This document shows, piece after piece, positions 1-64,000 of a DNA stretch of 64,000 bases. The notes beneath the pieces were generated by a model. It did no database searches, was not told the DNA's origin, and saw nothing but the letters and a program-made list of their open reading frames with translations. Origin of the DNA: an uncultured Gammaproteobacteria bacterium (lineage in GTDB: Bacteria > Patescibacteriota > Microgenomatia > Levybacterales > GWA1-39-11). The stretch is taken from NCBI GenBank assembly GCA_964531275.1, contig CAZHDZ010000002.1, forward strand, positions 58,180 through 122,179, given 5' to 3'. Position 1 is the first letter of the stretch, and every line of letters starts with the position of its first letter. A program made the translations under genes and the position numbers.

Positions 1-3000
1 AACACAAGATGTTACGTACACGCTTCCTCTAGATGACGGATCAAATAATTATGTTCTAACAACTGATGGTTCTGGGTTGTTGTCATGGCAGTCAGCATCT
101 GGCGTTGGTGCAGGTACCATAACAGCAGTCGGAAACGTTCTTTCAGGAACGGCATTTACTGGAAGCGATTCTCTTTCAAACAAAGGAAACACTCTCGTAT
201 TTGAAGGATCAACTTCAGTTGATGATGCGAATGACATTACGCTAACTGCAAGCAATCCTGTCTCATCCATAATATTTACGCTTCCAGATCTTGGTACAAA
301 CGGCACTTTTGCATTCCTTGAGGGTCTCCAGACTTTTACAGGGGCAAAGACCTTTAATGACATCACCATTGCCGATACAAACATCCCACTGTCAGGAGGA
401 AATACCACTCTGGACGTGACAGGTGGTGCAACTAGAACACTTACGTTGCTCAACTCAACAGGAGGTCAGGTAGCTGATTTTGATCTCTCAGACGGCTCGC
501 TATTAACTGCAGGTACATCAAGACTCACTAATGCAGGAGCTCTTCAAAATATAACCGGGTACAGCCAGTCATCCGGAAACTTCAGCCAGAGTGGCTCTGG
601 TAGTTTCTCAACAGGAACCGGGGCAGTATCTCTTAATGGCGCGACGACTACATCAACAACATTGGTAGTAGGGACCACATTAACAACCGGTGGAAGTGCA
701 AGCGTTTCTGGGAATCTAACTCTTGAAGGTGCTGGTCGATCGATTCAAACAACTGAGAACAACACATTAACACTTGGTGGCGCAACAACCGGAAATATTG
801 ACCTTAACGAAAATACCTATATTCTAGGAAGCAACACATTTAGTGTTGGTACAGGTCTTACTTCGCTTGGAGGAGCAATTAATGTAACCGGCGTTGCTAC
901 GTTTGATAACAACATTACCCAAACGGGTTCATCAACATTCTCAACAGGAACCGGTAATGTTACTTTGAACGGCAATACTACTGTTTCTACTGGTGTTTCT
1001 CTCACAGCAAACGGCCCGGTTGCTCTCGATCCTGATGGTGGTAATGACATTGTTCTTACAACTGCATTCGGAAGTGGTTCATACCTGCAAATAATCGGTC
1101 TTGATACTCAAACAGGTACTCAGCTTTGTATAGATGGTAGTAACCAAGTTGTTAAATGTAGCGCGGGGTCTACAACTTTGCAAGGGGCATATGATGGCGG
1201 CAATACAATAACAACCGCAAATAGCCGTGATATTGCAATTAATCTTGCCGGAAACGAGAATCTAACAGCTACAACATCTGCCGGTTCTAATGGTTATACA
1301 TCTTTTGCTTTGGCAAACGGATCAAATCCAAATCCACCATCCCAATTAGTGCTTATAGATAATCAGGATACAAATGAAGCCCTTCCAGCAGGACTAAGAA
1401 TAAAATCAGCAGGCGGAGGAATAACAACTGCAATTGATCTCTCTGATTCAGATATAGTAAATGCCCTTTCATTGGGTGCAAATGACGTTACTGCAACAAG
1501 CTTTGCAATAACCGGAAGCAATGGAAATATTTCAACAAATGGCACACTAACTGCTCTTGGAGATATTAATGCCAACTCGGGGGTTGTCGCAACAACCCAA
1601 ACCACTGCTTCTCTATTTAACTCAACTGTTACAAATCTTTCAGTTGGCAATGCCGCAACTACGCTTTCATTGGGAGCAGGAACAGGGACAACTACTGTAA
1701 ATAATGCCCTTAATGTAACTGGTCTTTCAACCTTCAATGCGGGGGCAACAATTCCATCAGGTCAGACACTGACGGCAAATGGACCTGTTGTTATCAATCC
1801 AAACCTTGGAAATGATATAACGCTTACAACTGATTATGTTGCTGGATCTGATCTGTATGTACCTGGTTTGGAGACGCCTGGAACTGCCGGAACTGCACTT
1901 TGTATTGAGACAGGCACTGACAGAGTTACAAAATGTTCTGCGTCAACATTTACACTCCAAGGAGCATATGACGGAGGAAATACAATCCTGACAACCGGTG
2001 GACGTGATATAGAATTTGATCTTGCCTCAGATGATAACTTTGCAATTACTACCGTTGCAGGATCGGTAAGCTACTCGGCTTTTGCTCTTGCAGATGGTTC
2101 AAATAGTGCGCCAGCTGGGCAACTAATATTAGTTGAAAATCAAGATCTTAATGAAGTTCTTGCCTCCGGCATAAAAGTTCAGTCTGCTGCAGGTGCAATC
2201 ACAAATGCACTTGACCTTTCAGATGCAGAAATAGTTAATGCGATATCCTTTGGCTTGAACAATATTGATGGTACTAACTTTGATGTCACCGGATCTAATG
2301 GGAATGTTACAACCGCAGGAGACATAGCGATAAATGGTGGAAATCTTACTACCACCCAAGCTGCATTTAATATCTTTAACACAGGTGTTGCTACATTAAA
2401 TATTGGCGGTGATGCAACAGCAATTTCTCTTGGAGATGGAACAAGTGTCACAACAATTAATGACGACCTTGTTGTATCAGGCGGAGTTCTTGATGCACTT
2501 TCTGCTCTTGCTCGAGTTGATTCATTGCAAGTTGGTGGAGGCTACGGTTCGACAGGTACAACAATCACAAATGCAGGAAATATCTCAACAAATGGAACTC
2601 TTACTGTTGATGGTATTTCAACACTAACTGGCTCTATCACAACTGCAGGGGATATTGCTGTAAATGGTGGAAATGTTACAACAACAGCAGGTACTGCTTA
2701 CCTATTTAATAGCGGTGCTACAACATTAAATATCGGTGGTGCTGCAACAACCCTTTCTCTTGGAGCATCAACAGGCACAACAACCGTTAACAACAACCTA
2801 ACGGTATCAGGTCTTATCTTGGCAAACGGCGGTATAACTATTCCAGCAGGTGAAGAACTGGCCGCAAGCGGAAGCGCTTCATTTGCACCAGACTTTACAA
2901 ATGACATAACATTCAATACTGATTCTGACTCCACAATCATCCTAAATGGAATTGGAACCGGAAGTGGAAACAGTCTCTGTCGAGAAGCTGGCACGAATAA

Positions 3001-6000
3001 TTTAGTTGAGTGTTCTGCCTCATCAATCACTTTGCAATCTGCATACAATGGCGGAAATACTATCTCAACTTCAGGTGGTCGAGATATTGCATTCACATTA
3101 AGTAACACTAACTTCAGCGCAACCGCTGCTGCTGGAACCAACTCATTCTCGCAATTTGCACTTGCTAACGGATCAAACGCAAATCCTGCAGGACAGGTTG
3201 TGTTAGTTGAAAATCTTGATACCGACCAGGCCATCGCAAGTGGCATTAGAATCCAGGCAGCCTCTGGAGGAATTACAAATGCACTCGATCTTTCAGATCC
3301 AGAGATTGTAAATGCTTTGTCTCTTGGAGCAAATGATATTACTGCAACTAACTTCTCAATTACAGGATCAACAGGTGCCTTTGCAACAAGCGATTCTATT
3401 ACTGCTTCAGGAGATATCAATGCCAACAGTGGAACAATTGCTTCTAATCAAGCAGCTGGGTTCTTATTTAATGCAGGTGTCTCTAATCTTTCCATAGGCG
3501 AGGATGCATCAACAATATCTCTTGGAGACGCGACAGGTACGATAACAATAAATAACCAGACACTCGCTCTTCCAAATGCAACTTCAATTACAGCAGCAGG
3601 TGCAGGACTTACCATTGGTTCTGTAACCGTGGGTGGTGGTTATGGAACGACTGGCACAACACTTTCAGGAAATGGGGACATTCAGACAAATGGTGCGCTA
3701 ACAGTTGATGGTATCTCTCAACTGTCTGGTAATGTTACGACCAACGGAGATTTGGCAGTTAATGGTGGCAACATAACCTCAACTCAAACGACCGCGAATC
3801 TATTTAACGCAACAGTAACAACCTTAAATATCGGAAGTGCAGCAACAACTGTTAGTTTGGGCGCAAACACCGGTACGACAACCGTAAATAATAATCTAGC
3901 TGTTTCGGATGCATTAACAGTTGGCCAACTTGCTACATTTAACGGTGGCGCTACTATTTCAAATGGAGAACGATTCTTGGCTTCTGGGTCAGCTGAATTT
4001 AATCCGAGTGGTTCAAATGACGTTTCAATTGCCGTTAGCTATAGTGCTGGTTCATACCTCCACATAACAGGTCTTGATACTCAGACCGGTACGACTCTTT
4101 GTATTGATGGATCAAGCAATGTTGTAAGATGCTCAGCTGCTTCAATCACATTGCAGTCTGCATATGATGGTGGAAATACAATTTCAACAACCGGTGGACG
4201 AAATATTGCGTACGTTCTCGCGAATGATGATGACTTTACGGTTACTACACCAGCAGGATCAACTGGTCAAAGCATCTTCTCACTCGCTAACGGCGGAGCA
4301 ACAAGTCCTTCAGAGCTTATCCTTGTATCAAACAATGATGTAGATACAACAATTGCCAACGGAATAACTATAAATTCTGCAGGAGGAGTTATTACTGACG
4401 CTCTTGATCTATCGGACTCTGAAATTGTAAACGCATTAAATCTTGGAGCAAATGATATTACCTCTTCCAACTTTACACTCACCGGTAGCAACGGAAATAT
4501 TTCAACAAATGGAACAATAACTGCTACTGGAGACATAACGACAACCGGCAATCTAGCTGTTAATGGTGGAAATATTACAACTACATCGACTGGCACTGCT
4601 GAAGTATTTAACTCAAATGCTACTGCTCTCAATATTGGTGGCGCTGCCGGCACAATCTCTATCGGTAATGGAACAAGTGTCACAACGGTTAATGATGATC
4701 TCGTTGTCTCTGGGGGCGCCCTTGATGCTCTCTCTGCTCTTGCCCGAGTTGACGGGTTACAAGTTGGTGGAGGATACGGTTCGACAGGTACAACTATTAC
4801 AAATGCTGGAAATATCTCAACCAATGGAACTCTTACTGTTGATGGTATTTCAACACTAACTGGATCTATCACAACTGCAGGGGATATTGCAGTAAATGGC
4901 GGAAATGTTACAACAACAGCTGGTACTGCTTACCTATTTAATAGTGGTGCTACAACATTAAATATTGGAGGGGCTGCAACTGCTATTACACTTGGAGCAA
5001 CCACAGGTACAACAACGGTAAGAAATAATTTGTCAGTATTAGGAAGTGCAAATGTCACCGGGTTCTCAACATTCAACGACAGAACGACTATTACTAACGG
5101 TCAGCAATTTAACGCATCAGGATCTGCTAACTTTAGTCCAAATATTGACAACGATGTTGTGATCAACACTGACGCTGATTCCTTCCTAACGCTTAATGGC
5201 CTTACCACTCCTGGTATTGCAGGGGACGCACTTTGTGTAGATGCATCAAATAACGTAACAAAGTGTTCTACAAATTCTGTTACTTTGCAATCTGCATACA
5301 ACGGCGGAAATACTATCTCAACCAGCGGTGGAAGAGATATTGCTTTTACTCTTAACAATACTAACTTCAGTGCAACTGCAGCAGCAGGAACCAACTCATT
5401 CAGTCAATTTGCATTGGCAAATGGATCTAATGCAAATCCTGCAGGACAAGTTGTGTTAGTTGAAAATCTTGATACAGACGAAGCAATCGCAAGTGGTATT
5501 AGAATCCAGGCTGCCTCTGGAGGAATTACAAATGCACTTGATCTTTCAGATCCTGAGATCGTAAATGCATTATCTCTTGGGGCGAATAACGTAGTTGCAA
5601 CCAATTTCTCAATAGCAGGATCAACTGGATCTATCACAACTGCAGGGGATATTGCTGTAAATGGTGGAAATGTTACAACAACAAATACAACAGCTGCATT
5701 ATTTAATACAAACGCTACAACTCTTTCTATCGGTGGTGCCGCAACGACCTTAACTCTTGGTAATGCTGCCGGCACAACTGCAGTTGCCGGAGGGCTTACT
5801 GTTGGTGGTGGATATGGATCAACCGGTGTAACGTTGTCCTCCGCAGGGGTAATTCAAGCGAACGGAGCCTTAACTGTTGACGGTATCTCAACTTTAACAG
5901 GATCTGTTACAACCGCCGGAGACATTGCGGTTAACGGCGGAAATGTTACGACAACAGCTGGTACTGCTTACTTGTTTGATACTAATGCTACAACATTAAA

Positions 6001-9000
6001 TATCGGTGGTGCTGCAACTGCTATTACACTTGGAGCAACCACAGGCACAACAACGGTTAGAAATAATTTGTCAGTATTAGGAAGTGCAAATGTAACCGGA
6101 TTTGCAACATTTAACGACAGAACAACCGTTACTAACGGCCAACAATTTAACGCGTCAGGATCTGCTAACTTTAGTCCAAATATTGACAACGATGTTGTTA
6201 TTAATACTGACGCTGATTCCTTCCTAACTCTTAATGGTTTGACTACTCCCGGTACTGCCGGATCTACCCTTTGTGTAGATGCATCAAATAATGTAACAAA
6301 ATGCTCTGCCTCATCAATTACGTTGCAATCTGCATACAATGGCGGAAATACTATCTCAACTTCAGGTGGTCGAGATATTGCTTTTACTCTCAACAATACT
6401 AACTTCAGTGCAACGGCAGCAGCAGGAACTAATTCATTCAGTCAATTTGCGCTTGCTAACGGATCAAATGCAAATCCTGCAGGACAAGTTGTGTTAGTTG
6501 AAAATCTTGATACAGACGAAGCAATCGCAAGTGGCATACGAATTCAGGCGGCCTCTGGAGGAATTACAAATGCACTTGATCTTTCAGATCCAGAGATTGT
6601 AAATGCATTGTCTCTGGGTGCCAACAATATAACTGCAACTAACTTTAGTATTACCGGATCAAACGGAGACGTTACAACTAATGGTTCAGTTACAGCTGCT
6701 GGTGATATAAATGCTAACTCAGGAGTAATTGCTACAACTCAAACAACAGGGACTATATTTAATGTCGGTGTAACTAACCTCTCAATTGGAAATGATGCAA
6801 CTACTCTCTCATTGGGAGATTCAACGGGGACAACAACAATCAACAACAACCTGACAGTAAGCGGTACTGCTCTTGATGCCCTTTCTGCCCTTGCCCGTGT
6901 CAGCTCTCTACAAGTTGGTGGTGGATACGCAGGTGGTACGGGATCAACGCTTGCAACGAATGGAGACGTAAGCTTGAATGGAATCCTAACAGTCGATGGC
7001 ACATCAACATTAACTGGTGATGTAACAGCAGCAGGGGACGTCGCCGTGAACGGTGGAGATATTACAACGACAGCAACAACATTTAATTTGTTAAATGCAA
7101 CTGTTACCACCCTTAATATTGGTGGAGCCACAACTGCTTACACAGTTGGAGGAACAGCTGCAACAGGAAACATACAGGGAACAACAATTAATCTTCCACA
7201 GGCAACGGTCCTTTCTGCAACGAGTGCGACCGCAGGATTTAGCGTTGTAAATGTTGGTGGCGGATATGCAGGCGGCACAGGATCAACTCTTGCAACCAAT
7301 GGGGATGCAAGCATTAACGGAATTCTTACTGTTGATGGTGCGTCAACTCTTACAGGAAACGTAACGGCTACCGGAGACCTTGCGGTTAACGGAGGGGATC
7401 TCACAACAACTGCTTCATCATTTAACTTACTAACAAGCCCTACCACCGTTAACTTTGCAACTGATGCAACTACTCTTTCAATTGGGGACGGCACCGGCAC
7501 GACCACTGTTAACAATGCTCTAACAATTACAGGTGCAACAACAGCGAATGGCAATTTCACGGCAAACGCAATATCAACATTCAATCTAACCGGAGGAAAT
7601 GATTTGACTATCAGTACAAATAACGGCTCCAACTCTAACTTAATTATTACTGACCTAGCAACTACAACAGGCACAACTCTTTGTATTACCGGAGGAAATG
7701 TTGTTGTGAAATGTGCAGGTGCTGCAGCCGGACTACAAGCATCATATGATGCCGGGAATACGATTTTGACAACCGGCTCAAGAGACATCGAATTTGAATT
7801 GGATCAGAATGATAATTTCACAGTCACTACAATTGCGGGGACAACTGGACATAGTATTTTTGCTCTGCAGGATGGTACTAATACTTCTCCAGCAACACAA
7901 TTAATCTTAGTTGAGAATCAAGATACCGATGAAGCTATAGCAAGCGGTATAACTGTTACCTCGGCAGGTGGAGCAATTACTTCTGGCATTGATCTTTCAG
8001 ATACAGATATTGTTGACGCTATCGCAATCGGAGCAAACAACATTAATGGCTCCATCTTTGATGTAGATGGTGCAACTGGAAATATAACTGCAGGAGACAT
8101 TGCTGTAAATGGTGCTGACATTACAACAACATCAACCGGTACTGCAAATGTATTCAACACTAATGCTACAACCCTAAATCTTGGAGGAGTTACGACAACC
8201 TACACTCTTGGAGGAACAGCAGCAACAGGAAATATTCAGGGAACAACTGTTAATTTCCCACAGGCAACTGTTCTTTCAGCAACAGGTGCAACAGCGAATA
8301 TCAATATTCTTAACGTCGGTGGCGGATACGGAACAACTGGCGCAACAATTGCAACTAACGGAAATATCTCAACAAACGGAACCCTAACTGTTGACGGAAT
8401 TTCTACTCTAACTGGAAATGTAACAGCAACTGGGGATGTAGCAATCAACGGCGGCGACCTAACTACAACTGCCGGAACATTCAACTTGCTTGCTTCTCCA
8501 ACAGTTCTTAATATCGGTGCTGCTGCAACAACATTGGAGTTGGGTGCGGGAACTGGAACAACCACAGTTAATAACAATCTCCAAGTCGACGGTACAACCA
8601 CATCAACCGGTCTTATTACGGCAAATGCCGGGGCTACTGTCAGCAATGGTCAAACGTTCCAGGCATTGGGCGTATCAACGTTCAATCCAGATTCCACAAA
8701 TGACGTGACATTTGTTACAGATGGAGCTGGTGGGTCAGATGTAATATTCCAGAATTTAGCTGTACAACCAGGAGACAATCTTTGTCTTGAAGACGGTTCT
8801 GATCGAATTGTCATCTGTGCAAGTTCTGCTATTTCATTACAGTCGGCTTATGATGGAGGGAACACAATTACAACAACTCCTGGTCTTGATATCGCATTCA
8901 CATTAGATGACTCCAATTTCTCAGCAACTGTAGCAGCTGGTACTACAGCTTTCAGCCAATTTGCTCTACAAGACGGATCAAATGCAAATCCTGCAGGTCA

Positions 9001-12000
9001 AATTGTTTTGGTTGAGAATCTTGATACTGATCAAGCAATCGCAAATGGTATCAGAATTCAAAGTGCCGCAGGTGGTATTACAAATGCACTTGACCTTTCA
9101 GATCCTGAGATTGTAAATGCACTCTCATTAGGGGCAAATAATATAACTGCAACCAACTTCTCAGTAACAGGAAGCAACGGAAATCTATCAACTAATGGCA
9201 CAATAACTGCTGCAGGTAATATCAATGCAAATAGCGGAACCATTAATACTACCCAGACAACAGGTAACATATTCAATAGCGTTGCAACGCTTAACGCAGG
9301 AACTTCGGCAACAACTTATACAATTGGTGGGACAACGGCAACAGGAAATCTCAGAGGCACAACAATCAACTTCCCTAACGCAACGGTTATAGACGGAAGC
9401 CTTGCAACTGCAGGCTTTGATGTTGTAAATGTTGGTGGCGGATACGCAGGTGGCACAGGATCAACTCTTGCAACAAATGGCGATGTAAGTCTAAATGGAG
9501 CACTAACTGTTGATGGTATCTCAACTCTAACAGGAAATGTAACAGCAACTGGGGATGTAGCAATCAACGGTGGAGACCTCACTTCAACAGCTACAACCTT
9601 CAATTTGTTAGCCAGCCCTACTACTATTAACTTTGGAGCTGGAGCAACAACCGGAATAAATATAGGTAATGCTGCCGGACTCGTCACATTGGCGAATGAT
9701 GTAACTATCAATGGGGACGCACTTGACGCTCTTTCGGCTCTTGCTCGTGTTGACTCATTGCAAGTCGGTGGTGGATATGGAACAACTGGCGTAACAATTA
9801 CAAATGCGGGTACCATCCAAGCAAATGGTAATCTAACCGTTGATGGTACATCTCAATTAACTGGAAATGTAACAGCAACAGGGGATGTTGCTGTCAATGG
9901 AGGAGATCTCACAACTACTGCTTCTTCATTCAATTTGCTTGCATCTCCAACAACTCTAACTATTGGAGCTGCTGCAAGCACTCTTACATTAGGTGTAAAT
10001 AGTGGAACTGCAACCATCAATAACACTACTCTTTCACTTCCAAACGCAAGCACAATAAATGCAACAGGAGCAACAGCAAATCTAAGTGTTGTAAATGTTG
10101 GTGGTGGATACTCTGGAGGATCTGGCTCGACCCTTTACACTAATGGTGACGCAAGCATTAACGGGATCCTAACTGTTGATGGTGCATCAACACTAACTGG
10201 TGACGTAACAGCAACAGGAGACTTGGCTGTCAATGGCGGAGATCTTACAACAACTGCCGGAACATTTAATCTACTTGCTTCTCCAACAGTTCTTAATATC
10301 GGAGCTGGAGCAACGACTCTTAATTTAGGAGCAACTACAGGAACAACAACGGTTAGGAATAATTTGAAAGTAAGCCTTGTTGATAACTCACCAGATGCGC
10401 TAGATATTGAACAGAATGGCGACAATTACATAAATGTCGACACAACAGATGGAAGTGAAGCAATTGCATTCGGATCAACGGCAGTTGCGCCTACATATAC
10501 ATTCTTAGGATCCGGTCTTACCACAATGGGTGGAAATCTTAACGTTAACGGTGGAACTCTTGCTTCCTCTCAAGCTACAGTTAATCTATTCAATGCAGCC
10601 CCTACGACAACTGTGAATGCATTTGGAAATGCTTCCGCAATTACAATTGGCGCAAATAACAGCGGAACACTAACTGTTCGAAACGATGTAGTAACTTTTG
10701 CCTCAGCAGATACTTTTAATGCAACGAGTGCTACAGCAAATATCAACATTCTCAATGTTGGTGGAGGATACGGAACAACTGGTGCAACAATTGCAACAAC
10801 CGGAGACATATCAACTAATGGAACACTTACTGTTGATGGCATTTCAACTTTGACAGGAGATGTAACGGCAACTGGGGATGTAGCAATTAATGGAGGAGAT
10901 CTCACAACAACTGCTTCATCATTTAACTTGCTCGCAAGCCCAACTACTATTAATTTTGGAGCTGCCGCAAGCACTCTTAACATCGGAGCTATTACAGGTA
11001 CAACAACTATCAGGAATTGGTTGACCGTTAACGGAGCTTCTACATTCAACGGAAATGTAATTGTTGCTGATAATAGGAGCTTTGATGCATCAGGTGCTGC
11101 AACCTTTACTCCATCAGGAAGCAACGACATCACATTTGCTGTAGATGATGCGAGTGGATCGTTCATAAATATTACTGGACTTGATACAACAGCTGGCACT
11201 ACTCTTTGTCTTGATGGATCAAATAATTTAGTTCTTTGTGCAGGCGCAACTCTTTCTCTTCAAAATGCATATGCAGGTGGAAATACAATATCAACAACTG
11301 GAGATGATATAGAGTTCATATTAAATGGATCAGATAATTTCACTGTTACAACTACAGCTGGTGCAACGGGTGGAAGTGTCTTTGCACTTGCGGATGGATC
11401 CAACGCAACTCCACCTACTCAATTAGTTCTTGTAGAAAATCAAGATACAAATGAAACGTTGACCTCCGGTATAGCAGTAAGTTCTGCCGGAGGTGCTATA
11501 ACTAGTGGTATTGATTTGACAGATACAGATATTGTTGACGCTATCGCAATCGGAGCAAACAACATTAATGGCTCCATCTTTGATGTAGATGGTGCAACTG
11601 GAAATATAACTGCAGGAGACATTGCTGTAAATGGTGCTGACATTACAACAACATCAACCGGTACTGCAAATGTATTCAACACTAATGCTACAACCCTAAA
11701 TCTTGGAGGAGTTACGACAACCTACACTCTTGGAGGAACAGCAGCAACAGGAAATATTCAGGGAACAACTGTTAATTTCCCACAGGCAACTGTTCTTTCA
11801 GCAACAGGTGCAACAGCGAATATCAATATTCTTAACGTCGGTGGCGGATACGGAACAACTGGCGCAACAATTGCAACTAACGGAAATATCTCAACAAACG
11901 GAACCCTAACTGTTGACGGAATTTCTACTCTAACTGGAAATGTAACAGCAACAGGAGACCTGGCTGTCAATGGTGGAGACCTGACAACAACTGCCGCCTC

Positions 12001-15000
12001 ATTTGCTCTTCTTGATACAACTGCAACGCAAATCGACTTTGCAGGAGCAGCTGCGCTTTTGACAATAGGAGCAGGTACCGGCACTACAACGCTAGATAAT
12101 AATTTGACAGTTAATTTAGTTGATGCAAATGCAGATGCTTTGGATATTCAGGAAGGAACAAGAAATTACATTAATGTAAATACTTCTAATGGTTCAGAAA
12201 ATATTTCATTCGGAAATGCTACAACCAATCCTTCCTACTCTTTCCTAGGATCAGGTACCACTACCTTTACTGGCCCAGCAACAGCAAATGGCGCTTTGAA
12301 TGCAAATGGTGTTTCAACATTTAACCCTACAACTAGTGGAGACGTTAACTTTGTGATGGACGAAGCAGCTGGTTCATACATTAACATAGTTGGGTTGGAT
12401 ACTGTGAGCGGAGACCCTCTTTGTCTTGATGGATCAGAGAACTTAGTTCTTTGCGCCGGAGCTTCTCTTTCTTTGCAAAATGCATATAACGGTGGAAATA
12501 CTATCTCAACAACTGGTAGCAGTATTGCCTTTACCCTTAATTCGGCAGACAATTTCTCAGTCACAACTGCAGCAGGCGCAACCGGGTATAGTGTATTCGC
12601 TCTTGCCGACGGATCTAATGCAACACCACCTACACAGCTTGTATTAGTTGAGAACCAAGATACAAATCAAGCAATTACAAACGGAATTAGAGTTATCTCC
12701 TCCGGAGGCGCTATAACAAACGGTATTGACCTTTCTGATACAGACATCGTGAATGCTCTTAATTTAGGGGCAAATGATATTACTGCTTCAAGCTTCTCAA
12801 TAACTGGATCCTCAGGAAATATTACAACTGCAGGAGATTTGGCTGTAAATGGTGCTGATATTACAACTACATCAACTGGTACAGCATATGTATTTGACAC
12901 TAATGCTACAGCACTAAATATTGGTGGAGCCGCTGGTGCGATTTCAATTGGTAATTCTACAAGCACAACTACAGTTAATGATGACTTAACAGTAACCGGA
13001 AATGCATTTGACGCACTTGCAGCTCTTGCTCGTGTTGACTCATTGCAAGTCGGTGGTGGATATGGAACTTCCGGCGTAACAATTACAAATGCAGGTACCA
13101 TCCAGGCAAACGGTAATCTAACTGTTGATGGTACATCTCAATTAACTGGAAATGTAACAGCAACTGGGGATGTTGCTGTCAATGGAGGAGATCTCACAAC
13201 TACTGCTTCTTCATTCAATTTGCTTGCATCTCCAACAACTCTAACTATTGGAGCTGCTGCAAGCACTCTTACATTAGGTGTAAATAGTGGAACTGCAACC
13301 ATCAATAACACTACTCTTTCACTTCCAAACGCAAGCACAATAAATGCAACAGGAGCAACAGCAAATCTAAGTGTTGTAAATGTTGGTGGTGGATACTCTG
13401 GAGGTAGCGGTTCAACTCTTGCAACAAATGGCGATGTAAGTCTAAACGGAGCTCTAACAGTTGATGGCATCTCAACATTAACAGGAGATGTTAGTGCAAT
13501 CGGAGATATTGATATAGACGGTGGAGATATTACAACGACCCAGACATCATTTAATTTACTCAACGCGAATGCAACAACTGTAAATTTTGCCGGCGATGCA
13601 ACAACTCTAAATATTGGTGATGGTGCTGGAGTTACAACATTAAATAACAATCTAAGGGCTAACTTGAGATCAAACACAGCAGATGCACTAGATATACAGC
13701 AAGGTTCTGATAACTACATTAACATCAGCACTCTAACCTCAACTGAGAATATTTCTTTTGGTAATGCAGTTATAAATCCTACCTACTCATTCCTAGGAAC
13801 GGGAGCTACAACATTTAATGGTGACGTTAATATTAATTCCGGCACAATACAGTCAAATCAAGGAACTATAAATGTATTCAACACCACTTCAACAGGAGTT
13901 AATGCTTTTGGAGCTGCAACTACACTGACATTAGGGGCAACCAGTGGTACAGCAACTGTAAGAAATTCAACGCTTTCATTGCCAAATGCTCGAGTTGGAA
14001 TTGGCACTGCCAGCCCATTAACTTCACTTCATGTCGTAAGACCATTAACACTTCCTGTAAATGGAAAAGCAGCTGTTATTGTTGATCAGTTGGAAAATCA
14101 GGATATCTTTACAGCATCTGCATCGGGAACGACAAGATTTACCGTAAGTAATGCTGGAAATGTAGTGGCTAGCGGCGACCTGGCCGTTAACGGAACTGGT
14201 ACTGCTGATATCACATCAACAAATACGCAGGCTTCCTTATTTAATACAACCGTTACCAATCTTTCTATCGGGGGTGCGGCAACCACAGTTTCCCTTGGTG
14301 TAGGTGGTGGAACAACAACAGTTAATAGCGCTCTTACCTCAACAGGGCTCATCACAGCTAATGCAGGAGCAACAATTGCATCAGGCCAGACTCTTCTTGC
14401 TCAGGGTGTTTCAACCTTTACACCTAACTTAACAAATGATGTAACAATCAATACTGACTCTGATTCATCGCTCATAATAACTGGGCTTACAGACGTAACA
14501 GGTTCAATATTGTGCGTATCTTCAAATGTTGTTGGTACGTGCGATGCGACATCGCAAAGCCTACAAGCTGCATATGACAACGGAAATACTATTGATACTA
14601 ATGACTCAAGCGACATTGCATTTACGCTTATGAACACTGCAGCTGATTCTAACTTTACAGTGACAACAGAACAGGGAGGTTCTGGCTATACACACCTTGC
14701 ATTAGAAGATGGAACAAATAATGTTGCACCTCCAGCACAATTGCTACGAATTGAAAATCAAGATACTGATGACATACTGGCTGCTGGCATAAAAGTTGAG
14801 TCAGAAGCAGGATTAATTGCCACCGGTATTGACCTTTCAGACACTGAAATAAATGACGCTATCAGTATTGGCGCTAATGACATTGAAGGAACTAATTTCG
14901 ACGTCGACGGTTCAAACGGAAATATAGTAACAGCAGGAACACTTGCTGTTAATGGGGGAACAATTTCCACAACTCAAACAGCAGGGACAATATTTAGTAC

Positions 15001-18000
15001 GCCAACAAATGTTTCGCTTGGTGCAGCTGCGACAACATTTACGTTAGGTGCAAATAATGCCGGCACATTCAATGTAAGAAATGATACGGTTACTTTCTCA
15101 GCAGCTGATACATTTAATGCAACAAGTGCTACAGCAAATGTTAATGTTCTAACTACGGGCGGTGGCTACGGATCAACTGGTACAACAATCGGTGCAACGG
15201 GAGATATCCAAACAAAAGGCGCTCTTACAGTTGACGGTATTTCAACCCTAACGGGAAATGTAACAGCAACTGGGGATGTTGCAGTTAATGGTGGAGACCT
15301 TACAACAACTGCATCTACATTTAACTTGCTTGCTTCACCAACTACGGTTAATCTCGGAGCGGGAACAACAACAGCTCTTAATCTTGGTAATGCTTCTGGT
15401 ACAACAAATGTGCTAGGTAATCTGACAATCGCTTCAGGCAAGACATTACTTGCTCAAGGTGCTTCTACATTTACACCATCAGGAACAAATGACGTAACTA
15501 TCAATACCAATCCAGGTGGCACAGCTTACTTTATTATTAACAACCTAGCAGGCGTTACAGGATCTGCACTTTGTACCGAAACATCTACAAATATTGTTGG
15601 GACATGTAATGCTTCATCACAGAGCCTGCAGGCTGCCTATGACAATGGAAATACAATCGCAACAACGAATTCTCGTGATATAGCATTCACTCTCACAAAC
15701 GACACAACTGACTCAAAGTTTTCGGTTACTACAGCTACAGGCTCGACTGCTGGGGTTGAATTCCTAAGAGCAGATGGTGCAGGTACTGCTGACCCAACGC
15801 AGCAAGTTCTTATTCAGAATCTTGACTCAAATCGAGCTCTTCCGGTTGGCCTTAAGGTTGCTGGTGTAACCGGCGGGGACGTTACTGTTGCAGTTGATCT
15901 TTCTGATTCAAATATTGTCTCTGCCCTTTCTCTTGGAGCAAATGACATAATTGCAACAAACTTCGGAATTACAGGATCAAATGGAAATATAACAACAAGT
16001 GGAGCTGTTGCTATCAATAGCGGTAATCTTACTACTACAAATACATCAGCAAATGTATTCGATACAAATGCAACAGGAGTAAATGCTTTTGGTGCTGCAA
16101 CCACCTTAAATATCGGAGCAGGTTCAGGCACAGCAACAATAAACAACGCAACTATTTCTTTCCCAACGGCATCTGCAATCAATGCAGCCGGAGCTGCTCT
16201 TGCTGTAGATTCAATCGCAGTTGGAGGAGGATACGGCGGAAGCGGTATAGATCTGACTGCTGCAGGAGATATTTCAGCCGACGGTGCTCTAACTATTGAC
16301 GGCACCTCCCAGTTGACCGGAAGTGTAACGACTGGTGGAGACTTGGCAGTAAATGGTGCAGGTACGGCTGATATAACAACGACAAATACCGGAACAGCTA
16401 CCTTATTTAATACAACTGCAACAACGGTAAATATTGCTGGTGGTGCGACAAGTGCTGTAAATGTAGGAAATGCATCCGGCACAGTTAATATAAATGGCAA
16501 CCTGGTGATGGGTTCTAGCAGAAGCATCACGTCAACTGGTCCTGTAAGCTTTACTCCAAACAGTACAAACTCAGTAACTATAACTGGGGACACGGATTCC
16601 TTCCTTACTCTTGTTGGAGTACAACCAGCAAGCGGTTCAACTCCAATACTTTGTTTGGACGGCTCTAGTCACGTAGTAACCTGTGACAACACAGCTATAC
16701 TTTCGCTTCAATCCGCATATGGGTATGGTAATACAATTGATACGACTTCGGCACGGGACATCGAATTCAATCTAACTACGGCAGGAACTGATTCAAGTTT
16801 TGCTATCACAACAGAGGCTGGTGCTACAGGATTTACCAATATCTCACTAGAAGACGGGACAAATACCGCTCCTCCAGCACAATTAGTGCTTATAAATAAT
16901 GAAGACTCAAATGAGGCTTTGCCTGCTGGACTTGTTATCAGCTCCACAGGCGGAGGAGCTGTTACGACTGCACTTGATGTATCTGATCCAGCGATTTTGA
17001 CTGCAATTTCGCTAGGTGGAAACGATATTACAGGTTCAGTATTTGATGTTGACGGAGCAACCGGAGATACAACAGTTGGAGACATTGCTGTTAATGGAAA
17101 CGACATAACAACAACCCAAGTAGCTGCTGCAAATATCTTTAATACAAATGCCAATGCGATAAATCTTGGAGGCGTTGCAGCAACGTATACAATTGGAGCA
17201 ACTACAGCTACAGGTAATCTTCGAGGAACAACTATAAACTTCCCTAACGCAACATCAATTGTTGCAAATGGTGCAACAGCTAACATATCAGCTCTTGAAG
17301 TTGGCGGAGGATATTCAGGTGCATCAGGAGTAAGTCTTTCAACAACCGGAGACATTCAGGCCAATGGAGCCCTTACTATTGATGGGATCTCAACTTTGAC
17401 AGGTAATGTAACAGCAACAGGAGACGTTGCAATCAATGGTGGAGATCTTACAACTACTGCAACTACGTTTAATTTGCTTGCAAGTCCAGCAACGGTTAAC
17501 TTTGCTGCAGGCGCTTCTACAGCAGTAAATGTTGGACATGCTTCAGGTACAACAAATATCCTGGGTAACTTGTCTATTGCATCAACTAAATCATTCACAT
17601 CCCAAGGAGCTGCAACATTTACACCAACCGGAACAACTGACGTCACGATAAATACCGATTCTGATTCTTCGTTGATTTTGGTTGGAATGAATGATGTAAC
17701 AGGTGCTGCAATTTGTATTGAAAATTCAACAAATGTTATAGGAACTTGCGATGCTGCATCTCAAAGTCTTCAAACAGCATATGATAATGGCAATACTATC
17801 CTGACAACCGATGCACGAAATCTGGATTTCACATTGGATGCAACCTCAACAGATCCTAATTTCTTAATAAAAACAGCAGCAGGCGGACAAGGAAATACTC
17901 AATTTTCACTTGAGGATGGCTCAAATGCTACTTCCCCAACAGAGCTGGTCTTAATTAGAAACAATGACAGTAATGAGGCGCTGACTTCAGGACTTAGAAT

Positions 18001-21000
18001 GACTTCTGCAGGAGGAGCTATTACAACGGCTCTTGATGTGAGTGCATCTCAAATTGGTACAGCATTAAGCTTCGGTGGTAACGACATCTCTGGGACGGCA
18101 TTCTCTGTAACGGGTAGCAATGGAAATATAACCTCCTCAGGGGATATTGCTATTAATGGTAATGACATAACGACAACAACAGCTGCAGGTGCAAATATTT
18201 TCAATACGAATGCAACATCTGTAAATATTGGAGGCGCAGCAACGGCTTACTCAATCGGTGGATCAAGTGCAACAGGACATCTAAGAGGAACATCTGTAAT
18301 ATTTGATGACGCGACGACAATCGATGCAACACTAGCAACGATAAATGGTTCAATCCTTACTTCCGGAGGCGGCTACACAAATACCGGAGTAACATTGGCT
18401 GCAAATGGAGATGTAAGTGCTGACGGAATTCTTACGGTCGGAGGAGCTGCCTCAATTACAGGAGCTGTTACATTAACAAATGATATCGCTGTTAACGGTG
18501 GAGACCTCACCTCAACAGCCACAACCTTCAATCTACTTGCTTCTCCAACAACTATTAATTTTGGTGCAGGTGCTTCGACTGCAATAAATATAGGAAATAC
18601 AGCAGGCACAACAACAGTTAATAGTAATCTAACAGTTGCTTCTGGTAAGACATTGCTTGCTCAGGGTGTATCAACATTTACCCCTAGCAGCACAAATGAT
18701 GTAACAATCAATACGGATGCTGACTCATCATTTATTGTTACTAGCTTGACAGATGTTACTGGTGATAACGTTTGTGTAGATGGCACTGGAGTTATTGGAA
18801 CCTGTGACTCTGCTTCTTCAAGCTTGCAAGCTGCTTACGATGCTGGTAACAATATTACGACCACAAGTTCTCGTGACATAGAATTTGACCTTTCAACGAC
18901 CGGAACTGATTCAAGTTTTGTAGTGTCTACCCTCGCTGGCGCAACAGGCTCAACGCTCTTTAATCTTGAGGATGGATCAAATGCAACACCACCTCAACAG
19001 TTGGTTCTTATTAATAATGCAGATACAAATGAGCCATTAGCTGCCGGACTTAAGATAACAGCTGCTGCTGGAGGAATTACAACAGGTATTGATGTCAGTG
19101 ACCCAGACGTTGTGATAGGAATAAGTCTTGGTGCGTCAAATATTGATGGAACGAGCTTTGATGTGACTGGGTCTTCCGGAAATATTACATCCTCTGGTGA
19201 CCTTGCACTTCACGGTGGTGATATAACTACAACAAATACTACAGCTACAGTATTTGATACAGCAGCAACAACTGTAAATGCATTCGGTGTCGCTTCAACT
19301 TTAATACTTGGTGCTAACAATAGTGGAACCGCAACTATTAGAAATCAAACTATTAGCTTCCCATCTGCAACTGCTGTTAATGCAACAAGTGCAACCGGCA
19401 ACTTCAGCGCTCTAACAACAGGTGGTGGATATGCTTCTACTGGTACTTCAATCTCAGCAGCTGGTGTAATCCAAACAAAGGGTGCGCTAACAGTCGACGG
19501 TATATCGACGTTGACTGGTGCAGTAACTGCTGAAGCTGGGATAACCATTGATGGTGCAACTCAATCAAATCTAATTGCTGCAAAATCAACTGCCAACCTA
19601 TTTAATACAACGGCAACTACAATTAACTTTGGTGCAGCTGCAACGACAGGTATAAATATTGGAGCTTCAGGTGGAACTATTGCTATCGCAGGTCCAGTAA
19701 CAATAGCAAACGGTCAAACTCTTACCGCGAATGGAGCAGCTACTATTGGAGACGGTGGTGACGCGATTGCTCTTTCCGGAACTACAGTTTCATTAACTGC
19801 AAATGGAGCAGGAAATGATATAACTGCAAATCTGGTTGACGCTAATACAGACGCTCTGGACATTCAACAAGGGACAGATAACTACATTAATATAAATACA
19901 ACTAACGGTTCTGAAAATATCTCATTTGGAAATACCGGGACTAATCCATCATTCTCATTCCTTGGATCTGGTACAACTACCATGGGTGGTAACTTAGCGG
20001 TAAATGGTGGTACCATTTCTACAACGCAAACATCAGGGACAATTTTTGCTTCCCCAACTACCCTCTCTATCGGTACCGCTGCAACTACATTCTCGTTAGG
20101 TGCAGGAAGCGGCACTACTACTATCAATAATGGCCTAACGGTAAGTGGTGCTACGACAAATATCGCATCAACAGCAATCAATCTTACGGGCAATAGCACA
20201 GTTCTTGACATGACAGGGACCGGAACTCTTGGAATCAATACAACAACTGATCGTGCAGTAACTTTTGGAGCAGGAGCATTTACTGTTGAGTCCAACTCTA
20301 TAAATCTTTCAGGAACCGCTCCTGCAATTGCTGCAACGACTAATGCCACAAACTTGACAATAAATGCAGGGACAACTGGCTTGGTGCAGATCGGTGGTAC
20401 ATCAACAGGGAATTTAGAGCTTGGAGGAGGATCGGGATCTACCGGATGTACGCTTACAAATAATACAGGAGACTTCGCTTGTTCTGGAGGTATTACTACA
20501 ACAGACACAACTGGTACGGTTAATTTCGGCTTCTGGACAAAAGACTTTAATACAGGGATCATCTCCCCAGTAACTGGTACTGATGTTCTTGCTATTACTT
20601 CCTCATCAACGACAAATGGAGCGCTATCACTGACAACTTCAGCTCTTCAATCTTCCGGAGTTGCTGGATTCAATAATGCAGTCACAATCACAGGAACTGC
20701 AGGTTCATCTACTTACTATGGACAAAGATTGACACTTACTAATAGCGGCACAACTAACGCAAATACTGCATATGGACAGCACATCTCATTTGTTGGAGCA
20801 GGAAGTTTGGCAAATACCATGACTGGTCTTTATGTTGATGTAACAACAGCAAATGCCAGTGATACAACATATGCTGCAGCATTTATGAACGGAAATGTTG
20901 GTATTGGGGATGCTTCGCCAACTGCCCCTCTTACTGTTGGCTCAGGAGACTTATTCCAAGTAGCAGCAACTGGAAATGTAACGTTTAATTACACTACACC

Positions 21001-24000
21001 AACTGTTACTTTTGGAAATGGTGGAACACTCGCCTTTAGAGACGGAACAAGTGACATTCTAAGACTCCAAGACTGGAATACATCTCAGACATTCCTAAGA
21101 GTTGGCGCACACGGAACAACAAATGGTGCGATCTTCTTTGGCTCATCTGGAGCTGGAACAATGGAGCCTTCAATCTCAGCATCTGCATCCGGTAACCTAT
21201 GGGTACAAGCACCAGGCGGAACAACAATTGTAGGAAGTGGAATTGGAGATATTACCATTAATCCTGGAACGGGAACAAATCAGGTTTACGTAAATCTAAA
21301 TACAGGAGGATCTGGTACAGGAGACTTTAATGTTAGGACAAATGGAACAAGCTTCCTAACGTTATCCGAGGTTGGTGCGTCAACCTTCACACAACCTATC
21401 AACCAAAAAGTAACGGTAAGTGCGCCAGGAACAACCCTTGGTTCAACAACTGGTGTTACAGGCGGAGTATTTGACATAAATGCTGATACGTCTACTGCAA
21501 ATACTGTAGGCATGACCATTGACTTTACAAGCAATGACGGAGGAGCTTCAGGAAGTGATCTTTATGCGCAAAGAATAAATTTAATTCAAAATGATGCTGA
21601 CTCAAATCTTTTTGGATTACATATAGGCCTTGCTGCAACAAGTGCAACTATCGGGGATAGTAAATTGGTAGACTGTCTGCTATGCCTTCAAAATCTAGAA
21701 AATCAGTCAGGCGCTATAGAATCGGCTATAAGAATAAGAGGAACAGCAGCTGCTGGTGCTATAACAAACGGGCTTAATATGAGTGGCGCAACTGATATTA
21801 CAAATGACATTGTTCTTCAAAATGGCGAAGTGATTGATAACAATACGAACGGAACCGTTGCTGTAACAGCTACCTCAACAACATTCTCGGGTGATATAAC
21901 CGTCACAGGTAACGACATAACATTTGGAAATGCCGAAACAATCTCCAACGGGACAAATGGAAGGATTACTGTTGGAGGAGCAGATCTGGCTCTTTCATCA
22001 ACCACTGGTGACATCATTTTTGGAAATGGTGAAACAATAGATAACGACACAAATGGCGTTGTTAACATCAACGGAAGAGTCCAATTTGATGCAACATCTG
22101 ATGACAACGAAAGACTTTGCCATACTGGTGCTGATGGTGCGTCTCTAACCAATATACTTCTCGAAGACTGTACGGTTAGCGGAGAAGACTTTGCAGAGTG
22201 GGCTATAGTTGGAACTCCTACAGCGGAGCCTGGAGATCTTGTATATGTTGTAGGTAATTTACCAAGTGACCCTACCCTGACACTAAAAGATTTGACTACC
22301 ACTCAATATCAAAGCAGTGTTTCTGGAATAATAAGCACAAATCCATTTATAGATATCCTTGGAGACGAACAATACAAGGGCAAGCCAAATGCAAAACCAA
22401 TTGCACTTGCAGGAAGAGTGCCAGTAAAGGTATCAACTGAGAATGGAAATATTAAGGTCGGAGATGCCCTTGTTGCCTCATCAATTCCTGGAGTTGCAAT
22501 GAAGGCTACGCAAAAGGGTATGATAATTGGATTTGCTGAAGAAGATTATGATGGGACCACGAGGGTTAGTGCTCAAGTCCTAAAGCAAGAAGAGGTCTTT
22601 AACTCAGACCTAGATGACAGGACTGAATATCACTCAAACCCTGCTGCTTGGGACTCTTCTGTAGGAAAGATCATGACATCAATAAATTCGTTCTTCTACG
22701 ACCCAAATTATGCGACCGCATACACTGGAAATGAAGATTGGAACCACACGGGTGACTTTACCGTGAGCCAGACATTATTTGCGTACGATGTAGCATTTGG
22801 AATAGGTGGTGAGCTAACAGTAGATGGAGCAGGAAGTCTCTCTACGACAGGCTCAATCACGTCAAGCGCTTTGACATCGCAGACAGCAAATTTTGGAGAT
22901 GCAGCACAATTTGCAATTGACGAGAATGGGAATGCGACCACTTCGGGAAGTTTGACTTTTGATGCTGCAGTACTAAGCTCCGAAACAAACAATTTTGTAA
23001 GCAGGTTAACTCTGGATACAAACGAGAATAATGATCCTACTAAATTTGTCTTTAAAAATGCTGCCGGTCTTGAGCTCTTGGGACTAGATAGCAATGGAAA
23101 TGCAACAATTGCAGGAACCTTGACGACTATGGTTGGCAACTATGATATTGCCGAAGATTATCCAACCCGTGACAACACAATTGAAGCCGGAGATATCGTG
23201 TCAGCAGATAGAGTCCTTGACGGATTTGTCTCAAAGTCAAATACTGCATACGACAAGACAGTTATCGGTATCTATTCTGAGAAGCCAGGATTTAGACTCT
23301 CTCAAGCAGGTGGCACGATAAATGGAGAAAGAGCTATTCCAATTGCCCTTGCCGGTAGAGTTCCTGTTAAGGTTAACAATGAAAATGGACCTATAAAGAA
23401 AGGTGATGCCCTCACTACTTCTTCAACCCCAGGATACGCAATGAAGGCTGTAAAAGCAGGTCAGATAATTGGTAAAGCATTAGAGGACTTCAACGGAACA
23501 ACAGGCAAGGTTCTTACCTTCGTTAACGTGAGCTTTGCTGATCCTCAAAATATACTTGAGAGAATTGCTTTGGATTCTGACAACAATATTGCAATCTCGA
23601 AGGTCAGCTCTGATGCTGTCAAGCTTCCTGCTAACCTAACAATTGCAGGAAAAGAAATAAATGGAACACTAACCGACGCACTTCTTGCAGTAGGAAATGA
23701 GATAACAAATGTAAAGACTGGTATTTCAAGTCTTGAAACTGCTGTTCTTGGTCTTGATACAAAGGCAAACGCCCTTGAGGAAAAGGTTTTGACGCTTGAA
23801 GAGCAACAGGCATCAACTGCAGCAGAACTCGCAAGAACAATCGATGGTACAAATGAGCTTGATTCTAGAGTAAGCTCAACCAGCGCAAGTCTTTCGGATC
23901 TAAATAGTAGACTTGATGCATTACTTTCTCAAATTGCATCAGGTTCAACATCTGCTTCAGGATCTGCAATTGGAACAGGCTCTGCTAGCTACAATGAATT

Positions 24001-24781
24001 GGTTGCAGGATTGACTGAAGCAAATGACTTGATTTCTTCAGGGTCTGCTATTCCTTCTTCAGTTAATGTCACATCAAGTGCACAGCTTGGAGATGAGATC
24101 GAGGCTTACAATCTTACAGTTAAGGATTCATTTACATCGCTTGGTCTTTCATATCTTGGAGGAACATCTATTTCTGGAGACGTTACTGTTGCTGGAACAT
24201 CATATCTATCAGACACAAGCATTGTCGGCGTTGTGACAATTGATGACATAACTCTTACAGAAAGCTCAATTAATGTTAAAGGTGTTGCCGATGAGAATGG
24301 CGTTATCTCTGGCGGAACTCTATTTATCCAGAATTCACCACTTGCAGGAAGCATTGATCTCTTCAATGGAGGTGTAACAATTCAAAAAGATGGAACAATT
24401 TCAGCGAGAGGAAATGTTAAGGTTGAAGGTGACCTAAATGTTGAAGGTGCAATTACAACTACAGCAATTGCTGGAGAGAATATCAAGGCACATGACGCTT
24501 TGTATGTAGCCTCAGACGGAATTGTTAAGAAAGCTGACAGTAGTTTTGCAGACCGTACAAATGTAATTGGAGTAGCTGCAAAAGACGCCAAGAAAGGGGC
24601 CAAAGTTACAGTAATAATTGGTGGAAAGGCAAAGGGCTATCAAGGACTCGATGCAGGAGTGAAATACTACCTCACAACCAGTGGACAAATGACCCCGACT
24701 CTTCCTTTAAGCCAGGAGAATGCAGTCACTATTGGAGTTGCTTTCTCAGAGACTGAGTTGGTGATACAGACGGGAAGATGA
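1..24781 (+). CDS. Giant repetitive cell-surface protein (fibrillar adhesin / beta-helix-like), 5'-partial. The frame is open from nt 2 (TQDVTYTLPLDDGSNNYVL... precedes the first Met at 77), so the product is longer than 8,234 aa.
   Basis: One uninterrupted 24.7-kb ORF ending in TGA at 24779-24781. Extreme T/G/N/S/A composition. ~330-370-aa super-repeats alternate a two-Cys module (LC[IV]DGSNxVVKCS...LQSAYDGGNTI...ALANGSNANPAGQVVLVENLDTDEAIASGIRIQ...DLSDPEIVNALSLGAN) with a Gly/Thr beta-strand module (GGGYGSTGTTITNAG...TVDGISTLTG...AVNGG...). The last ~1,500 aa are non-repetitive and carry a duplicated ~60-aa module (IALAGRVPVKV...GDAL...PG.AMKA..G.IIG) plus a coiled-coil stretch. Confidence 0.9.
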   Translation, partial: TQDVTYTLPLDDGSNNYVLTTDGSGLLSWQSASGVGAGTITAVGNVLSGTAFTGSDSLSNKGNTLVFEGSTSVDDANDITLTASNPVSSIIFTLPDLGTNGTFAFLEGLQTFTGAKTFNDITIADTNIPLSGGNTTLDVTGGATRTLTLLNSTGGQVADFDLSDGSLLTAGTSRLTNAGALQNITGYSQSSGNFSQSGSGSFSTGTGAVSLNGATTTSTTLVVGTTLTTGGSASVSGNLTLEGAGRSIQTTENNTLTLGGATTGNIDLNENTYILGSNTFSVGTGLTSLGGAINVTGVATFDNNITQTGSSTFSTGTGNVTLNGNTTVSTGVSLTANGPVALDPDGGNDIVLTTAFGSGSYLQIIGLDTQTGTQLCIDGSNQVVKCSAGSTTLQGAYDGGNTITTANSRDIAINLAGNENLTATTSAGSNGYTSFALANGSNPNPPSQLVLIDNQDTNEALPAGLRIKSAGGGITTAIDLSDSDIVNALSLGANDVTATSFAITGSNGNISTNGTLTALGDINANSGVVATTQTTASLFNSTVTNLSVGNAATTLSLGAGTGTTTVNNALNVTGLSTFNAGATIPSGQTLTANGPVVINPNLGNDITLTTDYVAGSDLYVPGLETPGTAGTALCIETGTDRVTKCSASTFTLQGAYDGGNTILTTGGRDIEFDLASDDNFAITTVAGSVSYSAFALADGSNSAPAGQLILVENQDLNEVLASGIKVQSAAGAITNALDLSDAEIVNAISFGLNNIDGTNFDVTGSNGNVTTAGDIAINGGNLTTTQAAFNIFNTGVATLNIGGDATAISLGDGTSVTTINDDLVVSGGVLDALSALARVDSLQVGGGYGSTGTTITNAGNISTNGTLTVDGISTLTGSITTAGDIAVNGGNVTTTAGTAYLFNSGATTLNIGGAATTLSLGASTGTTTVNNNLTVSGLILANGGITIPAGEELAASGSASFAPDFTNDITFNTDSDSTIILNGIGTGSGNSLCREAGTNNLVECSASSITLQSAYNGGNTISTSGGRDIAFTLSNTNFSATAAAGTNSFSQFALANGSNANPAGQVVLVENLDTDQAIASGIRIQAASGGITNALDLSDPEIVNALSLGANDITATNFSITGSTGAFATSDSITASGDINANSGTIASNQAAGFLFNAGVSNLSIGEDASTISLGDATGTITINNQTLALPNATSITAAGAGLTIGSVTVGGGYGTTGTTLSGNGDIQTNGALTVDGISQLSGNVTTNGDLAVNGGNITSTQTTANLFNATVTTLNIGSAATTVSLGANTGTTTVNNNLAVSDALTVGQLATFNGGATISNGERFLASGSAEFNPSGSNDVSIAVSYSAGSYLHITGLDTQTGTTLCIDGSSNVVRCSAASITLQSAYDGGNTISTTGGRNIAYVLANDDDFTVTTPAGSTGQSIFSLANGGATSPSELILVSNNDVDTTIANGITINSAGGVITDALDLSDSEIVNALNLGANDITSSNFTLTGSNGNISTNGTITATGDITTTGNLAVNGGNITTTSTGTAEVFNSNATALNIGGAAGTISIGNGTSVTTVNDDLVVSGGALDALSALARVDGLQVGGGYGSTGTTITNAGNISTNGTLTVDGISTLTGSITTAGDIAVNGGNVTTTAGTAYLFNSGATTLNIGGAATAITLGATTGTTTVRNNLSVLGSANVTGFSTFNDRTTITNGQQFNASGSANFSPNIDNDVVINTDADSFLTLNGLTTPGIAGDALCVDASNNVTKCSTNSVTLQSAYNGGNTISTSGGRDIAFTLNNTNFSATAAAGTNSFSQFALANGSNANPAGQVVLVENLDTDEAIASGIRIQAASGGITNALDLSDPEIVNALSLGANNVVATNFSIAGSTGSITTAGDIAVNGGNVTTTNTTAALFNTNATTLSIGGAATTLTLGNAAGTTAVAGGLTVGGGYGSTGVTLSSAGVIQANGALTVDGISTLTGSVTTAGDIAVNGGNVTTTAGTAYLFDTNATTLNIGGAATAITLGATTGTTTVRNNLSVLGSANVTGFATFNDRTTVTNGQQFNASGSANFSPNIDNDVVINTDADSFLTLNGLTTPGTAGSTLCVDASNNVTKCSASSITLQSAYNGGNTISTSGGRDIAFTLNNTNFSATAAAGTNSFSQFALANGSNANPAGQVVLVENLDTDEAIASGIRIQAASGGITNALDLSDPEIVNALSLGANNITATNFSITGSNGDVTTNGSVTAAGDINANSGVIATTQTTGTIFNVGVTNLSIGNDATTLSLGDSTGTTTINNNLTVSGTALDALSALARVSSLQVGGGYAGGTGSTLATNGDVSLNGILTVDGTSTLTGDVTAAGDVAVNGGDITTTATTFNLLNATVTTLNIGGATTAYTVGGTAATGNIQGTTINLPQATVLSATSATAGFSVVNVGGGYAGGTGSTLATNGDASINGILTVDGASTLTGNVTATGDLAVNGGDLTTTASSFNLLTSPTTVNFATDATTLSIGDGTGTTTVNNALTITGATTANGNFTANAISTFNLTGGNDLTISTNNGSNSNLIITDLATTTGTTLCITGGNVVVKCAGAAAGLQASYDAGNTILTTGSRDIEFELDQNDNFTVTTIAGTTGHSIFALQDGTNTSPATQLILVENQDTDEAIASGITVTSAGGAITSGIDLSDTDIVDAIAIGANNINGSIFDVDGATGNITAGDIAVNGADITTTSTGTANVFNTNATTLNLGGVTTTYTLGGTAATGNIQGTTVNFPQATVLSATGATANINILNVGGGYGTTGATIATNGNISTNGTLTVDGISTLTGNVTATGDVAINGGDLTTTAGTFNLLASPTVLNIGAAATTLELGAGTGTTTVNNNLQVDGTTTSTGLITANAGATVSNGQTFQALGVSTFNPDSTNDVTFVTDGAGGSDVIFQNLAVQPGDNLCLEDGSDRIVICASSAISLQSAYDGGNTITTTPGLDIAFTLDDSNFSATVAAGTTAFSQFALQDGSNANPAGQIVLVENLDTDQAIANGIRIQSAAGGITNALDLSDPEIVNALSLGANNITATNFSVTGSNGNLSTNGTITAAGNINANSGTINTTQTTGNIFNSVATLNAGTSATTYTIGGTTATGNLRGTTINFPNATVIDGSLATAGFDVVNVGGGYAGGTGSTLATNGDVSLNGALTVDGISTLTGNVTATGDVAINGGDLTSTATTFNLLASPTTINFGAGATTGINIGNAAGLVTLANDVTINGDALDALSALARVDSLQVGGGYGTTGVTITNAGTIQANGNLTVDGTSQLTGNVTATGDVAVNGGDLTTTASSFNLLASPTTLTIGAAASTLTLGVNSGTATINNTTLSLPNASTINATGATANLSVVNVGGGYSGGSGSTLYTNGDASINGILTVDGASTLTGDVTATGDLAVNGGDLTTTAGTFNLLASPTVLNIGAGATTLNLGATTGTTTVRNNLKVSLVDNSPDALDIEQNGDNYINVDTTDGSEAIAFGSTAVAPTYTFLGSGLTTMGGNLNVNGGTLASSQATVNLFNAAPTTTVNAFGNASAITIGANNSGTLTVRNDVVTFASADTFNATSATANINILNVGGGYGTTGATIATTGDISTNGTLTVDGISTLTGDVTATGDVAINGGDLTTTASSFNLLASPTTINFGAAASTLNIGAITGTTTIRNWLTVNGASTFNGNVIVADNRSFDASGAATFTPSGSNDITFAVDDASGSFINITGLDTTAGTTLCLDGSNNLVLCAGATLSLQNAYAGGNTISTTGDDIEFILNGSDNFTVTTTAGATGGSVFALADGSNATPPTQLVLVENQDTNETLTSGIAVSSAGGAITSGIDLTDTDIVDAIAIGANNINGSIFDVDGATGNITAGDIAVNGADITTTSTGTANVFNTNATTLNLGGVTTTYTLGGTAATGNIQGTTVNFPQATVLSATGATANINILNVGGGYGTTGATIATNGNISTNGTLTVDGISTLTGNVTATGDLAVNGGDLTTTAASFALLDTTATQIDFAGAAALLTIGAGTGTTTLDNNLTVNLVDANADALDIQEGTRNYINVNTSNGSENISFGNATTNPSYSFLGSGTTTFTGPATANGALNANGVSTFNPTTSGDVNFVMDEAAGSYINIVGLDTVSGDPLCLDGSENLVLCAGASLSLQNAYNGGNTISTTGSSIAFTLNSADNFSVTTAAGATGYSVFALADGSNATPPTQLVLVENQDTNQAITNGIRVISSGGAITNGIDLSDTDIVNALNLGANDITASSFSITGSSGNITTAGDLAVNGADITTTSTGTAYVFDTNATALNIGGAAGAISIGNSTSTTTVNDDLTVTGNAFDALAALARVDSLQVGGGYGTSGVTITNAGTIQANGNLTVDGTSQLTGNVTATGDVAVNGGDLTTTASSFNLLASPTTLTIGAAASTLTLGVNSGTATINNTTLSLPNASTINATGATANLSVVNVGGGYSGGSGSTLATNGDVSLNGALTVDGISTLTGDVSAIGDIDIDGGDITTTQTSFNLLNANATTVNFAGDATTLNIGDGAGVTTLNNNLRANLRSNTADALDIQQGSDNYINISTLTSTENISFGNAVINPTYSFLGTGATTFNGDVNINSGTIQSNQGTINVFNTTSTGVNAFGAATTLTLGATSGTATVRNSTLSLPNARVGIGTASPLTSLHVVRPLTLPVNGKAAVIVDQLENQDIFTASASGTTRFTVSNAGNVVASGDLAVNGTGTADITSTNTQASLFNTTVTNLSIGGAATTVSLGVGGGTTTVNSALTSTGLITANAGATIASGQTLLAQGVSTFTPNLTNDVTINTDSDSSLIITGLTDVTGSILCVSSNVVGTCDATSQSLQAAYDNGNTIDTNDSSDIAFTLMNTAADSNFTVTTEQGGSGYTHLALEDGTNNVAPPAQLLRIENQDTDDILAAGIKVESEAGLIATGIDLSDTEINDAISIGANDIEGTNFDVDGSNGNIVTAGTLAVNGGTISTTQTAGTIFSTPTNVSLGAAATTFTLGANNAGTFNVRNDTVTFSAADTFNATSATANVNVLTTGGGYGSTGTTIGATGDIQTKGALTVDGISTLTGNVTATGDVAVNGGDLTTTASTFNLLASPTTVNLGAGTTTALNLGNASGTTNVLGNLTIASGKTLLAQGASTFTPSGTNDVTINTNPGGTAYFIINNLAGVTGSALCTETSTNIVGTCNASSQSLQAAYDNGNTIATTNSRDIAFTLTNDTTDSKFSVTTATGSTAGVEFLRADGAGTADPTQQVLIQNLDSNRALPVGLKVAGVTGGDVTVAVDLSDSNIVSALSLGANDIIATNFGITGSNGNITTSGAVAINSGNLTTTNTSANVFDTNATGVNAFGAATTLNIGAGSGTATINNATISFPTASAINAAGAALAVDSIAVGGGYGGSGIDLTAAGDISADGALTIDGTSQLTGSVTTGGDLAVNGAGTADITTTNTGTATLFNTTATTVNIAGGATSAVNVGNASGTVNINGNLVMGSSRSITSTGPVSFTPNSTNSVTITGDTDSFLTLVGVQPASGSTPILCLDGSSHVVTCDNTAILSLQSAYGYGNTIDTTSARDIEFNLTTAGTDSSFAITTEAGATGFTNISLEDGTNTAPPAQLVLINNEDSNEALPAGLVISSTGGGAVTTALDVSDPAILTAISLGGNDITGSVFDVDGATGDTTVGDIAVNGNDITTTQVAAANIFNTNANAINLGGVAATYTIGATTATGNLRGTTINFPNATSIVANGATANISALEVGGGYSGASGVSLSTTGDIQANGALTIDGISTLTGNVTATGDVAINGGDLTTTATTFNLLASPATVNFAAGASTAVNVGHASGTTNILGNLSIASTKSFTSQGAATFTPTGTTDVTINTDSDSSLILVGMNDVTGAAICIENSTNVIGTCDAASQSLQTAYDNGNTILTTDARNLDFTLDATSTDPNFLIKTAAGGQGNTQFSLEDGSNATSPTELVLIRNNDSNEALTSGLRMTSAGGAITTALDVSASQIGTALSFGGNDISGTAFSVTGSNGNITSSGDIAINGNDITTTTAAGANIFNTNATSVNIGGAATAYSIGGSSATGHLRGTSVIFDDATTIDATLATINGSILTSGGGYTNTGVTLAANGDVSADGILTVGGAASITGAVTLTNDIAVNGGDLTSTATTFNLLASPTTINFGAGASTAINIGNTAGTTTVNSNLTVASGKTLLAQGVSTFTPSSTNDVTINTDADSSFIVTSLTDVTGDNVCVDGTGVIGTCDSASSSLQAAYDAGNNITTTSSRDIEFDLSTTGTDSSFVVSTLAGATGSTLFNLEDGSNATPPQQLVLINNADTNEPLAAGLKITAAAGGITTGIDVSDPDVVIGISLGASNIDGTSFDVTGSSGNITSSGDLALHGGDITTTNTTATVFDTAATTVNAFGVASTLILGANNSGTATIRNQTISFPSATAVNATSATGNFSALTTGGGYASTGTSISAAGVIQTKGALTVDGISTLTGAVTAEAGITIDGATQSNLIAAKSTANLFNTTATTINFGAAATTGINIGASGGTIAIAGPVTIANGQTLTANGAATIGDGGDAIALSGTTVSLTANGAGNDITANLVDANTDALDIQQGTDNYININTTNGSENISFGNTGTNPSFSFLGSGTTTMGGNLAVNGGTISTTQTSGTIFASPTTLSIGTAATTFSLGAGSGTTTINNGLTVSGATTNIASTAINLTGNSTVLDMTGTGTLGINTTTDRAVTFGAGAFTVESNSINLSGTAPAIAATTNATNLTINAGTTGLVQIGGTSTGNLELGGGSGSTGCTLTNNTGDFACSGGITTTDTTGTVNFGFWTKDFNTGIISPVTGTDVLAITSSSTTNGALSLTTSALQSSGVAGFNNAVTITGTAGSSTYYGQRLTLTNSGTTNANTAYGQHISFVGAGSLANTMTGLYVDVTTANASDTTYAAAFMNGNVGIGDASPTAPLTVGSGDLFQVAATGNVTFNYTTPTVTFGNGGTLAFRDGTSDILRLQDWNTSQTFLRVGAHGTTNGAIFFGSSGAGTMEPSISASASGNLWVQAPGGTTIVGSGIGDITINPGTGTNQVYVNLNTGGSGTGDFNVRTNGTSFLTLSEVGASTFTQPINQKVTVSAPGTTLGSTTGVTGGVFDINADTSTANTVGMTIDFTSNDGGASGSDLYAQRINLIQNDADSNLFGLHIGLAATSATIGDSKLVDCLLCLQNLENQSGAIESAIRIRGTAAAGAITNGLNMSGATDITNDIVLQNGEVIDNNTNGTVAVTATSTTFSGDITVTGNDITFGNAETISNGTNGRITVGGADLALSSTTGDIIFGNGETIDNDTNGVVNINGRVQFDATSDDNERLCHTGADGASLTNILLEDCTVSGEDFAEWAIVGTPTAEPGDLVYVVGNLPSDPTLTLKDLTTTQYQSSVSGIISTNPFIDILGDEQYKGKPNAKPIALAGRVPVKVSTENGNIKVGDALVASSIPGVAMKATQKGMIIGFAEEDYDGTTRVSAQVLKQEEVFNSDLDDRTEYHSNPAAWDSSVGKIMTSINSFFYDPNYATAYTGNEDWNHTGDFTVSQTLFAYDVAFGIGGELTVDGAGSLSTTGSITSSALTSQTANFGDAAQFAIDENGNATTSGSLTFDAAVLSSETNNFVSRLTLDTNENNDPTKFVFKNAAGLELLGLDSNGNATIAGTLTTMVGNYDIAEDYPTRDNTIEAGDIVSADRVLDGFVSKSNTAYDKTVIGIYSEKPGFRLSQAGGTINGERAIPIALAGRVPVKVNNENGPIKKGDALTTSSTPGYAMKAVKAGQIIGKALEDFNGTTGKVLTFVNVSFADPQNILERIALDSDNNIAISKVSSDAVKLPANLTIAGKEINGTLTDALLAVGNEITNVKTGISSLETAVLGLDTKANALEEKVLTLEEQQASTAAELARTIDGTNELDSRVSSTSASLSDLNSRLDALLSQIASGSTSASGSAIGTGSASYNELVAGLTEANDLISSGSAIPSSVNVTSSAQLGDEIEAYNLTVKDSFTSLGLSYLGGTSISGDVTVAGTSYLSDTSIVGVVTIDDITLTESSINVKGVADENGVISGGTLFIQNSPLAGSIDLFNGGVTIQKDGTISARGNVKVEGDLNVEGAITTTAIAGENIKAHDALYVASDGIVKKADSSFADRTNVIGVAAKDAKKGAKVTVIIGGKAKGYQGLDAGVKYYLTTSGQMTPTLPLSQENAVTIGVAFSETELVIQTGR

Positions 24782-24977
24782 CGCTTCGATTAATTGATTA
24801 AAGGATTAACTGATCAAGTGAAATACTTTTATCTTTGTTTTGCTTCGGGGTTTATATAGTTCAGCTAATCGCTAGCATTAATCAGTTTATCAAGACTTGA
24901 GGTTCAATCGATTAATCATTCAGTCAGCAATTCGAAATTAATCATTAATCAATTAATCTTGAGGATAATCAAAGCAG

Positions 24978-25970
24978 TTATTGTTTGATCTTTCGAGAGT
25001 CCACTTCTTCATAAACCAATTTAGAAATTTCTCCAATTGTTTTGACAAGTTCATCCATCTTTTCCCCTCTTGTCATAATACATATCAAATAAGGATTTTG
25101 AGGATAATAGATAATCCCGCAATCGTGGAATTGTCTTTCGTTTACGTCTAGTAATTCCCTTTCGCCAAACTTATGAGCAACTTTAACATTCTGGGGTATA
25201 CCACTTGGCAGCCCATCTTTATATTTTGTTTGCGCTAAAAGGTTTAGGGCCTTTTCAGAATTTTCAAAAGAAAGATAGCTCCCGTTATAGAGCTGTCTGA
25301 ATAGGGATGAGTATGTTCTCACGGTGAATGTGCTTTCAGTCGGATCCTCCGGGTTAATTAGACCTAGCTCCTGCATAGTTTTTACATAAACGTTAACATT
25401 TGGGTATAGTCTTAATAGGAACTTGTCAAGGAGTCCATAAGCGAGATTATCAGAATAAATTATCATGCGAGAAAGCAGTTCGTCCACCGGGTAAAGTTTA
25501 TTAATTTCTATTTCTTCTTCCGGTTTTATTTGAGGTATTGTTGTATTCCTTACTTCAATGAACTTTGTCTTTTTTGCTAATAGGGCTGGATCAGATTCTG
25601 ACAAGTTAAGATATGTTATTAGCATTGGAAGCTTTAGAAGGCTTGCTGGTGCGAAGTCGACATCTTCATCAATTCCAAAGGTTGGTCCTTGAACGAGATC
25701 TCGAAAGTAAACGGATACATGGCTAACTTTTCCTTCTTTCTGTTTTTTTAGAATGTATTCTTGAAGTCGAAACGTAAATTGTGTATAGAGATTTTTGCTA
25801 ATTATTAGTTTCGTTTTGCAGTCGAGTTGCTCATTCAGATACTCATATGTATTAGGGCAATCAGAGTCTGCTGATGAACTATCAACTTTATTGATGCCTC
25901 TGAATTGGTACCCAATTAGTAGTCCTGCAAGTAAAACAAGAATTCCTAGAACTATTACTTTTACATTCAT
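24978..25970 (-). CDS. Membrane-anchored beta-lactamase-like / PBP-like serine hydrolase.
   Basis: 330 aa with an N-terminal TM anchor (MNVKVIVLGILVLLAGLLIG). Carries an SxxK motif (ASLLK), an SDN motif (IYSDN) and a degenerate K[T/S]G-like HKFG motif, matching the class-A beta-lactamase / DD-peptidase fold. Confidence 0.5.
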   Translation of the reverse strand: MNVKVIVLGILVLLAGLLIGYQFRGINKVDSSSADSDCPNTYEYLNEQLDCKTKLIISKNLYTQFTFRLQEYILKKQKEGKVSHVSVYFRDLVQGPTFGIDEDVDFAPASLLKLPMLITYLNLSESDPALLAKKTKFIEVRNTTIPQIKPEEEIEINKLYPVDELLSRMIIYSDNLAYGLLDKFLLRLYPNVNVYVKTMQELGLINPEDPTESTFTVRTYSSLFRQLYNGSYLSFENSEKALNLLAQTKYKDGLPSGIPQNVKVAHKFGERELLDVNERQFHDCGIIYYPQNPYLICIMTRGEKMDELVKTIGEISKLVYEEVDSRKIKQ

Positions 25971-26175
25971 GCCTATATTTCAATTTTACGTCTAGTATGT
26001 AAGAACGCAATATGCCAGTTGCGTTCCTTACATCAAACCAGTCTAAGCGAGATAGCTACCTTACAGTTCTGCTGAGATACGTATTACGAGTATAAAGAAA
26101 TTGTTGGTCAAGATTTTCGACACTTGCTGTTTTTGCTCTTGTTTTTCCCAAATGAGATTTTGTAGTCGTAAAGCG

Positions 26176-28797
26176 TTAGTTGAGGGTTATTATAAGCCGT
26201 GGTGTTGCTCCACTTTCTTTTGTTCCAAATTCTACTCTACCGTTTTGGCCCTCGTCGGTCTTTTTGAGTACCCACCCGTAATTATTTGTCCCGTTCATAA
26301 ATGATTGTATGTCACTTGTGACGTCAATTTCTACTTCTCCACTCTGGTTATTAGTTATTGTTGTGGATGACGTTGGGTTAGCAACAAATGGCCATGAAGG
26401 GCTGTTGGTCATATTCCAAGATGGACTACAGTTATCGCTTTGATTGGCTATATTTGTATCGACAGCACAACTCCAAGTTGTGCCGGATCCTGTCCCTCTG
26501 TAATTGCCATTTCCATTTCCTTCTGTCCATGTCGATGTCAATCTATGAAGGTCTACTGTCCTTCCACTATTTCCCCAATTATTGCCGTTGTCAGAAATTG
26601 TGAAGTATAGCTTTGCGGAATAAGTTGTTGAGGTGCCAATGGCATCTGCAATTTCAGATTGACTGAATTGTACAAGGCCACGATTCTTGCCGGATGATTG
26701 AAGTCTCATCATTGTAGCGGCTCCTTCATTTTCATTCTGACTACCCTGCTTAATATAGGAATCCGAGATTGGGTAGAGCGTGACTGGCTCTGTCTGCCCC
26801 ACATTTACAGTTACTGTTGCAGAACTGTTACCTGTTGCATTCTGATCGTCAGTTATTTTTATGGTAACTTCATATACACCCGGAGTGTTATATTGATGTG
26901 TTAATTCGAAATTAAAACCATCAATAGCTAAAGGCTCATCTCCATTCCCCTCTCCATAGTCAACGGTTCCTGTCCATGAGGTCGAATCAGAGTCAGTGAA
27001 AGAACCAGATTCTGAATAAGTCTGCTCTTCTTCGATTGTTGAGCCAGTAAGTGCTTGTATTACCGGAGCTTCATTTGTTGCGCCCACAACAATGGTGGCC
27101 GTAGCTTCACCGGTTTGATTTTTGTTGTCTTTTACTTTTACTGTAACTGTATAAATACCTGGATTATCGTATTGGTGATTTAGGCTAAAGCTATATGCGT
27201 TTAGAAGAAGTGGTTCTTCTCCTCCTCCATCTCCATAATTAACTGTAGCTACCCAAGGGTAAGCCGTTTCGTCTTCAAAGTAACCATCTTCAGAATATGA
27301 AAATCCTGGATCAATATGCGAACCATTGAGGGGAAAAATTTCTGGAGCTACATTTGGTGGGGGTGTTATGTAAGTGCTCTCGGGAAAGTTAAAATTTACA
27401 GGTTGGGTTTGGGCAACAATATCATTAAGAACATTCCTGTATATTACTCTTACGAGTTGATTAGTCTCAGTAGCAATTTCTTCGCTGAAGGCTTTACAGT
27501 TATTGAGATCATTTAAGGAATTAACTCTAGTGCTGTAAAAAAATGTGTCTTCAGATTCAACACTACACTCAAGGCCGCTACTTGGGAAAGTAAGGAGTGG
27601 TAGTGTTTTAAACGTGACATTGTTGCAAGGTGCATGAAATTGATAATTATTAACTTCAGGGCAATCAGCGGCACCTCCTGTTTCTGGATCATTGTAGGCA
27701 ATATTTTCAAGAGATAACTGAATAGGATTCTCCACATGTACATAGACGGTTGCTTGGCTCCCTTCCAAATTTCGATAATTCGTAGAGTTTTCATTGTCCG
27801 TTATTGCGACTTGCACAGAAAAAGCTCCGGTATCGCCAAAAGAATCGTACGTGTGACTTAACTGGATAGCGTTACCAACAATTTCGATTGGTTCAAAACC
27901 AGCTCCTTCACCATAATCAACTCTTGCCGTCCAGCTAGAAGAATCAGGATCTGAGAAGTTTACCGTTTGTTCATAAGTATCACCTTCAAAGATTGAATCA
28001 CCAAGAAAAGCGTTTACAATGGGTCTTTCGCTCAAACTAAAATTATCACTTCTGCCAATAATTGTTTTGCCAGTGCTATCCGAATTGTATTTTGCTATAA
28101 AAATATAGTAGTTACCAGCTGGAATATTTGGATTTTCCCCAAACTGACAACGATTAATATTTGGAATGTTCGTATTGCTTGTATTGTGCATTCCCCCTTT
28201 TGCAACTAATTGATTGGTTGAAGAGCTATAAATGTCACAGGTGTAACCATTCGAATTTACTAAAATTGGCAGGCTTTCGGTAAGCTGAACATCCAAAAAT
28301 CCGTCATATGTAAATTCAAAACTATCAATGTCAATATTTGGACTAATTGAGGTCGGTAACTCATAATTTACACTAATTGTAGGAGCAGTAAAAGAATGGT
28401 CTTGGTTGTCTGCTGCAGTGAGGTTGGCTTTGTAATATCCGGAAATGTTTGCTAGGGAAGTTGCATTGTAGTCGCAATTTAAGTTAAAGTTTCTGGTTTG
28501 ATCACCTTTTGGAGGCGCATATGTGCATATGCCATCACTAAGTTGAGCTGTTTGTTGATTGTTGGACGGGGCAAAGCCATATGTACTGCTCCCACTAAGG
28601 ATAATTGCATTCACTGGAATCGGGGGATTAGGGCTTTCGCATGTAAATCCGAACTCGTGTTCAGTTTCTGTAAAATTGTGTACTTGATCAGGACTGCAAG
28701 AAAGATTAACTGTTGTTGCAAATTGAGGTGATGCAATTGTTAGAAATAATAAGGCAAAAAAGGAAAAGCTTATTGCTTTTGATAAATTTAAACTCAC
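26176..28797 (-). CDS. Secreted multidomain protein with three PKD-like domains and a C-terminal carbohydrate-binding-like (DNRLRE-like) domain.
   Basis: 873 aa with a signal peptide (MSLNLSKAISFSFFALLFLTIASPQF). Three repeats fit the PKD pattern (VDYGEG.G.EP....F.L.H.Y...G.Y.V.V...D). The C-terminus has LHRLTS.WTEG and a W/G-rich beta region. Confidence 0.6.
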   Translation of the reverse strand: MSLNLSKAISFSFFALLFLTIASPQFATTVNLSCSPDQVHNFTETEHEFGFTCESPNPPIPVNAIILSGSSTYGFAPSNNQQTAQLSDGICTYAPPKGDQTRNFNLNCDYNATSLANISGYYKANLTAADNQDHSFTAPTISVNYELPTSISPNIDIDSFEFTYDGFLDVQLTESLPILVNSNGYTCDIYSSSTNQLVAKGGMHNTSNTNIPNINRCQFGENPNIPAGNYYIFIAKYNSDSTGKTIIGRSDNFSLSERPIVNAFLGDSIFEGDTYEQTVNFSDPDSSSWTARVDYGEGAGFEPIEIVGNAIQLSHTYDSFGDTGAFSVQVAITDNENSTNYRNLEGSQATVYVHVENPIQLSLENIAYNDPETGGAADCPEVNNYQFHAPCNNVTFKTLPLLTFPSSGLECSVESEDTFFYSTRVNSLNDLNNCKAFSEEIATETNQLVRVIYRNVLNDIVAQTQPVNFNFPESTYITPPPNVAPEIFPLNGSHIDPGFSYSEDGYFEDETAYPWVATVNYGDGGGEEPLLLNAYSFSLNHQYDNPGIYTVTVKVKDNKNQTGEATATIVVGATNEAPVIQALTGSTIEEEQTYSESGSFTDSDSTSWTGTVDYGEGNGDEPLAIDGFNFELTHQYNTPGVYEVTIKITDDQNATGNSSATVTVNVGQTEPVTLYPISDSYIKQGSQNENEGAATMMRLQSSGKNRGLVQFSQSEIADAIGTSTTYSAKLYFTISDNGNNWGNSGRTVDLHRLTSTWTEGNGNGNYRGTGSGTTWSCAVDTNIANQSDNCSPSWNMTNSPSWPFVANPTSSTTITNNQSGEVEIDVTSDIQSFMNGTNNYGWVLKKTDEGQNGRVEFGTKESGATPRLIITLN

Positions 28798-28902
28798 TAC
28801 CTAAAACTTATCATATGTCTATTTTTTGTCAATGTATCATTATTTTTCTATTAATTCTTGCACTATATATAGGTATGCTATACTGAATGTAACCTCAAAT
28901 TT

Positions 28903-31900
28903 ATGAATGTTAAGGTAGTCTTGGCTGGCATATTCTCTCTTGTCTTAGTTATTGGTTTTGGTGTTTATTTTTTGCAAAGTACTCCGTCGGTTTCAACAAT
29001 GCCTCGAGTAGCAAGTTTGATTTCACCATCGGAAGTAAAGCGAGAGATAGTTCAGTATCCCATTAACCCCAACATAACTATTGAGGTTGAAGCGCAAAAG
29101 ATTCCCGAGTTTGCGCTAGATATTTCAGACCCTAAGTATGAAAGAATTCTTGATGCATCAAGCGAGGAGCTCAATAAGCTTGCGAGCGTCAACGTATCGC
29201 ATGATGTGCGTACTGCAAACTTAGATACAAAATTAGCTGTAAATAAAGAAAAGAAAGAGCTTTTAGTGTCTGCCAAGGATATTCCAAATTTTAAGCCTGG
29301 CCTTTATACAATAAGTATGACTCTTCGTACCCTTGAGGGTGAGGTAAATCTTGAGCAAGATTTTGCATGGGGAGTTCTTGCCGTCAATACTAAAAAATCG
29401 GTTTATGCTCCTGGTGAAAAGGTGAATATTGGTATTGGTGTTCTGGATGATGGTGGTAATACCCAATGCAGAACTGGCTTTAATCATCTCTCCTCTCTCA
29501 GAATGACAGTTACTGCTCCTGGTGGTAAGGTTGCTGAGTACAATATCGAAGACAATTCAATTAAGGATAGCGGAAAATGTGCTGCTACCTCAGTTACCAA
29601 TGAGGCTGACTTTCAGGCTGAATACTTTAGTACAAATGAGCCAGGCGTTTATCAAATTTTTGTTGAATCCACGGTTAAGGGTAAAATAAGAAGTATTAAA
29701 GATTATTTTAAGGTCGATCCAAATGTTAAATTTGACGTTGAAAGAACAAGTTTTCCAACCCGTATCTATCCTTTTGCTCCTTATCCTGCAACTTTTAAAA
29801 TAACCTCAAAAGAGGATTATGAGGGTAAAGTTACAGATATTATGCCAGCTTTTTTTGACATTAAAAATGTCGGTGACAATGGAACAGTTACAGTTGTTGG
29901 TGATTATAAAGTGATAACCTGGCAAGTATCGCTTAAAAAAGGACAATCTCAAGAATTTACTTATCTTATTAAATTCCCACCTGTTTCTCCTGAATTCTAT
30001 TTGATAGGGCCAATAAAAGTTGGCAATTTTACAGAAGCTAGACAATGGCAAATAGCCTCAGATGCTATCAATTCCACATCTGGAGTTCTTGCTTATGAGG
30101 ATAATTCAGGTAGTACGACATGGTATAGATTATGGACAGGAACAGTGTGGAGTCCACTTGCCGGGTCAGCAGCTATCTCGGTGGACACAACTGGAGACAC
30201 CCCTGATGATAGTAGATGGTTTCGAATGGTTAGTAGTCCAAAGACCGGAGAAAAGCTTCTTGCCGCTTATGATAATTGCGGTGCACCAATAAGTACTGAA
30301 TGTATTTGGATGTATCGCTGGACAGGTACTGCTTGGGTTGAAGACTTCACAGTGAACGCAAATACACCTGATACTAATACTAATCTCATGGATGTAACCT
30401 ACGAAGAGCTGTCAGGGGAAGCTCTTTTTGTGTTTGGTGATAGTACTACGCAGCTTAAATACAGGCATAGATCAGGTGGCTCTTGGACGGCCACTTTGAA
30501 TGCAGGTACTGCTTTGGATTCGAGAAAAAAGTGGGTGAGAGCAAAATCTCAGTTTAATACGGACGCAATCCTTGTGGGATATCTAAATGACAATGAGCGT
30601 ACTGGAGCGTTGATATGGGATGGATCGACCAATACTTTTGGTGATCAATTTGAAGATGATGATTCTCCCGCTCAATCAGAAACAGCAACGAGCGATGAAT
30701 CGGCTTTTGATATAGCCTGGGAGACACAAAGTGGTACCCCAATGATGTTTTGGGGGAATACATCTCAGCAATTAATGTACCGTGAATTTACAGGTGGCTC
30801 TTGGTCGGGTGAGACCGCTATTTACACTACTGACGCTGATGCTGCAAATGATTTGGATTGGGTTACAGCAGCTGCAGACCCCACGTCCTCCAGCAACTAC
30901 ATTGCCCTTGCCATGCAGGAGGATTTGGATGATGATGGAACGGATGAGACTATAGATTGTGAATTTGGAATGTGGACGGGATCTGGCGTTGAGTCTCTAG
31001 GAGGTCTTGTAACATGTAGAAGTGATAACGATGGGAGACTTAACAATGTGGCATTTGAGAATACAGGTGGAAGAGCCGTATTTGTCTATGTAACAAGCGC
31101 TGATGGCAATAGTCTTACCTACAGAACATGGACAACGGGCGACGCCAGTCCAGGAACAAGCACCGCTATAACGGGTAACGTGGGGGATGATGGAGTTGAA
31201 CTTATAGAGTCTGTTCAGCTTCACACTGATCTTAATACAACCAGCATGATTGCTCTTGTTTCGGATTCCGACGCAGAATTGAGCGGGACGGATCTATATT
31301 CTTGGACATGGGATGGTTCTTCGTGGGCTTATAATTCCACTTCTTTACATGCTGCAATACAAAATGCAGGTGAAAATGCTGAAGCTTATGGGTTTGGATT
31401 TGATCGTAATCTTGAACAACAGGTTGCATACAGGTGGTTTGCAAATAGTGGCACAGTAGCTGTAGCCTCTGCTATTGGGTCTCAAGATACTCCGGCGCTT
31501 CTAACTTCTGCCAATCAACAATTTAGACTCCGGCTTCTAATTGCTACTACGGACACTCTTGGTACGAGCTTTAGGGACTATAAGTTGCAGTATGTTGATC
31601 CTGGTACAGGAACCTGCGCTTCCCCTACCGGGGGAACTCCATCAACCTGGACTGACGTACCGACAAGTGGAGGTTCTACGGTTTCATTCCATAACAACGC
31701 AACTCCTTCAGATGGAGACAATTTGACCGCAAACGGTTCACTTGATCCGACCTATCCTGGTACAACAAATGTTGCACAGGATTACGAGGAGGCAAACAAC
31801 TTCACTAATAGCGTGGCCTCCATAACTGCCGATACCCAGGTGGGCCTTTGGGATTTTTCACTGGTAGACAATACCTCCTTTGATCGTACTGCTCAGACTT

Positions 31901-32040
31901 ACTGTTTCCGTGTTGCGCGCACAAGCAATGTTGCGTTGCGGATTGGAATATATCCTCAGATTTCAACAGCTGCAGTTGATGATGTTCTTATTCAAGGGGG
32001 AACACAAATAAATCAAGGTACTTCGATAAACAACCCTTAG
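28903..32040 (+). CDS. Large membrane-anchored or secreted exoprotein with W-rich ~55-aa repeats (beta-propeller-like); function unknown.
   Basis: 1,045 aa. N-terminal signal anchor MNVKVVLAGIFSLVLVIGFGVYFL resembles that of the 24978 gene. Repeats include WYRLWTGTVWSPL, WMYRWTGTAWVEDF, KYRHRSGGSWTATL and MYREFTGGSWSGETAIY. An upstream promoter-like TTGCAC-17-TATACT sits at 28858-28886. Confidence 0.6.
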   Translation: MNVKVVLAGIFSLVLVIGFGVYFLQSTPSVSTMPRVASLISPSEVKREIVQYPINPNITIEVEAQKIPEFALDISDPKYERILDASSEELNKLASVNVSHDVRTANLDTKLAVNKEKKELLVSAKDIPNFKPGLYTISMTLRTLEGEVNLEQDFAWGVLAVNTKKSVYAPGEKVNIGIGVLDDGGNTQCRTGFNHLSSLRMTVTAPGGKVAEYNIEDNSIKDSGKCAATSVTNEADFQAEYFSTNEPGVYQIFVESTVKGKIRSIKDYFKVDPNVKFDVERTSFPTRIYPFAPYPATFKITSKEDYEGKVTDIMPAFFDIKNVGDNGTVTVVGDYKVITWQVSLKKGQSQEFTYLIKFPPVSPEFYLIGPIKVGNFTEARQWQIASDAINSTSGVLAYEDNSGSTTWYRLWTGTVWSPLAGSAAISVDTTGDTPDDSRWFRMVSSPKTGEKLLAAYDNCGAPISTECIWMYRWTGTAWVEDFTVNANTPDTNTNLMDVTYEELSGEALFVFGDSTTQLKYRHRSGGSWTATLNAGTALDSRKKWVRAKSQFNTDAILVGYLNDNERTGALIWDGSTNTFGDQFEDDDSPAQSETATSDESAFDIAWETQSGTPMMFWGNTSQQLMYREFTGGSWSGETAIYTTDADAANDLDWVTAAADPTSSSNYIALAMQEDLDDDGTDETIDCEFGMWTGSGVESLGGLVTCRSDNDGRLNNVAFENTGGRAVFVYVTSADGNSLTYRTWTTGDASPGTSTAITGNVGDDGVELIESVQLHTDLNTTSMIALVSDSDAELSGTDLYSWTWDGSSWAYNSTSLHAAIQNAGENAEAYGFGFDRNLEQQVAYRWFANSGTVAVASAIGSQDTPALLTSANQQFRLRLLIATTDTLGTSFRDYKLQYVDPGTGTCASPTGGTPSTWTDVPTSGGSTVSFHNNATPSDGDNLTANGSLDPTYPGTTNVAQDYEEANNFTNSVASITADTQVGLWDFSLVDNTSFDRTAQTYCFRVARTSNVALRIGIYPQISTAAVDDVLIQGGTQINQGTSINNP

Positions 32041-32525
32041 TTCTCCCAGTTATTCTTGCTCTCTACCCTCTTGGTTAAATAGTATGGTTTTTCTTTTTAC
32101 CGCCTCCTCCATTCTTGTTGTAAGGGGCATTTACTCAAGTAATTCCGCCGTCAGGTTTGTAATACGAGAATGTTTTCGGTTGTAACCATAGCTTGTTTAT
32201 CATTGAAGTTTCTCGCTTATGTCCCACTTAAGGTTCATCCTTAATGAACTTAAACTAGATTAACCTAAGGATCGACCTTTGATAGCCTCAGTTAAGCTCT
32301 GTCCTTCGTCAGTCTCAGCGAATGTTTAAGCTTAAAGTAATCACAATAGAAAATAAGTCAAAGCCGGGGATTTAGTGAAATAAATAGACCTTAATGTTTA
32401 GAACAAGGAGTATCTTTGTTGAGAAGGTATTAAGCTAAATATGAAGTGAAAGTATTTCTATCAAGTTTAATTAAAAAACTAAACTACAATTAATCATGAA
32501 TCAGTTGATCAATTTATCAGAAGTC

Positions 32526-34811
32526 TTATTCTGTTGCAGCTTGAGTAGGCGTTGGAGAAAGGTTAGGAAGATTTGTATTTGGATTTCTTCTAACAGCTGC
32601 TGGTGTTGATACTTCAGGAGCATCATCAAGACCGTCTACGTTTACTCCGTCAGGTAGATTTGATTGTCCAGAAGGAATTGTTGCGCCGCTCTTTGCTGCA
32701 TCTGGGTTCTTTGCAATTGTGTCATTGATCTCTTTGACTAATGCTGTTGCGATCTTGAAGTCTTGAGAGTCTTTGTTCTTTGAGAGTAAGTTTGCAGCTT
32801 GTTCAGCAACTAGCTTTGCATTATTTAGGTCTCCTTTGTCGCGAAGTGCGATTGCAAGGTTGAAGTATGCATTTGCATTGTCTGGTTTTAGGTTTGCAGC
32901 GTCAGTGAAGAATCGGATAGCTAGATCATAGTTCTTAGCTTGATAGTAGATTCCTCCAACGCTAATTCTAAGTGCAGGATTCAATGGATCTCTCTGAATT
33001 GCTCTTCCGTATGCATCTAGTGAGAATGTAAGCGCGTTTTGTGCAACTCCAGTGATGTTTCTGTATATAGATGCTAATACTTCCCAATTTCTCGCTGAAA
33101 GAGGTGATAGTGCTACAGCTACTCTTCCTTCGTTTATAGACTGTGAAAGAAGTGTCTGGATTGTTCTTCTATCCTGATCAGTCAAAGAACCTTGTGGATT
33201 TGCTTCAGTTGGGCCCTTTTGAGTTGCGATTGCATTTGCAAGAGCAAAGTTAGTTTGTGCCATGTCAATTCTGTAAAGGTCGATGTATGGGTTGAGTGAT
33301 TCTGCTTTCTGCAAATTAGTGTAGGTTGCATTTCCGCTCTTGTTAGCCTGCAATAATGCTTGTCTGTGGTAGAAATCAGCCATTATTGTGTTGTATGCGT
33401 TGTAAAGAACAGGTGCAGCACCAACTAGGAAGACTACGAATACAATTACAGGAAGTAGGTCAAATTGTTTATCATCTGCAGTTGAAGCTTTTAGGCCCAT
33501 TGAAAGGTTCATAACTTTGTCACGAATTTGTTTCTGAGATGCCATAAGGGCTGCAAATACGATTATCATTCCGACAACCGATACTAAGGTTGTTGCGTGT
33601 AGAGCTAGTAAGAGTACTGCTACTAGTGATCCAACAGCAAGAGAAGGAGTTATTATGTGAGTTCCGTCAGAATCTGTTGCTGGAAGAGAAAGAACTTTTC
33701 TTGTGTTATTAAGTACTACTAGACATATTATTGTTAGAGAAAGCAGTCCGAGTAGTCCAAGGGTGCCCCAAACTTGTAGGAATTCATTGTAAGCTGAGTC
33801 AAAAGTGAAATTCCAGTAGTTAAGTACATTGAACTCTAATGGCTTGTAGCTTGTGAAGTTGAACAGGTATGTTGATGGACCAGTACCTAGCAATGGAGCA
33901 TCTCTGAAAGCAGATGCACTAACTTTCCATGAGATAGCAAAAGGAAGTTGGATTTCTCGTGGGAATTTAGATTGCATGTCGTGAATACCGTTGCCTGGGA
34001 AAGGAAGGTATGCAAGAACTAGAATTACAACAGCTACAGCAGCTGGTGCTAAGAATAACGGTAATGCCTTTCGGAATTTAGCAACCTTGTGAGGCTTTGC
34101 GACCAAGAAACAAAGTGCGAATACTACTGCAAGCGCAATGTATGTGGGAACAGATCCTATAAGAGCTATAGTTGCAGCGAACAAAATAGATAGAGTTAAG
34201 GCTGCGGGGGTAGGTAGGAATTTATTTACGCTAATAGTTGAGAGTAATGGCAATGGTAAGAGCATTAATAGAAATGCAACTGTTGAGAAGGATGAGCCTG
34301 TTGTAGTGAAATTAACCGCTTGTGCGAAATTGAATGGAAGGAATAGCCCAAAGAATGAAAGTACACTTACTAAAGCAACTGCTGCTGCACTTCCATAGAC
34401 TACATATAATAAAGTCTTGAGTCGTACTACTGATTTGAGGTTGGATACGGTTACAAAATATAGCAATATATAGGTTACCCAAGATACTGCTGAGCCATGA
34501 ACACGAGGAAAATTGCCGTAAATAGCCTGATATTTTGAAATACTGAAGAATGCAGACACAACAATTATTCCCAATAGAAGCAAGAGAGGAATATCTAATG
34601 GAGTTCTTGTTATTTGTACCTTACCTTTTAATATCCAAGAGAAAATCCAAAGTCCTAGAAGCACAACTGTCGAAACAACTAAGAAAGCCAGTTTTGGCAT
34701 TTCGTAGAATTCAGTTGTTTGGTTAACAAAGAATAAAGGAGTTAATCCTCCTACAACCAGGAGAAGAAAAGCAATAGCATTGTCGATGACTGATGATATC
34801 TGATTTCGCAT
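32526..34811 (-). CDS. Polytopic membrane protein with an O-antigen-ligase-like (Wzy_C-type) core and C-terminal TPR repeats.
   Basis: 761 aa with ~12 predicted TM helices in the first ~430 aa. The C-terminal soluble region holds TPR-like repeats (AYFNLAIALRDKGDLNNAKLVAEQA; YYQAKNYDLAIRFFTDAANLKPDNANAYFNLA). Confidence 0.5.
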   Translation of the reverse strand: MRNQISSVIDNAIAFLLLVVGGLTPLFFVNQTTEFYEMPKLAFLVVSTVVLLGLWIFSWILKGKVQITRTPLDIPLLLLLGIIVVSAFFSISKYQAIYGNFPRVHGSAVSWVTYILLYFVTVSNLKSVVRLKTLLYVVYGSAAAVALVSVLSFFGLFLPFNFAQAVNFTTTGSSFSTVAFLLMLLPLPLLSTISVNKFLPTPAALTLSILFAATIALIGSVPTYIALAVVFALCFLVAKPHKVAKFRKALPLFLAPAAVAVVILVLAYLPFPGNGIHDMQSKFPREIQLPFAISWKVSASAFRDAPLLGTGPSTYLFNFTSYKPLEFNVLNYWNFTFDSAYNEFLQVWGTLGLLGLLSLTIICLVVLNNTRKVLSLPATDSDGTHIITPSLAVGSLVAVLLLALHATTLVSVVGMIIVFAALMASQKQIRDKVMNLSMGLKASTADDKQFDLLPVIVFVVFLVGAAPVLYNAYNTIMADFYHRQALLQANKSGNATYTNLQKAESLNPYIDLYRIDMAQTNFALANAIATQKGPTEANPQGSLTDQDRRTIQTLLSQSINEGRVAVALSPLSARNWEVLASIYRNITGVAQNALTFSLDAYGRAIQRDPLNPALRISVGGIYYQAKNYDLAIRFFTDAANLKPDNANAYFNLAIALRDKGDLNNAKLVAEQAANLLSKNKDSQDFKIATALVKEINDTIAKNPDAAKSGATIPSGQSNLPDGVNVDGLDDAPEVSTPAAVRRNPNTNLPNLSPTPTQAATE

Positions 34812-34931
34812 AGCGATAATTTATATAATCACAATTTAAAAAACGCGTCAAGTAGCAAAATTGGACTATGTCTATAGCATTTTCGGTGATACCCTCCTTT
34901 TGGAAAGTACCCCTTTTTTAGGGAGTTTTTT

Positions 34932-36875
34932 CTAACCTAATGAAGCCTTAAATTGGGTGGTAAGTATGTACTCTATATCTTTTCTAGCTGGTTCTATGTC
35001 GCTAGTTGTGAGACTTTTTGCTCTACTCATATAGGTAATCCTGAATGTTTTTTTTGTTTTGTATACATCAAGAAGCGATACGGCATACACCAATTCGCTT
35101 GACTCCTTTAATGCTTTTTCAATTTTTGCAAAAGGATAATGTGCTGGGATCTCTACTCTAACATCTTCAATAAGTGGTGGGAATTTTGCCGGCTCTTTAT
35201 ATTTTTTCTTTGAATTTGCATGCGCAAGTAGTTCTTGCATGTCAATTTCGATCGTTATGTCCTCTTCCGCTTCTATTGACCCTATACTTTTCCCAGAGAT
35301 CATGATACTTGCTCCCTCTATCCCCTCTTTTTTCTTTTCAAAAGAGATATTAGATATACCAAGAACTTTCGCAACAGATTCCACTATTCCCTTTCCATCA
35401 AAAAAAGTAGCATCTGGTTTTCTTATGACAACTGCCAGATGAAGAATCTCGTCTGGTAAGCCTTTTGGTTTTTTTACATATATATTGGCTAATTCAAAAA
35501 GTTGAATGTCGGTAGATTTATTTTGGTTTGCTATTTCTACAACACTTGGTATAAGAGAATTTCTCAGATATGTCTTATCTTCAGTTAGTGGATTTTTAAG
35601 CTTGAGAGCGTTTTCAATTGGACCATCAAACAATTCTTCAGTTACCAATGAGTAGGTATAGACTTCGTTGTAACCCCAAAATCGGAATGCCTCTTTTACT
35701 TTTTGTATCCAATAAAATTCGTTTTGATCTTGATGGTAATTCGTTTGTTCTGTGAGGGCTGGTAACGAATTAGGGATTTTATGATACCCATATACACGGG
35801 CTACCTCTTCGATTATATCTTCAGGGATATCAATATCATTTACTCTTGATGTGAAGATTTCGACTGAGAATTCATCACCTTCTACTGCAACAGTAAAGCC
35901 TAAGCTTGTTAGTATGTCGACAATTGTTTTTTGAGGAATATCAATACCTATTACAGAGTCAATTTTTTCCTTAGTTACTTTAATAGTTTTTGATTTTATT
36001 TTATTTGGATAAATATCAATGATTGGAGAAAGTAATTTCGCATTTGCGTATTTCTTCAGAAGTTCAATGCCCGTAACAAGAGTTGGAAGCATAATGTCTG
36101 GGTTAATTCCTTTTTCATTTAACACTGCGGCCTCAGTGCGTATTCCTAAATTCATAGAAGTCTTTCGAAGTAGATTGTGATTATTATTATCAAGGAATAG
36201 AACTATTCTTTTTGTATCCTCGACTACTACACTATTTGCAGTACCCATAATTCCAAGTAAGTCCACAATATTTCCAGTGCCGTCGTCTGCGACAATGTCA
36301 TTTCCTGGGAGGGTGTATTCCTTGCCGTCAAGAGTTGTTATCTTTTCGCCCTTTTTCGATTTCCTTATGTTGAGTGTGTGATTGGGAAGACGGTCATAGT
36401 CAAAAACATGTGATGGGTGTCCAATTTCGCGCATAATATAATTTGTTACATCCACCGCATTATTAATGGAACGGATGCCAGTCTTAGTAAGTCGATCAGA
36501 AATATGCTCAGGGGAAGCATGAAGATCAATTTCTAGCACTACAGCCATTATTCGGTTTACAAGCTCCGGGTCACCCGAAATTGTCAGAAGATTACTTTTG
36601 CCGGTGGGGGTATTGTAGGCAATTTTTTGAGGCTTGAATTTTGCGGTATATCCCTGCTGGGGAAGAACTGCAGATGCTTCTCGAGCGATCCCAATAATGC
36701 TCATAAGATCTGGTCTATTTGTTGTTACTTCTATGTCATACACATAGTCATCCCCAATCTTTTCAATGCGTTCTATTGAGACACTTGTAAGACTCATAGC
36801 ATCGGCAAATTGTTGAGGAGTTGCATTTGTTTCTAGATAGTCAGAAAGCCAACTGTTTGGTATTAAAATATTCAT
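34932..36875 (-). CDS. pheT: Phenylalanine--tRNA ligase beta subunit (short form, 647 aa).
   Basis: B3/4 and B5 region motifs, FDYDRL, and position directly downstream of pheS. Shorter than the canonical ~800 aa. Confidence 0.85.
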   Translation of the reverse strand: MNILIPNSWLSDYLETNATPQQFADAMSLTSVSIERIEKIGDDYVYDIEVTTNRPDLMSIIGIAREASAVLPQQGYTAKFKPQKIAYNTPTGKSNLLTISGDPELVNRIMAVVLEIDLHASPEHISDRLTKTGIRSINNAVDVTNYIMREIGHPSHVFDYDRLPNHTLNIRKSKKGEKITTLDGKEYTLPGNDIVADDGTGNIVDLLGIMGTANSVVVEDTKRIVLFLDNNNHNLLRKTSMNLGIRTEAAVLNEKGINPDIMLPTLVTGIELLKKYANAKLLSPIIDIYPNKIKSKTIKVTKEKIDSVIGIDIPQKTIVDILTSLGFTVAVEGDEFSVEIFTSRVNDIDIPEDIIEEVARVYGYHKIPNSLPALTEQTNYHQDQNEFYWIQKVKEAFRFWGYNEVYTYSLVTEELFDGPIENALKLKNPLTEDKTYLRNSLIPSVVEIANQNKSTDIQLFELANIYVKKPKGLPDEILHLAVVIRKPDATFFDGKGIVESVAKVLGISNISFEKKKEGIEGASIMISGKSIGSIEAEEDITIEIDMQELLAHANSKKKYKEPAKFPPLIEDVRVEIPAHYPFAKIEKALKESSELVYAVSLLDVYKTKKTFRITYMSRAKSLTTSDIEPARKDIEYILTTQFKASLG

Positions 36876-36970
36876 ATATTTATTTTTTAGGGTTTAGATC
36901 TTAGAGTTTAGGGTTTAGTTTTATTAGAATTTAACTAAACGCTATACGCTATTTTACTATACGCTTTTCT

Positions 36971-38017
36971 CTAGAATTGTTTTAGGAAATCCAAGTCATT
37001 TGAATAAAGTATTCTTAAATCATCCAATTTGAGTCCTTCTTTCATCATAAGAACTCTTTCAACGCCCCACCCAAAAGCAAATCCAGTATATTTTTTAGGG
37101 TCGATATTGCCTGCCTTTAGTACATTTGGATGCACCATGCCGCTGCCTCCCATTTCGAGCCATCCGGCCTTACAAAGTTTGCAGCCTTTTCCAAGACAAA
37201 CACCGCAAGTAACATCAATTTCAAATGATGGTTCTGTGAACTGAAAGTGATAGGGGCGTATCCTAAAAGTTCTTTCTTCGCCAAAAAAGCTTTTGACAAA
37301 ATATTCTAATACTCCTTTGAGATGAGAAATATTTATTCCCTCTCCCACTACGAGTCCCTCGAATTGATGGAACATCTGAGTGTGGGATACATCGGACTGT
37401 CTCCTATAGCATTTTGCAATGTTAAGCATTTTTATAGGAAGTTTGCCCTTAAGCATCTCCCGTACTTGTCCTGATGACGTATGTGGGGTTAGAAGTACCG
37501 GTCCTAATTTTGGATCTGCTTCTTGTTCTACAAAGAATGTTTCCCAGTCGTCCCGTGCTGGATGATTTTCCGGAAAATTTAGAGCGCCGAATGCATACCA
37601 GTCAAATTCGACTTCTGGATAGCGCACGCGGGCAAATCCAATCTTTTCAAATATCGCTGTTATCTCTTCGATTGCTTGAGTTACTAGATGAAGAGATCCA
37701 ACAGGAGGCATTATTCCTGGCATAGTAATATCAAGCTCCTCTCCCCTACTCTTTGTAAGCGTTGCTTTTTTTGCTTCTTTTTTTAGGTCAGTTCTTTTGT
37801 CATTGATTTGTTCTTCTAAAGAATCTTTTATTTCATTGGCTAATTTACCTATCTCCGCTCTTTTTTCAATATCGACTTTTGGAAGATCTTTTAAAGCCAA
37901 TGTAAGTTTTCCCTTTTTACCTAAATAATCTACATAGATTCTTTCTATCTCATCTCCTTCTGCAGAAAGAATTTGAGACATGGCCTCATTTTTTATATGT
38001 AGTAGGTTTTCTTCCAT
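36971..38017 (-). CDS. pheS: Phenylalanine--tRNA ligase alpha subunit.
   Basis: Class II aaRS motifs (TPHTSSGQVR; CYRRQSDVSHTQMFHQFEGL; GGSGMVHPNVL), followed by pheT. Confidence 0.9.
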   Translation of the reverse strand: MEENLLHIKNEAMSQILSAEGDEIERIYVDYLGKKGKLTLALKDLPKVDIEKRAEIGKLANEIKDSLEEQINDKRTDLKKEAKKATLTKSRGEELDITMPGIMPPVGSLHLVTQAIEEITAIFEKIGFARVRYPEVEFDWYAFGALNFPENHPARDDWETFFVEQEADPKLGPVLLTPHTSSGQVREMLKGKLPIKMLNIAKCYRRQSDVSHTQMFHQFEGLVVGEGINISHLKGVLEYFVKSFFGEERTFRIRPYHFQFTEPSFEIDVTCGVCLGKGCKLCKAGWLEMGGSGMVHPNVLKAGNIDPKKYTGFAFGWGVERVLMMKEGLKLDDLRILYSNDLDFLKQF

Positions 38018-38018
38018 A

Positions 38019-38423
38019 TTATTTTAAGCAGGATTCTATCATTTCTCTTGTGTCATCTAGTGTTGAAAGTTTTTCCCATTCTGATCTTCGAAACCATTTG
38101 GCATCATTTGTCTCTTCATCGCAAGATATATCAATTGTACCAGATATAAGCTCGACCTTGAAGCCATAGAGAGTATATTGTTTGCCTCCATAAGGATGCA
38201 CTATTATAGAAGCCTCTTTCGATACCACTTCCACCGTGTATCCAGTTTCTTCCAAAAACTCTCTGACACAAGCATCAGGTGGGGTTTCGTCTTTGTTAAT
38301 TTCACCGCCAGGCAATTGCCATTTGAGATGAACGTTTGGAGATTCTGGTGAAAATCTTTGGGTTAACAGTATTTTGCCATGTGTATCTTGTAATACGCCG
38401 ATGGCTACTGGAATATTTTTCAT
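38019..38423 (-). CDS. NUDIX hydrolase.
   Basis: Nudix box LPGGEINKDETPPDACVREFLEETGY. 134 aa. Confidence 0.85.
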   Translation of the reverse strand: MKNIPVAIGVLQDTHGKILLTQRFSPESPNVHLKWQLPGGEINKDETPPDACVREFLEETGYTVEVVSKEASIIVHPYGGKQYTLYGFKVELISGTIDISCDEETNDAKWFRRSEWEKLSTLDDTREMIESCLK

Positions 38424-38433
38424 ATTTTTAATA

Positions 38434-38457
38434 CAAAAAAAGCCTCCTGGGGAGGCT
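38434..38457 (-). terminator. Intrinsic terminator after rplT (GCCUCC-CCAG-GAGGC + U7).
   Basis: Minus-strand reading AAAGCCTCCCCAGGAGGCTTTTTTTG. It lies between the rplT stop and the NUDIX gene start. Confidence 0.6.
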
Positions 38458-38482
38458 TTGGAAAAAGATGTTTGGCACTTTA

Positions 38483-38836
38483 TTACTTTGTACCAAATGC
38501 CTCTTTCACGATCATTCTAAAAGCTTCACGATTTTCACTAACAAGACCTGAAAGAATCTTTCTATCGATTTCTATATTTTTTAGCTTGAGTGCATTGATG
38601 AATCGGCTGTATGAATAACCCTCTTCTTTAACCGCTTCACCGATTCTTACAATCCAAAGTCTTCGAAAATCTCTCTTCTTTCTCTTTCGACCATGGTATG
38701 CGTACTGATCTGCATGCAAAACAGCCTCGGTTGCTGTTTTGATCAGTCTTGATCGTGTGCCTCGGTAACCCTTGGCTAGATCAAATATTTTATTGTGTTT
38801 TCTGTGGGTAACTACCCCTCTTTTTACTCTACTCAT
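38483..38836 (-). CDS. rplT: 50S ribosomal protein L20.
   Basis: MSRVKRGVVTHRKHNKIFDLAKGYRG...RLWIVRI is a canonical L20 sequence. Confidence 0.95.
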   Translation of the reverse strand: MSRVKRGVVTHRKHNKIFDLAKGYRGTRSRLIKTATEAVLHADQYAYHGRKRKKRDFRRLWIVRIGEAVKEEGYSYSRFINALKLKNIEIDRKILSGLVSENREAFRMIVKEAFGTK

Positions 38837-38910
38837 AGTTTATTCGTGAGCAAGCTTCGCTTACTCTACTCATATGTTTTTACCCCTGCTTTAGCTGGGG
38901 CAAGCTTCGC

Positions 38911-39108
38911 TTATGCTTCTCCTAATAAATGTCTAATTTTCTTAGCAAATGCTCCGTGTAGTTGCTTTACCTCTTTTTGTGCTCTTAATGTACTTTTTGA
39001 TTTATGAGATCTTAAATGGCTTCTCATTTGTGATCCACGAAGAACTTTTCCGGTTTTTGTAACCTTGAATCTTCTTTTAACAGATCTTTTTATTTTAAGT
39101 TTGTACAT
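38911..39108 (-). CDS. rpmI: 50S ribosomal protein L35.
   Basis: MYKLKIKRSVKRRFKVTKTGKVLRGSQMRSHL... is the L35 signature. Confidence 0.9.
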   Translation of the reverse strand: MYKLKIKRSVKRRFKVTKTGKVLRGSQMRSHLRSHKSKSTLRAQKEVKQLHGAFAKKIRHLLGEA

Positions 39109-39119
39109 ATACTTATTTA

Positions 39120-39653
39120 TTATTTACTTTTGGTGACAAACATTACCATTTGTCTTCCTTCCATTTTTATATCTCGTTCTACTTTTGCTAATTCACCTAA
39201 TTTTTCAAGTACCATGTCCAACTTTTGGCGTCCTATCTCTTGATGGCCCATTTGTCGTCCTGTGAACCTGACTGAGAATTTAACCTTGTTGCCTTCAGTT
39301 AAAAATTCAGTAGCTTTTTTTAGCTTAATGTCTAAATCGTGCTCTCCGATAAAAGGTCCGAATCTGATTTGCTTTGTTTCAGATCCTTTTACTCCTTTTT
39401 TCTCTTCCTGCTTCTTTTTCTTTAGCTGATAAAGAAATTTAGAGTAATCTATAAGTTTTGCGACAGGTGGCTTAGCCAAAGGCGCTACTTCTACAAGATC
39501 GACTCCTAGTTCTTCAGCCTTTGCCAAAGCTTCCCTGATTGACAGAATGCCAATCATTTCGCCTTGATCATCAAGAACTCTCACTTCGGAAGCCCGAATT
39601 TGGTAATTCTTTCTGTAAAAGACTTTTGGTTTGAATTTATTGTTTGGTCTCAA
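39120..39653 (-). CDS. infC: Translation initiation factor IF-3.
   Basis: RPNNKF...YQIRASEVRVLDDQGEMIGILSIREALAKAEELGVDLVEV. The start is non-ATG (TTG at 39653; IF3 genes typically use rare starts). It overlaps the thrS 3' end by 17 nt. Confidence 0.85.
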   Translation of the reverse strand: MRPNNKFKPKVFYRKNYQIRASEVRVLDDQGEMIGILSIREALAKAEELGVDLVEVAPLAKPPVAKLIDYSKFLYQLKKKKQEEKKGVKGSETKQIRFGPFIGEHDLDIKLKKATEFLTEGNKVKFSVRFTGRQMGHQEIGRQKLDMVLEKLGELAKVERDIKMEGRQMVMFVTKSK

Positions 39654-40884
39654 TTTCGTTTTGAATTTGTTTGATAAATTCTTTTATCTCGAGTTGTCCG
39701 AGATCCTTTCCTCCTCTAACTCTTACAGAAATAAATTTAGATCCGTCTTTCGACTTTTCTTCTTCCTGACCGCCTATTATACACATGTAGGGTACTTTTT
39801 GTAAAGTAGCCTCACGAATCTTGTTACCAAGTGTGTTATTTGCGTTGTCTAATTCAACTCTTATTCCCAACGATTTTAGCTCGTCATATACACTTTTTGC
39901 GTAGTCTCCGAATTTATCAGATACGGGCAAAATAGACACTTGCACTGGCGCAAGCCATACTGGAAAAGCTCCTGCGTAATGCTCTATTAAAAAAGCCATT
40001 ACACGCTCAATTGCGCCTATGGAGGATCTATGAATGACAACCGGTCTTTCTTCTTCTCCTTGCTCATTTATGTATGTTAAATTGAAGCGTTGTGGCATCA
40101 CAAAATCGTATTGAACAGTAAATGCAGTATCTTCTTTACCATTGGTATTTTTCATTTGGACGTCTATTTTCGGTCCATAAAAAGCAGCTTCATTCTCTGC
40201 CTCAACAAATTTTGCCTTACGATTTATCAGCACTTCTCTTAATGTGCTCTCTGCTTCATCCCATGAGGAGTCATCTTTAAAGTACTTCTTTTCGTCCTTT
40301 CTGTCCCCCAAAGAGAGTCTGTAATGGTAATTTTCGCCCATTTTTAGCCCAAAGGTATCAGCTATAAATTCAATGAGTGAAAGAACTGAGTCAATTTCGC
40401 TTTTTGCGTCAGCTTTGGCGGTTATTATGTGTGCATCAGCTAGGCAAAATGAGCGCACTCTTTGAAGACCCATTAATTCTCCTGACTGCTCAAAACGGTA
40501 AAGCTTTGCAAGCTCTGCATATCTGACTGGTAATTCTCTGTAGCTATGTGGTCTTGAAAGGTACAATTCGAAGTGATGCGGGCATGTCATGGGTCTGAGC
40601 ATGAACTGCTCATCTTCAATTTCAATTGGAGCGTACATCGAGTCTTTGTAGTAAGGGTAATGCCCTGATTTTTCATAGAGCTCTATTTTTGCTATGTCAG
40701 GAGTGTAGACATGCAAATAATCTCGTCTAATTTCTTCATCTACAATAAATCGCTCTAATTCTCGTCTGATAACTGAGCCCTTAGGTGTAAAAAGAGGAAG
40801 CCCCTTTCCTACTGTGTCTGAAAATGTAAATAATTCCAACTCTTTTCCGAGGCGTTTGTGGTCATTGGGTGCTAATTCATCCAT
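39637..40884 (-). CDS. thrS: Threonine--tRNA ligase, truncated form: catalytic core plus anticodon-binding domain only (415 aa).
   Basis: MLRPMTCPHHFELY and a class II core. The N-terminal TGS and editing domains (~220 aa in canonical ThrRS) are absent. Directly upstream is only a 73-aa membrane ORF. Confidence 0.85.
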   Translation of the reverse strand: MDELAPNDHKRLGKELELFTFSDTVGKGLPLFTPKGSVIRRELERFIVDEEIRRDYLHVYTPDIAKIELYEKSGHYPYYKDSMYAPIEIEDEQFMLRPMTCPHHFELYLSRPHSYRELPVRYAELAKLYRFEQSGELMGLQRVRSFCLADAHIITAKADAKSEIDSVLSLIEFIADTFGLKMGENYHYRLSLGDRKDEKKYFKDDSSWDEAESTLREVLINRKAKFVEAENEAAFYGPKIDVQMKNTNGKEDTAFTVQYDFVMPQRFNLTYINEQGEEERPVVIHRSSIGAIERVMAFLIEHYAGAFPVWLAPVQVSILPVSDKFGDYAKSVYDELKSLGIRVELDNANNTLGNKIREATLQKVPYMCIIGGQEEEKSKDGSKFISVRVRGGKDLGQLEIKEFIKQIQNEIETKQ

Positions 40885-40907
40885 TCAATTATTATACTTA
40901 AATGAAG

Positions 40908-41129
40908 CTAGAAAGGAAAGAAGGATCTATTTCTTGCCATATGCTTGGTTACTTGGACCATGAAATCGCCTACTACAGCCACAAAATCAACTTTTGAGAG
41001 GAAGAAAAATACAATAATTGCAATAATTGTGGTACCAATCCATACGCCAAATGACCACATGACACCTCCTAGGAGGTTATCAATAAGCATTCTTTTACGA
41101 GTTCTATACACTCCTTCGCTCTTTGCCAT
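40908..41129 (-). CDS. Small hypothetical membrane protein (73 aa).
   Basis: One or two predicted TM helices (LLGGVMWSFGVWIGTTIIAIIVFFFL). It fills the gap between the HD gene and thrS. Confidence 0.35.
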   Translation of the reverse strand: MAKSEGVYRTRKRMLIDNLLGGVMWSFGVWIGTTIIAIIVFFFLSKVDFVAVVGDFMVQVTKHMARNRSFFPF

Positions 41130-41137
41130 ATGAATTA

Positions 41138-41716
41138 TTATGTCTCAAAACCAAGATGAACTGCAATAGATTGCATTGCAATAAGTACTATTCCTATATA
41201 TTCTCGTTGGGTTAGGCCAAGTTTTGTCTCGCATGCTGCTATAACCGTACGGTCAACCTCTTTTGCAAATGACTTTTCCTGCATTTTTGTAATCACCATG
41301 TCAATTGCAACCATGCTCAGCTTCTTATCTTTTTGTGCAAGTCCACAAGCAACAATAAAACCGGTTAGCTCGTCGCAAGATAATAGGGCCCAGTCTAGGG
41401 CGGATTTTGGAGTAGCCCCTGTAACTTTGTAGTTGTGAGCCTTTATCGCGTACATCACCTCAGGAGGAATGGTTTTGCCCAATTTTTCCTCCAAATATAG
41501 AGTGTGTCGTAAAGGTTTATTGCGGGTTAATTCATAATCTGCGTCATGAAGGAGTCCAGCGATTGCCCAAAGCTCTTCATTTGCATAGGATTTCGTCCTT
41601 ACATTGTAGGCTCTACATATGGCTCTCATTGCAGCTTCAACGGCATAGTGATGACGTATGAGATTCTGTGTCTTGACATACACTTGAAGGGTTTGGATAG
41701 CTTCCTGACGAGTCAT
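41138..41716 (-). CDS. HD-domain phosphohydrolase (YqeK-like size and motifs).
   Basis: 192 aa with H..H...LLHDADYE..., the HD metal-binding signature. Confidence 0.6.
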   Translation of the reverse strand: MTRQEAIQTLQVYVKTQNLIRHHYAVEAAMRAICRAYNVRTKSYANEELWAIAGLLHDADYELTRNKPLRHTLYLEEKLGKTIPPEVMYAIKAHNYKVTGATPKSALDWALLSCDELTGFIVACGLAQKDKKLSMVAIDMVITKMQEKSFAKEVDRTVIAACETKLGLTQREYIGIVLIAMQSIAVHLGFET

Positions 41717-41762
41717 AAGATAAGTATATATTTATTGGTGGTTGGTGGCTAGTGAATGGTGA

Positions 41763-42125
41763 CTAGTGGTTTGTGATAAGTGGGTCGCCACTTGATACAT
41801 GAAAATGCAGATGTTTTGAATCCTGATATTTGCCTAAATTTGTTAAGATTCTAGCCTCTCCATATTCTTGTTCAACTTTTTTTGCAATCATTTCAACAAT
41901 TTTTAACAATTCCGTAATTATTTCATCATCTCCCTTATTCCTATTCGTAAATGATGGTATATGTTTTTTGGGAATTACTACAATATGAACTGGCCAAGTT
42001 GGGCGGGTATGATGAAAGGATAAAAAAGAATCGTCTTCATACTCAATCTTAAATGACTTGGTATCTTTGAGGGCAATATCACAATAAAAGTCGGCGCCGG
42101 TATATGGGGAATCTTGTGTGTTCAT
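41763..42125 (-). CDS. HIT-family (histidine triad) nucleotide hydrolase.
   Basis: HLHFHV histidine-triad motif near the C-terminus. 120 aa. Confidence 0.8.
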   Translation of the reverse strand: MNTQDSPYTGADFYCDIALKDTKSFKIEYEDDSFLSFHHTRPTWPVHIVVIPKKHIPSFTNRNKGDDEIITELLKIVEMIAKKVEQEYGEARILTNLGKYQDSKHLHFHVSSGDPLITNH

Positions 42126-42130
42126 AATCT

Positions 42131-42300
42131 ATTGTGGACCCAAGAGGACTCGTTCTGCAACGCAGTGCGAAGCACAATCTGACCTAAAGTATCACGCTCA
42201 ACATGTGATTATTGTGGACGATACAGAATTCGAATCTGTGACCTTTACAATGTCAATGTAACGCTCTACGATTTGCAAAGCAAATTGAGTGCTCCAGCTG
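42131..42300 (-). repeat. Two degenerate partial copies of the tRNA-Val 3' region directly downstream of the intact gene.
   Basis: 42212-42300 retains the D-stem 3' side, an identical anticodon arm (TTACATTGACATTGTAA), and a T-arm and acceptor 3' side (ACAGATTCGAATTCTGT, ATCGTCCA) with compensatory changes, but has no matching acceptor 5' strand. 42135-42152 is an exact 18-nt copy of the T-arm/acceptor 3' end (CGAGTCCTCTTGGGTCCA). All three copies are followed by CAAxA. Confidence 0.6.
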
Positions 42301-42309
42301 AGCTTTTTG

Positions 42310-42384
42310 TGGACCCAAGAGGACTCGAACCTCTGACCTTTACAATGTCAATGTAACGCTCTAACCAAACTGAGCTATGAGTCC
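42310..42384 (-). tRNA. tRNA-Val (anticodon GAC).
   Basis: Minus-strand GGACTCATAGCTCAGTTTGGTTAGAGCGTTACATTGACATTGTAAAGGTCAGAGGTTCGAGTCCTCTTGGGTCCA folds as a cloverleaf with anticodon loop TTGACAT. CCA is not encoded. Confidence 0.8.
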
Positions 42385-42492
42385 GTATATTCGACTCAGA
42401 AACTAAGTTTCGTGGGTCCATACGAGAATCTAATTTTAACAAATAATTGAGGCTAAGACAATCAAATGGATCATCTTACTTCTCTGAAACAA

Positions 42493-43569
42493 TTAGGCTA
42501 GTAAAAATTTCTCACAGAAAACTGCTGCTTCTACCATTTCGGAGATTTTGGCATATTCTCTTTTTGTGTGAGCATTGTAATCTCCGGTTCCGACAACAAT
42601 AGCTTCAATTCCATTAGTATGAAATATATTTACGTCAGTTCCTCCCCCACTGTCTGAGATATTTGGGGTAATACCCATTTCGACAAAAGAGCTTTTCGCT
42701 CTTTCAATAACAGTATGAGTTTCTGAAAAGCGATATGGGTCAAATTCTCTTACAATCTCCAGATCTACTTTGGCTTCTGGGTATTCCTTCATGACACTAT
42801 CAAATACATCCTGGAAATGTCTTGCATGAAGTGCTAGTTTCTCTCGATCTCTACTTCTAATTTCGGCCTTGAAATGTGCTGATTCCGGTACCGCATTTCT
42901 CGCGCTCCCCCCTTCAATAAGCCCAACATTTGCGGTTGTTTCATGGTCAATTCGCCCTAGCTGTAACTGGCTAATAATTTTGGATGCAATTTGAATTGCT
43001 GAAATGCCCTTTTCAGGTTCTGCACCTGCATGCGCGCTTCTACCTGTAATGGTTGCGTCCACTCTGTTGTATCCTGGAGCTGAGATTGTGACGTTCGTTA
43101 CTCTTTCTTCACCGTCAAATGTAAGGCCTTGTCTCGAAGTAACCATGGAATAGTCAAGATTCTTTGCTCCTAGAAGTCCAATTTCTTCAGATCGGGTAAA
43201 TACTACCTCAAGTGAGACTTCTTTTTTTTCTTCTTTTAGAGACTCGATGGCTTCAAGGATTGCAGCCACTCCTGCTTTTGGGTCTGCACCCAATACTGTT
43301 GTGCCGTCAGTATTAATAATATCTCCATTTATTACTGGTTTTATGTTATTGCCCGGCTCAACAGTGTCGATGTGAGCATTCAGCATGAAGGGTGCACCCT
43401 TTCCTTGAAACTTTGCCACAATATTGCCAAAGGAATCGGTGTCGGTTTTGCCTCCCAGGCTTTCTAGTTTTTCAATTAAAAATTTAGCCATTGCATCCTC
43501 ATTGCCTGAAGTGCTGTCTATTGAGACCATTTCCAAAAAATTCTTTATCAGTCTTTCTTTCGTTATCAT
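42493..43569 (-). CDS. M20-family metallopeptidase (ArgE/DapE/PepT-like).
   Basis: NAHIDTVEPG, SEEIGLLGAKN, and a dimerisation-domain insertion. 358 aa. Confidence 0.7.
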   Translation of the reverse strand: MITKERLIKNFLEMVSIDSTSGNEDAMAKFLIEKLESLGGKTDTDSFGNIVAKFQGKGAPFMLNAHIDTVEPGNNIKPVINGDIINTDGTTVLGADPKAGVAAILEAIESLKEEKKEVSLEVVFTRSEEIGLLGAKNLDYSMVTSRQGLTFDGEERVTNVTISAPGYNRVDATITGRSAHAGAEPEKGISAIQIASKIISQLQLGRIDHETTANVGLIEGGSARNAVPESAHFKAEIRSRDREKLALHARHFQDVFDSVMKEYPEAKVDLEIVREFDPYRFSETHTVIERAKSSFVEMGITPNISDSGGGTDVNIFHTNGIEAIVVGTGDYNAHTKREYAKISEMVEAAVFCEKFLLA

Positions 43570-43577
43570 AAAATGTA

Positions 43578-44588
43578 TTATAGCGAATTTTGAATTATTG
43601 TACTAAGCTCGCCTTCAAAATGTCCTCCTCCAATATCTTTTCGTATAAGGTTAGTTGCGTGGAGTATTTCCGTAAAAGCAGCGCCATGTGGCACGTGAGA
43701 GTGTGCAAGCATACCGTCGGTTAATAAAACGCCGTCTACTAACAGAGGTTCACTATTGTGCGGATAGTAGTGCGGTGTTCTTAAGTTTTTTGACATAAGA
43801 GTAATAGCATTGCTTTCGGCAAGTGTAATAAGCGCGCCATGCCCTCTAAGATTGTTCCTTTCTTGTTCCATAAGGTTTATAAAGGTGTCTTCGCTTTGAG
43901 GAAGAACAAAAAGCGGATTGTTTTTGGGTTTAAAAAGTCCTGCTTCCGTTTCTCCGTATGTAAGACCGTATGCATCATAGTGTGCAAGTAGATAGGACGC
44001 TGCTCCATTTCGCGGATCTCCTGATCTGGCATGCTTACTGGACATATTAAGAAGGGTATTCATGCCTTCTGGGCTTATGCCTTGAGAAGCTTTATCTCCT
44101 TCACTTAGAATACGAAGCGCAGCATCAATACTGTCGTACTCGATTTCAGGTTTTGGAACGGATGGATGAAATCGGTCAAGATATCCATGCGCTACTCTTC
44201 CCAAGAATTGTGCGTTAGTCATGCCCTCTTGCACAGCTACTTCAAGCTCCTCACGAGACCTAGGGTCAATATTTGCAGCTGTATTTATGTGAATTGGGGC
44301 CATGGTTACCCATGACTCAGGTGGTTGATATCCTTTTTCTCTTATACCCTCAATAAGTTGGGCTGTTTCTGCTATGCCAGCTAGCCATCTCATTGGTACC
44401 TGACCATTTACAGAGTGGAGAGTATATATTGTTCTTTCTCCAAGACTATTTGCTTTGAGTGCCTCCCGCCATTTCTGGGCACTATCCCAGTCATACGCCA
44501 TAGTTGGCATATTTGCGTCATTAGGTTTTTCACCCAAGTAGTACTGTTCTAGGTCTAATCTGTATGTTGATAAGTGTTCCATAACCAC
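43578..44588 (-). CDS. Hypothetical protein (336 aa), co-operonic with the M20 peptidase.
   Basis: The ORF starts with GTG at 44588 right after a U7 tract; an in-frame ATG follows 2 codons later. No recognisable motifs. Confidence 0.6.
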   Translation of the reverse strand: MVMEHLSTYRLDLEQYYLGEKPNDANMPTMAYDWDSAQKWREALKANSLGERTIYTLHSVNGQVPMRWLAGIAETAQLIEGIREKGYQPPESWVTMAPIHINTAANIDPRSREELEVAVQEGMTNAQFLGRVAHGYLDRFHPSVPKPEIEYDSIDAALRILSEGDKASQGISPEGMNTLLNMSSKHARSGDPRNGAASYLLAHYDAYGLTYGETEAGLFKPKNNPLFVLPQSEDTFINLMEQERNNLRGHGALITLAESNAITLMSKNLRTPHYYPHNSEPLLVDGVLLTDGMLAHSHVPHGAAFTEILHATNLIRKDIGGGHFEGELSTIIQNSL

Positions 44589-44740
44589 AAAAAAACCCCC
44601 GCTTAGGTCCCGAAATCTGGGACGCGGAGGTTAAAGTTGACCAGCTCAAATCAACCCCCGCTAGGCGAAGGTGTAAGTAAAGTAGAATTGAGCTGTTTTT
44701 AACATTAGATCCATTATACAAAAGCGGATTGATAAATCAA
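44589..44740 (-). promoter_or_regulatory. Promoter (TTGATT-16-TATAAT) plus a ~130-nt structured leader with a terminator/antiterminator-like arrangement directly 5' of the 336-aa gene.
   Basis: Minus strand: -35 at 44735-44740, -10 TATAAT at 44713-44718. The leader holds GCGGGGGUU (decoy), then CCUCCGC-[GUCCC AGAUUUC GGGAC]-CUAA-GCGGGGG-U7, then GUG. Decoy and 5' arm are complementary. Confidence 0.5.
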
Positions 44741-45852
44741 CCTACTTTTTGGAAAATTAGTTCTTTGGATTTTTGGAGTATCTTTACTTTGTCCATATTA
44801 AGTTCTACGCCAAGACCATTTTTGCTAACAGGTACTCTTTGGCCTGCGACGTAAGGAGACATTCCGGTTGTATAATTCTGAACTTTAAGATCTGCGTCTA
44901 AATCCGAAAGAATTATATTAGGAGTAGAAACAGCAAAGTGAACGCCTGCCGCAATGCCAATTGGTCCTTCTAGCATGCATCCCACCATTACTTTCATATC
45001 TGCCTTCTCAGCCATTTCCGCAATGACTTTGGAGGGCCAGATCCCTCCTGCCTTTTGAAGCTTAATATTAATTCCATGCGCAGCCTTTTTCTTTGTTACC
45101 ACTTTTGCATCTTCTATGGTTGCGGCAGATTCATCCGCAAAAACCAGCATGCCCTCAACATTGTCTTTAACAAATTTCAACTTTGTAAGTTGACCTTTGG
45201 GACATGGTTCCTCAACCAAAATTACATTCCCAAGAATCTTATTAATACTATTTAAATCTTTAACCGCTTTTTTAGGGTCGGTAAATCCTTGATTAGCGTC
45301 AACTATATACTTCATTCTTGCTGGTGAGGCATTTTTTATTGCCCGTACTCTTTCAATATCCCCTTCTCCTTTAAGCTTTATTTTAAGAATCTTTAATTTC
45401 GGAAACTCATCAAAAATTTGACGAGTCGCTTGTGCTGTTTGGCTGAGTGTGTCATGAAGAAGAACCGTAACAGAATTGTCCACTAGGGAAGCCTTTGGTG
45501 CATACAGGGCATAGACCGGAATTTTGCGAATCTTTGCAATTAGATCATGATATGCAAAGTCGATTGCTGCTCGTAATGTTAAAGAGGTAATTTTGGTATC
45601 CAAAAAAGCATGAAGTTGTGCCAGTGAATCTGTCTCTGGATTAAGTGGTATCGTTCTTACTTTTGATACATCCTCAACTACATCATCCTGGGAGTCTCCA
45701 GTTATTGGTTTAAATGGGGCTGCTTCGCCTACTCCAGTAAACCCTTTGTGTGAAAGAGTAATAACGACTGTCTCTCGATAGTAGAAAGTGTGGAATGATA
45801 CGGAGAAAGGCTCCGGTAGTTTTGTGTTAAGAATTGATGCGCTTAGTTTCAT
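44737..45852 (-). CDS. Mandelate racemase / muconate-lactonizing enzyme family (enolase superfamily); likely dipeptide epimerase or OSBS-like.
   Basis: KxK (KIKLKG), metal ligands D (VDANQGF), E (LVEEP) and D (FADES), and the second catalytic K (KLQKAG). 371 aa. Confidence 0.75.
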   Translation of the reverse strand: MKLSASILNTKLPEPFSVSFHTFYYRETVVITLSHKGFTGVGEAAPFKPITGDSQDDVVEDVSKVRTIPLNPETDSLAQLHAFLDTKITSLTLRAAIDFAYHDLIAKIRKIPVYALYAPKASLVDNSVTVLLHDTLSQTAQATRQIFDEFPKLKILKIKLKGEGDIERVRAIKNASPARMKYIVDANQGFTDPKKAVKDLNSINKILGNVILVEEPCPKGQLTKLKFVKDNVEGMLVFADESAATIEDAKVVTKKKAAHGINIKLQKAGGIWPSKVIAEMAEKADMKVMVGCMLEGPIGIAAGVHFAVSTPNIILSDLDADLKVQNYTTGMSPYVAGQRVPVSKNGLGVELNMDKVKILQKSKELIFQKVG

Positions 45853-45855
45853 GCG

Positions 45856-47436
45856 TTATTGTAATTGCAATTCTACTAAATTCGGTCGAGCATTGTCGTA
45901 AATAAATTGTGGCGTTACTTCTGCAAATGTCTCATCTTTTCTTCCAGAAAAAACCGTAGCATATATGCCCGGAAGGCCAATAAGACTTGCCTCCTTAACT
46001 GTAGTATCCCGAATTTGATCAAGTCTTTTCTGATTAATTGCTCCTCCTGCAATTATCTCGATTGCTCCTGCAGGTCTGACCGCTCTATCTGCGTTATTTC
46101 TGCTGACAATAGGAATCATGCCGGCGCTATAATTCTCAGTGCGTTGGGCTCTGACCATTTGCGCCCATTTACTATTTCCTGCTTCATCTAGTGCCTGAGA
46201 AAGGCCATCCTTCATCCTTGTTAAATAGTCTGTTTGCATGAATCCCCCATAGCAAACAAGGCCTCTAGCTAAGGCAAGTTCTGTAAATGTTACAAAGAGA
46301 TTTGGATAAATATCCTCGTTGTTAAGAGCTTGTGCAATTGCCTCGGGCTCGAATGGTAGAACAGAATCTTTTCCTGCCAGAACGAGCCCTCCACTCCTTT
46401 CTTCTAGGTGAAGACTCTCTACTTCCAGATTTGTTCTCTTGCCCCAGAAAAATTCAGTACCTTGTCTTGCATTTTGGCTATTCCAACAGCCGGGTACGCC
46501 ATCAAGACTACGATACGTTGCATCTCTTAACTCAGGATTAAAGAGGGTATTAAAGATAAGAGAATCCGGATTTTCCAGATCCTGTTTGAGTAGATCTGTT
46601 GCTACTTTTTCGATTTGCAAAAAGGACATCTCAGGCATATGTTCTGCAACATCCGGTGTAAAGAGACGCTTCCACAAATCACTATTAATAAGACTTGCTT
46701 GGTCAGAGAAGCTGTCTTGTCCTAGTACGTCATATCTCATATAAACATCATTAAGAATCTCTCTAATTACTGTCATCTCCTGCTTGCTTATTACGCCTTG
46801 TCCGAAAAGTCCCGTGAGTTTTCCATCAGTTTGTTGAATCATTTCGCTCGTCATTGGTGGCAATGCAGCAACGGGTGCGTCTCCGTATTTTCGTACGGGG
46901 AGAATATTAATTTTTACCGGGACACTTTTCATTTCACCAGTGCCAGTGTCTTGGTGTCTTTCTCGTGCAAGTTGAATTCCTAAAGGATATGTTAAATTGT
47001 TTGCAGGGAGGGCACCTCCTGCAAGTGCCACAAGAACCCCCTCAGGTTTTTTCCCAAATTGTGCCAGTACGCTTGATTGTGCTGTTATGGGGAAAAAATC
47101 ACCACCCATGTGATAAGGAGAATTAACTACGGGAGTCTCTGCTAACTGACCTGCTGCTTTAATAGCCATTTCCGTCCCGTACAGACGGCGCGTCTCATCA
47201 ACTACTGCCTCAACTGCTTCTTCTAGAGGGTGAATAGTTGGAGTACTATCACCTTCACTAAATGTTGAGGCATATTCGCCTAGCCCTTTGCCTCCTTGTT
47301 CAGACAGAACACTTGTAAGCACGGGTCTTTCTGCCTTTACGGCGTCGTACATAGCCTCTATTTTTGCTTCTTGCGGTGTAAATCTTAAATTATCCATAGT
47401 AGCGCAAATTATATGCAACATCTGCCCTTCGCGCAA
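45856..47436 (-). CDS. Hypothetical protein (526 aa).
   Basis: Long ORF tightly packed, with a 3-nt gap to the MR/MLE gene. No motif I can name. Confidence 0.6.
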   Translation of the reverse strand: MREGQMLHIICATMDNLRFTPQEAKIEAMYDAVKAERPVLTSVLSEQGGKGLGEYASTFSEGDSTPTIHPLEEAVEAVVDETRRLYGTEMAIKAAGQLAETPVVNSPYHMGGDFFPITAQSSVLAQFGKKPEGVLVALAGGALPANNLTYPLGIQLARERHQDTGTGEMKSVPVKINILPVRKYGDAPVAALPPMTSEMIQQTDGKLTGLFGQGVISKQEMTVIREILNDVYMRYDVLGQDSFSDQASLINSDLWKRLFTPDVAEHMPEMSFLQIEKVATDLLKQDLENPDSLIFNTLFNPELRDATYRSLDGVPGCWNSQNARQGTEFFWGKRTNLEVESLHLEERSGGLVLAGKDSVLPFEPEAIAQALNNEDIYPNLFVTFTELALARGLVCYGGFMQTDYLTRMKDGLSQALDEAGNSKWAQMVRAQRTENYSAGMIPIVSRNNADRAVRPAGAIEIIAGGAINQKRLDQIRDTTVKEASLIGLPGIYATVFSGRKDETFAEVTPQFIYDNARPNLVELQLQ

Positions 47437-49077
47437 TTAATTTAGTCTTGCATTGTGAAGTGCAGTTATGTCAAAAAGTACTCCTCTTAAGTTTTCCCTT
47501 TGTAGTGCTGATTCCTGGCCAGTTGCTTGCTGAAGTACGACTTCTGTCTGGGCTAACATTTCTATGGCATCTTTAAGGTCAGTTCCCTGCGGAACATCAT
47601 ACTCGGTAGCGTAATACACGGGTTTATGTCCGATGTCTGTTATGAGAGATATTCCAATTTGTTCCTGAGGATCTATTAATCTTTGTTCTTCCCAGGCCTC
47701 AACATCATCAGCTACTTGCTGTAAATTTATTCTTTCATCTTGATCTTCACTTTTTGCTATCTTATTTTTTACAAAGTCAACAAGGCCATCTGAATTAGCT
47801 TCACGTCTCAGGAAGTCTCTCACTGCACAAAAATGCCTTTCAGACCTTCCACCAATAGTTATATTTACATCAACTGCTTCGCCCTCGCTCCCAAAATACC
47901 CATCAGAAGGAATTGCTAATTGATCTCGAAAAACCAGGGGGTGTATTGCTGCATATTCGGCTGCATTTTCTGCGCCATTGTCACCACCGTGATTATTGCC
48001 TAATTCCTGAAGCGTAGCGATGGTGTCCATAACTGCAGGATCAGTGCTGCTTTTCAAAAGATGGGCTAGATATTCACGAGCAACTCTAGTTCCCAATTGG
48101 TGTTCATCCCAAGGAACATCTTCCCTGTATTCAACTGCACTACTAATGTCAGGATAGGTACCGTCGATGAATCCTTTCATTGCTTCCATATTCTGTGCAG
48201 TTCTTCCCGGAATTTTTTCAGGATCCATTCGTTGGCTTACAGTATTTATTGCAATTGCAGCTTGATGTGCGAAAAAGAATTCTGCTGTTGGAAGTTGTTG
48301 TAGGATTCCTGCTTTCCTTCTAACCTCTTCCTGTTCATCTCCTGTAAGAACTGCTTCAACACCTATACTGTCAATTTCCTGAGCAATTGAAGCTCTTTGA
48401 CCTTGGGAAAGGAAATCAATATTCAAATACTCTTTCACAGTATCAATACCCTTTTTGTTTGCCGCTTGCCTCATTTTTGTGGATTCTCTTTTGGAATAAA
48501 TTTGTGATAGTCCGTCAAGAATTCGCATAGCTGGAATGCCATACGCCGGAAGTCTTGCGGGTGTAAAGTCATCATCGGAACCACCAAACCCAGTTCGTAT
48601 TGCAACCCTGGTATCAGGGTTTTTAGCCATCATAATGGCAGCTTCTACAACATGAAGAGATTGATTCTGTTGAACCATTGATATGTAGTTGTCTGATCCA
48701 ACTATAACTTTTGTAATTGAAGGAGCAAGTTCTGATATATTGGTAAAAGTATTTCGTGCTTCATCGCTAACAAATTCACCAGTATCAGTAAATAATTCTG
48801 CGCACTGTCTTCTAACAACTTCTGCGCTTTGTGCTATGAATGATCGGCGATATTTCTTCTCAAGTGGCGAAAATGGTGCATTTCCATCAACAAAAACTTT
48901 GATTCGATTGTCTGCATTATCTTCGAAAGGCTTAATAAGTTTTACTTGAAGCGCTTCAAGTTGCTTGTTGGCAACGCCAAAGCTTGCCTCTGCAGGCTGA
49001 ATGCTTGAAAATTCAAATTGTTGTGTTGGTATTTCAGCTGTCATATTTTTCCATTGGTTTGTCTTCTCAAACCACAA
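47437..49077 (-). CDS. Hypothetical protein (546 aa).
   Basis: The long ORF abuts the 526-aa gene (stop and start adjacent). The TTG start at 49077 sits 5 nt after a GGGAGG inside the upstream hairpin; an alternative ATG lies at 49044. Confidence 0.6.
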   Translation of the reverse strand: MWFEKTNQWKNMTAEIPTQQFEFSSIQPAEASFGVANKQLEALQVKLIKPFEDNADNRIKVFVDGNAPFSPLEKKYRRSFIAQSAEVVRRQCAELFTDTGEFVSDEARNTFTNISELAPSITKVIVGSDNYISMVQQNQSLHVVEAAIMMAKNPDTRVAIRTGFGGSDDDFTPARLPAYGIPAMRILDGLSQIYSKRESTKMRQAANKKGIDTVKEYLNIDFLSQGQRASIAQEIDSIGVEAVLTGDEQEEVRRKAGILQQLPTAEFFFAHQAAIAINTVSQRMDPEKIPGRTAQNMEAMKGFIDGTYPDISSAVEYREDVPWDEHQLGTRVAREYLAHLLKSSTDPAVMDTIATLQELGNNHGGDNGAENAAEYAAIHPLVFRDQLAIPSDGYFGSEGEAVDVNITIGGRSERHFCAVRDFLRREANSDGLVDFVKNKIAKSEDQDERINLQQVADDVEAWEEQRLIDPQEQIGISLITDIGHKPVYYATEYDVPQGTDLKDAIEMLAQTEVVLQQATGQESALQRENLRGVLFDITALHNARLN

Positions 49078-49212
49078 AAAAACCTCCCTTTTGGGGAGGT
49101 CGTTAATACACGAAAAACCTCCCCTAGCGCTGGCTAAGAAGGAGGTCTAGTAAGATTACTGAATTTCGTGTCATGTTATGTACCATTATATCAATTCATT
49201 TGTCTTTGACAA
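49074..49212 (-). promoter_or_regulatory. Promoter (TTGTCA-16-TATAAT) plus a leader with two tandem CCUCC/GGAGG hairpins and a U7 tract 5' of the 546-aa gene.
   Basis: Minus strand: -35 at 49207-49212, -10 at 49185-49190. The leader reads GACCUCCUUCUUAGCCAGCGCUAGGGGAGGUUUUU ... GACCUCCCCAAAAGGGAGGUUUUUUUGUGG. The first hairpin's 5' arm (GACCUCCUU) mimics the 16S 3' end. Confidence 0.5.
49076..49099 (-). terminator. Intrinsic-terminator-like hairpin CCUCCC-CAAA-AGGGAGG + U7. It could terminate the 49221 gene and also sequesters the SD of the 546-aa gene.
   Basis: Minus strand CCTCCCCAAAAGGGAGGTTTTTTTGTGG. Confidence 0.55.
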
Positions 49213-49220
49213 GAGCTTTT

Positions 49221-49625
49221 TTATTCATTTTCCGCACCTTCTCCTGCCTCAGATTCCCCAAATTCGCTACCTTCGATCTCGAAAGATGCACCGTTTTCTA
49301 TTCCTGCTCCTTCTACTTCATTGGTGCCTATTGCTGCTAATTCCATAGTCACTTCTGCAACGCCCACAGAAAATTCATGACCATGAGACATATCAATTCC
49401 AAACCCGCCTATTTCCATTGGAACAATAGATATATCGAAAAGACTATTTGAAGCACTTACTTCCTGGGTGGCAAACCCTCCCGCTAATTCGACATTAAAG
49501 TCATCAACAGCCGGATTGAGCTCTATCTCTCGCGGTTCAAATTTCCTTTTTCGCTCCAAAGAACGTTCTATCCCGGACATCACTGTACGTACTTGATCTA
49601 ATTGTTGTTGTATATCCATTTCCAT
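49221..49625 (-). CDS. Hypothetical acidic protein (134 aa).
   Basis: Monocistronic: the leader hairpin/U7 element is upstream (49643-49666) and a promoter for the next gene is immediately downstream. The C-terminal third is Glu/Gly-rich. Confidence 0.5.
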   Translation of the reverse strand: MEMDIQQQLDQVRTVMSGIERSLERKRKFEPREIELNPAVDDFNVELAGGFATQEVSASNSLFDISIVPMEIGGFGIDMSHGHEFSVGVAEVTMELAAIGTNEVEGAGIENGASFEIEGSEFGESEAGEGAENE

Positions 49626-49642
49626 AGTTTGTTAAAAGGCAC

Positions 49643-49700
49643 AAAAAAACCTCCCAAAGTGGGAGGTCAAATTATTATTTTCTCCCACGAAAAGCTACGC
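49643..49700 (-). promoter_or_regulatory. CCUCCCA-CUU-UGGGAGG + U7 hairpin with an upstream decoy (CGUGGGAG), followed by a 14-codon uORF (GUG start) overlapping the start of the acidic-protein gene.
   Basis: Minus strand UUUUCGUGGGAGAAAAUAAUAAUUUGACCUCCCACUUUGGGAGGUUUUUUUGUGCCUUUUAACAAACUAUGGAAAUGG. The decoy GUGGGAG is exactly complementary to the 5' arm CUCCCAC. Confidence 0.45.
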
Positions 49701-49755
49701 CTTGATAAGGTGAAGTCTTCGTGTGTAAGAAAATTGCATGTCCATACGTAATATA

Positions 49756-50151
49756 TTACACTTTTGAGGCTGCAATGTCAATTTCTGCGGTTGCTGCTAT
49801 TTCAACCAAGGCGTTTAGCGGAAGTGACACAACGCCAACTGTGTATCGAGCTGGTTTCGAATCGCCGAGATATTTTGCATACACTTCGTTAAATTTTGCG
49901 TAATTGCTCAAGTCTGATAAAAAACATTGTGTTTGGACAACATCAGAAAGAGAAGATCCCGCCTCCTCAAGAACCGCTTTAAGGTTTGAAATTACTTGCT
50001 CTGTCTGACCTTCAATATCAGCTGCCTCTATCGTGCCACTAATCGGATTTATTCCAATTTGCCCCGAGCAAAAGACAAATCCACCGCTTACGATTGCTTG
50101 CGAATAGGGCCCTACAACTGTCGGTGCCTTAGAGGTAAAGACTGTTTTCAT
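49756..50151 (-). CDS. ridA: RidA (YjgF/TdcF) family reactive-enamine/imine deaminase.
   Basis: 131 aa. The full-length sequence is characteristic of the YjgF fold. It sits immediately downstream of threonine dehydratase (1-nt junction). Confidence 0.85.
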   Translation of the reverse strand: MKTVFTSKAPTVVGPYSQAIVSGGFVFCSGQIGINPISGTIEAADIEGQTEQVISNLKAVLEEAGSSLSDVVQTQCFLSDLSNYAKFNEVYAKYLGDSKPARYTVGVVSLPLNALVEIAATAEIDIAASKV

Positions 50152-51399
50152 TTATATGATGTAATTATACAAAAGATCGCTGTGCTTAATCGGCGTATAG
50201 GAAATACCTATGCTGTCTAGCCTTTTGATTAAAGGCTCGTAGTCATTTTTTGAAGCAAGCTCTATTCCGACCAGTGCAGGGCCGGTCTCTCGGGAAGTTT
50301 TTTTGACATATTCAAATCTGACTATGTCATCCGTAGGTCCAAGAGCTTTGTCTACAAATGCTCGCAGTTGTCCTGGCTTTTGGGCAAATTTAAGAAGAAA
50401 ATAGTGCTTTCTTCCTTGATGTATCAAGCTTCTTTCCATAATCTCCGGGTATCTTAGGATGTCATTATTTCCTCCGCTTAGTACGCAAACAACAGTTTTG
50501 CCTTTTAACTTTTTTTTGAGGCTATATAGGGCTGCGATTGAGAGTGCTCCCGCAGGCTCAGCTACGATCCCCTCATTTTGATAAAGGTCAATCATGGTTG
50601 TACATATTTGCCCCTCAGAAATAAGTACTACTTCTTTCACAAGCCTTTTAATTATTGAAAAGGATATATCCCCGGGCTTTTTAACAGCAGCACCATCTAC
50701 AAATGTATCTATGTGATCAAGCTCTACTACCTCACCCTTTTTAAGGGACTCATACATGCTGGGGGCACCTTCCGGTTCTGCGCCAATGAATACAGTATGA
50801 GGTGAGACATGGGAAAAATATGAACTAACTCCAGACAAGAATCCCCCTCCACCAATTGGAGCAATGAAATAATCGATACTGCTTCCCAATTCTTCATAAA
50901 TTTCTTTTCCTACAGTTCCTTGGCCAGCAATTACATCAATGTCATTGAAAGGATGAACAAAAATAGCGTTTTTCTTTTCGCACACCTCTATGGCTTTTTT
51001 GTAAGCTTCGTCATACGTATTGCCAAACAACTCAATAGTTATATGTGAGTTGCCAAACTCTCTGACTCTTTTTATTTTTTGTAACGGGGTCGTTGTGGGC
51101 ATAAAAATTGTTGTTGAAATTCCTAGTTCTTTTGCAGCAAATGCAACTCCTTGTGCATGATTGCCTGCGCTTGCTGCGACTACTCCTTGCTGTCTCTCCT
51201 TTGGGGTTAGCATGGACATTTTGTTGTAGGCACCTCGTATTTTGTATGATCTAACGATCTGCTGGTCTTCTCTCTTAATATAAACTTGAGCCTCAAATTC
51301 TTGAGATAGACGCTCTGAAAGCATAAGCTCGGTGCGTTTTACGGTACCGCTTAGTCTTTTGGCTGCTTCGTTAATATGATTAAGAGTTATTACGTTCAT
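50152..51399 (-). CDS. ilvA: Threonine dehydratase (PLP-dependent; catalytic domain plus C-terminal regulatory ACT-like domain).
   Basis: PLP-lysine motif VRSYKIRGAYNKM, ASAGNHAQGVA, and a G-rich PLP loop GGGGF. 415 aa. Confidence 0.85.
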   Translation of the reverse strand: MNVITLNHINEAAKRLSGTVKRTELMLSERLSQEFEAQVYIKREDQQIVRSYKIRGAYNKMSMLTPKERQQGVVAASAGNHAQGVAFAAKELGISTTIFMPTTTPLQKIKRVREFGNSHITIELFGNTYDEAYKKAIEVCEKKNAIFVHPFNDIDVIAGQGTVGKEIYEELGSSIDYFIAPIGGGGFLSGVSSYFSHVSPHTVFIGAEPEGAPSMYESLKKGEVVELDHIDTFVDGAAVKKPGDISFSIIKRLVKEVVLISEGQICTTMIDLYQNEGIVAEPAGALSIAALYSLKKKLKGKTVVCVLSGGNNDILRYPEIMERSLIHQGRKHYFLLKFAQKPGQLRAFVDKALGPTDDIVRFEYVKKTSRETGPALVGIELASKNDYEPLIKRLDSIGISYTPIKHSDLLYNYII

Positions 51400-51586
51400 T
51401 CCATAAGCAAAGCTTGTGTCTTTTCAAGCCAATCCCTGTCTTTCAAAGCCATAAAAAAACCTCCCATTTTTGGGAGGTCGTGCGTCTTAAAAGATCAACA
51501 CCCTCCCTAGGAAGGAATAATAATGTCGATAATTTGAAGACTTCGGTGCATAAAAGTAATGTACTACTGCTAGGGAAAAAAGTCAA
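51400..51586 (-). promoter_or_regulatory. ilvA leader: candidate promoter (TTGACT-17-TACATT), three-segment GGGAGGG / CCUCCCA / GGGAGG-U7 switch, and an 18-codon uORF whose stop overlaps the ilvA AUG (AUGA).
   Basis: Minus strand CCUUCCUAGGGAGGGUG...CGACCUCCCAAAAAUGGGAGGUUUUUUUAUGGCUUUGAAAGAC...CUUAUGGAAUGAACG. The hairpin's 3' arm GGGAGG is the SD of the uORF at 7-nt spacing. Confidence 0.45.
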
Positions 51587-51626
51587 TTGGGATTGACATA
51601 TTGGGCTAATTTGATATGATTTATTC

Positions 51627-51752
51627 AACGTGAAAAATTGTACATACATGAGAACTTCCCATTTCGGCACTCGATGCTGAGGGAATTTCTGTGTTTGTTC
51701 AATTTTCAAAACGAGCTCAAGAACTTCCCGCCAGCAAGGGAAGTTTTTTTTT
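51627..51752 (+). ncRNA. Candidate small RNA (~125 nt) with a consensus sigma70 promoter and a Rho-independent terminator.
   Basis: -35 TTGACA at 51593-51598, 16-nt spacer, -10 TATGAT at 51615-51620. The terminator is CUUCCC-GCCAGCAA-GGGAAG + U9 at 51724-51752. The body has two related hairpins sharing the 5' arm GAACUUCCC. No ORF of plausible composition. Confidence 0.45.
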
Positions 51753-51949
51753 GGGCTTTTTTTGGCTCTTTCACTTATCAAAGCGTTCGAAAATGCATTT
51801 TCGCACGCTACCATGTATTCGTCTTGGGAAGCTTTGTTTCCCGTAAGCCATAACGACCAACATTCATACAGGAGAGGTGTCCTTTGGCAGTCCCGAGCAT
51901 GTCGCTTGCAGAACTTTCGGCTGTTGCCGACTCCAACGGGGTGATTTGG

Positions 51950-52345
51950 TCATCCCACGTCAACTGCTCTAAGCCCTGGTTGGGCTACGGAGTGAACCTG
52001 ATTCTAGGCGAGAAAAACGCGGCAGAGGTCGACTTTTCTTTCTGTAAGGAAGTCTGGCAAAAACCCCCGCAGGGGTGGACTGTCCTTCTTCGCGTTGAGC
52101 GAGACGCATGCGAGGCGCACATGATGCGCCTGAAGCCAACCGGGGAGAACGAAACGTTCTTCTTCATGAGGGCCAGGGTTAACCTGAGCTCAAGCCCGAC
52201 ATGGATGAGTCTGGCTGGGACTGGGCTTGTCCGGACCAGGACTTACCGCGCAGGTATGCGTCGGAACAAGAACCGCGTGTCGGTTGGTCGCGTAAAACGT
52301 GAGTCGGTTACAGAGGAGGTATAAGTGAACAAACGTGGGTTGAGT
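51950..52345 (-). ncRNA. rnpB: RNase P RNA (bacterial type-A-like).
   Basis: Minus strand contains GGUAAGUCCUGG (P4 5' strand; cf. GGAAAGUCCGGG). CCAGGGCUUAGAGCAGUUGACGUGGG forms the P4 3' strand and 3' end (cf. CCCGGCUUAUCGGUCAGUUUCACC). UCAGGUUAACCCUGG matches CCAGGUAACGCCUGG, GGCGCAUCAUGUGCGCC is P12-like, and ACAGUCCACCCCUGCGGGGG is present. P1 is CCCACGU/ACGUGGG. ~900 bp lacks any credible ORF. Confidence 0.6.
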
Positions 52346-52413
52346 AAAAGTTGGCAAGTTCTACTTGCTGGCCGCTTGCAGTTTTTGCAAGCACTCGACC
52401 CCATTTCTTAGAT

Positions 52414-53091
52414 TTAGCCGCTTTGAGTTGCTACTGCACGGTCAATATTCTGAGTGAAGCTGGTTCCACCCTTTTTAGCCATAGCTTGATATCCTTTTTC
52501 GGCTTTTCGTCCTTTGAATAATTTGGCGTATGTCACGCCATCTTGCACCTTATCTCTCATCTTTATAACTAACTTCAAAAATCCCTCATAGAAGGTAAGG
52601 TGATAAACTCCAGGTTTGTCTGGAACATCGTCAATAACTACGTCTTTGAATACATTTTCAAGTTCATCTGATGAATCTTTAAGATTTCTAAGTTCTGCAA
52701 GAATTTGTTCTAATTGTTGTTTTATACCAAGAGATGCTTCGTCTGATTTTCGTCCTTCAGTTGCACCCTTGAATTCAGCGAAATACTGCATATGCTCTGC
52801 AGTAACTTCTACTTTTTGATGAGATTCGCTACCGTCATGAGATTCTTCTTTTTTATGTCCACCAACTGAGTGTGCCTCACCGTGCTTGAGTTCAATTCCG
52901 AAAACTTGGTTGATAACGACATTGAATTCAGTCTTTGCTTCACCTGCAACAACTTTTTGTGCAGTTTTAATTGCTTCCGTGTCTACAATCTTGGGTTTTT
53001 TTGCAGATTCAAAGAACTTCTTAAAAATAGAAGTTGCGTCGTGAATCCTTTCCTCTCCAGTGTATTTGGGTGTTCCCCCTTGTTTTTTCAT
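52414..53091 (-). CDS. Hypothetical Lys/Glu-rich protein (225 aa).
   Basis: Clean ORF. A tandem-repeat promoter region lies upstream. Confidence 0.5.
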   Translation of the reverse strand: MKKQGGTPKYTGEERIHDATSIFKKFFESAKKPKIVDTEAIKTAQKVVAGEAKTEFNVVINQVFGIELKHGEAHSVGGHKKEESHDGSESHQKVEVTAEHMQYFAEFKGATEGRKSDEASLGIKQQLEQILAELRNLKDSSDELENVFKDVVIDDVPDKPGVYHLTFYEGFLKLVIKMRDKVQDGVTYAKLFKGRKAEKGYQAMAKKGGTSFTQNIDRAVATQSG

Positions 53092-53181
53092 TGCCGTTTC
53101 TGCCTAAATCGACACCGATATTATACCACCTAAGTTCAAATTTATCAATTCAAATCATGAAATGCAAGTAACAGAATAGTA

Positions 53182-53275
53182 AGAAATTATATCTATTCTG
53201 TTGACGCAAGCTTCGCTTACGTTAAGAAATTATATCTATTCTGTTGACGCAAGCTTCGCTTACGTTAAGAAATTC
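53182..53275. repeat. 43-bp tandem direct repeat (2.2 copies).
   Basis: Unit AGAAATTATATCTATTCTGTTGACGCAAGCTTCGCTTACGTTA recurs at 53182 and 53225 with a partial third copy. Each unit carries a TATAAT on the minus strand and the 14-nt motif GCAAGCTTCGCTTA. Confidence 0.85.
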
Positions 53276-53333
53276 TTAAAATAATAAGGGTTTTTCATCG
53301 TCTACACTCAACTGACGAGAAAAACAGGTTGAA

Positions 53334-54221
53334 TTAAAGTGTGCTGAGGAAGGTGACGGTCTTTTGCTGACGGATAATTGATGCTACTAAATAAGGGTTT
53401 TTCATAATTTCTTCTCTTTCGGTAGGATTTTCAATAGAAGCCAGTGCCTTTTCAATATCTTCTTTATCTACAGTTATTTTCTCTTCATCTGCTATTTTTC
53501 TTAATAAAAATTCTAATTTGAGATCGTTTTCTGCCTTTAGCTTGTATTCATCTCTTAATTTTTCAGCATCAATATTTTTAGATGAAAGATATTGTTCTAG
53601 GGTTAATCCGAGCTTTTTGAGTTCATCTAGCATTTGTGAGAGAAGGCGTGATGTCTCGCTTTCAACAAGCACATCAGGGATAGTGATTTTTGCGGCTTTT
53701 AGTGCTGCCTCCAATATTCCATCAAGGTCTACCTTGCTTTCCTCTTTACCAGGTACAAGGATTTTTGATTTTGCTGTTACTTTTGCTATTTCTTCTTTGT
53801 ATTTGCCCAGTTCAACCATTGGTTCTTCGCAGGTTTGAGCTGTAAATTGAATATCAGTACCTTCAGTAAAAATTTCAATATGAATTTGAGGGCTAATTAT
53901 TGGAGTTAGTTTGTGTTTTGTAATAGCCTCATTGTAGGCAACTCCTACGACTTTCTTAAGAACCTCTTCTTTTACAAGTTCTGGATTGAGTCTTGCCTTT
54001 GCGACATTTTTTGGAGCCTGTCCTGGTCTAAATCCTGCGATCTTAACGCTTTTAATCAGTTCATTTTCAATTGCATCCTGTGCTTTTTGAGCTTGAGTCC
54101 ATGGCACAACAATAGTTAGTTCAAGAGTGCCGTCATCCTTTCGGATCAACCCCTCTTTTCTAGGAGAGTGATCGTGCGCCTGATTTTCGCTTTGTGTAGC
54201 AGGTTTGTCTGATTTAGCCAT
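53334..54221 (-). CDS. tig: Trigger factor, short form: ribosome-binding N-domain plus C-domain, no PPIase domain.
   Basis: Signature GFRPGQAPKNV in the N-domain. It is 295 aa, whereas canonical trigger factor is ~430 aa. Confidence 0.7.
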   Translation of the reverse strand: MAKSDKPATQSENQAHDHSPRKEGLIRKDDGTLELTIVVPWTQAQKAQDAIENELIKSVKIAGFRPGQAPKNVAKARLNPELVKEEVLKKVVGVAYNEAITKHKLTPIISPQIHIEIFTEGTDIQFTAQTCEEPMVELGKYKEEIAKVTAKSKILVPGKEESKVDLDGILEAALKAAKITIPDVLVESETSRLLSQMLDELKKLGLTLEQYLSSKNIDAEKLRDEYKLKAENDLKLEFLLRKIADEEKITVDKEDIEKALASIENPTEREEIMKNPYLVASIIRQQKTVTFLSTL

Positions 54222-54270
54222 GAAGGGAATTCTACCAAATACAGTCCTTAATGTCTAGATCTGAGGCTAA

Positions 54271-55212
54271 TTACTCCTGCCACAGCTGTAGTAGTCCAAA
54301 AAAAATGAAGAGTGCGATAAGAATAAAACCTTCTTTTCGTGACAACTCTTTTTTACTTCGTGCAAAAAAGAAAAATATCAAAAGTCCTACAACAAGCATT
54401 GCAAATGCGGGCAGAAAGTGCTCTGTAACAACTGCTGTTTTGCTGTAGATAATACCGAAAAGACCAAATAATAACGTATTTGCGGCCGCGCTTCCCACAT
54501 AATCTCCAAAAGCTACATCCTTTTTTCCTGAAATAACAGCCTTTATTGCAAGTGACAACTCAGGAAGATTTGTGCCAAAAGAAAGCAGAATAAGACTAAT
54601 AAAAAAGGGTGAAATGGTAAAAAAGTCAGCAAAGTACAGCGCACCCTCAACTATATAGTGGCTTGCAACAAACACTAGCCCCACACCGAAAAGGACATTA
54701 AATATGTCTTTCAATGAATACGAATTTGAATTGAGAAATGCTTGATTGGCTGTATCCAGAACGCCCTTCTCTCGTTGTATTAGGAAAACAAGAGCAATGT
54801 ATAAAGCTATAAGTACTATTGACTCAAAGACACTAACAGTGCCGTCAAGAACAAAAAAAGCAGGCGTTAACATTACAAAAAAAGAGAAAAAAAGGTTTTT
54901 TTGACTAATGCTTTTATGAAATTTGAGGCCATTTCCAAATATAGCAAGAAGGGGTATTACAAATAAGAAGAGTACAGGAACACCACCGATTAAATTCCCC
55001 ATATAAATTGTAGGTTTGCCTTCGCTAATTGCAGTCATTCCTACAGCAAATTCAGGTGTTGAGGTAAGAATTCCAAGTACCAAAAAAGAAAAAGCAAAGG
55101 AGGAGATTTTGAGCTTCTTGGAAAAATGATCTGCTGACGCAACAATTTTCCCAGCGCCATACCAAATCATGACAAAAGAGCCTAAGAAGACGAGAAGCTG
55201 GAGAATGGGCAT
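54271..55212 (-). CDS. CaCA-family cation/Ca2+ antiporter (YrbG-like).
   Basis: Two alpha-repeats, the second carrying GTNLPELSLAI. 10 TM helices. 313 aa. Confidence 0.75.
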   Translation of the reverse strand: MPILQLLVFLGSFVMIWYGAGKIVASADHFSKKLKISSFAFSFLVLGILTSTPEFAVGMTAISEGKPTIYMGNLIGGVPVLFLFVIPLLAIFGNGLKFHKSISQKNLFFSFFVMLTPAFFVLDGTVSVFESIVLIALYIALVFLIQREKGVLDTANQAFLNSNSYSLKDIFNVLFGVGLVFVASHYIVEGALYFADFFTISPFFISLILLSFGTNLPELSLAIKAVISGKKDVAFGDYVGSAAANTLLFGLFGIIYSKTAVVTEHFLPAFAMLVVGLLIFFFFARSKKELSRKEGFILIALFIFFGLLQLWQE

Positions 55213-55262
55213 GCAATTAGTATAGTTGAAACTAAAACTTTAAGACAAGAAGGGAGGGGCTG

Positions 55263-55368
55263 GTGCCCGAGAGAGTGGTTCGACAGGCTCACCATTTGAA
55301 AAGAGTTCTTAATAAGTGCCCGAGAGAGTGGTTCGACAGGCTCACCATTTGAAAAGAGTTCTTAATAA
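55263..55368. repeat. 53-bp tandem repeat (2 copies), each starting with the last 12-13 nt of tRNA-Leu(TAG).
   Basis: GTGCCCGAGAGAGTGGTTCGACAGGCTCACCATTTGAAAAGAGTTCTTAATAA occurs twice (55263, 55316) and abuts the tRNA 3' end at 55369-55371. Confidence 0.85.
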
Positions 55369-55370
55369 GT

Positions 55371-55453
55371 GCCCGAGAGAGGACTTGAACCTCCACACCA
55401 TTACTGGTACTAGTTCCTAAAACTAGCGTGTATACCATTTCACCACTCGGGCG
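55371..55453 (-). tRNA. tRNA-Leu (anticodon TAG).
   Basis: Anticodon loop TTTAGGA and a long variable arm. Acceptor pairs GCCCGAG/CTCGGGC. Confidence 0.8.
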
Positions 55454-55574
55454 TATCATAGTTGCCGAGTGTAGTGATCACTCGGGCAAAAAACTCAGCC
55501 ATATGGCCGTAAGGGATATTATAACTTAAAAAACGGAGAATTTTAATCACCAACCACTAGCCACCAACCACCAA

Positions 55575-56159
55575 TTAAATAGTTAGCTCCAGGCTGTGCA
55601 TTCCAAGACGTGCATATTCAGCCTCAATTTTATTCATAAAGAATCTAATTCTAGGAGCCCATGTAGGGCTTTCAGAATAAATTGGCGCTATAGACTCAAC
55701 GGTAGTTGCACCACGTGATGCGTACTTTGTTTTAAGGGCACCGAGAACAGTAGTAATACCATCCTCTACAGATTCAAAGTAAATATGACCCCCGCCCCAC
55801 CCATAGGAGTTATGTGATCCAGGCATTTGATGAAGCCCAAAAGATGACTCAAGTCCAGCAATAGCAGGAAGAAGTCTCCAGTCCATTTCATTCTTATCCG
55901 CTTCCTCAATATAGTAAGCAGCATATGGAGCCAAGGGTGAATTATACCGTTCTAATACATTTTGCAGGGCTACTACCCTCATGTCTTTAGACTGAATAGC
56001 CAAGACCTGTGTATTAGGTACAGTTGTTGCTGCAGATACAGTTGCAGCGTTAACCGCAAATATAGCTGTCATTATGAACAGTGTTATGATTTTTTTCATA
56101 TTTGGGAAAACCTTTGGGGGTTGTCCTAAATATGAGTCTTGGTGAAGATCCAAGACCAA
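55575..56159 (-). CDS. Secreted SLT-like (lytic-transglycosylase-like) protein.
   Basis: Signal peptide. Motif LLPAIAGLESSFG resembles the AIAxQESxF catalytic-Glu motif of family-1 lytic transglycosylases. It is a paralog of the next gene. Confidence 0.4.
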   Translation of the reverse strand: MVLDLHQDSYLGQPPKVFPNMKKIITLFIMTAIFAVNAATVSAATTVPNTQVLAIQSKDMRVVALQNVLERYNSPLAPYAAYYIEEADKNEMDWRLLPAIAGLESSFGLHQMPGSHNSYGWGGGHIYFESVEDGITTVLGALKTKYASRGATTVESIAPIYSESPTWAPRIRFFMNKIEAEYARLGMHSLELTI

Positions 56160-56282
56160 AGAGGATTACCAAAAAAAAATCCTAAAGTAGTTTTGGGCTA
56201 CCTTAGGATCTAAAGTGTATTATAGACTATTACTATGAGTCTGTCAAGGGGTAAACTATAGGTTACTTATTGCAGTTTGAGG

Positions 56283-56990
56283 CTAAATTTCGTCTTTGAG
56301 GCGAGTCATTATCATATTTACGGTATTTTCCCACTTCCCAGTGTCTGATGGAGTGTATTTTCTTACAATTTGGGAAGGGGTCTCATAACCCTTTGCGACG
56401 TATTTTTTTGCCAAGGTCTCTGTGATAACTCTAATTGCATGATCATAATCATTAAATCTCGTTACCTTGCCTCCATAAATGCCAAATCCCCAACAGTTAT
56501 TTGAGCCTGAAATAACTTTCTTGCATAGTGTACTTTCTTGCATCGCAATCGCTGGAAGCAATCTGTAGTCGATATTGTGTGAATCAGCCTCCTCTATGAT
56601 TGTCTTGGCATGCCCTTCTAAGGGTGAATTATATTCTGCAAAAAATTCGTCTAAGGCCTCTTCTCTTCCATCTTCTGAAGTAATCTCCACAGTGCTTACA
56701 GCACCTGCTACTGGAACAGCCTGAAATTTCGGCTTATGTTGTTGTCTTGAGATATACCCATTACCCTCGTATTTCACTGAAAGAGAGAAAAGCATGAGTA
56801 TTACGATAAAAAGGGGAATTGCTGAAAGATAGGAAAAAATGAAAAAAGCCTTTTTATATTTGAATTTTGGCGGATTTTGAGGCTCTTGAGGTGAAGGCAA
56901 TTGAGATACTGAAGAATCCTGAACTTCCATAACGTAAATTATCATGTGAAAATATTTAAAGCAAGAATATAAAGTCACTCGTAGTGACAC
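56283..56990 (-). CDS. Membrane-anchored SLT-like protein, paralog of 55575..56159.
   Basis: LLPAIAMQESTLC. Shared NSPL...IIEEAD...D.RLLPAIA block. The real start is probably internal (MEVQDSS...). Confidence 0.4.
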   Translation of the reverse strand: MSLRVTLYSCFKYFHMIIYVMEVQDSSVSQLPSPQEPQNPPKFKYKKAFFIFSYLSAIPLFIVILMLFSLSVKYEGNGYISRQQHKPKFQAVPVAGAVSTVEITSEDGREEALDEFFAEYNSPLEGHAKTIIEEADSHNIDYRLLPAIAMQESTLCKKVISGSNNCWGFGIYGGKVTRFNDYDHAIRVITETLAKKYVAKGYETPSQIVRKYTPSDTGKWENTVNMIMTRLKDEI

Positions 56991-57050
56991 AAACTGATAT
57001 ATAATAATTTTGATTTGCCCGGATGATCGCTACATCCGGGATGAAAGTTG

Positions 57051-57136
57051 GCCCGGATGGTGAAATGGTATACACGCAGTGTTCAGAACGCTGTAAGGCA
57101 AGCCTTGTGGAGGTTCGAGTCCTCTTCCGGGCACCA
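57051..57136 (+). tRNA. tRNA-Leu (anticodon CAG), CCA encoded.
   Basis: Anticodon loop TTCAGAA and a long variable arm. An upstream hairpin at 57017-57040 repeats the tRNA 5' nine nt GCCCGGATG. Confidence 0.8.
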
Positions 57137-57241
57137 AGCTTTGCTTGGTGTAACCTCAGCTTAGCTGAGGCACACTATATAGGCATTCCTTTGCTCGCAA
57201 AAAAGATGGTTTGAGTCCGAGTTTCTCCCTGCCCCAGATGT

Positions 57242-58702
57242 ATGCAGTTCACTTCTTTTAACTTTCTTATTTTCTTCTTAGCCAATGCGTTGATTTTTCA
57301 CCTGTTACCAAAGCAAAAACTGAGAATTGCACTCTTACTTGCCTCAAGTACACTCTTCTATGCCTTCTACAAAGTTGAATATGTTCTCATTATCTTTCTT
57401 ATAGTATTGATCGATTTTTATGGCGGAAAATTTATTAATCAAGCAAAAAAGGCAAAGCATAGGAAGGCGCTTCTTATAGTAGCTATTTCTCTTAATTTGT
57501 TACTTCTTTGTTACTTTAAATACTTTAATTTTTTGCTAGGAACCGTTATGGACTTGTCCCATGTCATTAATGCAGGAGTTAAATTTGACCTCATTTCTTT
57601 ACTTTTACCTCTAGGAATTTCATTTCATACATTTCAAGGACTTAGCTATCTTGTTGAGGTCTATAAAAAAAGATACAAACCCGAGCGCAATATCATGATC
57701 TTTTCCCTATATATACTCTTTTTTCCCCAGCTTGCAGCAGGACCCATAGAGCGTCCGCAGGCACTCATACCTCAATTTAAAATGAAACAAAAATTTAACA
57801 AAGATGAAGCTGCAAGTGGTCTAAGACTTATCTTGTGGGGAGTATTTAAAAAGCTCTTAATAGCAGACAGGATTGCAGTGTTTATAAATCCAATTTTCGC
57901 AAATCCTGCTTCATTTAATGGATTTACCCTTCTTTTAGTTGTTTTTCTCTTCGGTTATCAAATATATTGTGATTTTTCAGGTTATACAGATATGGCACGA
58001 GGAGTTGCACGCTTATTCGGGATAAAGCTTGTAAGAAATTTTAACTACCCATACGCGAGCGCTTCTCCTGCGGAATTTTGGAATAGATGGCATATGTCAC
58101 TCTATTCGTGGTTCCGTGACTACATTTACATTCCCCTTGGTGGGAGCAGAGTCTCCACTATAAAGCGTTACCGTAACATATTGGTTGTTTTTGCACTGAG
58201 TGGATTGTGGCATGGAGCTTCATGGCATTTTGCTATATGGGGGTTATTGAACGGTCTGTATGTGGCCTGCTCTGCTCTTATCAGTAATAAATTAGGGAAG
58301 TTAGAATTTCCAGGGAGAAAATTTCTCTGCATAGCTCTTACCTTTGTATTAATTCAGCTCACATGGGTTTTCTTTAGAGCTTCATCTTTAGGTCAAGCAT
58401 TTAGTATTCTAGAAAGTATATTTTCATCCCTATTAAATTTAGCAGCTTACCCTTCCCAAATTAATCAGGCTCTTGTTAACGTATTCTCAAAAGAAGCAAC
58501 TTTTGGACAAGCAGGAATATTGTTATTTTTAATTGTATTTCTTGAAACGGTGCAATATTTTGCAAGAAATACGCCCATAATTAGTAAATTCCCAAAATAT
58601 CCAATTATTGTTCGGTGGGCAACGTATTATTTATTACTGCTTCTCATAATGTCTCTTGGTGTTGATATTCCTAACGTTAATTTTATTTACTTTACATTTT
58701 AA
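57242..58702 (+). CDS. MBOAT-family membrane-bound O-acyltransferase (AlgI/DltB-like).
   Basis: FWNRWHMSLYSWFRDYIYIPLGG is the conserved MBOAT His motif. 486 aa with ~10 TM helices. Confidence 0.8.
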   Translation: MQFTSFNFLIFFLANALIFHLLPKQKLRIALLLASSTLFYAFYKVEYVLIIFLIVLIDFYGGKFINQAKKAKHRKALLIVAISLNLLLLCYFKYFNFLLGTVMDLSHVINAGVKFDLISLLLPLGISFHTFQGLSYLVEVYKKRYKPERNIMIFSLYILFFPQLAAGPIERPQALIPQFKMKQKFNKDEAASGLRLILWGVFKKLLIADRIAVFINPIFANPASFNGFTLLLVVFLFGYQIYCDFSGYTDMARGVARLFGIKLVRNFNYPYASASPAEFWNRWHMSLYSWFRDYIYIPLGGSRVSTIKRYRNILVVFALSGLWHGASWHFAIWGLLNGLYVACSALISNKLGKLEFPGRKFLCIALTFVLIQLTWVFFRASSLGQAFSILESIFSSLLNLAAYPSQINQALVNVFSKEATFGQAGILLFLIVFLETVQYFARNTPIISKFPKYPIIVRWATYYLLLLLIMSLGVDIPNVNFIYFTF

Positions 58703-59602
58703 ATGGGTTTTATATACAGATTTATTACTTTTTTTGCGATTTTTGGACTTCTTGTGTATCTGATAGTGGGAATTCTGGAATTTTCTGTCGATCTTTATAG
58801 AAATTCCGATATAAGCGTGTTGCATGAGATACGAGAAAATAGAAGTTACGATACGCTTCTTATGGGCACATCTCATGCACGGATGCTTGGGATAAGTGGT
58901 CACAAAAAGGATGTTCAGGATATATTAGGAAAAAAAATTCTTTTGCTTGCCAATAATGGTAGCGGAATTTTGCCTCAAAAATTATACTTGGAGATTTTTT
59001 ATGAGGATTACAATAAAGCTGACACAATTGTCTATTTTATTGATCCCTGGGTCTTTTACAGTAAAGATTGGAATGAAAACAACTACTACATTACAGATGA
59101 GGTTTTTCGATTCGACTATTTAACTAAGATTATCGCGAATAAATTTAGTGGTTCTGTTGTCAAAGAATACTTGCGAAAAAAGCTTTCATATAAGCTTTTT
59201 ATATATCCGATACCAAGATCGATAGTTCATTTAGATTCAATAAATGACAAAGATTATTCAGGTCTTAAAGAATTTCAAAAAGAGAGGGTGAAGCTATGGT
59301 ACCCCCAAGGTACGGACAAACAAAATTTTGAGCGCTATTCTCATGAGCTCGAAAAGATTATTATTCTGGCAAAAAAGAATAATACTAAGGTTGTTTTTAT
59401 TCTTCCCCCTTCTCTCCTTTCGGAATTGCCTGGTCAGAAGGAAGTAACTAGCTATATGAATACGCTTACTAAAAAATACGGTGTATCTTTCCATGATTAT
59501 TCGAAAACTGTTACGGATAGATCTATGTATCTGAATGCAGACCACTTGAATAAGAAAGGGGCGCTTTATTTTACAAAAGAATACTTGCTTAAAATTCTTT
59601 GA
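58703..59602 (+). CDS. MBOAT partner protein (DltD/AlgJ/AlgX-like periplasmic acyl-transfer protein; single N-terminal TM).
   Basis: Start abuts the MBOAT stop (TAAATG). 299 aa. This is the positional analogue of DltD/AlgJ. Confidence 0.45.
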   Translation: MGFIYRFITFFAIFGLLVYLIVGILEFSVDLYRNSDISVLHEIRENRSYDTLLMGTSHARMLGISGHKKDVQDILGKKILLLANNGSGILPQKLYLEIFYEDYNKADTIVYFIDPWVFYSKDWNENNYYITDEVFRFDYLTKIIANKFSGSVVKEYLRKKLSYKLFIYPIPRSIVHLDSINDKDYSGLKEFQKERVKLWYPQGTDKQNFERYSHELEKIIILAKKNNTKVVFILPPSLLSELPGQKEVTSYMNTLTKKYGVSFHDYSKTVTDRSMYLNADHLNKKGALYFTKEYLLKIL

Positions 59603-59663
59603 GTTGTGCTCGCAATTGGTATATATTTAGAATAGATTGTATTAGGAAGGGAGGTGAGAATTT

Positions 59664-60071
59664 ATGATGGGTGTAAATATGTTAGCCGTTCTTGTTTGTG
59701 CGGTTATTAGCATGGTTATTGGTTCTGTTTGGTATGGGCCTCTTTTTGGGAAAAAATGGATGAAGCTCGTTTCTTTTACAAAAGAAGAAATGGAGAAAAA
59801 CAAAAAGGAAATGCCAAAAACATACAGCATGATGTTTGTAGGTTCAATTGTGACTTCGTTCGTGCTTGCTGTAGTTATTGGTATGGCGCCAGAACCTTCT
59901 GCAGCCGCAGGGGTAACCGGTGCTTTTTGGCTCTGGCTAGGATTTATAGTTGCTCCAAAACTTTCTGAAGTGCTTTTTGAAAAGAAGGCTTGGATGCTCT
60001 TCTATATCGAGTGTGGGTATTATCTCGCATTTTTAGCCGTAGCTGGAGTTATTTTAGGTTCTTGGAGGTAG
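59664..60071 (+). CDS. DUF1761-like small membrane protein.
   Basis: WYGPLFGKKWM motif. 4 TM helices. Confidence 0.5.
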   Translation: MMGVNMLAVLVCAVISMVIGSVWYGPLFGKKWMKLVSFTKEEMEKNKKEMPKTYSMMFVGSIVTSFVLAVVIGMAPEPSAAAGVTGAFWLWLGFIVAPKLSEVLFEKKAWMLFYIECGYYLAFLAVAGVILGSWR

Positions 60072-60128
60072 ATACTTAAGATCGTTGCTAAGGATGTGCT
60101 TTTTTAGTACAATAAAGCTCGATCTTTT

Positions 60129-60211
60129 GGGCTTGTGGTGAAATGGTATACACGCAGCCTTGAGGTGGCTGTGCCAGTAATGGTGTGGAGGTTCAAGTCC
60201 TCTCAAGCCCA
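60129..60211 (+). tRNA. tRNA-Leu (anticodon GAG).
   Basis: Anticodon loop TTGAGGT and a long variable arm. Confidence 0.8.
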
Positions 60212-60237
60212 CCGCTTAGTTCAAACCGAAAGTACCA

Positions 60238-60313
60238 GGGTCCTTAGCTCAGCTGGTAGAGCGCTTCATTTACACTGAAGATGTCAGGGGTTCGAGCCCT
60301 CTAGGGCCCACCA
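60238..60313 (+). tRNA. tRNA-Val (anticodon TAC), CCA encoded.
   Basis: GGGTCCTTAGCTCAGCTGGTAGAGCGCTTCATTTACACTGAAG... with anticodon loop TTTACAC. Confidence 0.8.
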
Positions 60314-60377
60314 AGCTTAGCTTGGTGTTAGGTCAGCTTAGCTGACCCACCATCAGGCAAAGTAGTTTGACCAGTAT

Positions 60378-60450
60378 GCCAAGATTGCCAAGTTGGTCAA
60401 GGCGCGTGTCTGAAGAACACGTTATCCGGGTTCGATTCCTGGTCTTGGCA
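60378..60450 (+). tRNA. tRNA-Phe (anticodon GAA).
   Basis: Anticodon loop CTGAAGA; T-arm CCGGG-TTCGATT-CCTGG; acceptor GCCAAGA/TCTTGGC. Confidence 0.75.
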
Positions 60451-60673
60451 CAAAAAAAGTGCATTTTTTTGCACAAAATTGAAATTTAAATAGTTAGCCA
60501 CGCCTTGCGATGGTTAACAAAAGGTGTATACAGAACACCTGCGGCGGTGGCGAAAGTCATATTGAAAATTAAAGAAAAGTGCGACGGTGAGCGGAAGGTG
60601 TTATAAAATGCACCTGCGGCGGTGAGAACCTTGCTTTTAGCAAGGACCTCGCCACCACAAAATTGAAAATTTT

Positions 60674-60745
60674 GCGGCGGTAGTTCAGTGGTAGAACGCT
60701 TCCTTGCCAAGGAAGAGGTCGCCAGTTCAAGTCTGGTTCGCCGCT
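60674..60745 (+). tRNA. tRNA-Gly (anticodon GCC).
   Basis: GCGGCGGTAGTTCAGTGGTAGAACGCTTCCTTGCCAAGGAAG... with discriminator U. Confidence 0.8.
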
Positions 60746-60885
60746 CATCACACTTTCTCTGGCATACCGCTCGCCCTGTCCGCTCAGCGGACTGCTACGC
60801 AGCACACCGAAGGTCTCGCCGCTTATAAGCCTCTTTCCTCTTGTTTTTGACTGTCATTTTTCATATCCTAGACTTTACTACTCCT

Positions 60886-61332
60886 ATGAGGATCTCAAGC
60901 CCAGCCTTTACCGACAATGGTAAAATGCCCTTAAAATACACGTGTGATGGAGCTGATGTAAATCCTCCCTTAGCATTTGAAGATGTCCCTGAAGAAGCGC
61001 AAAGCCTTACCCTTCTTGTCGAAGACCCTGATTCTGTGGGAAAAACATGGTTACATTGGGCAGTATTCAATATAAATCCCGCTACTAAATACGTGAATGA
61101 GGATTCAGTGCCTGGCCATGGAAGTGAAGGAGTTACTGATTTTGGAAACGCTTCGTATGGAGGTCCCTGTCCGGCAAATGGAATTCACAGGTATAATTTC
61201 AAGCTTTTTGCTTTAGCTGACCGTCTTGACATAACAGAAGACGCTACGCTTGATGAAATCTATGATCTTATGGACGGAAATATAATTGAAAAAGCTGAAA
61301 TAACAGGGTTGTATTCTCGAGAAGAAGCTTAG
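60886..61332 (+). CDS. YbhB/YbcL-family PEBP (Raf-kinase-inhibitor-like) protein.
   Basis: GIHRYNFKLFAL (the HRY motif). The ORF is open from 60841, but the likely start is MRISSP at 60886. Confidence 0.75.
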   Translation: MRISSPAFTDNGKMPLKYTCDGADVNPPLAFEDVPEEAQSLTLLVEDPDSVGKTWLHWAVFNINPATKYVNEDSVPGHGSEGVTDFGNASYGGPCPANGIHRYNFKLFALADRLDITEDATLDEIYDLMDGNIIEKAEITGLYSREEA

Positions 61333-61706
61333 TGTAGATCTGTTCTTTCGTCGTGTATTTTGTCATGCCATCCCTCCATTAATTTAATCTCATCTCCCTG
61401 CGTTTTGATGATCGCATCTGAAAGTGTTTTTATTTCAGTCATTTCCGCATTCTCTTTGGCCATTTTTGCCATTTCAATTGCTCCGGCATGGTGCATGATC
61501 ATTTCGTGTAAAAATTCATTGTCAAATTCCTTGCCCTTTTTATTTTTAAGAGCTGTCGTCATGCCATCCATTACCATTTCGTTATGTGTTGGTTCTGCAT
61601 GCGACGCCTTTACTCTTCCACTCCAGTAGGATCCTGCTGCAAACCATGTAAGTATTGCGCCAGCAGCAAACGCGGCGATTATAAAGAAAATGTAATTACG
61701 CTTCAT
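61329..61706 (-). CDS. DUF305-family protein (metal-resistance associated), N-terminal TM.
   Basis: MIMHHAGAIEMAKMA motif. It overlaps the upstream ATPase gene by 4 nt. Confidence 0.6.
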   Translation of the reverse strand: MKRNYIFFIIAAFAAGAILTWFAAGSYWSGRVKASHAEPTHNEMVMDGMTTALKNKKGKEFDNEFLHEMIMHHAGAIEMAKMAKENAEMTEIKTLSDAIIKTQGDEIKLMEGWHDKIHDERTDLH

Positions 61707-64000
61707 AGGTTAACGCTTTCCGGAAAATACTTCCTTCTTATCAGCTTGTAAATTTCTGTCACTGCAACAAAAATAACAATACCTGAAAGAAGCTTAAGCC
61801 AGTCTATCACACCAAGTGATACTTGTTCAAATACTCCGCTTAAGAAAGGCAAATACATCCCGAAAAGAAGCAAGCTGAATGAGGTGGCAACACCCAGAAT
61901 TAAGCTTTTGTTGTTAAAGATGTCTTTCCTAAAAAGAGAAGTTGCGGTTGACCGGGCATTGAACGCCTGAGTCAGTTGCGCAATTACAAGCATCGCAAAT
62001 GCCATTGTTCTGGCTTTTTCAATTGCTGCGCCGCTTGCCATTTCAAAAAGAAACACAAACAGCATAAGTGCAGCCATTAATGCACCATGAAAGACTATGA
62101 AGATTATATCTGCGCGTCTAAATATCCCTTTTTTAGTATCACGTGGAGGCTTTTCCATAGTATTCTTTTCTAGTTCATCAAAACCCAGAGCAAGAGCAGG
62201 TGGTGTATCCGTAACTAAATTGAGCCATAGAATCTGCACAGGAGTAAATGGCAAGGGAATACCCGCAAGTGTTGCAATAAGAATGGAAATAACATTACTG
62301 ATATTGCAAGAGAGCAAATATCTGACAAATTTGCGTATGTTAGCAAATATCCTCCTACCCTCCTCGACGGCACTGACAATAGTTGCAAAATTATCATCAG
62401 CAAGAACAATATCTGCTGCTTGACGGGTAACATCTGTACCTTCTTTGCCCATTGCAACTCCTACGTTTGAATGTTTTATAGCTGCTGCATCATTAACCCC
62501 ATCTCCGGTCATAGCAACGACATATTTCATTCTACGAAGTGCATTAATAAGCATTAATTTATTCTCAGGACTTACACGCGCAAAAACCTTAGGAAAAGGA
62601 TGCAGATTCGTTATCTGTTGCTCGTCTAATTTGTCCAATTCATCCCCAGTCATTACTTCATCTTTCTGTGGGTCAAAAAATCCAAGACCTGCTGCGATAT
62701 TTGCAGCCGTTGCTGGATGATCACCTGTTATCATCATGACCTGAATTCCTGCTCTCCTACACTCCTCTACTGCTTTTTTTGCCTCAGGTCTAGCAGGGTC
62801 AAGAACGCCAACAAGGCCCAAAAAAATCATTTCCTGTTCTATTGTTTCAGGTTCCACATCGGCAGGAAGAGAGGTAAGATCTTTATAGGATATCGCAAGC
62901 ACGCGAAGCCCCCTACTTGCCATATCGGTATTTATTTGTTTGAATTTATTTCTCTTCTCCGAAGACATGCTTACGACTTTTCCGTCTTCTCGTATATACG
63001 TACACACATCTAATACTTCCTCAGGTGCTCCTTTTGTTAGAACCACAGTCTTTTCCTCGGGGTTTTTGTGTATGACGCTCATTCTTTTGCGGTCACTATC
63101 AAATGGCAGCCCCTCAATAAATGGCCATTTTGTTTCAAGAACTTCACGCTTCACATCCAGTTTGTGGGCAAGAACCTGCAAAGCAATTTCTGTGGGGTCA
63201 CCTACTGCATCCCAAACCCCATCTTCGTCTTTCTGAAGAACAGCGTCATTGCAAAGAGCAAGTACGGTAAGGGTCATTAGTAAATCGGATGACAATTCTT
63301 TAACTGGTTGATCATCGGCATAGATTTCTCCATCAGGTGTCATGCCGCTTCCAGAGACTGTATGAAGCTTCTCTCCTACCCATAAGTCGGTTGCAACCAT
63401 TTTTCCCTCTGTTAATGTGCCTGTTTTGTCAGAACAGATTACATTTACAGCCCCCAACGTCTCAACGGCTGGAAGACTTCTAACAATTGCATTCCTCTTT
63501 GCCATATGCTGGACTCCGATTGCCATAGTAACGGTAACAACTGCAACAAGGCCCTCAGGAATGACCGCAACTGCAAGACTAATAACCGTGAAAAGAAGGT
63601 CGTGTAGATCTCGCCCCTGAAGGAGTCCAATGACGAAAATAAGAGAGCTTACTGATAAGGCTGCTATGACTAAATATTTGCCTAAGGAATTCAAGTTCTT
63701 TTGCAATGGCGTTGGTTTTTCATATGGGATTGCAAGTGTTGCAGCAATTCGTCCTATTTGAGTTGTTGCACCTACTTCAACTACTATCCCTTGCCCATTT
63801 CCAGCGGCTATAACAGTTCCCATAAAAGCCATATTAAGTTGGTCGCCTACCGATACCTTGTTCTCTATGATGTCTTCAGCATCTTTTTGGGATGGTGTAG
63901 ATTCTCCTGTCAAAACAGATTCATTTATTTCAAGACCAACAGACGTGAGCAGTCGAAGATCTGCCGGAATAATATCTCCTTCTTCAAGAATAACTATATC
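61703..64000 (-). CDS. P-type cation-transporting ATPase, P2-type (PEGL motif), 5'-partial: it continues beyond the window edge.
   Basis: TGES (VLTGES spans the first predicted codon), CSDKTGTLT, MITGDH, GDGVNDAAA, and IPEGL in TM4 (not CPC). The frame is open to nt 64000. Confidence 0.85.
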   Translation of the reverse strand, partial: DIVILEEGDIIPADLRLLTSVGLEINESVLTGESTPSQKDAEDIIENKVSVGDQLNMAFMGTVIAAGNGQGIVVEVGATTQIGRIAATLAIPYEKPTPLQKNLNSLGKYLVIAALSVSSLIFVIGLLQGRDLHDLLFTVISLAVAVIPEGLVAVVTVTMAIGVQHMAKRNAIVRSLPAVETLGAVNVICSDKTGTLTEGKMVATDLWVGEKLHTVSGSGMTPDGEIYADDQPVKELSSDLLMTLTVLALCNDAVLQKDEDGVWDAVGDPTEIALQVLAHKLDVKREVLETKWPFIEGLPFDSDRKRMSVIHKNPEEKTVVLTKGAPEEVLDVCTYIREDGKVVSMSSEKRNKFKQINTDMASRGLRVLAISYKDLTSLPADVEPETIEQEMIFLGLVGVLDPARPEAKKAVEECRRAGIQVMMITGDHPATAANIAAGLGFFDPQKDEVMTGDELDKLDEQQITNLHPFPKVFARVSPENKLMLINALRRMKYVVAMTGDGVNDAAAIKHSNVGVAMGKEGTDVTRQAADIVLADDNFATIVSAVEEGRRIFANIRKFVRYLLSCNISNVISILIATLAGIPLPFTPVQILWLNLVTDTPPALALGFDELEKNTMEKPPRDTKKGIFRRADIIFIVFHGALMAALMLFVFLFEMASGAAIEKARTMAFAMLVIAQLTQAFNARSTATSLFRKDIFNNKSLILGVATSFSLLLFGMYLPFLSGVFEQVSLGVIDWLKLLSGIVIFVAVTEIYKLIRRKYFPESVNL

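What the first reader, a model, noticed from the sequence alone, without database searches (positions are those of the whole stretch)
43578..49077. Five-gene cluster: two large uncharacterised proteins (546 and 526 aa), an MR/MLE enolase-superfamily enzyme, a 336-aa unknown and an M20 peptidase, under hairpin-gated leaders
The genes are tightly packed on one strand (junction gaps 0-8 nt, except for a regulated 148-nt gap). The only recognisable members are an enolase-superfamily enzyme with intact KxK/D/E/D/K catalytic residues (dipeptide-epimerase/OSBS-like) and an M20 exopeptidase. That pairing is characteristic of peptide or murein-peptide catabolism. The 546-, 526- and 336-aa proteins have no motif I can assign; 336-aa has His-rich patches such as HSHVPHG. 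The cluster has its own strong promoter (TTGTCA-16-TATAAT) and two internal CCUCC/GGGAGG leader switches. That suggests conditional expression of an uncharacterised peptide-processing or salvage pathway.
Basis: partly seen in the sequence, partly recalled or inferred. Interest (0 to 1): 0.6.

Follow-up and report, generated by a model that had tools for sequence, protein, structure and literature searches.

The report
Starvation-switched amino-acid supply operon with novel enzymes
In a tiny-genome (candidate phyla radiation) bacterium, a five-gene cluster holding three protein families that no library recognises is switched on by classic leader-peptide attenuators when branched-chain or aromatic amino acids run short, so it most likely supplies those amino acids, probably by a join, flip and cut route.

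Summary
The cluster is real, lies on the minus strand, and is conserved in Microgenomates/Daviesbacteria-type bacteria. The genes are:
- A, 546 aa
- B, 526 aa
- C, an MR/MLE dipeptide-epimerase type
- D, 336 aa
- E, a PepT-like M20 peptidase, which lies just outside the stated coordinates

A, B and D match no Pfam, NCBIfam or PDB sequence and have only 4-9 relatives among 5.8 billion protein clusters.

New findings:
1. D is a paralog of the central and C-terminal part of A.
2. B's model resembles BshC, a putative amino-acid ligase. In other genomes B is replaced by a GCS2-type ligase, and the epimerase then switches to an NSAR/OSBS-like racemase.
3. The "hairpin-gated leaders" are ribosome-mediated attenuators: promoter, leaderless leader peptide, antiterminator/terminator, and a U-tract abutting the start codon.
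4. Leader codon runs track the gene: Ile for ilvA and citramalate synthase, Leu/Ile/Val for A genes, and Phe/Tyr/Trp for D genes in six independent loci.

Best model: a starvation-induced supply of hydrophobic L-amino acids by ligate, epimerise, hydrolyse. A and D are side-chain-class-specific components whose chemistry is unresolved. Murein L-Ala-D/L-Glu catabolism is not supported.

The parts
49185..49212 (-). Promoter-like site TTGTCA-16-TATAAT (with upstream TG) for the A-B-C leader. The -10 box ends 10 nt before the leader-peptide ATG.
   Evidence: A -10-like hexamer sits 6-12 nt upstream of the leader ATG in all 15 leaders examined.
49124..49174 (-). Leader peptide ORF of the A-B-C attenuator, MTRNSVILLDLLLSQR* (5 Leu and 1 Ile in a run of 7 residues). 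The Leu codons overlie segment 1 (GACCUCC). The stop codon UAG abuts segment 2 (GGGGAGGU, 49124-49117).
   Evidence: The segment 2:3 duplex is -13.9 kcal/mol against -6.7±2.2 for shuffles.
49076..49101 (-). Terminator-like hairpin GACCUCCC-CAAAA-GGGAGGU plus U7, abutting the A start codon. Its 3' arm GGGAGG sits at Shine-Dalgarno distance from the start.
   Evidence: leader z = -4.2.
47437..49077 (-). Gene A, 546 aa (535 aa from ATG 49044). It belongs to a new family with motifs G-x-GGSD, AAxYAAxH and ITIGGxxERxF. Residues about 237-485 are homologous to D. The predicted fold is alpha/beta, with weak similarity to cyclodipeptide synthases and TyrRS.
45856..47436 (-). Gene B, 526 aa (513 aa in databases). 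It belongs to a new family whose model resembles BshC, a putative amino-acid ligase. B homologs are linked to type-1 (dipeptide) epimerases in 3 of 5 loci that carry B.
44737..45852 (-). Gene C, 371 aa. Enolase-superfamily MR/MLE enzyme of the dipeptide-epimerase type, with KxK, D, E, D, K and DxD. It lacks the Glu-binding Arg of YcjG.
44713..44740 (-). Promoter-like site TTGATT-16-TATAAT for the D-E leader. It overlaps the 3' end of C.
44661..44705 (-). Leader peptide ORF of the D-E attenuator, MLKTAQFYFTYTFA* (the run F Y F T Y T F).
   Evidence: D-family leaders in five other independent loci carry FFFFFF, FFFF, FFYFFFF, FYFYF and FFYFWF.
44589..44632 (-). Terminator-like hairpin AACCUCCGC...GCGGGGGU plus U7, abutting the D start (GTG 44588). 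Segment 2 (AGCGGGGGU) upstream is complementary to its 5' arm (-17.6 kcal/mol, z = -5.8).
43578..44588 (-). Gene D, 336 aa. Paralog of the central and C-terminal part of A. Invariant D150, Y197, H201, P228 and E231 in a 34-sequence family alignment. Elsewhere its relatives are usually paired with a HisC-family aminotransferase.
42493..43569 (-). Gene E, 358 aa. M20 metallopeptidase, PepT-like. It lies outside the coordinates given in the finding.
51453..51586 (-). Same type of attenuator in front of ilvA-ridA. It has promoter TTGACT-17-TACATT, leader peptide MHRSLQIIDIIIPS* (51507-51551) and terminator 51479-51458 plus U7. It serves as an internal positive control for the codon logic.
   Evidence: IlvA is bona fide (599 bits against a cut-off of 421).
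49643..49781 (-). Attenuator-like leader in front of the 134-aa acidic ORF. Leader peptide MDMQFSYTRRLHLIKA* (49695-49745), with no clear codon run. Terminator 49668-49648 plus U7.

Best explanation
The cluster consists of two adjacent attenuator-controlled transcription units, A-B-C and D-E, in a candidate-phyla-radiation (Microgenomates-type) bacterium.

How each unit is switched. Each unit is preceded by:
- a promoter
- a leaderless leader-peptide ORF
- a G-rich segment 2 at the leader's stop codon
- a terminator hairpin (segments 3 and 4) whose U-tract abuts the structural start codon

When the ribosome stalls on the leader's regulatory codons, segment 2 pairs with segment 3. The terminator cannot form, and segment 4 (GGGAGG) is freed to serve as the ribosome-binding site. 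Those codons are Leu/Ile/Val for A-B-C and Phe/Tyr for D-E. The genes are therefore induced by shortage of charged branched-chain or aromatic tRNAs. The sequence features are shown; the mechanism is inferred.

What the enzymes most likely do (inferred). They supply free hydrophobic L-amino acids from otherwise unusable forms, most plausibly D-isomers:
1. B, a BshC-like ligase, joins an amino acid to the substrate's amino group to give a dipeptide.
2. C epimerises the C-terminal residue of that dipeptide.
3. E, an L-specific M20 dipeptidase, hydrolyses the L,L-dipeptide and so pulls the flux.

In sister genomes the same logic uses a GCS2 (gamma-glutamyl-type) ligase with an NSAR/OSBS-like racemase.

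A and D are paralogous members of a new enzyme family. They appear to be specific for side-chain class: A for branched-chain and D for aromatic amino acids. Their chemical step is unresolved.
For: Conservation of the cluster:
- A plus ligase plus MR/MLE plus M20 recurs in L002-4, L005, L009, L011, L013 and L015; L008 is cut at a contig end and shows only a fragment in the A position. D sits between the racemase and M20 in L008, L011 and L013.
- The trio M20-B-MR/MLE also occurs without A (L020).

Co-variation of ligase and racemase:
- All three B-linked epimerases are 53-57% identical to one another.
- The type-1 epimerases aligned (window C and L005's) carry the YcjG-like DxD motif.
- All six GCS2-linked racemases are only 24-27% identical to C. 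The five that were aligned carry NSAR/OSBS-type motifs (GGMLETGIGRA, PADMSP).

B and the ligase role: Foldseek against the PDB gives BshC (4wbd) as the only notable hit (E = 4e-3, probability 0.97, 497 columns). BshC is the putative Cys ligase of bacillithiol synthesis (PMC5790435).

A/D paralogy: hhalign probability 92%, E = 6.7e-7, with shared N, D, Y..H and E motifs.

Attenuators:
- A hairpin plus U-tract abutting the start of an ORF of at least 60 aa was found only at A and D genes in the ten related loci scanned. The window gave one further hit, on the opposite strand at a 60-aa ORF.
- All 15 leaders have a -10 box 6-12 nt before a 13-33-codon ORF that ends 19-41 nt before the terminator.
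- Segment 2:3 pairing beats shuffled controls (z of -2 or lower) in 13 of 15 leaders, and the arms co-vary between loci.
- Leaders fold with z-scores of -2.9 to -5.3.

Codon logic:
- Ile runs precede bona fide IlvA and a citramalate synthase.
- Mixed Leu/Ile/Val runs precede A genes.
- Phe/Tyr/Trp runs precede D genes in six independent loci.

[quoted passage not shown] 2006, as cited in PMC12006748).
Against: - No enzyme activity was tested, and the direction (D to L) is inferred only from the starvation logic and from precedents.
- B's similarity to BshC is structural only. The TM-score is 0.27, the model pLDDT is 71, and there is no sequence-level link. BshC's own reaction has never been reconstituted.
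- The model gives A and D no defined step, although A is the most conserved member.
- A and D also pair with aminotransferases in loci that lack the ligase, racemase and peptidase: L001, L010, L017, L018, L019 and L021. This fits a 2-oxo-acid route at least as well as a D-amino-acid route.
- The M20 genes of different loci share only 22-28% identity with E.
- An internal attenuator separates D-E from A-B-C, so M20 and the ligase/epimerase are not strictly co-regulated.
- B homologs also occur alone (L006, L007).
Confidence: 0.45

Rival explanations
1. Precursor-based biosynthesis. A and D would be non-orthologous enzymes that make the 2-oxo acids of branched-chain (A) and aromatic (D) amino acids. 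D, for example, could be a functional analogue of prephenate dehydratase or of an aromatic 2-hydroxy-acid oxidising enzyme. An aminotransferase would then convert those 2-oxo acids to the L-amino acids. On this view the ligase/epimerase/peptidase trio is a separate salvage module that merely shares the regulon.
For: - D-like genes are translationally coupled to HisC-family aminotransferases under Phe/Tyr/Trp attenuators in L010, L019 and L021, and in L018 (leader not seen there). One AT-D fusion exists.
- A pairs with class-III aminotransferase-like genes in L001 and L017.
- The cluster sits beside ilvA-ridA in the window and beside citramalate synthase in L002-4.
- The trio occurs without A in L020.
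Against: - No shikimate or ilvBCD/leu genes were seen in any of the loci, apart from a KARI gene in L006.
- A and D show no recognisable cofactor motif or similarity to any dehydratase or dehydrogenase.
- In the window and in L008, L011 and L013, D is followed by an M20 peptidase rather than an aminotransferase.
- A is always the first gene of the ligase-racemase operon.
Confidence: 0.22
2. Amino-acid activation by synthetase-like enzymes. A, and perhaps D, would be class-I aminoacyl-tRNA-synthetase or cyclodipeptide-synthase-like enzymes. They would bind or activate Leu/Ile/Val or Phe/Tyr as an adenylate, or use aminoacyl-tRNA. They would hand the activated amino acid to B, a BshC-like transferase that may need an externally activated amino acid, to build a small peptide that C and E then process.
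For: - The top Foldseek PDB hits for the high-confidence A model (pLDDT 87) are consistently cyclodipeptide synthases and TyrRS/TrpRS.
- BshC is thought to need an activated Cys supplied by another factor (PMC5790435).
- A and B abut with a 0-nt gap.
- A YbaK-like aminoacyl-tRNA editing gene follows the M20 gene in L015.
- Aminoacyl-tRNA synthetase genes are frequent neighbours.
Against: - The fold hits are not significant: E = 0.16-2, and TM-score normalised to the target is at most 0.46.
- No HIGH or KMSKS motif is present.
- D lacks A's N-terminal G-x-GGSD region.
- An enzyme that consumes charged tRNA would be illogical under an attenuator that is induced when charged tRNA is scarce.
- A is retained where B is replaced by a self-sufficient GCS2 ligase.
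Confidence: 0.12
3. Murein-peptide catabolism. C would epimerise L-Ala-D-Glu released from peptidoglycan, and E would cleave L-Ala-L-Glu, as YcjG and PepD do in E. coli.
For: - The best NCBIfam hit of C is an L-Ala-D/L-Glu epimerase model, though far below its cut-off (158 against 500).
- The pairing of an MR/MLE enzyme with an M20 peptidase matches YcjG/PepD. That pairing is known to me from the literature, and ycjG sits next to mpaA in E. coli.
- A D-Ala-D-Ala carboxypeptidase gene lies near the cluster in L001-4 and L009.
Against: - C has Phe where YcjG has Arg24, the residue that binds the Glu side chain, and its 20s loop is aromatic.
- In most relatives the racemase is NSAR-like, not a dipeptide epimerase.
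- Catabolism would not need ATP-dependent ligases.
- The leader peptides sense Leu/Ile/Val and Phe/Tyr, not Ala or Glu.
- No MpaA, LdcA or NlpC/P60 partner is present.
Confidence: 0.05
4. L-to-D direction or secondary metabolism. The genes would make a D-amino-acid-containing small peptide, or free D-amino acids, for the envelope or for interaction with a host.
For: - Two or three ligase-like proteins plus an epimerase resemble a small non-ribosomal assembly line.
- Candidate-phyla-radiation bacteria need D-amino acids for peptidoglycan.
- The epimerase reaction is reversible.
Against: - Induction when the L-amino acid is scarce makes a pathway that consumes that amino acid unlikely.
- Known M20 enzymes are typically L-specific (stated from my own knowledge).
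- No export, tailoring or carrier genes are conserved nearby.
- Peptidoglycan D-residues are Ala and Glu, not Leu or Phe.
Confidence: 0.08

Closest known systems
NSAR pathway for irreversible D- to L-amino-acid conversion (Geobacillus kaustophilus: succinyltransferase, N-succinylamino-acid racemase, M20 desuccinylase; Sakai et al. 2006, cited in PMC12006748)
   Same: - An enolase-superfamily racemase acts on an N-blocked amino acid and is followed by an M20 hydrolase.
- Hydrophobic side chains are preferred.
- The genes are organised as an operon.
- The GCS2-linked relatives carry an NSAR/OSBS-like racemase.
   Different: - No GNAT or acyl-CoA transferase is present. Blocking would be done by an ATP-dependent ligase (BshC-like B, or a GCS2 type).
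- The window version uses a dipeptide epimerase with a DxD motif.
- Two extra novel proteins (A and D) are present.
- Control is by amino-acid attenuators.
E. coli YcjG/MpaA/PepD and B. subtilis YkfABCD murein-peptide recycling
   Same: A dipeptide epimerase of the MR/MLE subgroup is combined with an M20 dipeptidase. The catalytic KxK/D/E/D/K and DxD residues are conserved.
   Different: - The Glu-binding Arg24 is absent.
- There are no murein amidase or endopeptidase partners.
- Ligases are present.
- The inducing signal is branched-chain or aromatic amino-acid limitation.
BshC (bacillithiol cysteine-adding enzyme; PDB 4wbd)
   Same: It is the only notable structural match of B. The lengths are similar (540 against 513-526 aa), the match spans 497 columns, and the Foldseek probability is 0.97.
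   Different: - There is no sequence or Pfam-level similarity.
- The TM-score is low.
- bshA and bshB are absent from the neighbourhood.
- B is linked to an epimerase and a peptidase instead.
Classical ribosome-mediated attenuators of enterobacterial ilv, leu, pheA and pheST operons
   Same: - A leader peptide carries runs of the regulatory codons.
- The stop codon lies next to segment 2.
- Alternative 2:3 and 3:4 pairings are possible.
- There is a U-tract terminator.
- The ilvA and 134-aa ORF leaders give weak, sub-threshold Rfam Phe_leader hits.
   Different: - The leader ORFs are apparently leaderless, with the -10 box 6-12 nt upstream.
- The U-tract abuts the structural start codon, and the terminator's 3' arm doubles as the Shine-Dalgarno sequence. 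Transcription and translation are therefore gated by one hairpin.
- They occur in candidate-phyla-radiation bacteria. The full-text searches found no report of such attenuators there.
Cyclodipeptide synthases and class Ic aminoacyl-tRNA synthetases (TyrRS, TrpRS)
   Same: They are the best, though weak, structural neighbours of A. Like them, A and D have a predicted alpha/beta fold, with conserved residues placed just after the predicted beta-strands.
   Different: - E-values are 0.16 or higher.
- There is no HIGH or KMSKS motif and no CDPS catalytic Ser pattern that could be verified.
- A is about twice the size.
- Membership is not established.

Membership tests
Enolase superfamily, MR/MLE subgroup, dipeptide epimerase (gene C) | N-terminal capping domain plus C-terminal barrel domain. 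| tested here: met
   PF02746 (E = 1.2e-8) and PF13378 (E = 3.3e-34).
Enolase superfamily, MR/MLE subgroup, dipeptide epimerase (gene C) | KxK general base, three metal ligands (D, E, D) and a second Lys. | tested here: met
   K157, K159, D185, E214, D240 and K264 are invariant in the alignment with YcjG and six homologs.
Enolase superfamily, MR/MLE subgroup, dipeptide epimerase (gene C) | DxD motif that binds the dipeptide's free alpha-ammonium group. | tested here: met
   SDLDA aligns with YcjG ADLDG. The NSAR-like relatives have PADMSP at this position instead. The role of the motif is stated from my own knowledge of the family.
L-Ala-D/L-Glu epimerase (YcjG/YkfB equivalog) | An Arg in the 20s loop (YcjG R24) that binds the Glu side chain, and a score above the equivalog cut-off. 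| tested here: not met
   F23 aligns with R24. NF041118 scores 158 against a cut-off of 500, and NF011708 scores 78 against 343.
M20 metallopeptidase, PepT-like (gene E) | M20 catalytic domain, dimerisation domain, and a family score above the cut-off. | tested here: met
   PF01546 and PF07687. TIGR01883 scores 290.7 against 274.25.
BshC (gene B) | Sequence membership in the BshC family. | tested here: not met
   No Pfam or NCBIfam hit for any of the 6 family members, even at E = 10. The family profile does not hit the 4wbd sequence.
BshC (gene B) | The same overall fold. | tested here: inconclusive
Class I aminoacyl-tRNA synthetase / cyclodipeptide synthase fold (genes A and D) | Rossmann-type catalytic fold similar to TyrRS or CDPS. 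| tested here: inconclusive
   CDPS and TyrRS/TrpRS dominate the top Foldseek hits, but E is 0.16 or higher and the TM-score normalised to the target is at most 0.46.
Class I aminoacyl-tRNA synthetase / cyclodipeptide synthase fold (genes A and D) | HIGH and KMSKS signature motifs (for synthetases). | tested here: not met
   Neither motif appears among the conserved columns of A1 or A4. The conserved motifs are GxGGSD, AHQAAIAIN/PIHINTAAN, Y..H and GG..ER.F/PQSE..F.
Ribosome-mediated transcription attenuator (leaders) | A short leader ORF with a run of codons for the regulating amino acid. | tested here: met
   14 of 15 leaders carry such a run. Ile runs precede IlvA and citramalate synthase, which act as positive controls.
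Ribosome-mediated transcription attenuator (leaders) | An intrinsic terminator (GC-rich stem plus U-tract) downstream of the leader ORF. | tested here: met
   Stem free energies of -9 to -22 kcal/mol and U5-8 tracts.
Ribosome-mediated transcription attenuator (leaders) | A mutually exclusive antiterminator (2:3) whose segment 2 is covered by a ribosome sitting at the stop codon. | tested here: met
   The 2:3 duplex has z of -2 or lower against shuffles in 13 of 15 leaders. Segment 2 starts between -30 and +6 nt from the end of the stop codon, and the arms co-vary between loci.
Ribosome-mediated transcription attenuator (leaders) | Readthrough increases when the amino acid is limiting. | not testable with these tools
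   This needs reporter assays or in vitro transcription-translation assays.
NSAR-type D-to-L amino-acid conversion operon | An N-acylating enzyme, a racemase for N-blocked amino acids and an L-specific M20 hydrolase in one operon. | tested here: inconclusive
   The racemase/epimerase and M20 genes are present. The acylating step would be done by a non-homologous ligase (B or GCS2), and no GNAT is present. The activities were not tested.

The most novel reading that the evidence does not exclude
A and D found a previously unrecognised enzyme superfamily. It has an alpha/beta fold, possibly related to aminoacyl-tRNA synthetases or cyclodipeptide synthases, and a Tyr/His/Asp/Glu active site. Its members carry out the side-chain-specific step of a new ATP-driven route. 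By that route, ultra-small candidate-phyla-radiation bacteria, usually regarded as amino-acid auxotrophs, would make or stereo-invert branched-chain and aromatic amino acids. The route would be controlled by a compact attenuator in which one hairpin gates both transcription and ribosome binding.
Probability: 0.3. Interest if true: 0.85.

Novelty: new variant of a known kind. Interest (0 to 1): 0.68.

Why it matters
Candidate-phyla-radiation bacteria are thought to depend on hosts for amino acids, and very little is known about how they regulate genes. This locus contributes in three ways.

1. A clear regulatory read-out. Codon-specific attenuators act on a set of otherwise anonymous genes and point to the amino-acid class whose shortage should switch each gene on. 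I found no report of such attenuators in this group.

2. Three protein families with no annotation. A and D are paralogs. B is a distant structural relative of BshC, an enzyme whose own reaction is still unsolved.

3. A natural experiment. Ligase and racemase types swap together between genomes, which points to a ligate, epimerise, hydrolyse route for hydrophobic amino acids that avoids acyl-CoA chemistry.

If confirmed, the route would change how amino-acid metabolism is reconstructed for these organisms. It could also offer new biocatalysts for amino-acid stereo-inversion.

Tried and rejected
- Pfam, NCBIfam and PDB sequence searches of A, B and D, as single sequences and as family profiles: nothing credible.
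- D profile against the PDB: only chance-level hits, including an SOD-like mS42 segment at E = 0.3.
- B against the GCS2 or aminotransferase-like proteins that occupy its position elsewhere: no similarity, so this is non-orthologous displacement rather than divergence.
- A against B by hhalign: unrelated.
- The 308-aa gene of L005 and the 326-aa gene of L009 are not D homologs.
- Rfam: only tRNAs at gathering thresholds, and only sub-threshold Phe_leader hits at relaxed thresholds.
- I first considered the hairpins to be ordinary terminators of upstream genes, or a split ribosome-binding site. I rejected this because the structure is specific to A and D genes in the related loci, always follows a promoter plus a codon-biased leader ORF, and has a co-varying antiterminator.
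- I considered a D-glutamate-producing cycle (L-Ala-L-Glu ligase, epimerase, peptidase). I dropped it because C lacks the Glu-binding Arg and the leaders sense hydrophobic amino acids.
- Literature searches found no description of this cluster or of attenuators in candidate-phyla-radiation bacteria.
- Cluster-member look-up gave no organism names.

Full report
**1. The observation**

Five ORFs lie head to tail on the minus strand:

| Gene | Coordinates | Length |
|---|---|---|
| A | 47437-49077 | 546 aa |
| B | 45856-47436 | 526 aa |
| C | 44737-45852 | 371 aa |
| D | 43578-44588 | 336 aa |
| E | 42493-43569 | 358 aa |

The gaps are 0, 3, 148 and 8 nt. The stated range omits E.

C carries the MR_MLE_N and MR_MLE_C domains. 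E carries Peptidase_M20 and M20_dimer and passes the NCBIfam PepT-like model. A, B and D match nothing in Pfam, NCBIfam or PDB sequences, whether searched singly or as family profiles.

These families are very rare. Among 5.8 billion protein clusters I found 9, 6 and 4 proteins including the query itself. An exhaustive profile search for D found 44 representatives. The few named relatives come from Candidatus Daviesbacteria and the Microgenomates group. One B homolog comes from a Desulfobacteraceae assembly.

**2. Synteny**

Gene neighbourhoods show a conserved module.

- *A-like, GCS2-type ligase, MR/MLE, M20.* This order occurs in L002-4, L009 (with an extra class-I amidotransferase or C26-like gene), L015, L011 and L013. 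L008 has the same order but is cut at a contig end, with only an unidentified 98-aa fragment in the A position.
- *D position.* L008, L011 and L013 also have D between the racemase and M20, as in the window.
- *L005.* This locus has A, B and MR/MLE, with an M20 on the opposite strand. It has the same tig-DUF5660 ... thrS-infC surroundings as the window.
- *L020.* This locus has aminotransferase, M20, B and MR/MLE without A.

The would-refute condition "no synteny conservation" is therefore not met.

**3. Ligase and racemase swap together**

Aligning the MR/MLE proteins with E. coli YcjG shows two types.

- *Type 1.* The window's C and the epimerases of L005 and L020 are 53-57% identical to one another. 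All three sit next to B. C and the L005 enzyme, which were aligned with YcjG, carry a YcjG-like DxD motif (SDLDA).
- *Type 2.* The six racemases next to GCS2-like ligases are only 24-27% identical to C. The five that were aligned carry motifs I recognise as NSAR/OSBS-like (GGMLETGIGRA, PADMSP).

B shows no similarity to the GCS2 proteins. Two non-homologous ligases are each tied to their own racemase type and followed by an M20 hydrolase. This argues that the ligase product is the racemase substrate.

C keeps KxK, D, E, D and K. It has Phe where YcjG has Arg24, the residue that binds the Glu side chain (stated from my own knowledge of the family), within an aromatic loop FHTFYY. C is therefore a dipeptide epimerase but not an L-Ala-D/L-Glu epimerase.

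**4. Structures**

*Protein A.* The model is confident (pLDDT 87, pTM 0.89). Foldseek against the PDB gave no significant hit. The top of the list is nevertheless consistently cyclodipeptide synthases and TyrRS/TrpRS (E = 0.16-2, TM-score up to 0.46 of the target). I treat this as a lead, not a classification.

*Protein B.* The model is of medium quality (pLDDT 71). Its only notable hit is BshC (4wbd), with E = 4e-3, probability 0.97 and 497 columns but a low TM-score. BshC is the putative cysteine-adding enzyme of bacillithiol synthesis. Its reaction has never been reconstituted, and it may need an activated amino acid or a partner protein (PMC5790435).

**5. A and D are paralogs**

Profile-profile comparison of the D family (34 sequences) with the A family gives probability 92% and E = 6.7e-7 over 146 columns. 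D residues 75-234 align with A residues 237-405.

| D motif | A motif |
|---|---|
| MAPIHINTAAN | FFFAHQAAIAIN |
| D150 | D309 |
| AASYLLAHYDAYG | AAEYAAIHPLVF |
| FVLPQSEDTF | ITIGGRSERHF |

By eye the C-terminal P-x-YY....[DE].P motif matches as well. D150, Y197, H201, P228 and E231 are invariant in the D-family alignment. In the A model the corresponding motifs fall just after predicted beta-strands, which is typical of an active site in an alpha/beta fold. A has an extra N-terminal region with an invariant G-x-GGSD loop.

**6. Partners of A and D elsewhere**

D-like genes are most often coupled to a HisC-family aminotransferase. This is seen in L010, L018, L019 and L021, and there is one apparent fusion. 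A-like genes pair with class-III aminotransferase-type genes in L001 and L017. The L017 protein also hits archaeal Leu/Met-racemase models, but below their cut-offs.

A and D therefore accompany whichever enzyme releases the L-amino acid. That enzyme is an aminotransferase in some genomes and the ligase/racemase/peptidase set in others.

**7. The leaders are attenuators**

A scan of the window and ten related loci looked for a GC-rich hairpin plus U-tract abutting the start of an ORF of at least 60 aa. In the related loci it found this only in front of A-family and D-family genes. The window gave one further hit, on the opposite strand at a 60-aa ORF.

Each of 15 leaders has the same four features:
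- a -10-like box, often with a TTGACA -35 box, 6-12 nt before an ATG, so the leader ORF is apparently leaderless
- a 13-33-codon ORF that ends 19-41 nt before the terminator's 5' arm
- a G-rich segment at or over the stop codon that is complementary to the terminator's 5' arm, with z of -2 or lower against shuffles in 13 of 15 and arms that co-vary between loci
- a terminator of -9 to -22 kcal/mol followed by U5-8

The terminator's 3' arm lies 5-8 nt before the structural start and is GGGAGG in the window. It would act as the Shine-Dalgarno sequence only in the antiterminated state.

**8. Codon logic**

| Gene downstream | Leader peptide(s) |
|---|---|
| ilvA (window) | MHRSLQIIDIIIPS |
| Citramalate synthase (L002) | ..QIIREIII.. 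|
| A (window) | MTRNSVILLDLLLSQR |
| A (other loci) | ALIIVLF; ILLSLLLVLVL; VSVVIIIT; QIIMVLLMV |
| D (window) | MLKTAQFYFTYTFA |
| D or aminotransferase plus D-like (other loci) | KEFFFFFFL; NLFFFFI; TFFYFFFFK; LLFYFYFM; TFFYFWFT |

The ilvA and citramalate synthase leaders precede genes that are bona fide or near the family cut-off. They act as positive controls for the codon logic.

Ribosome stalling on these runs covers segment 1 and leaves segment 2 free to form the antiterminator. A ribosome that reaches the stop codon covers segment 2, so the terminator forms. This is the classical model, and here it is inferred from sequence only.

The A-B-C unit should therefore be induced by branched-chain amino-acid limitation, and D-E by Phe/Tyr limitation. 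I found no paper describing such attenuators in candidate-phyla-radiation bacteria. Rfam gives only sub-threshold Phe_leader hits.

**9. Interpretation**

Induction when an L-amino acid is scarce argues that the products supply that amino acid.

The known operons that pair an enolase-superfamily racemase with an M20 hydrolase run from D to L. These are the NSAR pathway (Sakai et al. 2006, cited in PMC12006748) and, from my own knowledge, E. coli YcjG/PepD.

I therefore favour an ATP-driven ligate, epimerise, hydrolyse route. It would turn D-forms, or otherwise blocked forms, of hydrophobic amino acids into free L-amino acids. B or GCS2 would replace the acyl-CoA transferase of the NSAR pathway.

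A and D would be the components specific for side-chain class. Their step is unknown.

The main rival is that A and D make 2-oxo acids for the aminotransferases. That would be precursor-based biosynthesis, with the trio as a separate module. A synthetase-like activating role for A is a further possibility. Murein-peptide catabolism and an L-to-D biosynthetic role fit the data poorly.

**10. Verdict**

The murein link is not.
- The locus combines three unannotated protein families, a co-varying ligase/racemase pair and a compact codon-specific attenuator.
- I rate it a new variant of known kinds of system. There is a real chance that A and D represent a new enzyme class.

Noticed in passing
window 77-24781 (+): A single ORF of 8234 aa (24.7 kb) fills more than a third of the window. 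It has many spurious antisense ORFs. It was not analysed.
   Followed up: no
window 50152-51586 (-): ilvA (bona fide threonine ammonia-lyase) and ridA sit behind an attenuator whose leader peptide, MHRSLQIIDIIIPS, has five Ile codons. After the terminator, an 18-codon uORF (MALKDRDWLEKTQALLME*) overlaps the ilvA start by ATGA.
   Followed up: partly
window 49221-49781 (-): A 134-aa, very acidic ORF ending ...EAGEGAENE has no Pfam hit and no homolog in the related loci. It has its own attenuator-like leader (MDMQFSYTRRLHLIKA*) and a 14-codon uORF after the terminator that overlaps the 134-aa ORF's ATG. Its function is unknown.
   Followed up: partly
window 42221-42384 (-): tRNA-Val(GAC) is followed by a degenerate partial copy. 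The copy scores 31 bits in Rfam and is not called by ARAGORN. It repeats the anticodon-arm sequence GAGCGTTACATTGACATTGTAAAGGTCA.
   Followed up: no
window 39120-40884 (-): The ThrRS ORF is only 415 aa, and L005 encodes a 588-aa ThrRS with a tRNA_SAD domain in the same neighbourhood. The window ORF overlaps the infC ORF by 17 nt. pheS and pheT follow further downstream, so a canonical PheRS is present.
   Followed up: partly
L002 11089-12803 (also L003, L004): A citramalate synthase gene (TIGR00977, 441 bits against a cut-off of 450) lies directly after the cluster's M20 gene. It has an Ile-run leader (MSKFRGQIIREIIIASPAGGFLR*) and a terminator. This implies pyruvate-route isoleucine synthesis in Daviesbacteria-type genomes.
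   Followed up: partly
L015 14053-14583: A YbaK/EbsC-like aminoacyl-tRNA editing-domain gene immediately follows the cluster's M20 gene in one relative.
   Followed up: no
L020 7150-8956: A PLP-dependent decarboxylase (Pyridoxal_deC) lies downstream of the M20-B-MR/MLE trio. It has a Phe-rich leader (MINKPKVFLFKFFINAN*) followed by a terminator-like hairpin.
   Followed up: no
L006 7568-9497 and L007 792-3201: B homologs also occur outside the cluster. One lies directly after a NikR-like (RHH_1/NikR_C) regulator. Another is in a Desulfobacteraceae contig next to an MFS transporter and an unknown 267-aa gene.
   Followed up: no
window 56171-56209 (-) and 38435-38459 (-): Two more hairpin plus U-tract elements occur on the minus strand. 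One lies just upstream of the 194-aa ORF at 55575-56159. I did not check whether they are plain terminators or further leaders.
   Followed up: no

Follow-up and report, generated by a model that had tools for sequence, protein, structure and literature searches.

A putative leader-peptide attenuator with a presumably leaderless, Phe-rich leader ORF ahead of an uncharacterised gene pair in a probable Patescibacteria/CPR bacterium

The gap of about 150 bases between a gene for an MR/MLE (dipeptide-epimerase-like) enzyme and that of a 336-aa protein, within the 64,000 nucleotides of DNA analysed here (the window), is occupied by a leader that probably acts as a ribosome-mediated, leader-peptide transcription attenuator sensing the charging of tRNA-Phe. 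A 14-codon mini-ORF has its stop codon in the loop of the first of three mutually exclusive hairpins, and the element thereby takes the form of a classical 1:2 / 2:3 / 3:4 ribosome-mediated attenuator (Table 1). The first-pass annotation had described a terminator/antiterminator switch at this place. Its geometry was right, but the sensor, the short ORF rich in Phe, Tyr and Thr codons, had been missed. The Tyr and Thr codons probably contribute to sensing in this genome's version.

Five genes make up the cluster: two for proteins of no known family (546 and 526 aa), one for the MR/MLE enzyme, one for the 336-aa protein and one for an M20 peptidase. The last two would be the regulated genes. 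They are non-biosynthetic and do not belong to Phe biosynthesis; the peptidase, predicted to be PepT-like, could release amino acids. For the 336-aa gene, the start on record is ATG 44582 (P0001, 334 aa), where the N-termini of the homologues align as MEHLS/MEQLS, and the in-frame GTG at 44588 may serve as an alternative start. The earlier proposal that this gene pair is controlled separately from the three upstream genes is plausible.

Table 1. Coordinates of the leader elements, the regulated genes and the sister modules in the window
Feature	Position	Strand	Remarks
-35 hexamer TTGATT	44735..44740	-	overlaps the MR/MLE gene's TGA stop at 44739-44737
-10 hexamer TATAAT	44713..44718	-	7 nt from its end to the leader ATG
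Leader ORF MLKTAQFYFTYTFA, 14 codons	44661..44705	-	TAG stop at 44663-44661
Outer helix, 5' arm CAGCUCAA	44688..44695	-	within the leader ORF; pairs with 44649-44642
Proposed regulatory codons F7 Y8 F9 T10 Y11 (UUC UAC UUU ACU UAC)	44673..44687	-	F7 and F9 kept in L004
Region 1 ACCUUCGC	44665..44672	-	5' arm of hairpin 1; spans codons T12, F13, A14
Region 2 GCGGGGGUUGA	44651..44661	-	partner: region 1 (anti-antiterminator) or region 3 (antiterminator)
Outer helix, 3' arm UUGAGCUG	44642..44649	-	
Region 3 UUAACCUCCGC	44624..44634	-	terminator 5' arm; antiterminator partner of region 2
Inner hairpin GUCCC-AGAUUUC-GGGAC	44607..44623	-	in the terminator loop
CUAA	44603..44606	-	between inner hairpin and region 4
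Region 4 GCGGGGG	44596..44602	-	terminator 3' arm; candidate Shine-Dalgarno of the 336-aa gene (inferred role)
U7 tract of the intrinsic terminator	44589..44595	-	directly 5' of GUG 44588-44586
Candidate start codons of the 336-aa gene	GTG 44588-44586; ATG 44582-44580	-	in frame
Regulated gene 1, 334/336-aa protein	43578..44582	-	no Pfam or NCBIfam match
Regulated gene 2, M20 peptidase, PepT-like	42493..43569	-	TIGR01883, 290.7 bits (cut-off 274)
Sister attenuator heading the cluster	49076..49212	-	TTGTCA-16-TATAAT; hairpin 1; terminator 49101-49076
Its Leu leader ORF MTRNSVILLDLLLSQR, ending in a stop codon	49174-49124	-	Leu codons (LLDLLL)
Sister attenuator before ilvA	51453..51586	-	TTGACT-17-TACATT; terminator 51479-51453
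Its Ile leader ORF MHRSLQIIDIIIPS, ending in a stop codon	51551-51507	-	Ile codons (IIDIII)

The promoter overlapping the MR/MLE stop had already been proposed, and it was borne out base for base: TTGATT and TATAAT are separated by a 16-nt spacer, with a consensus score of 10/12. It also deserves the description as strong, and it is kept across the homologous leaders. Judging from the position of the -10 box, transcription would start at about 44706/44705, and the leader would measure about 118 nt from there to the GTG, instead of the 130 nt given before. The whole leader folds with a z-score of -3.3. A composite pattern, in which a -10 box is followed 5-11 nt later by the start codon of a 10-30 codon ORF and then by a terminator, matched three sites in the window, versus one in total across 20 shuffled windows. 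This arrangement of promoter, mini-ORF and hairpins exceeds chance and is kept at every homologous locus found.

The proposed sensor is the sole ATG ORF of at least eight codons within the leader. The peptide contains three Phe, two Tyr and three Thr codons, an enrichment that is not significant alone; Phe specificity is assigned because the leader ORFs of the homologues are Phe-rich, the window peptide by itself being insufficient. No Shine-Dalgarno sequence for the leader ORF was found in any of the 11 leaders examined, and in all 11 the start codon lies 6-10 nt past the -10 box. Translation of the leader ORF would thus be leaderless, on an mRNA that would begin at or next to the AUG, and it depends on this predicted start site. 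An alternative in-frame ATG is located at 44714-44712, inside TATAATG.

The three alternative hairpins are near-isoenergetic (-19.8 kcal/mol for 1:2, -19.2 for 2:3 and -19.6 for 3:4). Their z-scores are -4.4, -5.1 and -3.5, respectively, equalled by at most 1/200 shuffles. Hairpin 1:2 reaches its value with an outer helix (inverted repeat I1) that lengthens it. Pairing 2:3 is exclusive both with the terminator and with 1:2, and energies are comparable in seven leaders. The terminator stem (44634-44596), followed by U7, lies between the leader ORF and the structural gene, and the sequence first reported for it, from CCUCCGC (within 44634-44624) through U7-GUG, was found as described. In L004, one of the homologous loci, the sequence differs, yet a hairpin is present at the same place as the inner hairpin of the terminator loop. 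The proposed antiterminator is also there, as an 11-bp helix between region 2 (44661-44651) and region 3 (44634-44624). The upstream copy of the terminator's 3' arm proved to be a genuine direct repeat (44647-44662 versus 44588-44603, 16 nt, 88% identity), with region 2 as a decayed version of the 3' half of the terminator. However, the copy is not the free decoy that had been envisaged: by default it is paired to region 1 (44672-44665), and folding suggests that it would take a ribosome stalled on Phe/Tyr codons to release region 2 from this pairing. Across the alternative conformations that we folded, the terminator/antiterminator arrangement is genuine, balanced in energy and conserved.

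The effect of the ribosome was modelled with transcripts ending before region 4 and with folding constrained by ribosome position. With no ribosome, the truncated transcript forms 1:2. When the A-site is placed at codons 1-11, 2:3 forms and region 3 is paired with a probability of ~1.0. At codon 12 the probability of upstream pairing of region 3 is 0.71, and from codon 13 through the stop its pairing probability is 0.12, leaving region 3 for the terminator. In silico, a ribosome stalled at the regulatory codons masks region 1 and leaves region 2 exposed; once it stands at the stop codon, region 2 is masked. This pattern was repeated in L004, L001, L007, L014 and the Ile leader of the window, and in the Leu leader 2:3 is present in the minimum-free-energy folds at codons 8-13. 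Truncated transcripts were chosen since we took the full-leader result as a limit of equilibrium modelling. Full-leader equilibrium folds under footprints are mixed, often being won by the terminator or by a nested structure that combines 1:4 with 2:3; the terminator persists with the modelled ribosome at F9-Y11, and in some homologues it is formed at every ribosome position. As the terminator persists in these folds, the switch would need kinetic, co-transcriptional control.

The predicted sequence of events is as follows. Transcription would start ~7 nt past TATAAT, with the mRNA opening at or beside the AUG, and leaderless initiation would take place on the 14-codon ORF. With ample Phe-tRNA, the ribosome would reach the UAG, located in the hairpin 1 loop, and cover region 2; 3:4 would then pair, and the hairpin and U7 tract would end transcription one base before the 336-aa gene. 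If there were no translation at all, 1:2 and 3:4 would form, with the same outcome. With scarce Phe-tRNA, the ribosome would stall at codons 7-11 (F Y F T Y), where it would mask the outer helix as well as region 1 and leave region 2 free for the 11-bp pairing with region 3. No terminator would form, and transcription would read through into the 336-aa and M20 peptidase genes. In the read-through form, the G-rich region 4 would be single-stranded and could act as a ribosome-binding site, and control may thus work at transcription and translation together. Phe starvation would then induce an enzyme pair for peptide or amino-acid salvage in a host that is probably unable to make Phe. A word of caution comes from Streptomyces coelicolor, where mutation of the candidate codons in leader-ORF-like elements upstream of ilvB did not reveal the behaviour of classical attenuators (PMC1262725); this precedent calls for care in reading leader ORFs as attenuators.

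The 336-aa family is very rare, with nine clusters among 5.8 billion proteins, and no further relatives were found in a scan of metagenome contigs. The order MR/MLE gene, gap and 336-aa gene is present in every locus that includes the upstream region, and the M20 peptidase gene follows wherever the contig extends far enough. The same gene pair occurs in five lineages (31-50% protein identity) that share the promoter, a start codon 6-10 nt past the -10 box, a Phe-rich mini-ORF and the 1-2-3-4 geometry. Their leader ORFs are MQSIQNFRFYFTFA, MNVTRRKEFFFFFFLANRGASV, MTTFIKNLFFFFFFIPGKREI, MTTTISNLFFFFIPGKREI and MKRISTLVFVFFFNPIQAGSVT, and the Phe-rich motifs of the mini-ORFs read FRFYFTF (L004), FFFFFF, FFFF or FVFFF. 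All eight Phe leaders have TTGxxx-16/17-TATAAT or TATACT, scoring 10-11 of 12, at 6-10 nt before the ATG. Between lineages, conservation in the leaders is confined to promoter, Phe codons, the region 1-4 arms and U tract, and they are otherwise unalignable; the regulatory codons are kept across the five lineages while the rest diverges. The window and L004 ORFs are of equal length, with F7, F9, T12, F13 and A14 kept and one synonymous change of TTC to TTT. A 6-nt in-frame indel, amounting to two Phe codons, separates L003 from L007, and L002 differs from L001 by one extra T per T-run, a change that alters the reading frame but still yields an F-rich peptide (FFFLFF).

Such T-runs might evoke UTP-sensitive attenuation of the pyrBI type, in which RNA polymerase would slow down on U runs when UTP is low and so become coupled to the leading ribosome; T8CT8 (L001-type) and T5CT5CT6 (L003-type) runs are indeed present in leaders. 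We regard this as extremely improbable: long U runs are missing from the leaders of the window, L004 and L014, which nevertheless keep Phe codons, mixed with Tyr, Thr, Arg or Val codons. Moreover, in the ATG frame each C that breaks a T run is a third codon position, giving the Phe codon TTC, and none of the regulated genes is tied to pyrimidine metabolism.

In lineage D, the leaders are 93-98% identical versus 76-89% for the downstream gene at the DNA level, which argues for purifying selection on the leader. The 2:3 helices carry extensions outside the terminator, UUGA:UUAA in the window, AUCUGA:UCAGAC in L003/L007 and AGUGU:ACAU in L014; because these are lineage-specific and do not belong to the terminator, the antiterminator appears to be selected. 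Regions 2 and 4 share nearly the same core, which reads GCGG[G/A]G throughout the lineages, making the 2:3 pairing partly automatic. Strict compensatory covariation is absent, the window and L004 showing only pair-preserving, G.U-mediated changes; the MAFFT leader alignment was too poor for column-wise covariation counts, and we do not claim covariation.

A first alternative is a constitutive and leaky terminator within the operon, or two of them in tandem, which would do no more than keep expression of the last two genes below that of the three before them; the mini-ORF would then be fortuitous. With region 2 and its tail being a decayed terminator half, the leader does resemble tandem terminators, and the window harbours another terminator (38455-38435), directly before nudix-pheST, that has no leader ORF. 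Terminator-like sites as a class are just modestly enriched in the window (17 found, 10.4 expected). Nevertheless, we consider this explanation quite unlikely. In all lineages the strong promoter is conserved upstream of the terminator and not downstream of it. Five lineages whose leaders are otherwise unalignable retain the Phe-rich ORF together with its frame and its placement with respect to regions 1 and 2, and the lineage-specific 2:3 extensions and the conservation of the leader above that of the coding gene speak against it as well.

A second alternative is that control is purely translational, 3:4 serving only to sequester the ribosome-binding site in region 4, a ribosome stalled on the Phe codons opening it, and the U tract not terminating. 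That the terminator might hide the ribosome-binding site had also been part of the first-pass annotation. The G-rich arm is at Shine-Dalgarno distance and is a candidate for that role: region 4 (GCGGGGG here, GCGGAGG in L004) is 7 nt from the GTG and 13 nt from the ATG. The related view of U7 as the spacer between Shine-Dalgarno and a GTG start codon is uncertain, both because of the out-of-frame U7-GTG sequences mentioned below and because the homologue N-termini favour ATG 44582. A start codon also comes right after the U tract in L001, the upstream leader of L009 and the ilvA leader, and mycobacterial leaderless poly-Cys short ORFs operate by such a mechanism (bioRxiv 10.1101/834739). On the other hand, a GC-rich stem directly followed by a U6-U9 tract is retained in every lineage, whereas a spacer need not be all U, and after other terminators of the window (49075, 49642) U7 precedes a GTG that is out of frame with the downstream ORF. 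We consider an exclusively translational mechanism quite unlikely; the two modes are not exclusive, and both are expected to operate.

The alternative structures are in themselves silent on what selects between them, and regulators in CPR bacteria are poorly known. A trans-acting ligand, be it an RNA-binding protein, an uncharged tRNA as in T-boxes or a small molecule, might flip 2:3 and 3:4, making the ORF irrelevant. The first-pass annotation had suggested an Rfam scan for a known riboswitch class, and none matches this leader. At the gathering threshold, the whole window contains only tRNAs, and between 43500 and 46000, with E-values up to 10, we found only chance-level matches (rdlD, anti-hemB). 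Riboswitches, T-boxes and known leader families were rejected for this element on the basis of these searches. As neither an aptamer-like core nor a specifier-like element is visible, and no conservation between lineages extends beyond the attenuator parts, a ligand-driven switch is very unlikely. The Rfam Phe_leader family (RF01859, gathering score 55 bits) has no match to the leader under study at E-values up to 10. Its model aligns over its full length (positions 1-125) with three neighbouring leaders of the window at 26.4, 22.4 and 19.5 bits, far below the threshold. The family represents the same kind of element, but the leader studied here falls outside it. T-boxes, the usual amino-acid sensors of Firmicutes, share the goal of monitoring tRNA charging and the terminator/antiterminator output. 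In contrast, the present leader of ~118 nt is too short, lacks a specifier loop and T-box sequence, and would sense through translation and not by direct tRNA binding.

Attenuation by leader peptides is textbook knowledge where Proteobacteria are concerned, and it has been described in Actinobacteria too. The pheM leader peptide of Escherichia coli contains FRFFFYF. The E. coli pheL and pheM leaders have Phe codons clustered in a short ORF as well, and FRFYFTF of L004 resembles the pheM motif. As in pheA and pheST, the stop codon sits beside region 2, the 1:2, 2:3 and 3:4 pairings overlap, the terminator directly precedes the structural gene, and uncharged tRNA-Phe is predicted to lead to stalling and antitermination. 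Unlike in those systems, there is no similarity here in sequence or to a covariance model, the leader ORF lacks a Shine-Dalgarno sequence and starts 6-10 nt past the -10 box, suggesting that it is leaderless, and an unannotated 336-aa protein and an M20 peptidase would be regulated, not Phe biosynthesis or PheRS. In addition, the 3' arm of the terminator may double as a ribosome-binding site, and the host most likely belongs to Patescibacteria/CPR. The trp/his/leu/thr/ilv class of attenuation mechanisms has been reviewed (PMC1183508), and pheST has been noted elsewhere (PMC1262725). The mycobacterial poly-Cys system has a leaderless sensory short ORF as first cistron, as is predicted for ours, and resembles it by its runs of codons for a single amino acid and the sharing of the design by several loci per genome, a 'ribulon' (bioRxiv 10.1101/834739). 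It differs in that it acts translationally, by sequestration of the ribosome-binding site, whereas a canonical U7 intrinsic terminator is found here, and in that it senses Cys, instead of Phe (Ile and Leu in the sister modules), in another phylum.

Within 7 kb of the window there are four such modules. An Ile module before ilvA and a Leu module before the first gene of the cluster constitute an internal positive control in terms of their sequence organisation. The pairing of ilvA with Ile codons fits the rule that the regulated genes serve the amino acid sensed. No Phe leader precedes pheST in the window; a Nudix gene and a plain terminator come before pheS.

Taxonomic labels of the relatives are in conflict. 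Three related MAGs are named 'uncultured Gammaproteobacteria', while a 336-aa homologue and PheS relatives bear the NCBI names Microgenomates, Moraniibacteriota and Levybacteria. We follow the latter names, by which the most likely host is a member of Patescibacteria/CPR. The mechanism is a known one; the novelty lies in its likely occurrence in a CPR host, in a leader ORF that would be leaderless and in the genes under its control. Within the literature library that we searched, no paper joined leader-peptide attenuation with Patescibacteria or the Candidate Phyla Radiation. If the taxonomy holds, reduced and presumably auxotrophic bacteria would read tRNA charging directly by means of compact cassettes of promoter, leaderless ORF and terminator. 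The codon specificity of a cassette can serve as a free functional label for the downstream genes. Here it would link three unannotated protein families, a dipeptide-epimerase-like enzyme and an M20 peptidase to the supply of Leu and Phe, which provides a hypothesis open to testing for a cluster with extremely few representatives in public data. In practice, wherever a terminator abuts a start codon, a mini-ORF should be sought before a riboswitch-like 'decoy' is invoked.

It is tempting to combine these elements into a broader scenario, which we hold to be possible though rather doubtful as a whole: a new starvation-induced pathway under Leu and Phe attenuators, with an aminoacyl-tRNA-synthetase-like 336-aa protein and leaderless leader peptides throughout the CPR. 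If so, the Leu-sensing attenuator would turn on the first half of the cluster and the Phe-sensing one its second half, and sets of leaderless leader peptides would be the main means by which CPR/Patescibacteria read tRNA charging. The 336-aa protein might then be a new class-I aminoacyl-tRNA-synthetase-like enzyme. Its structural model, of moderate confidence (mean pLDDT 69.5), has weak matches to TyrRS and TrpRS, with TM-scores of 0.34-0.46.

On the minus strand between the MR/MLE gene and the 336-aa gene, the sequence elements reported in the first-pass annotation match our re-reading exactly: a TTGATT-16-TATAAT promoter scoring 10/12 and, some 118 nt downstream, CCUCCGC-[GUCCC AGAUUUC GGGAC]-CUAA-GCGGGGG-U7 (44595-44589)-GUG (44588). 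Upstream, the 3' arm recurs as a true direct repeat (44647-44662 versus 44588-44603; 16 nt, 88% identity). The switch as described there had no sensor, a leader ORF having been overlooked. The ATG of this ORF lies 7 nt past the -10 box, with a second in-frame ATG within TATAATG, and its stop codon falls in the loop of hairpin 1. Judged from its sequence, the leader is laid out in four regions, 1-2-3-4, as in classical ribosome-mediated attenuation, in which 1:2 is the anti-antiterminator, 2:3 the antiterminator and 3:4 the terminator. The best-supported explanation, and in our view a quite probable one, is that the element is an attenuator sensing tRNA-Phe charging through its leader peptide.

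Features of the element, of homologous leaders and of the sister cassettes
Feature	Position	Strand	Sequence	Remarks
-35 box	44740-44735	minus	TTGATT	overlaps TGA stop of the 371-aa MR/MLE gene
-10 box	44718-44713	minus	TATAAT	16-nt spacer to -35
Leader ORF (window leader peptide)	ATG 44705 to TAG 44663-44661	minus	MLKTAQFYFTYTFA	sole ATG ORF of at least 8 codons in the leader
Region 1	44672-44665	minus	ACCUUCGC	last three sense codons, ACC UUC GCC
Region 2	44661-44651	minus	GCGGGGGUUGA	first base is the G of the leader stop codon
Outer helix	44695-44688 with 44649-44642	minus		lengthens hairpin 1:2 into the ORF
Region 3	44634-44624	minus	UUAACCUCCGC	partner of region 2 (11 bp) or of region 4
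Region 4	44602-44596	minus	GCGGGGG	terminator with region 3
Hairpin 1:2				-19.8 kcal/mol, z-score -4.4
Hairpin 2:3				-19.2 kcal/mol, z-score -5.1
Hairpin 3:4				-19.6 kcal/mol, z-score -3.5
Leader peptide, locus L004			MQSIQNFRFYFTFA	
Leader peptide, loci L001, L009, L010, L012			MNVTRRKEFFFFFFLANRGASV	
Leader peptide, locus L003			MTTFIKNLFFFFFFIPGKREI	
Leader peptide, locus L007			MTTTISNLFFFFIPGKREI	
Leader peptide, locus L014			MKRISTLVFVFFFNPIQAGSVT	
ilvA-ridA leader cassette	51453-51586	minus		promoter TTGACT-17-TACATT; RF01859 26.4 bits, sub-threshold
ilvA-ridA leader ORF	51551-51507	minus	MHRSLQIIDIIIPS	Ile codons; putatively leaderless
ilvA-leader terminator	51479-51453	minus		
Fourth cassette	49643-49781	minus	MDMQFSYTRRLHLIKA (ORF)	ridA to acidic 134-aa ORF; TTGACA-17-TAATAT, ORF, terminator
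Leu cassette	49076-49212	minus		before the 546-aa first cluster gene
Leu leader ORF	49174-49124	minus	MTRNSVILLDLLLSQR	Leu codons

The whole leader is more stable than its shuffles (z -3.3), and hairpins 1:2, 2:3 and 3:4, all three far beyond shuffles, are near-isoenergetic. Folding upholds the antiterminator/terminator geometry put forward earlier, both alternative folds being about equal in energy. Ribosome footprints were modelled on a nascent transcript ending before region 4, with the covered bases forced single-stranded. Without a ribosome, 1:2 formed and region 3 was unpaired; with the A-site at or before codon 11 (F7 Y8 F9 T10 Y11), regions 2 and 3 paired with a probability of ~1.0; with the A-site from codon 13 to the stop, region 2 was masked and region 3 available to the terminator (probability of upstream pairing 0.12). 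When the complete leader was folded at equilibrium with footprints, the outcome was less clear-cut than for the shortened transcript, which implies that the switch must be kinetic. Kinetic switching is typical of textbook attenuators.

As for the proposed mechanism, scarce Phe-tRNA would stall the ribosome at codons 7-11, the stalled ribosome would promote the 2:3 antiterminator, and RNA polymerase would enter the 336-aa and M20 peptidase genes. With ample Phe-tRNA, or an untranslated leader, the terminator would form. No Shine-Dalgarno sequence precedes the leader ORF; in all homologous leaders the start codon lies 6-10 nt from the -10 box, and this constancy points to leaderless initiation, the mode demonstrated for poly-Cys sensory ORFs of mycobacteria (bioRxiv 10.1101/834739). 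On read-through transcripts from an upstream promoter, the leader ORF might be reached by re-initiation past the MR/MLE stop; at locus L003 the leader ATG and that stop overlap. The G-rich region 4 is 7 nt away from GTG and 13 nt from ATG 44582, so the terminator may also hide the ribosome-binding site. Although the geometry of the first-pass annotation stands, GTG is a doubtful choice of start codon: the recorded start and the N-termini of homologues point to ATG 44582, and U7-GTG also follows other terminators of the window out of frame.

The 336-aa family is very rare, with 4 clusters, or 9 with a profile, in a search of 5.8 billion proteins, and 44 representatives among 1.84 billion. The homologous loci fall into five lineages (protein identity 31-50%). 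Wherever the upstream region is covered, the MR/MLE gene, a gap of 110-160 nt and the 336-aa homologue follow one another, and the M20 peptidase gene lies downstream at all loci with a long enough contig. Automatic alignment of the homologous leaders was not achievable. All of them have a TTGxxx-16/17-TATAAT or TATACT promoter (10-11 of 12), one Phe-rich mini-ORF, hairpin 1, a spacer and a U6-U9 terminator adjoining the gene start. The window and L004 ORFs are equal in length and have F7, F9, T12, F13 and A14 in common, with a synonymous TTC/TTT difference at F7, and those of L003 and L007 differ by two Phe codons gained or lost in frame. In the T-rich leaders, all interrupting Cs occupy third codon positions of the ATG frame. 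Leader identity in lineage D is 93-98%, versus 76-89% for the DNA of the downstream gene. The 2:3 helices have lineage-specific extensions outside the terminator, which argues that the antiterminator itself is under selection. Strict compensatory covariation is absent among these leaders, as regions 2 and 4 have GCGG(G/A)G cores in all lineages.

The element has every testable sequence-level feature of the leader-peptide attenuator class, and its proposed mode of action, predicted here from sequence, is like that of the E. coli pheA and pheST attenuators. Unlike these, it probably belongs to another host phylum, has a putatively leaderless leader ORF and a region 4 that possibly serves as both terminator arm and ribosome-binding site, and would control non-biosynthetic targets, largely of unknown function. 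A riboswitch class had been suggested as a check; no Rfam family matched the leader, either at the gathering threshold or at E-values up to 10, and the element is a member of no curated family. RF01859 (Phe_leader) gave no alignment to it and aligned full-length to the leaders of the three sister cassettes at 26.4, 22.4 and 19.5 bits, below its gathering score of 55. Our literature search returned no paper in which 'leader peptide' and attenuation were linked to Patescibacteria or CPR. The mechanism itself is already known and the element adds another case; it would extend classical attenuation to a poorly understood bacterial group and attach amino-acid labels to a very rare, unannotated gene cluster. 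Caution is advised by Streptomyces coelicolor ilvB, whose similar-looking upstream elements, when mutated, behaved unlike classical attenuators (PMC1262725).

Three further copies of the cassette type are all found within 7 kb upstream of the element, and a composite scan with strict criteria retrieved 3 cassettes in the window versus 1 in total in 20 shuffled windows. Ile codons before ilvA are the specificity expected for threonine dehydratase; the ORF of the fourth cassette has no obvious codon run. As the Leu cassette stands at the cluster head, the cluster would have two attenuators of differing amino-acid specificity. At locus L009 (4516-4686), a BCAA-rich leader, MINNTFQIIMVLLMVRISAAGSA, and a terminator precede the homologous first gene. 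An 18-codon ORF, MALKDRDWLEKTQALLME (51396-51452, minus), starts 7 nt past the terminator arm GGGAGG of the ilvA leader, and its stop overlaps the ilvA ATG (ATGA); it may be a translational coupling device.

Among the cluster products, the M20 enzyme scores above the cut-off of TIGR01883 and is classed as PepT-like. The best NCBIfam match of the MR/MLE enzyme is a Thermotoga-type dipeptide epimerase model (158 bits, far under the cut-off of 500); for the characterised T. maritima epimerase, L-Ala-D/L-Phe, -Tyr and -His are the preferred substrates (PMC5808125). Searches of Pfam, NCBIfam and PDB gave no sequence match for the 336-aa protein. Its AlphaFold model (pLDDT 69.5, pTM 0.77) retrieved, in the best 50 Foldseek matches against PDB, TyrRS/TrpRS catalytic domains exclusively (E ~1e-3, TM 0.34-0.46). 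TLHxV and MSK-like motifs are invariant in the family, and we take them to stand at the places expected for HIGH and KMSKS, given the secondary structure of the model and the usual layout of class-I synthetases; their equivalence is only a lead. The first cluster gene (47437-49077, minus) encodes 546 aa in the window and 839 aa in L009 (4686-7205) and L010, and looks like a remote paralogue of the 336-aa family. The family profile matches residues 598-811 of an 839-aa representative, P0158 (E 5e-7), presumably the L009/L010 first-gene product. AxIxINT, FxDxxxP and AAxYxxxH motifs are common to the 546-aa protein and the family; hhalign between the two was not significant.

A Patescibacteria/CPR host is likely, not proven. 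The window PheS shares 97% identity with a protein from a 'Candidatus Moraniibacteriota' MAG and 74% with one from 'Candidatus Levybacteria', and a 336-aa homologue from a 'Microgenomates group' MAG is 34% identical to the window protein. The cluster-bearing MAGs L007, L008 and L009 are labelled 'uncultured Gammaproteobacteria bacterium'; either this label or the Microgenomates, Moraniibacteriota and Levybacteria protein names are probably wrong.

Elsewhere in the window, a strong terminator, GCCUCCCCAGGAGGC-U7 (38435-38455, minus), separates rplT from nudix-pheS-pheT. The site has no leader ORF and too little space for a promoter; whereas a Phe attenuator is known for E. coli pheST, the window pheST is without one. 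Most minus-strand terminators that we read (38435, 44589, 49074, 49641; loci L004 and L014) have U7 followed by GTG or GTA in any frame, the exception being that of the ilvA leader, whose U tract (51459-51453) precedes ATG; U7-GTG/GTA may be a lineage-specific terminator context, not a start codon. In the rpmI-rplT gap, ATGAGTAGAGTAA and a neighbouring GCGAAGCTTGC copy occur twice in ~65 nt (38836-38900, minus), the second ATGAGTAGAGTAA copy being the rplT start. A partial tRNA-like Rfam match (42221-42285, minus; 31 bits, barely over the gathering score), where ARAGORN called no tRNA, adjoins tRNA-Val (42309-42384). A trigger-factor homologue of 295 aa (53334-54221, minus) has N- and C-terminal domains, the central PPIase domain being apparently absent, and an ORF of 8234 codons (77-24781, plus) is predicted to encode a giant protein.

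Follow-up and report, generated by a model that had tools for sequence, protein, structure and literature searches.

A probable leader-peptide attenuator ahead of ilvA-ridA in an uncultivated CPR bacterium

How does an uncultivated bacterium of the CPR/Patescibacteria set the expression of its threonine dehydratase? The gene, ilvA (50152..51399; PALP and Thr_dehydrat_C domains in Pfam), lies within the 64,000-nt stretch of DNA analysed here (the window) and is read from the minus strand, as is every feature located below unless the plus strand is named. It is directly followed by ridA (49756..50151), a gene pair kept in relatives, and the two make up the putative regulated operon ilvA-ridA (49756..51399). 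Genes for DUF5660 and DUF5665 proteins flank the locus, and the named IlvA homologues come mostly from Levybacteria and neighbouring groups. Since the C-terminal regulatory domain of IlvA is of the Ile-feedback type (Pfam), Ile is the logical signal.

The initial annotation described, in the mRNA ahead of ilvA, the short complementary segments CCUUCC, GGGAGGG, CCUCCCA and GGGAGG-U7, followed by an 18-codon upstream reading frame (uORF), and all of these read as stated on the minus strand. (The spacer between GGGAGGG and CCUCCCA, given as 24 nt, exists but is 23 nt long.) It also held that this is not a classic Ile/Val-rich leader-peptide attenuator, and there it went astray: a reading frame with five Ile codons, at 51551..51507, had been overlooked, and Ile-rich homologues of it are found in every close relative. 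We argue here that the ilvA leader is a ribosome-mediated (leader-peptide) transcription attenuator sensing charged tRNA-Ile, a reading to which, judging from the sequences, we give a probability of about 85%. The mechanism is a textbook one; what is new is its occurrence in an uncultivated CPR bacterium, with sister copies nearby. A search of the accessible literature turned up no report of leader-peptide attenuation in Patescibacteria/CPR.

Reading frame, promoter and alternative pairings

The overlooked reading frame, MHRSLQIIDIIIPS*, comprises 14 codons and a UAG (ATG CAC CGA AGT CTT CAA ATT ATC GAC ATT ATT ATT CCT TCC TAG). Its five Ile codons, at 51533..51528 and 51524..51516, stand 1-9 nt 5' of CCUUCC, and the frame is accordingly enriched, as the leader ORF of an attenuator should be, in codons for the amino acid of the regulated pathway. 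The final two sense codons are themselves the CCUUCC arm (CCTTCC, 51515..51510), and the UAG (TAG, 51509..51507) is the loop, of a hairpin whose other arm is GGAGGG (51506..51501), with the 23-nt spacer on its 3' side. No Shine-Dalgarno (SD) sequence precedes the leader ORF.

A predicted sigma-70-type promoter (51558..51586; 9/12 consensus match) stands immediately upstream, with its -35 box TTGACT at 51586..51581, a 17-nt spacer and its -10 box TACATT at 51563..51558. Since 6 nt separate the end of the -10 box from the leader AUG, the leader mRNA is probably leaderless, its transcript starting at or near that AUG. The genome is SD-poor (29 of 33 long ORFs have no SD), and in the window a -10 box is found 5-9 nt before the start of 10 of the 33 long ORFs, as against 4% of internal start-like codons; leaderless initiation would therefore be normal in this organism. 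On the plus strand another -35 box, TTGACA (51593), stands back to back with TTGACT, generating the palindrome GTCAAT-N4-ATTGAC to which the initial annotation called attention. The palindrome does contain TTGACT and is shared with a divergent plus-strand promoter, as proposed, but amounts merely to the two divergent -35 boxes. We considered it as an operator and dropped the idea: relatives do not conserve it, and loci that lack the divergent gene lack the palindrome too.

The RNA between the leader AUG and the end of the U-run is 99 nt long and can be divided into four segments. Segment 1 (51510..51541), the 5' strand of the 1:2 hairpin in the minimum free energy (MFE) fold, consists of leader codons 4-9, which form the lower stem with the spacer 3' of GGAGGG, and of CCUUCC, its apical part. 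Segment 2 (51484..51507 in the folds) is GGGAGGG together with that spacer, UGUUGAUCUUUUAAGAC; in the OFF state its partner is segment 1, and in the ON state segment 3, which is engaged by the strand GGGAGGGUGU (51507..51498). Segment 3 (51471..51483) reads GCAC-GA-CCUCCC-A. One part of it (51479..51471) serves as the terminator's 5' arm; in the folded antiterminator it contributes the 3' strand, through GCAC (51483..51480) and CCUCCC (51477..51472). Its CCTCCCA (51477..51471) is followed by AAAA and then by TGGGAGG (51466..51460). Segment 4 (51453..51466), the terminator 3' arm UGGGAGGUU (51466..51458) with U7 (51459..51453), includes a GGGAGG that is also SD-like and lies 7 nt 5' of an AUG at 51452. 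An intrinsic terminator thus follows the leader ORF and precedes the first structural gene; the antiterminator, in using the terminator 5' arm, is mutually exclusive with it.

The terminator, GACCUCCCA-AAAA-UGGGAGGUU with U7 (51479..51453), folds with -14.5 to -14.8 kcal/mol, and the hairpin with its T-run is scored as a terminator by a terminator scan; the antiterminator, GGGAGGGUGU with GCAC and CCUCCC, folds with -15.3 kcal/mol. A 211-nt region containing the leader folds better than its shuffles (z = -3.1), and the window contains CCTCCC-N2-8-GGGAGG three times, where 0.00 occurrences would be expected. Foldings of the nascent RNA (nt 1-85) distinguish three situations. Free of ribosomes, it forms 1:2 with -19.5 kcal/mol (-18.5 for nt 1-72 alone). 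When a ribosome with its A site at Ile codon 10 or 11 is masked out, the antiterminator forms, with -15.3 kcal/mol. When a ribosome at the stop codon is masked out, segment 2 is covered and no pairing is left to compete with the terminator; the position of the stop codon in the 1:2 apical loop and these masked folds are what an attenuator in which the ribosome covers segment 2 calls for. The complete RNA at equilibrium favours the terminator even with its 5' part masked (-20.2 vs -15.3 kcal/mol), so that antitermination must be kinetic. That is usual for attenuators, and it also holds for the E. coli trp attenuator.

Transcription start, termination, ribosome stalling and translational coupling at this leader would, we infer, proceed as follows. 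Transcription would start at, or 1-2 nt from, the A of the leader AUG (51551), and a ribosome would load directly on to the mRNA 5' end and translate MHRSLQIIDIIIPS. With Ile-tRNA plentiful, it would reach the UAG in the 1:2 loop and cover GGGAGGG (segment 2); upon its release at UAG, 1:2 would re-form. In either case segment 3 would be free for segment 4, and the 9-bp hairpin with U7 would terminate transcription at ~99 nt. With Ile-tRNA scarce, the ribosome would stall on the AUU/AUC codons with the lower 1:2 stem melted and CCUUCC covered, GGGAGGGUGU would pair with GCAC..CCUCCC before segment 4 is made, and transcription would read through into ilvA-ridA. The same switch would hide or expose the SD-like GGGAGG. 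If all this is true, transcription and translation are coupled in reduced, host-dependent bacteria closely enough to allow attenuation, and CPR bacteria use leaderless initiation for a sensor ORF.

The E. coli attenuators that offer themselves for comparison (ilvL of ilvGMEDA, ivbL of ilvBN, and trpL, pheL, hisL, thrL and leuL) all combine a short ORF that has many codons for the end-product amino acid, the 1:2, 2:3 and 3:4 pairings and a terminator with a U-run. The ilvA leader shares with them the short ORF with regulatory codons, the four segments and the terminator before the first gene, and in both settings threonine dehydratase is among the regulated products. In contrast with the multivalent (Ile, Val, Leu) ilvL and ivbL, only Ile codons are enriched here. 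There is no sequence homology with the E. coli leaders; the leader ORF is SD-free and apparently placed at the mRNA 5' end; the operon consists of ilvA-ridA only; and the terminator 3' arm also serves the next ORF as its SD.

Closer parallels come from bacteria in which leaderless mRNAs are common, as they apparently are here. Leaderless leader peptides ilvL, leuL and trpL are described in Streptomyces lividans (PMC8079986), and 14 predicted leader peptides of Deinococcus deserti are leaderless (PMC4007540); in both organisms they are 10-20 codons long, with the transcription start site coinciding with the start codon, and are followed by hairpins and a U-stretch (PMC8079986, PMC4007540). The present case differs in the phylum of its host (Patescibacteria/CPR, Levybacteria-like), in having its transcription start placed only by -10 spacing, and in its regulated genes, ilvA-ridA in place of the ilvBHC or aminoacyl-tRNA synthetase genes of Streptomyces and Deinococcus. 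A further precedent is described in mycobacteria, whose leaderless polycysteine short ORFs, each a run of codons for a single amino acid, control downstream operon genes according to that amino acid (bioRxiv 10.1101/834739). The amino acid sensed in the present leader is another one, and its conserved core is the canonical stem with U7.

The leader in relatives, and what else it might be

For comparison, 175 related loci were fetched. Every IlvA relative of at least 65% identity for which 150 nt or more of upstream sequence are available has an Ile-rich ORF of 13-16 codons in the same place: MNKNLQMNDIIITS in a relative of 88% identity, and MNQNLQLIDIIIPS, MQRNLHIIDIIIPS, MKRNLHMIGIIIPS, MKFKGIILGIITS, MSKIIKINKIIILP and MIKKCKMINIAIIVPL in others. 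Such leaders also occur in many relatives of 58-64% identity (MNKNQIIAITITLL, MNKNQIITITTIPS, MNMKFAGIIGIIITR and MKSIFAGIINIITTR, for example) and in a GC-rich group labelled Chloroflexota/Dormibacterota (MVTATRAGASIIGIT). (Homologous Ile-rich ORFs are present at L081, L082, L083-85, L166/167, L168, L169, L171, L002, L006, L063 and other loci.) At most of the inspected loci in which no leader was found, ilvA lies directly behind another coding region.

The geometry of the leader is also retained. From AUG to the end of the U-run the distance is 92-102 nt in 18 of 19 folded leaders, the one exception (L003, 81 nt) arising because the automatic U-run search halted at an earlier T-run, and in all 19 the stop codon is in or beside the 1:2 apical loop. 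Read by eye, 15 of 19 related leaders have TAnnnT 6-8 nt ahead of the leader start, usually with TTGAC(A/T) 17 nt further upstream; 28 of the 32 leaders in an automated scan have a -10 box 5-9 nt ahead of it. A terminator is present in all of 18 leaders analysed, and in 17 of these the RNA that begins at the stop codon and reaches to the terminator loop folds as an antiterminator that uses the terminator 5' arm. The antiterminators and terminators range from -11 to -19 and from -9 to -15 kcal/mol, respectively. In L011, which stands for the GC-rich Chloroflexota-type leaders, the 2:3 pairing is absent in a simple fold.

Could so short an ORF still be an AT-rich product of chance, and the hairpin a constitutive terminator serving an upstream unit (the DUF5660 gene or a divergent unit)? 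At L083 and L166 the DUF5660 gene does end ~130 nt before ilvA with no terminator of its own before the leader. A promoter, however, lies between upstream gene and hairpin in all relatives, and a constitutive terminator directly behind ilvA's only promoter would silence ilvA. Chance does not account for the retention of reading frame, Ile run and stop position in the hairpin loop despite nucleotide changes, nor for the outcome of an automatic scan for an Ile-rich short ORF with a terminator, which finds the combination in 32 of 162 ilvA upstream regions and in only 2 of 886 control windows, a false-positive rate of 0.2%. We regard this explanation as extremely improbable.

The three mutually exclusive pairings recognized by the initial annotation are real: alternative folds recover them, and they are conserved, with compensatory changes, in relatives. 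(Conservation of the segments in relatives' ilvA leaders had been made decisive for the proposal, and it is found.) Compensatory changes in the lower 1:2 stem are seen in L081, L082 and L083, and segment 3 co-varies with both segments 2 and 4. At stem position 3, with positions anchored on the U-run and kinship ignored, the 3:4 pair is U-A in 9 leaders and C-G in 7, and the 2:3 pair A-U in 8 and G-C in 7; at position 4, counted in the same way, 3:4 is C-G in 12 and G-C in 4, and 2:3 is G-C in 11 and C-G in 4. By permutation, again with kinship ignored, segments pair more stably with their cognate partners than with non-cognate ones (2:3, p = 0.0002; 1:2, p = 0.001). An alignment of 17 leaders (MAFFT, RNAalifold) was out of structural register, yielding just 7 pairs, and was discarded; it is for that reason that folds of single sequences, anchored on the U-run, are used here.

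Conserved pairings would equally be expected of the switch originally proposed, in which no leader peptide takes part, an unknown ligand, protein or tRNA flips the segments, and the uORF is an integral, coupled component; the SD-like GGGAGG 7 nt before an AUG is also to its credit. It leaves unexplained the conserved, in-frame Ile-rich ORF that all close relatives have overlapping segment 1, and the uORF is absent from 16 relatives. Its most specific form would be a T-box. In Firmicutes, Ile is usually sensed at ilv genes by the T-box riboswitch (RF00230), which resembles the ilvA leader in that tRNA charging sets the choice between terminator and antiterminator. The initial annotation saw no obvious T-box, while suggesting that a T-box-like interaction with tRNA-Ile be looked for, and on the first point it was right. 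An Rfam scan of the whole window at gathering threshold shows no T-box or other riboswitch at the ilvA leader, a scan of 51200..52600 at E<=10 shows none either, approximate matches to the T-box core motif occur in the window only at 5.7 and 19.7 kb, away from the leader, and a T-box scan of 20 relatives found none. A leader of 99 nt has no room for a T-box Stem I; here there is no Stem I, specifier loop or T-box sequence, and the sensor would be the translating ribosome. Within the reach of Rfam, nothing speaks for the suggested T-box-like mechanism. A switch that does without the leader peptide is accordingly very improbable. None of the Rfam leader families reaches its gathering threshold at the ilvA leader, and the sole family that comes near, Phe_leader (RF01859; 26.4 bits against a threshold of 55, E = 0.08), is itself a leader-peptide attenuator.

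It might instead be asked whether the hairpin and U7 act on translation only, masking an SD that translation of the short ORF opens, with no termination involved. In the CCUCCC/GGGAGG group, to which L083, L166, L171 and the uORF of the window belong, the 3' arm makes a perfect SD, followed after 7 nt by a start codon, and among the long ORFs of this genome true SDs are rare (4/33), several of them inside such hairpins. Terminator arms nevertheless vary with lineage (CCUCCC, UCCCG, ACAACCCC, CCCGC, AUUCCCGC), and in L002, L006, L009, L010, L018, L028 and L070 the 3' arm is not SD-like (GCGGGG, GCGGGU) and ilvA starts 8-18 or ~100 nt past the U-run, yet these leaders keep the GC-rich stem and 6-7 U. 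A stem and U-run that are kept where the arm is not SD-like bear the signature of an intrinsic terminator and not of an SD mask. Purely translational control is therefore improbable, and the attenuator remains the preferred reading; in the CCUCCC/GGGAGG group, SD masking may be additional to termination.

The 18-codon reading frame

The uORF MALKDRDWLEKTQALLME* (51452..51396), which starts ATG GCT, and its overlap with ilvA both exist as described: its TGA overlaps the ilvA ATG (51399..51397) as ATGA (51399..51396). What has not survived comparison is its standing as a conserved part of the regulation. The uORF is absent in 16 relatives, in which ilvA starts 0-18 nt past the U-run, or ~100 nt past it with no uORF between. 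L083 and L166 read GGGAGG-U7-AUG GGA AAA, with the ilvA start directly after the U-run, L082 reads U7-AUG GCU UUU, and L081 reads U7-GUG GCU AUG AAC. The corresponding order in the window is ATGGCT, 47 extra nt, ATGAAC. Comparison with L081, L082 and L083 thus points to a 47-nt insertion (51446..51400) that has put the former start codon into another frame, thereby creating the uORF.

The insert, TGGCTTTGAAAGACAGGGATTGGCTTGAAAAGACACAAGC, has a homologue in a repeat (L081 3541-3640) that in the closest relative sits behind a sister attenuator of the Leu type, which points to recombination between paralogous attenuators as its source. An assembly error was considered as the origin of the uORF and set aside: a contig of an independent Logan assembly (L172) has the identical leader, uORF included, although it may stem from the same reads. 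Judged by this comparison, the uORF and its AUGA coupling are a peculiarity of the lineage and lie outside the conserved mechanism. In this genome ilvA would nonetheless have to be reached across the insertion, which separates it from the SD and the start codon, and it is for that reason probably translated by termination-reinitiation at the AUGA overlap; since ilvA has no SD of its own, reinitiation there is reasonable to suppose.

Sister modules and orphan proteins

The ilvA leader is not alone. At least four sister modules in the window share its layout (-10 box, short ORF, 1:2 hairpin whose loop carries the stop codon, terminator with U-run, start codon), with fold z-scores of -3.6 to -6.2, so that the putative paralogous attenuator family numbers at least five modules (Ile, Leu, Phe/Tyr and two others), several of them placed before orphan, non-biosynthetic genes. 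The proposal that the ilvA leader belongs to a paralogous family of leaderless attenuators constituting a main amino-acid-sensing system of these small CPR genomes is tentative, and we hold it at somewhat less than even odds. If it is true, one module has been reused for several amino acids. Since several copies precede proteins without a family (searches of the orphans behind the sister modules against Pfam, NCBIfam and PDB sequences gave no match), regulatory codons would then be a rare, testable functional clue to CPR orphan genes, and their identity could assign functions to CPR "dark matter" proteins.

Two of the modules can be dealt with briefly. One precedes orf134; the other, on the plus strand, precedes a GC-rich, fast-evolving ORF of 146 aa and is what the initial annotation took for an sRNA. 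The Leu-rich module, MTRNSVILLDLLLSQR*, precedes an orphan of 535 aa. It is kept behind ridA in eight genomes, in which the downstream genes vary. An interpretation of the Leu element as two tandem terminators was abandoned, the first hairpin being the 1:2 structure by folding, and so was a conserved link of the 535-aa orphan with Leu: the distant homologues L173 and L174 have the hairpin-U7-AUG arrangement, with short ORFs that are not Leu-rich.

The Phe/Tyr-rich module, MLKTAQFYFTYTFA*, precedes an orphan of 334 aa whose family has ~20 members among 1.84 billion cluster representatives. Its structural model, a confident one (pLDDT 88), predicts a TyrRS-like fold: compared with the PDB, 49 of the top 50 matches are TyrRS/TrpRS (TM ~0.45, ~10% identity), the remaining one being a de novo designed esterase. 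The HIGH and KMSKS motifs were looked for in the 334-aa protein, and neither is present. Its gene is followed by that for an M20 peptidase, and a homologue of 36% identity has a leader of its own, MTTFIKNLFFFFFFIPGKREI*. A Phe-rich leader in two genomes whose proteins are only 36% identical, taken together with the neighbouring peptidase gene, suggests that this TyrRS/TrpRS-fold family may help to supply phenylalanine or make use of Phe-tRNA; among the orphans it would be the clearest case of a function assigned from regulatory codons.

Attenuator-like modules on the minus strand

The leader of ilvA has sister attenuators elsewhere on the minus strand. One of them, of Leu type, lies at 49076..49212 and consists of a promoter (TTGTCA-16-TATAAT, 49212..49185), a Leu-rich short ORF, a 1:2 hairpin (the anti-antiterminator of the ilvA layout) and a terminator. 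The short ORF (49174..49124) encodes MTRNSVILLDLLLSQR, which contains five leucines, and the fold places the codons CUC CUU CUU inside the 1:2 hairpin; the terminator, GACCUCCCC-AAAA-GGGAGGUU followed by U7, ends at 49076. The gene that is regulated in this module encodes a 535-aa orphan, a protein of no known family. It probably begins in fact at the ATG at 49044, and only seven proteins among 5.8 billion belong to its own family. The Leu-type leader is kept behind ridA in seven of the related loci that were fetched for comparison (L081, L082, L083, L166, L168, L169 and L170), but the genes that follow it are not homologous. Distant homologues of the 535-aa orphan also have the module, but their short ORFs are not Leu-rich.

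The second sister attenuator, of Phe/Tyr type (44586..44718), has its -10 box (TATAAT, 44718..44713) 7 nt before the ATG, at 44705, of a short ORF that runs to 44661 and encodes MLKTAQFYFTYTFA. This ORF ends in a UAG stop codon with CGGGGG behind it, and CCUCCGC...GCGGGGG and U7 form the terminator (44630..44589). The regulated gene (43578..44582, minus strand) encodes a 334-aa orphan, P0128, and is followed by an M20 peptidase gene. A 36%-identical homologue of P0128 (locus L175) is found in the same gene order, with MTTFIKNLFFFFFFIPGKREI as the product of its short ORF. Searches of Pfam, NCBIfam and PDB with the P0128 sequence gave no match. Its AlphaFold model (pLDDT 88) retrieves TyrRS/TrpRS folds as 49 of the 50 top Foldseek matches (E down to 1.8e-5, TM about 0.45); the HIGH and KMSKS motifs are both absent from the protein.

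A further module (49643..49760, minus strand) lies between ridA and the nearby gene orf134. Here, too, the -10 box (TAATAT) stands 7 nt before an ATG, at 49745, which opens a short ORF extending to 49695 and encoding MDMQFSYTRRLHLIKA, with no clearly enriched amino acid. The CUCCCAC of the terminator (49668..49643) is complementary to GUGGGAG, and U7 is followed by a 14-codon ORF with a GUG start that overlaps the start of orf134 out of frame. The module is kept in L081, the closest relative, where the short ORF encodes MNMQFSFSRKLSFIKL.

The plus-strand unit opposite the ilvA leader

The initial annotation had placed a divergent sRNA opposite the ilvA leader promoter. A plus-strand unit with its own promoter (TTGACA-16-TATGAT) is indeed present at 51593..51760, but it has a four-segment attenuator layout like that of the ilvA leader (GAACUUCCC / GGGAAUUUC / GAACUUCCC / GGGAAGU9) and precedes an ORF. 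Its terminator spans 51722..51752, the z-score of its fold is -4.7, and it is kept in L081 and L169. The GTG-initiated short ORF (51630..51680) encodes MKNCTYMRTSHFGTRC, in which no regulatory codon is evident. The ORF behind the module (146 aa, 51884..52324, plus strand) matches no known family, lies within a stretch of 55-60% GC in a genome of about 40% GC, and is only 20-27% identical to its homologues in the relative whose IlvA is 88% identical.

An insertion in the ilvA leader

A 47-nt insertion in the ilvA leader (51400..51446, minus strand) is made up of a GGCTT(T)GAAA(A)GACA module present twice. Repeats of this module also occur in L081 (3525..3660), downstream of the Leu attenuator of that locus, and a degenerate copy lies behind the window's own Leu terminator (49075..49055). 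Its recurrence behind Leu attenuators suggests that paralogous attenuators have recombined.

Translation signals and other features of the window

Across the whole window, 29 of 33 long ORFs are without an SD-like motif; 10 of the 33 have a TAnnnT box 5-9 nt ahead of their start codon, as against 4.3% of internal start-like codons. The scarcity of SD-like motifs, together with these boxes just before starts, suggests a CPR genome in which many mRNAs are leaderless. Good SD sequences are few in the window and usually coincide with the 3' arm of an attenuator terminator.

Adjoining tRNA-Val (42309..42384) is a weak tRNA-like match (42221..42285, minus strand; model positions 6-65), just above the Rfam threshold (31 bits vs 29), at which ARAGORN calls no tRNA; the match may represent a tRNA that has been truncated or has degenerated. 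The window opens with 25 kb taken up by one plus-strand ORF (77..about 24780) of about 8234 codons.
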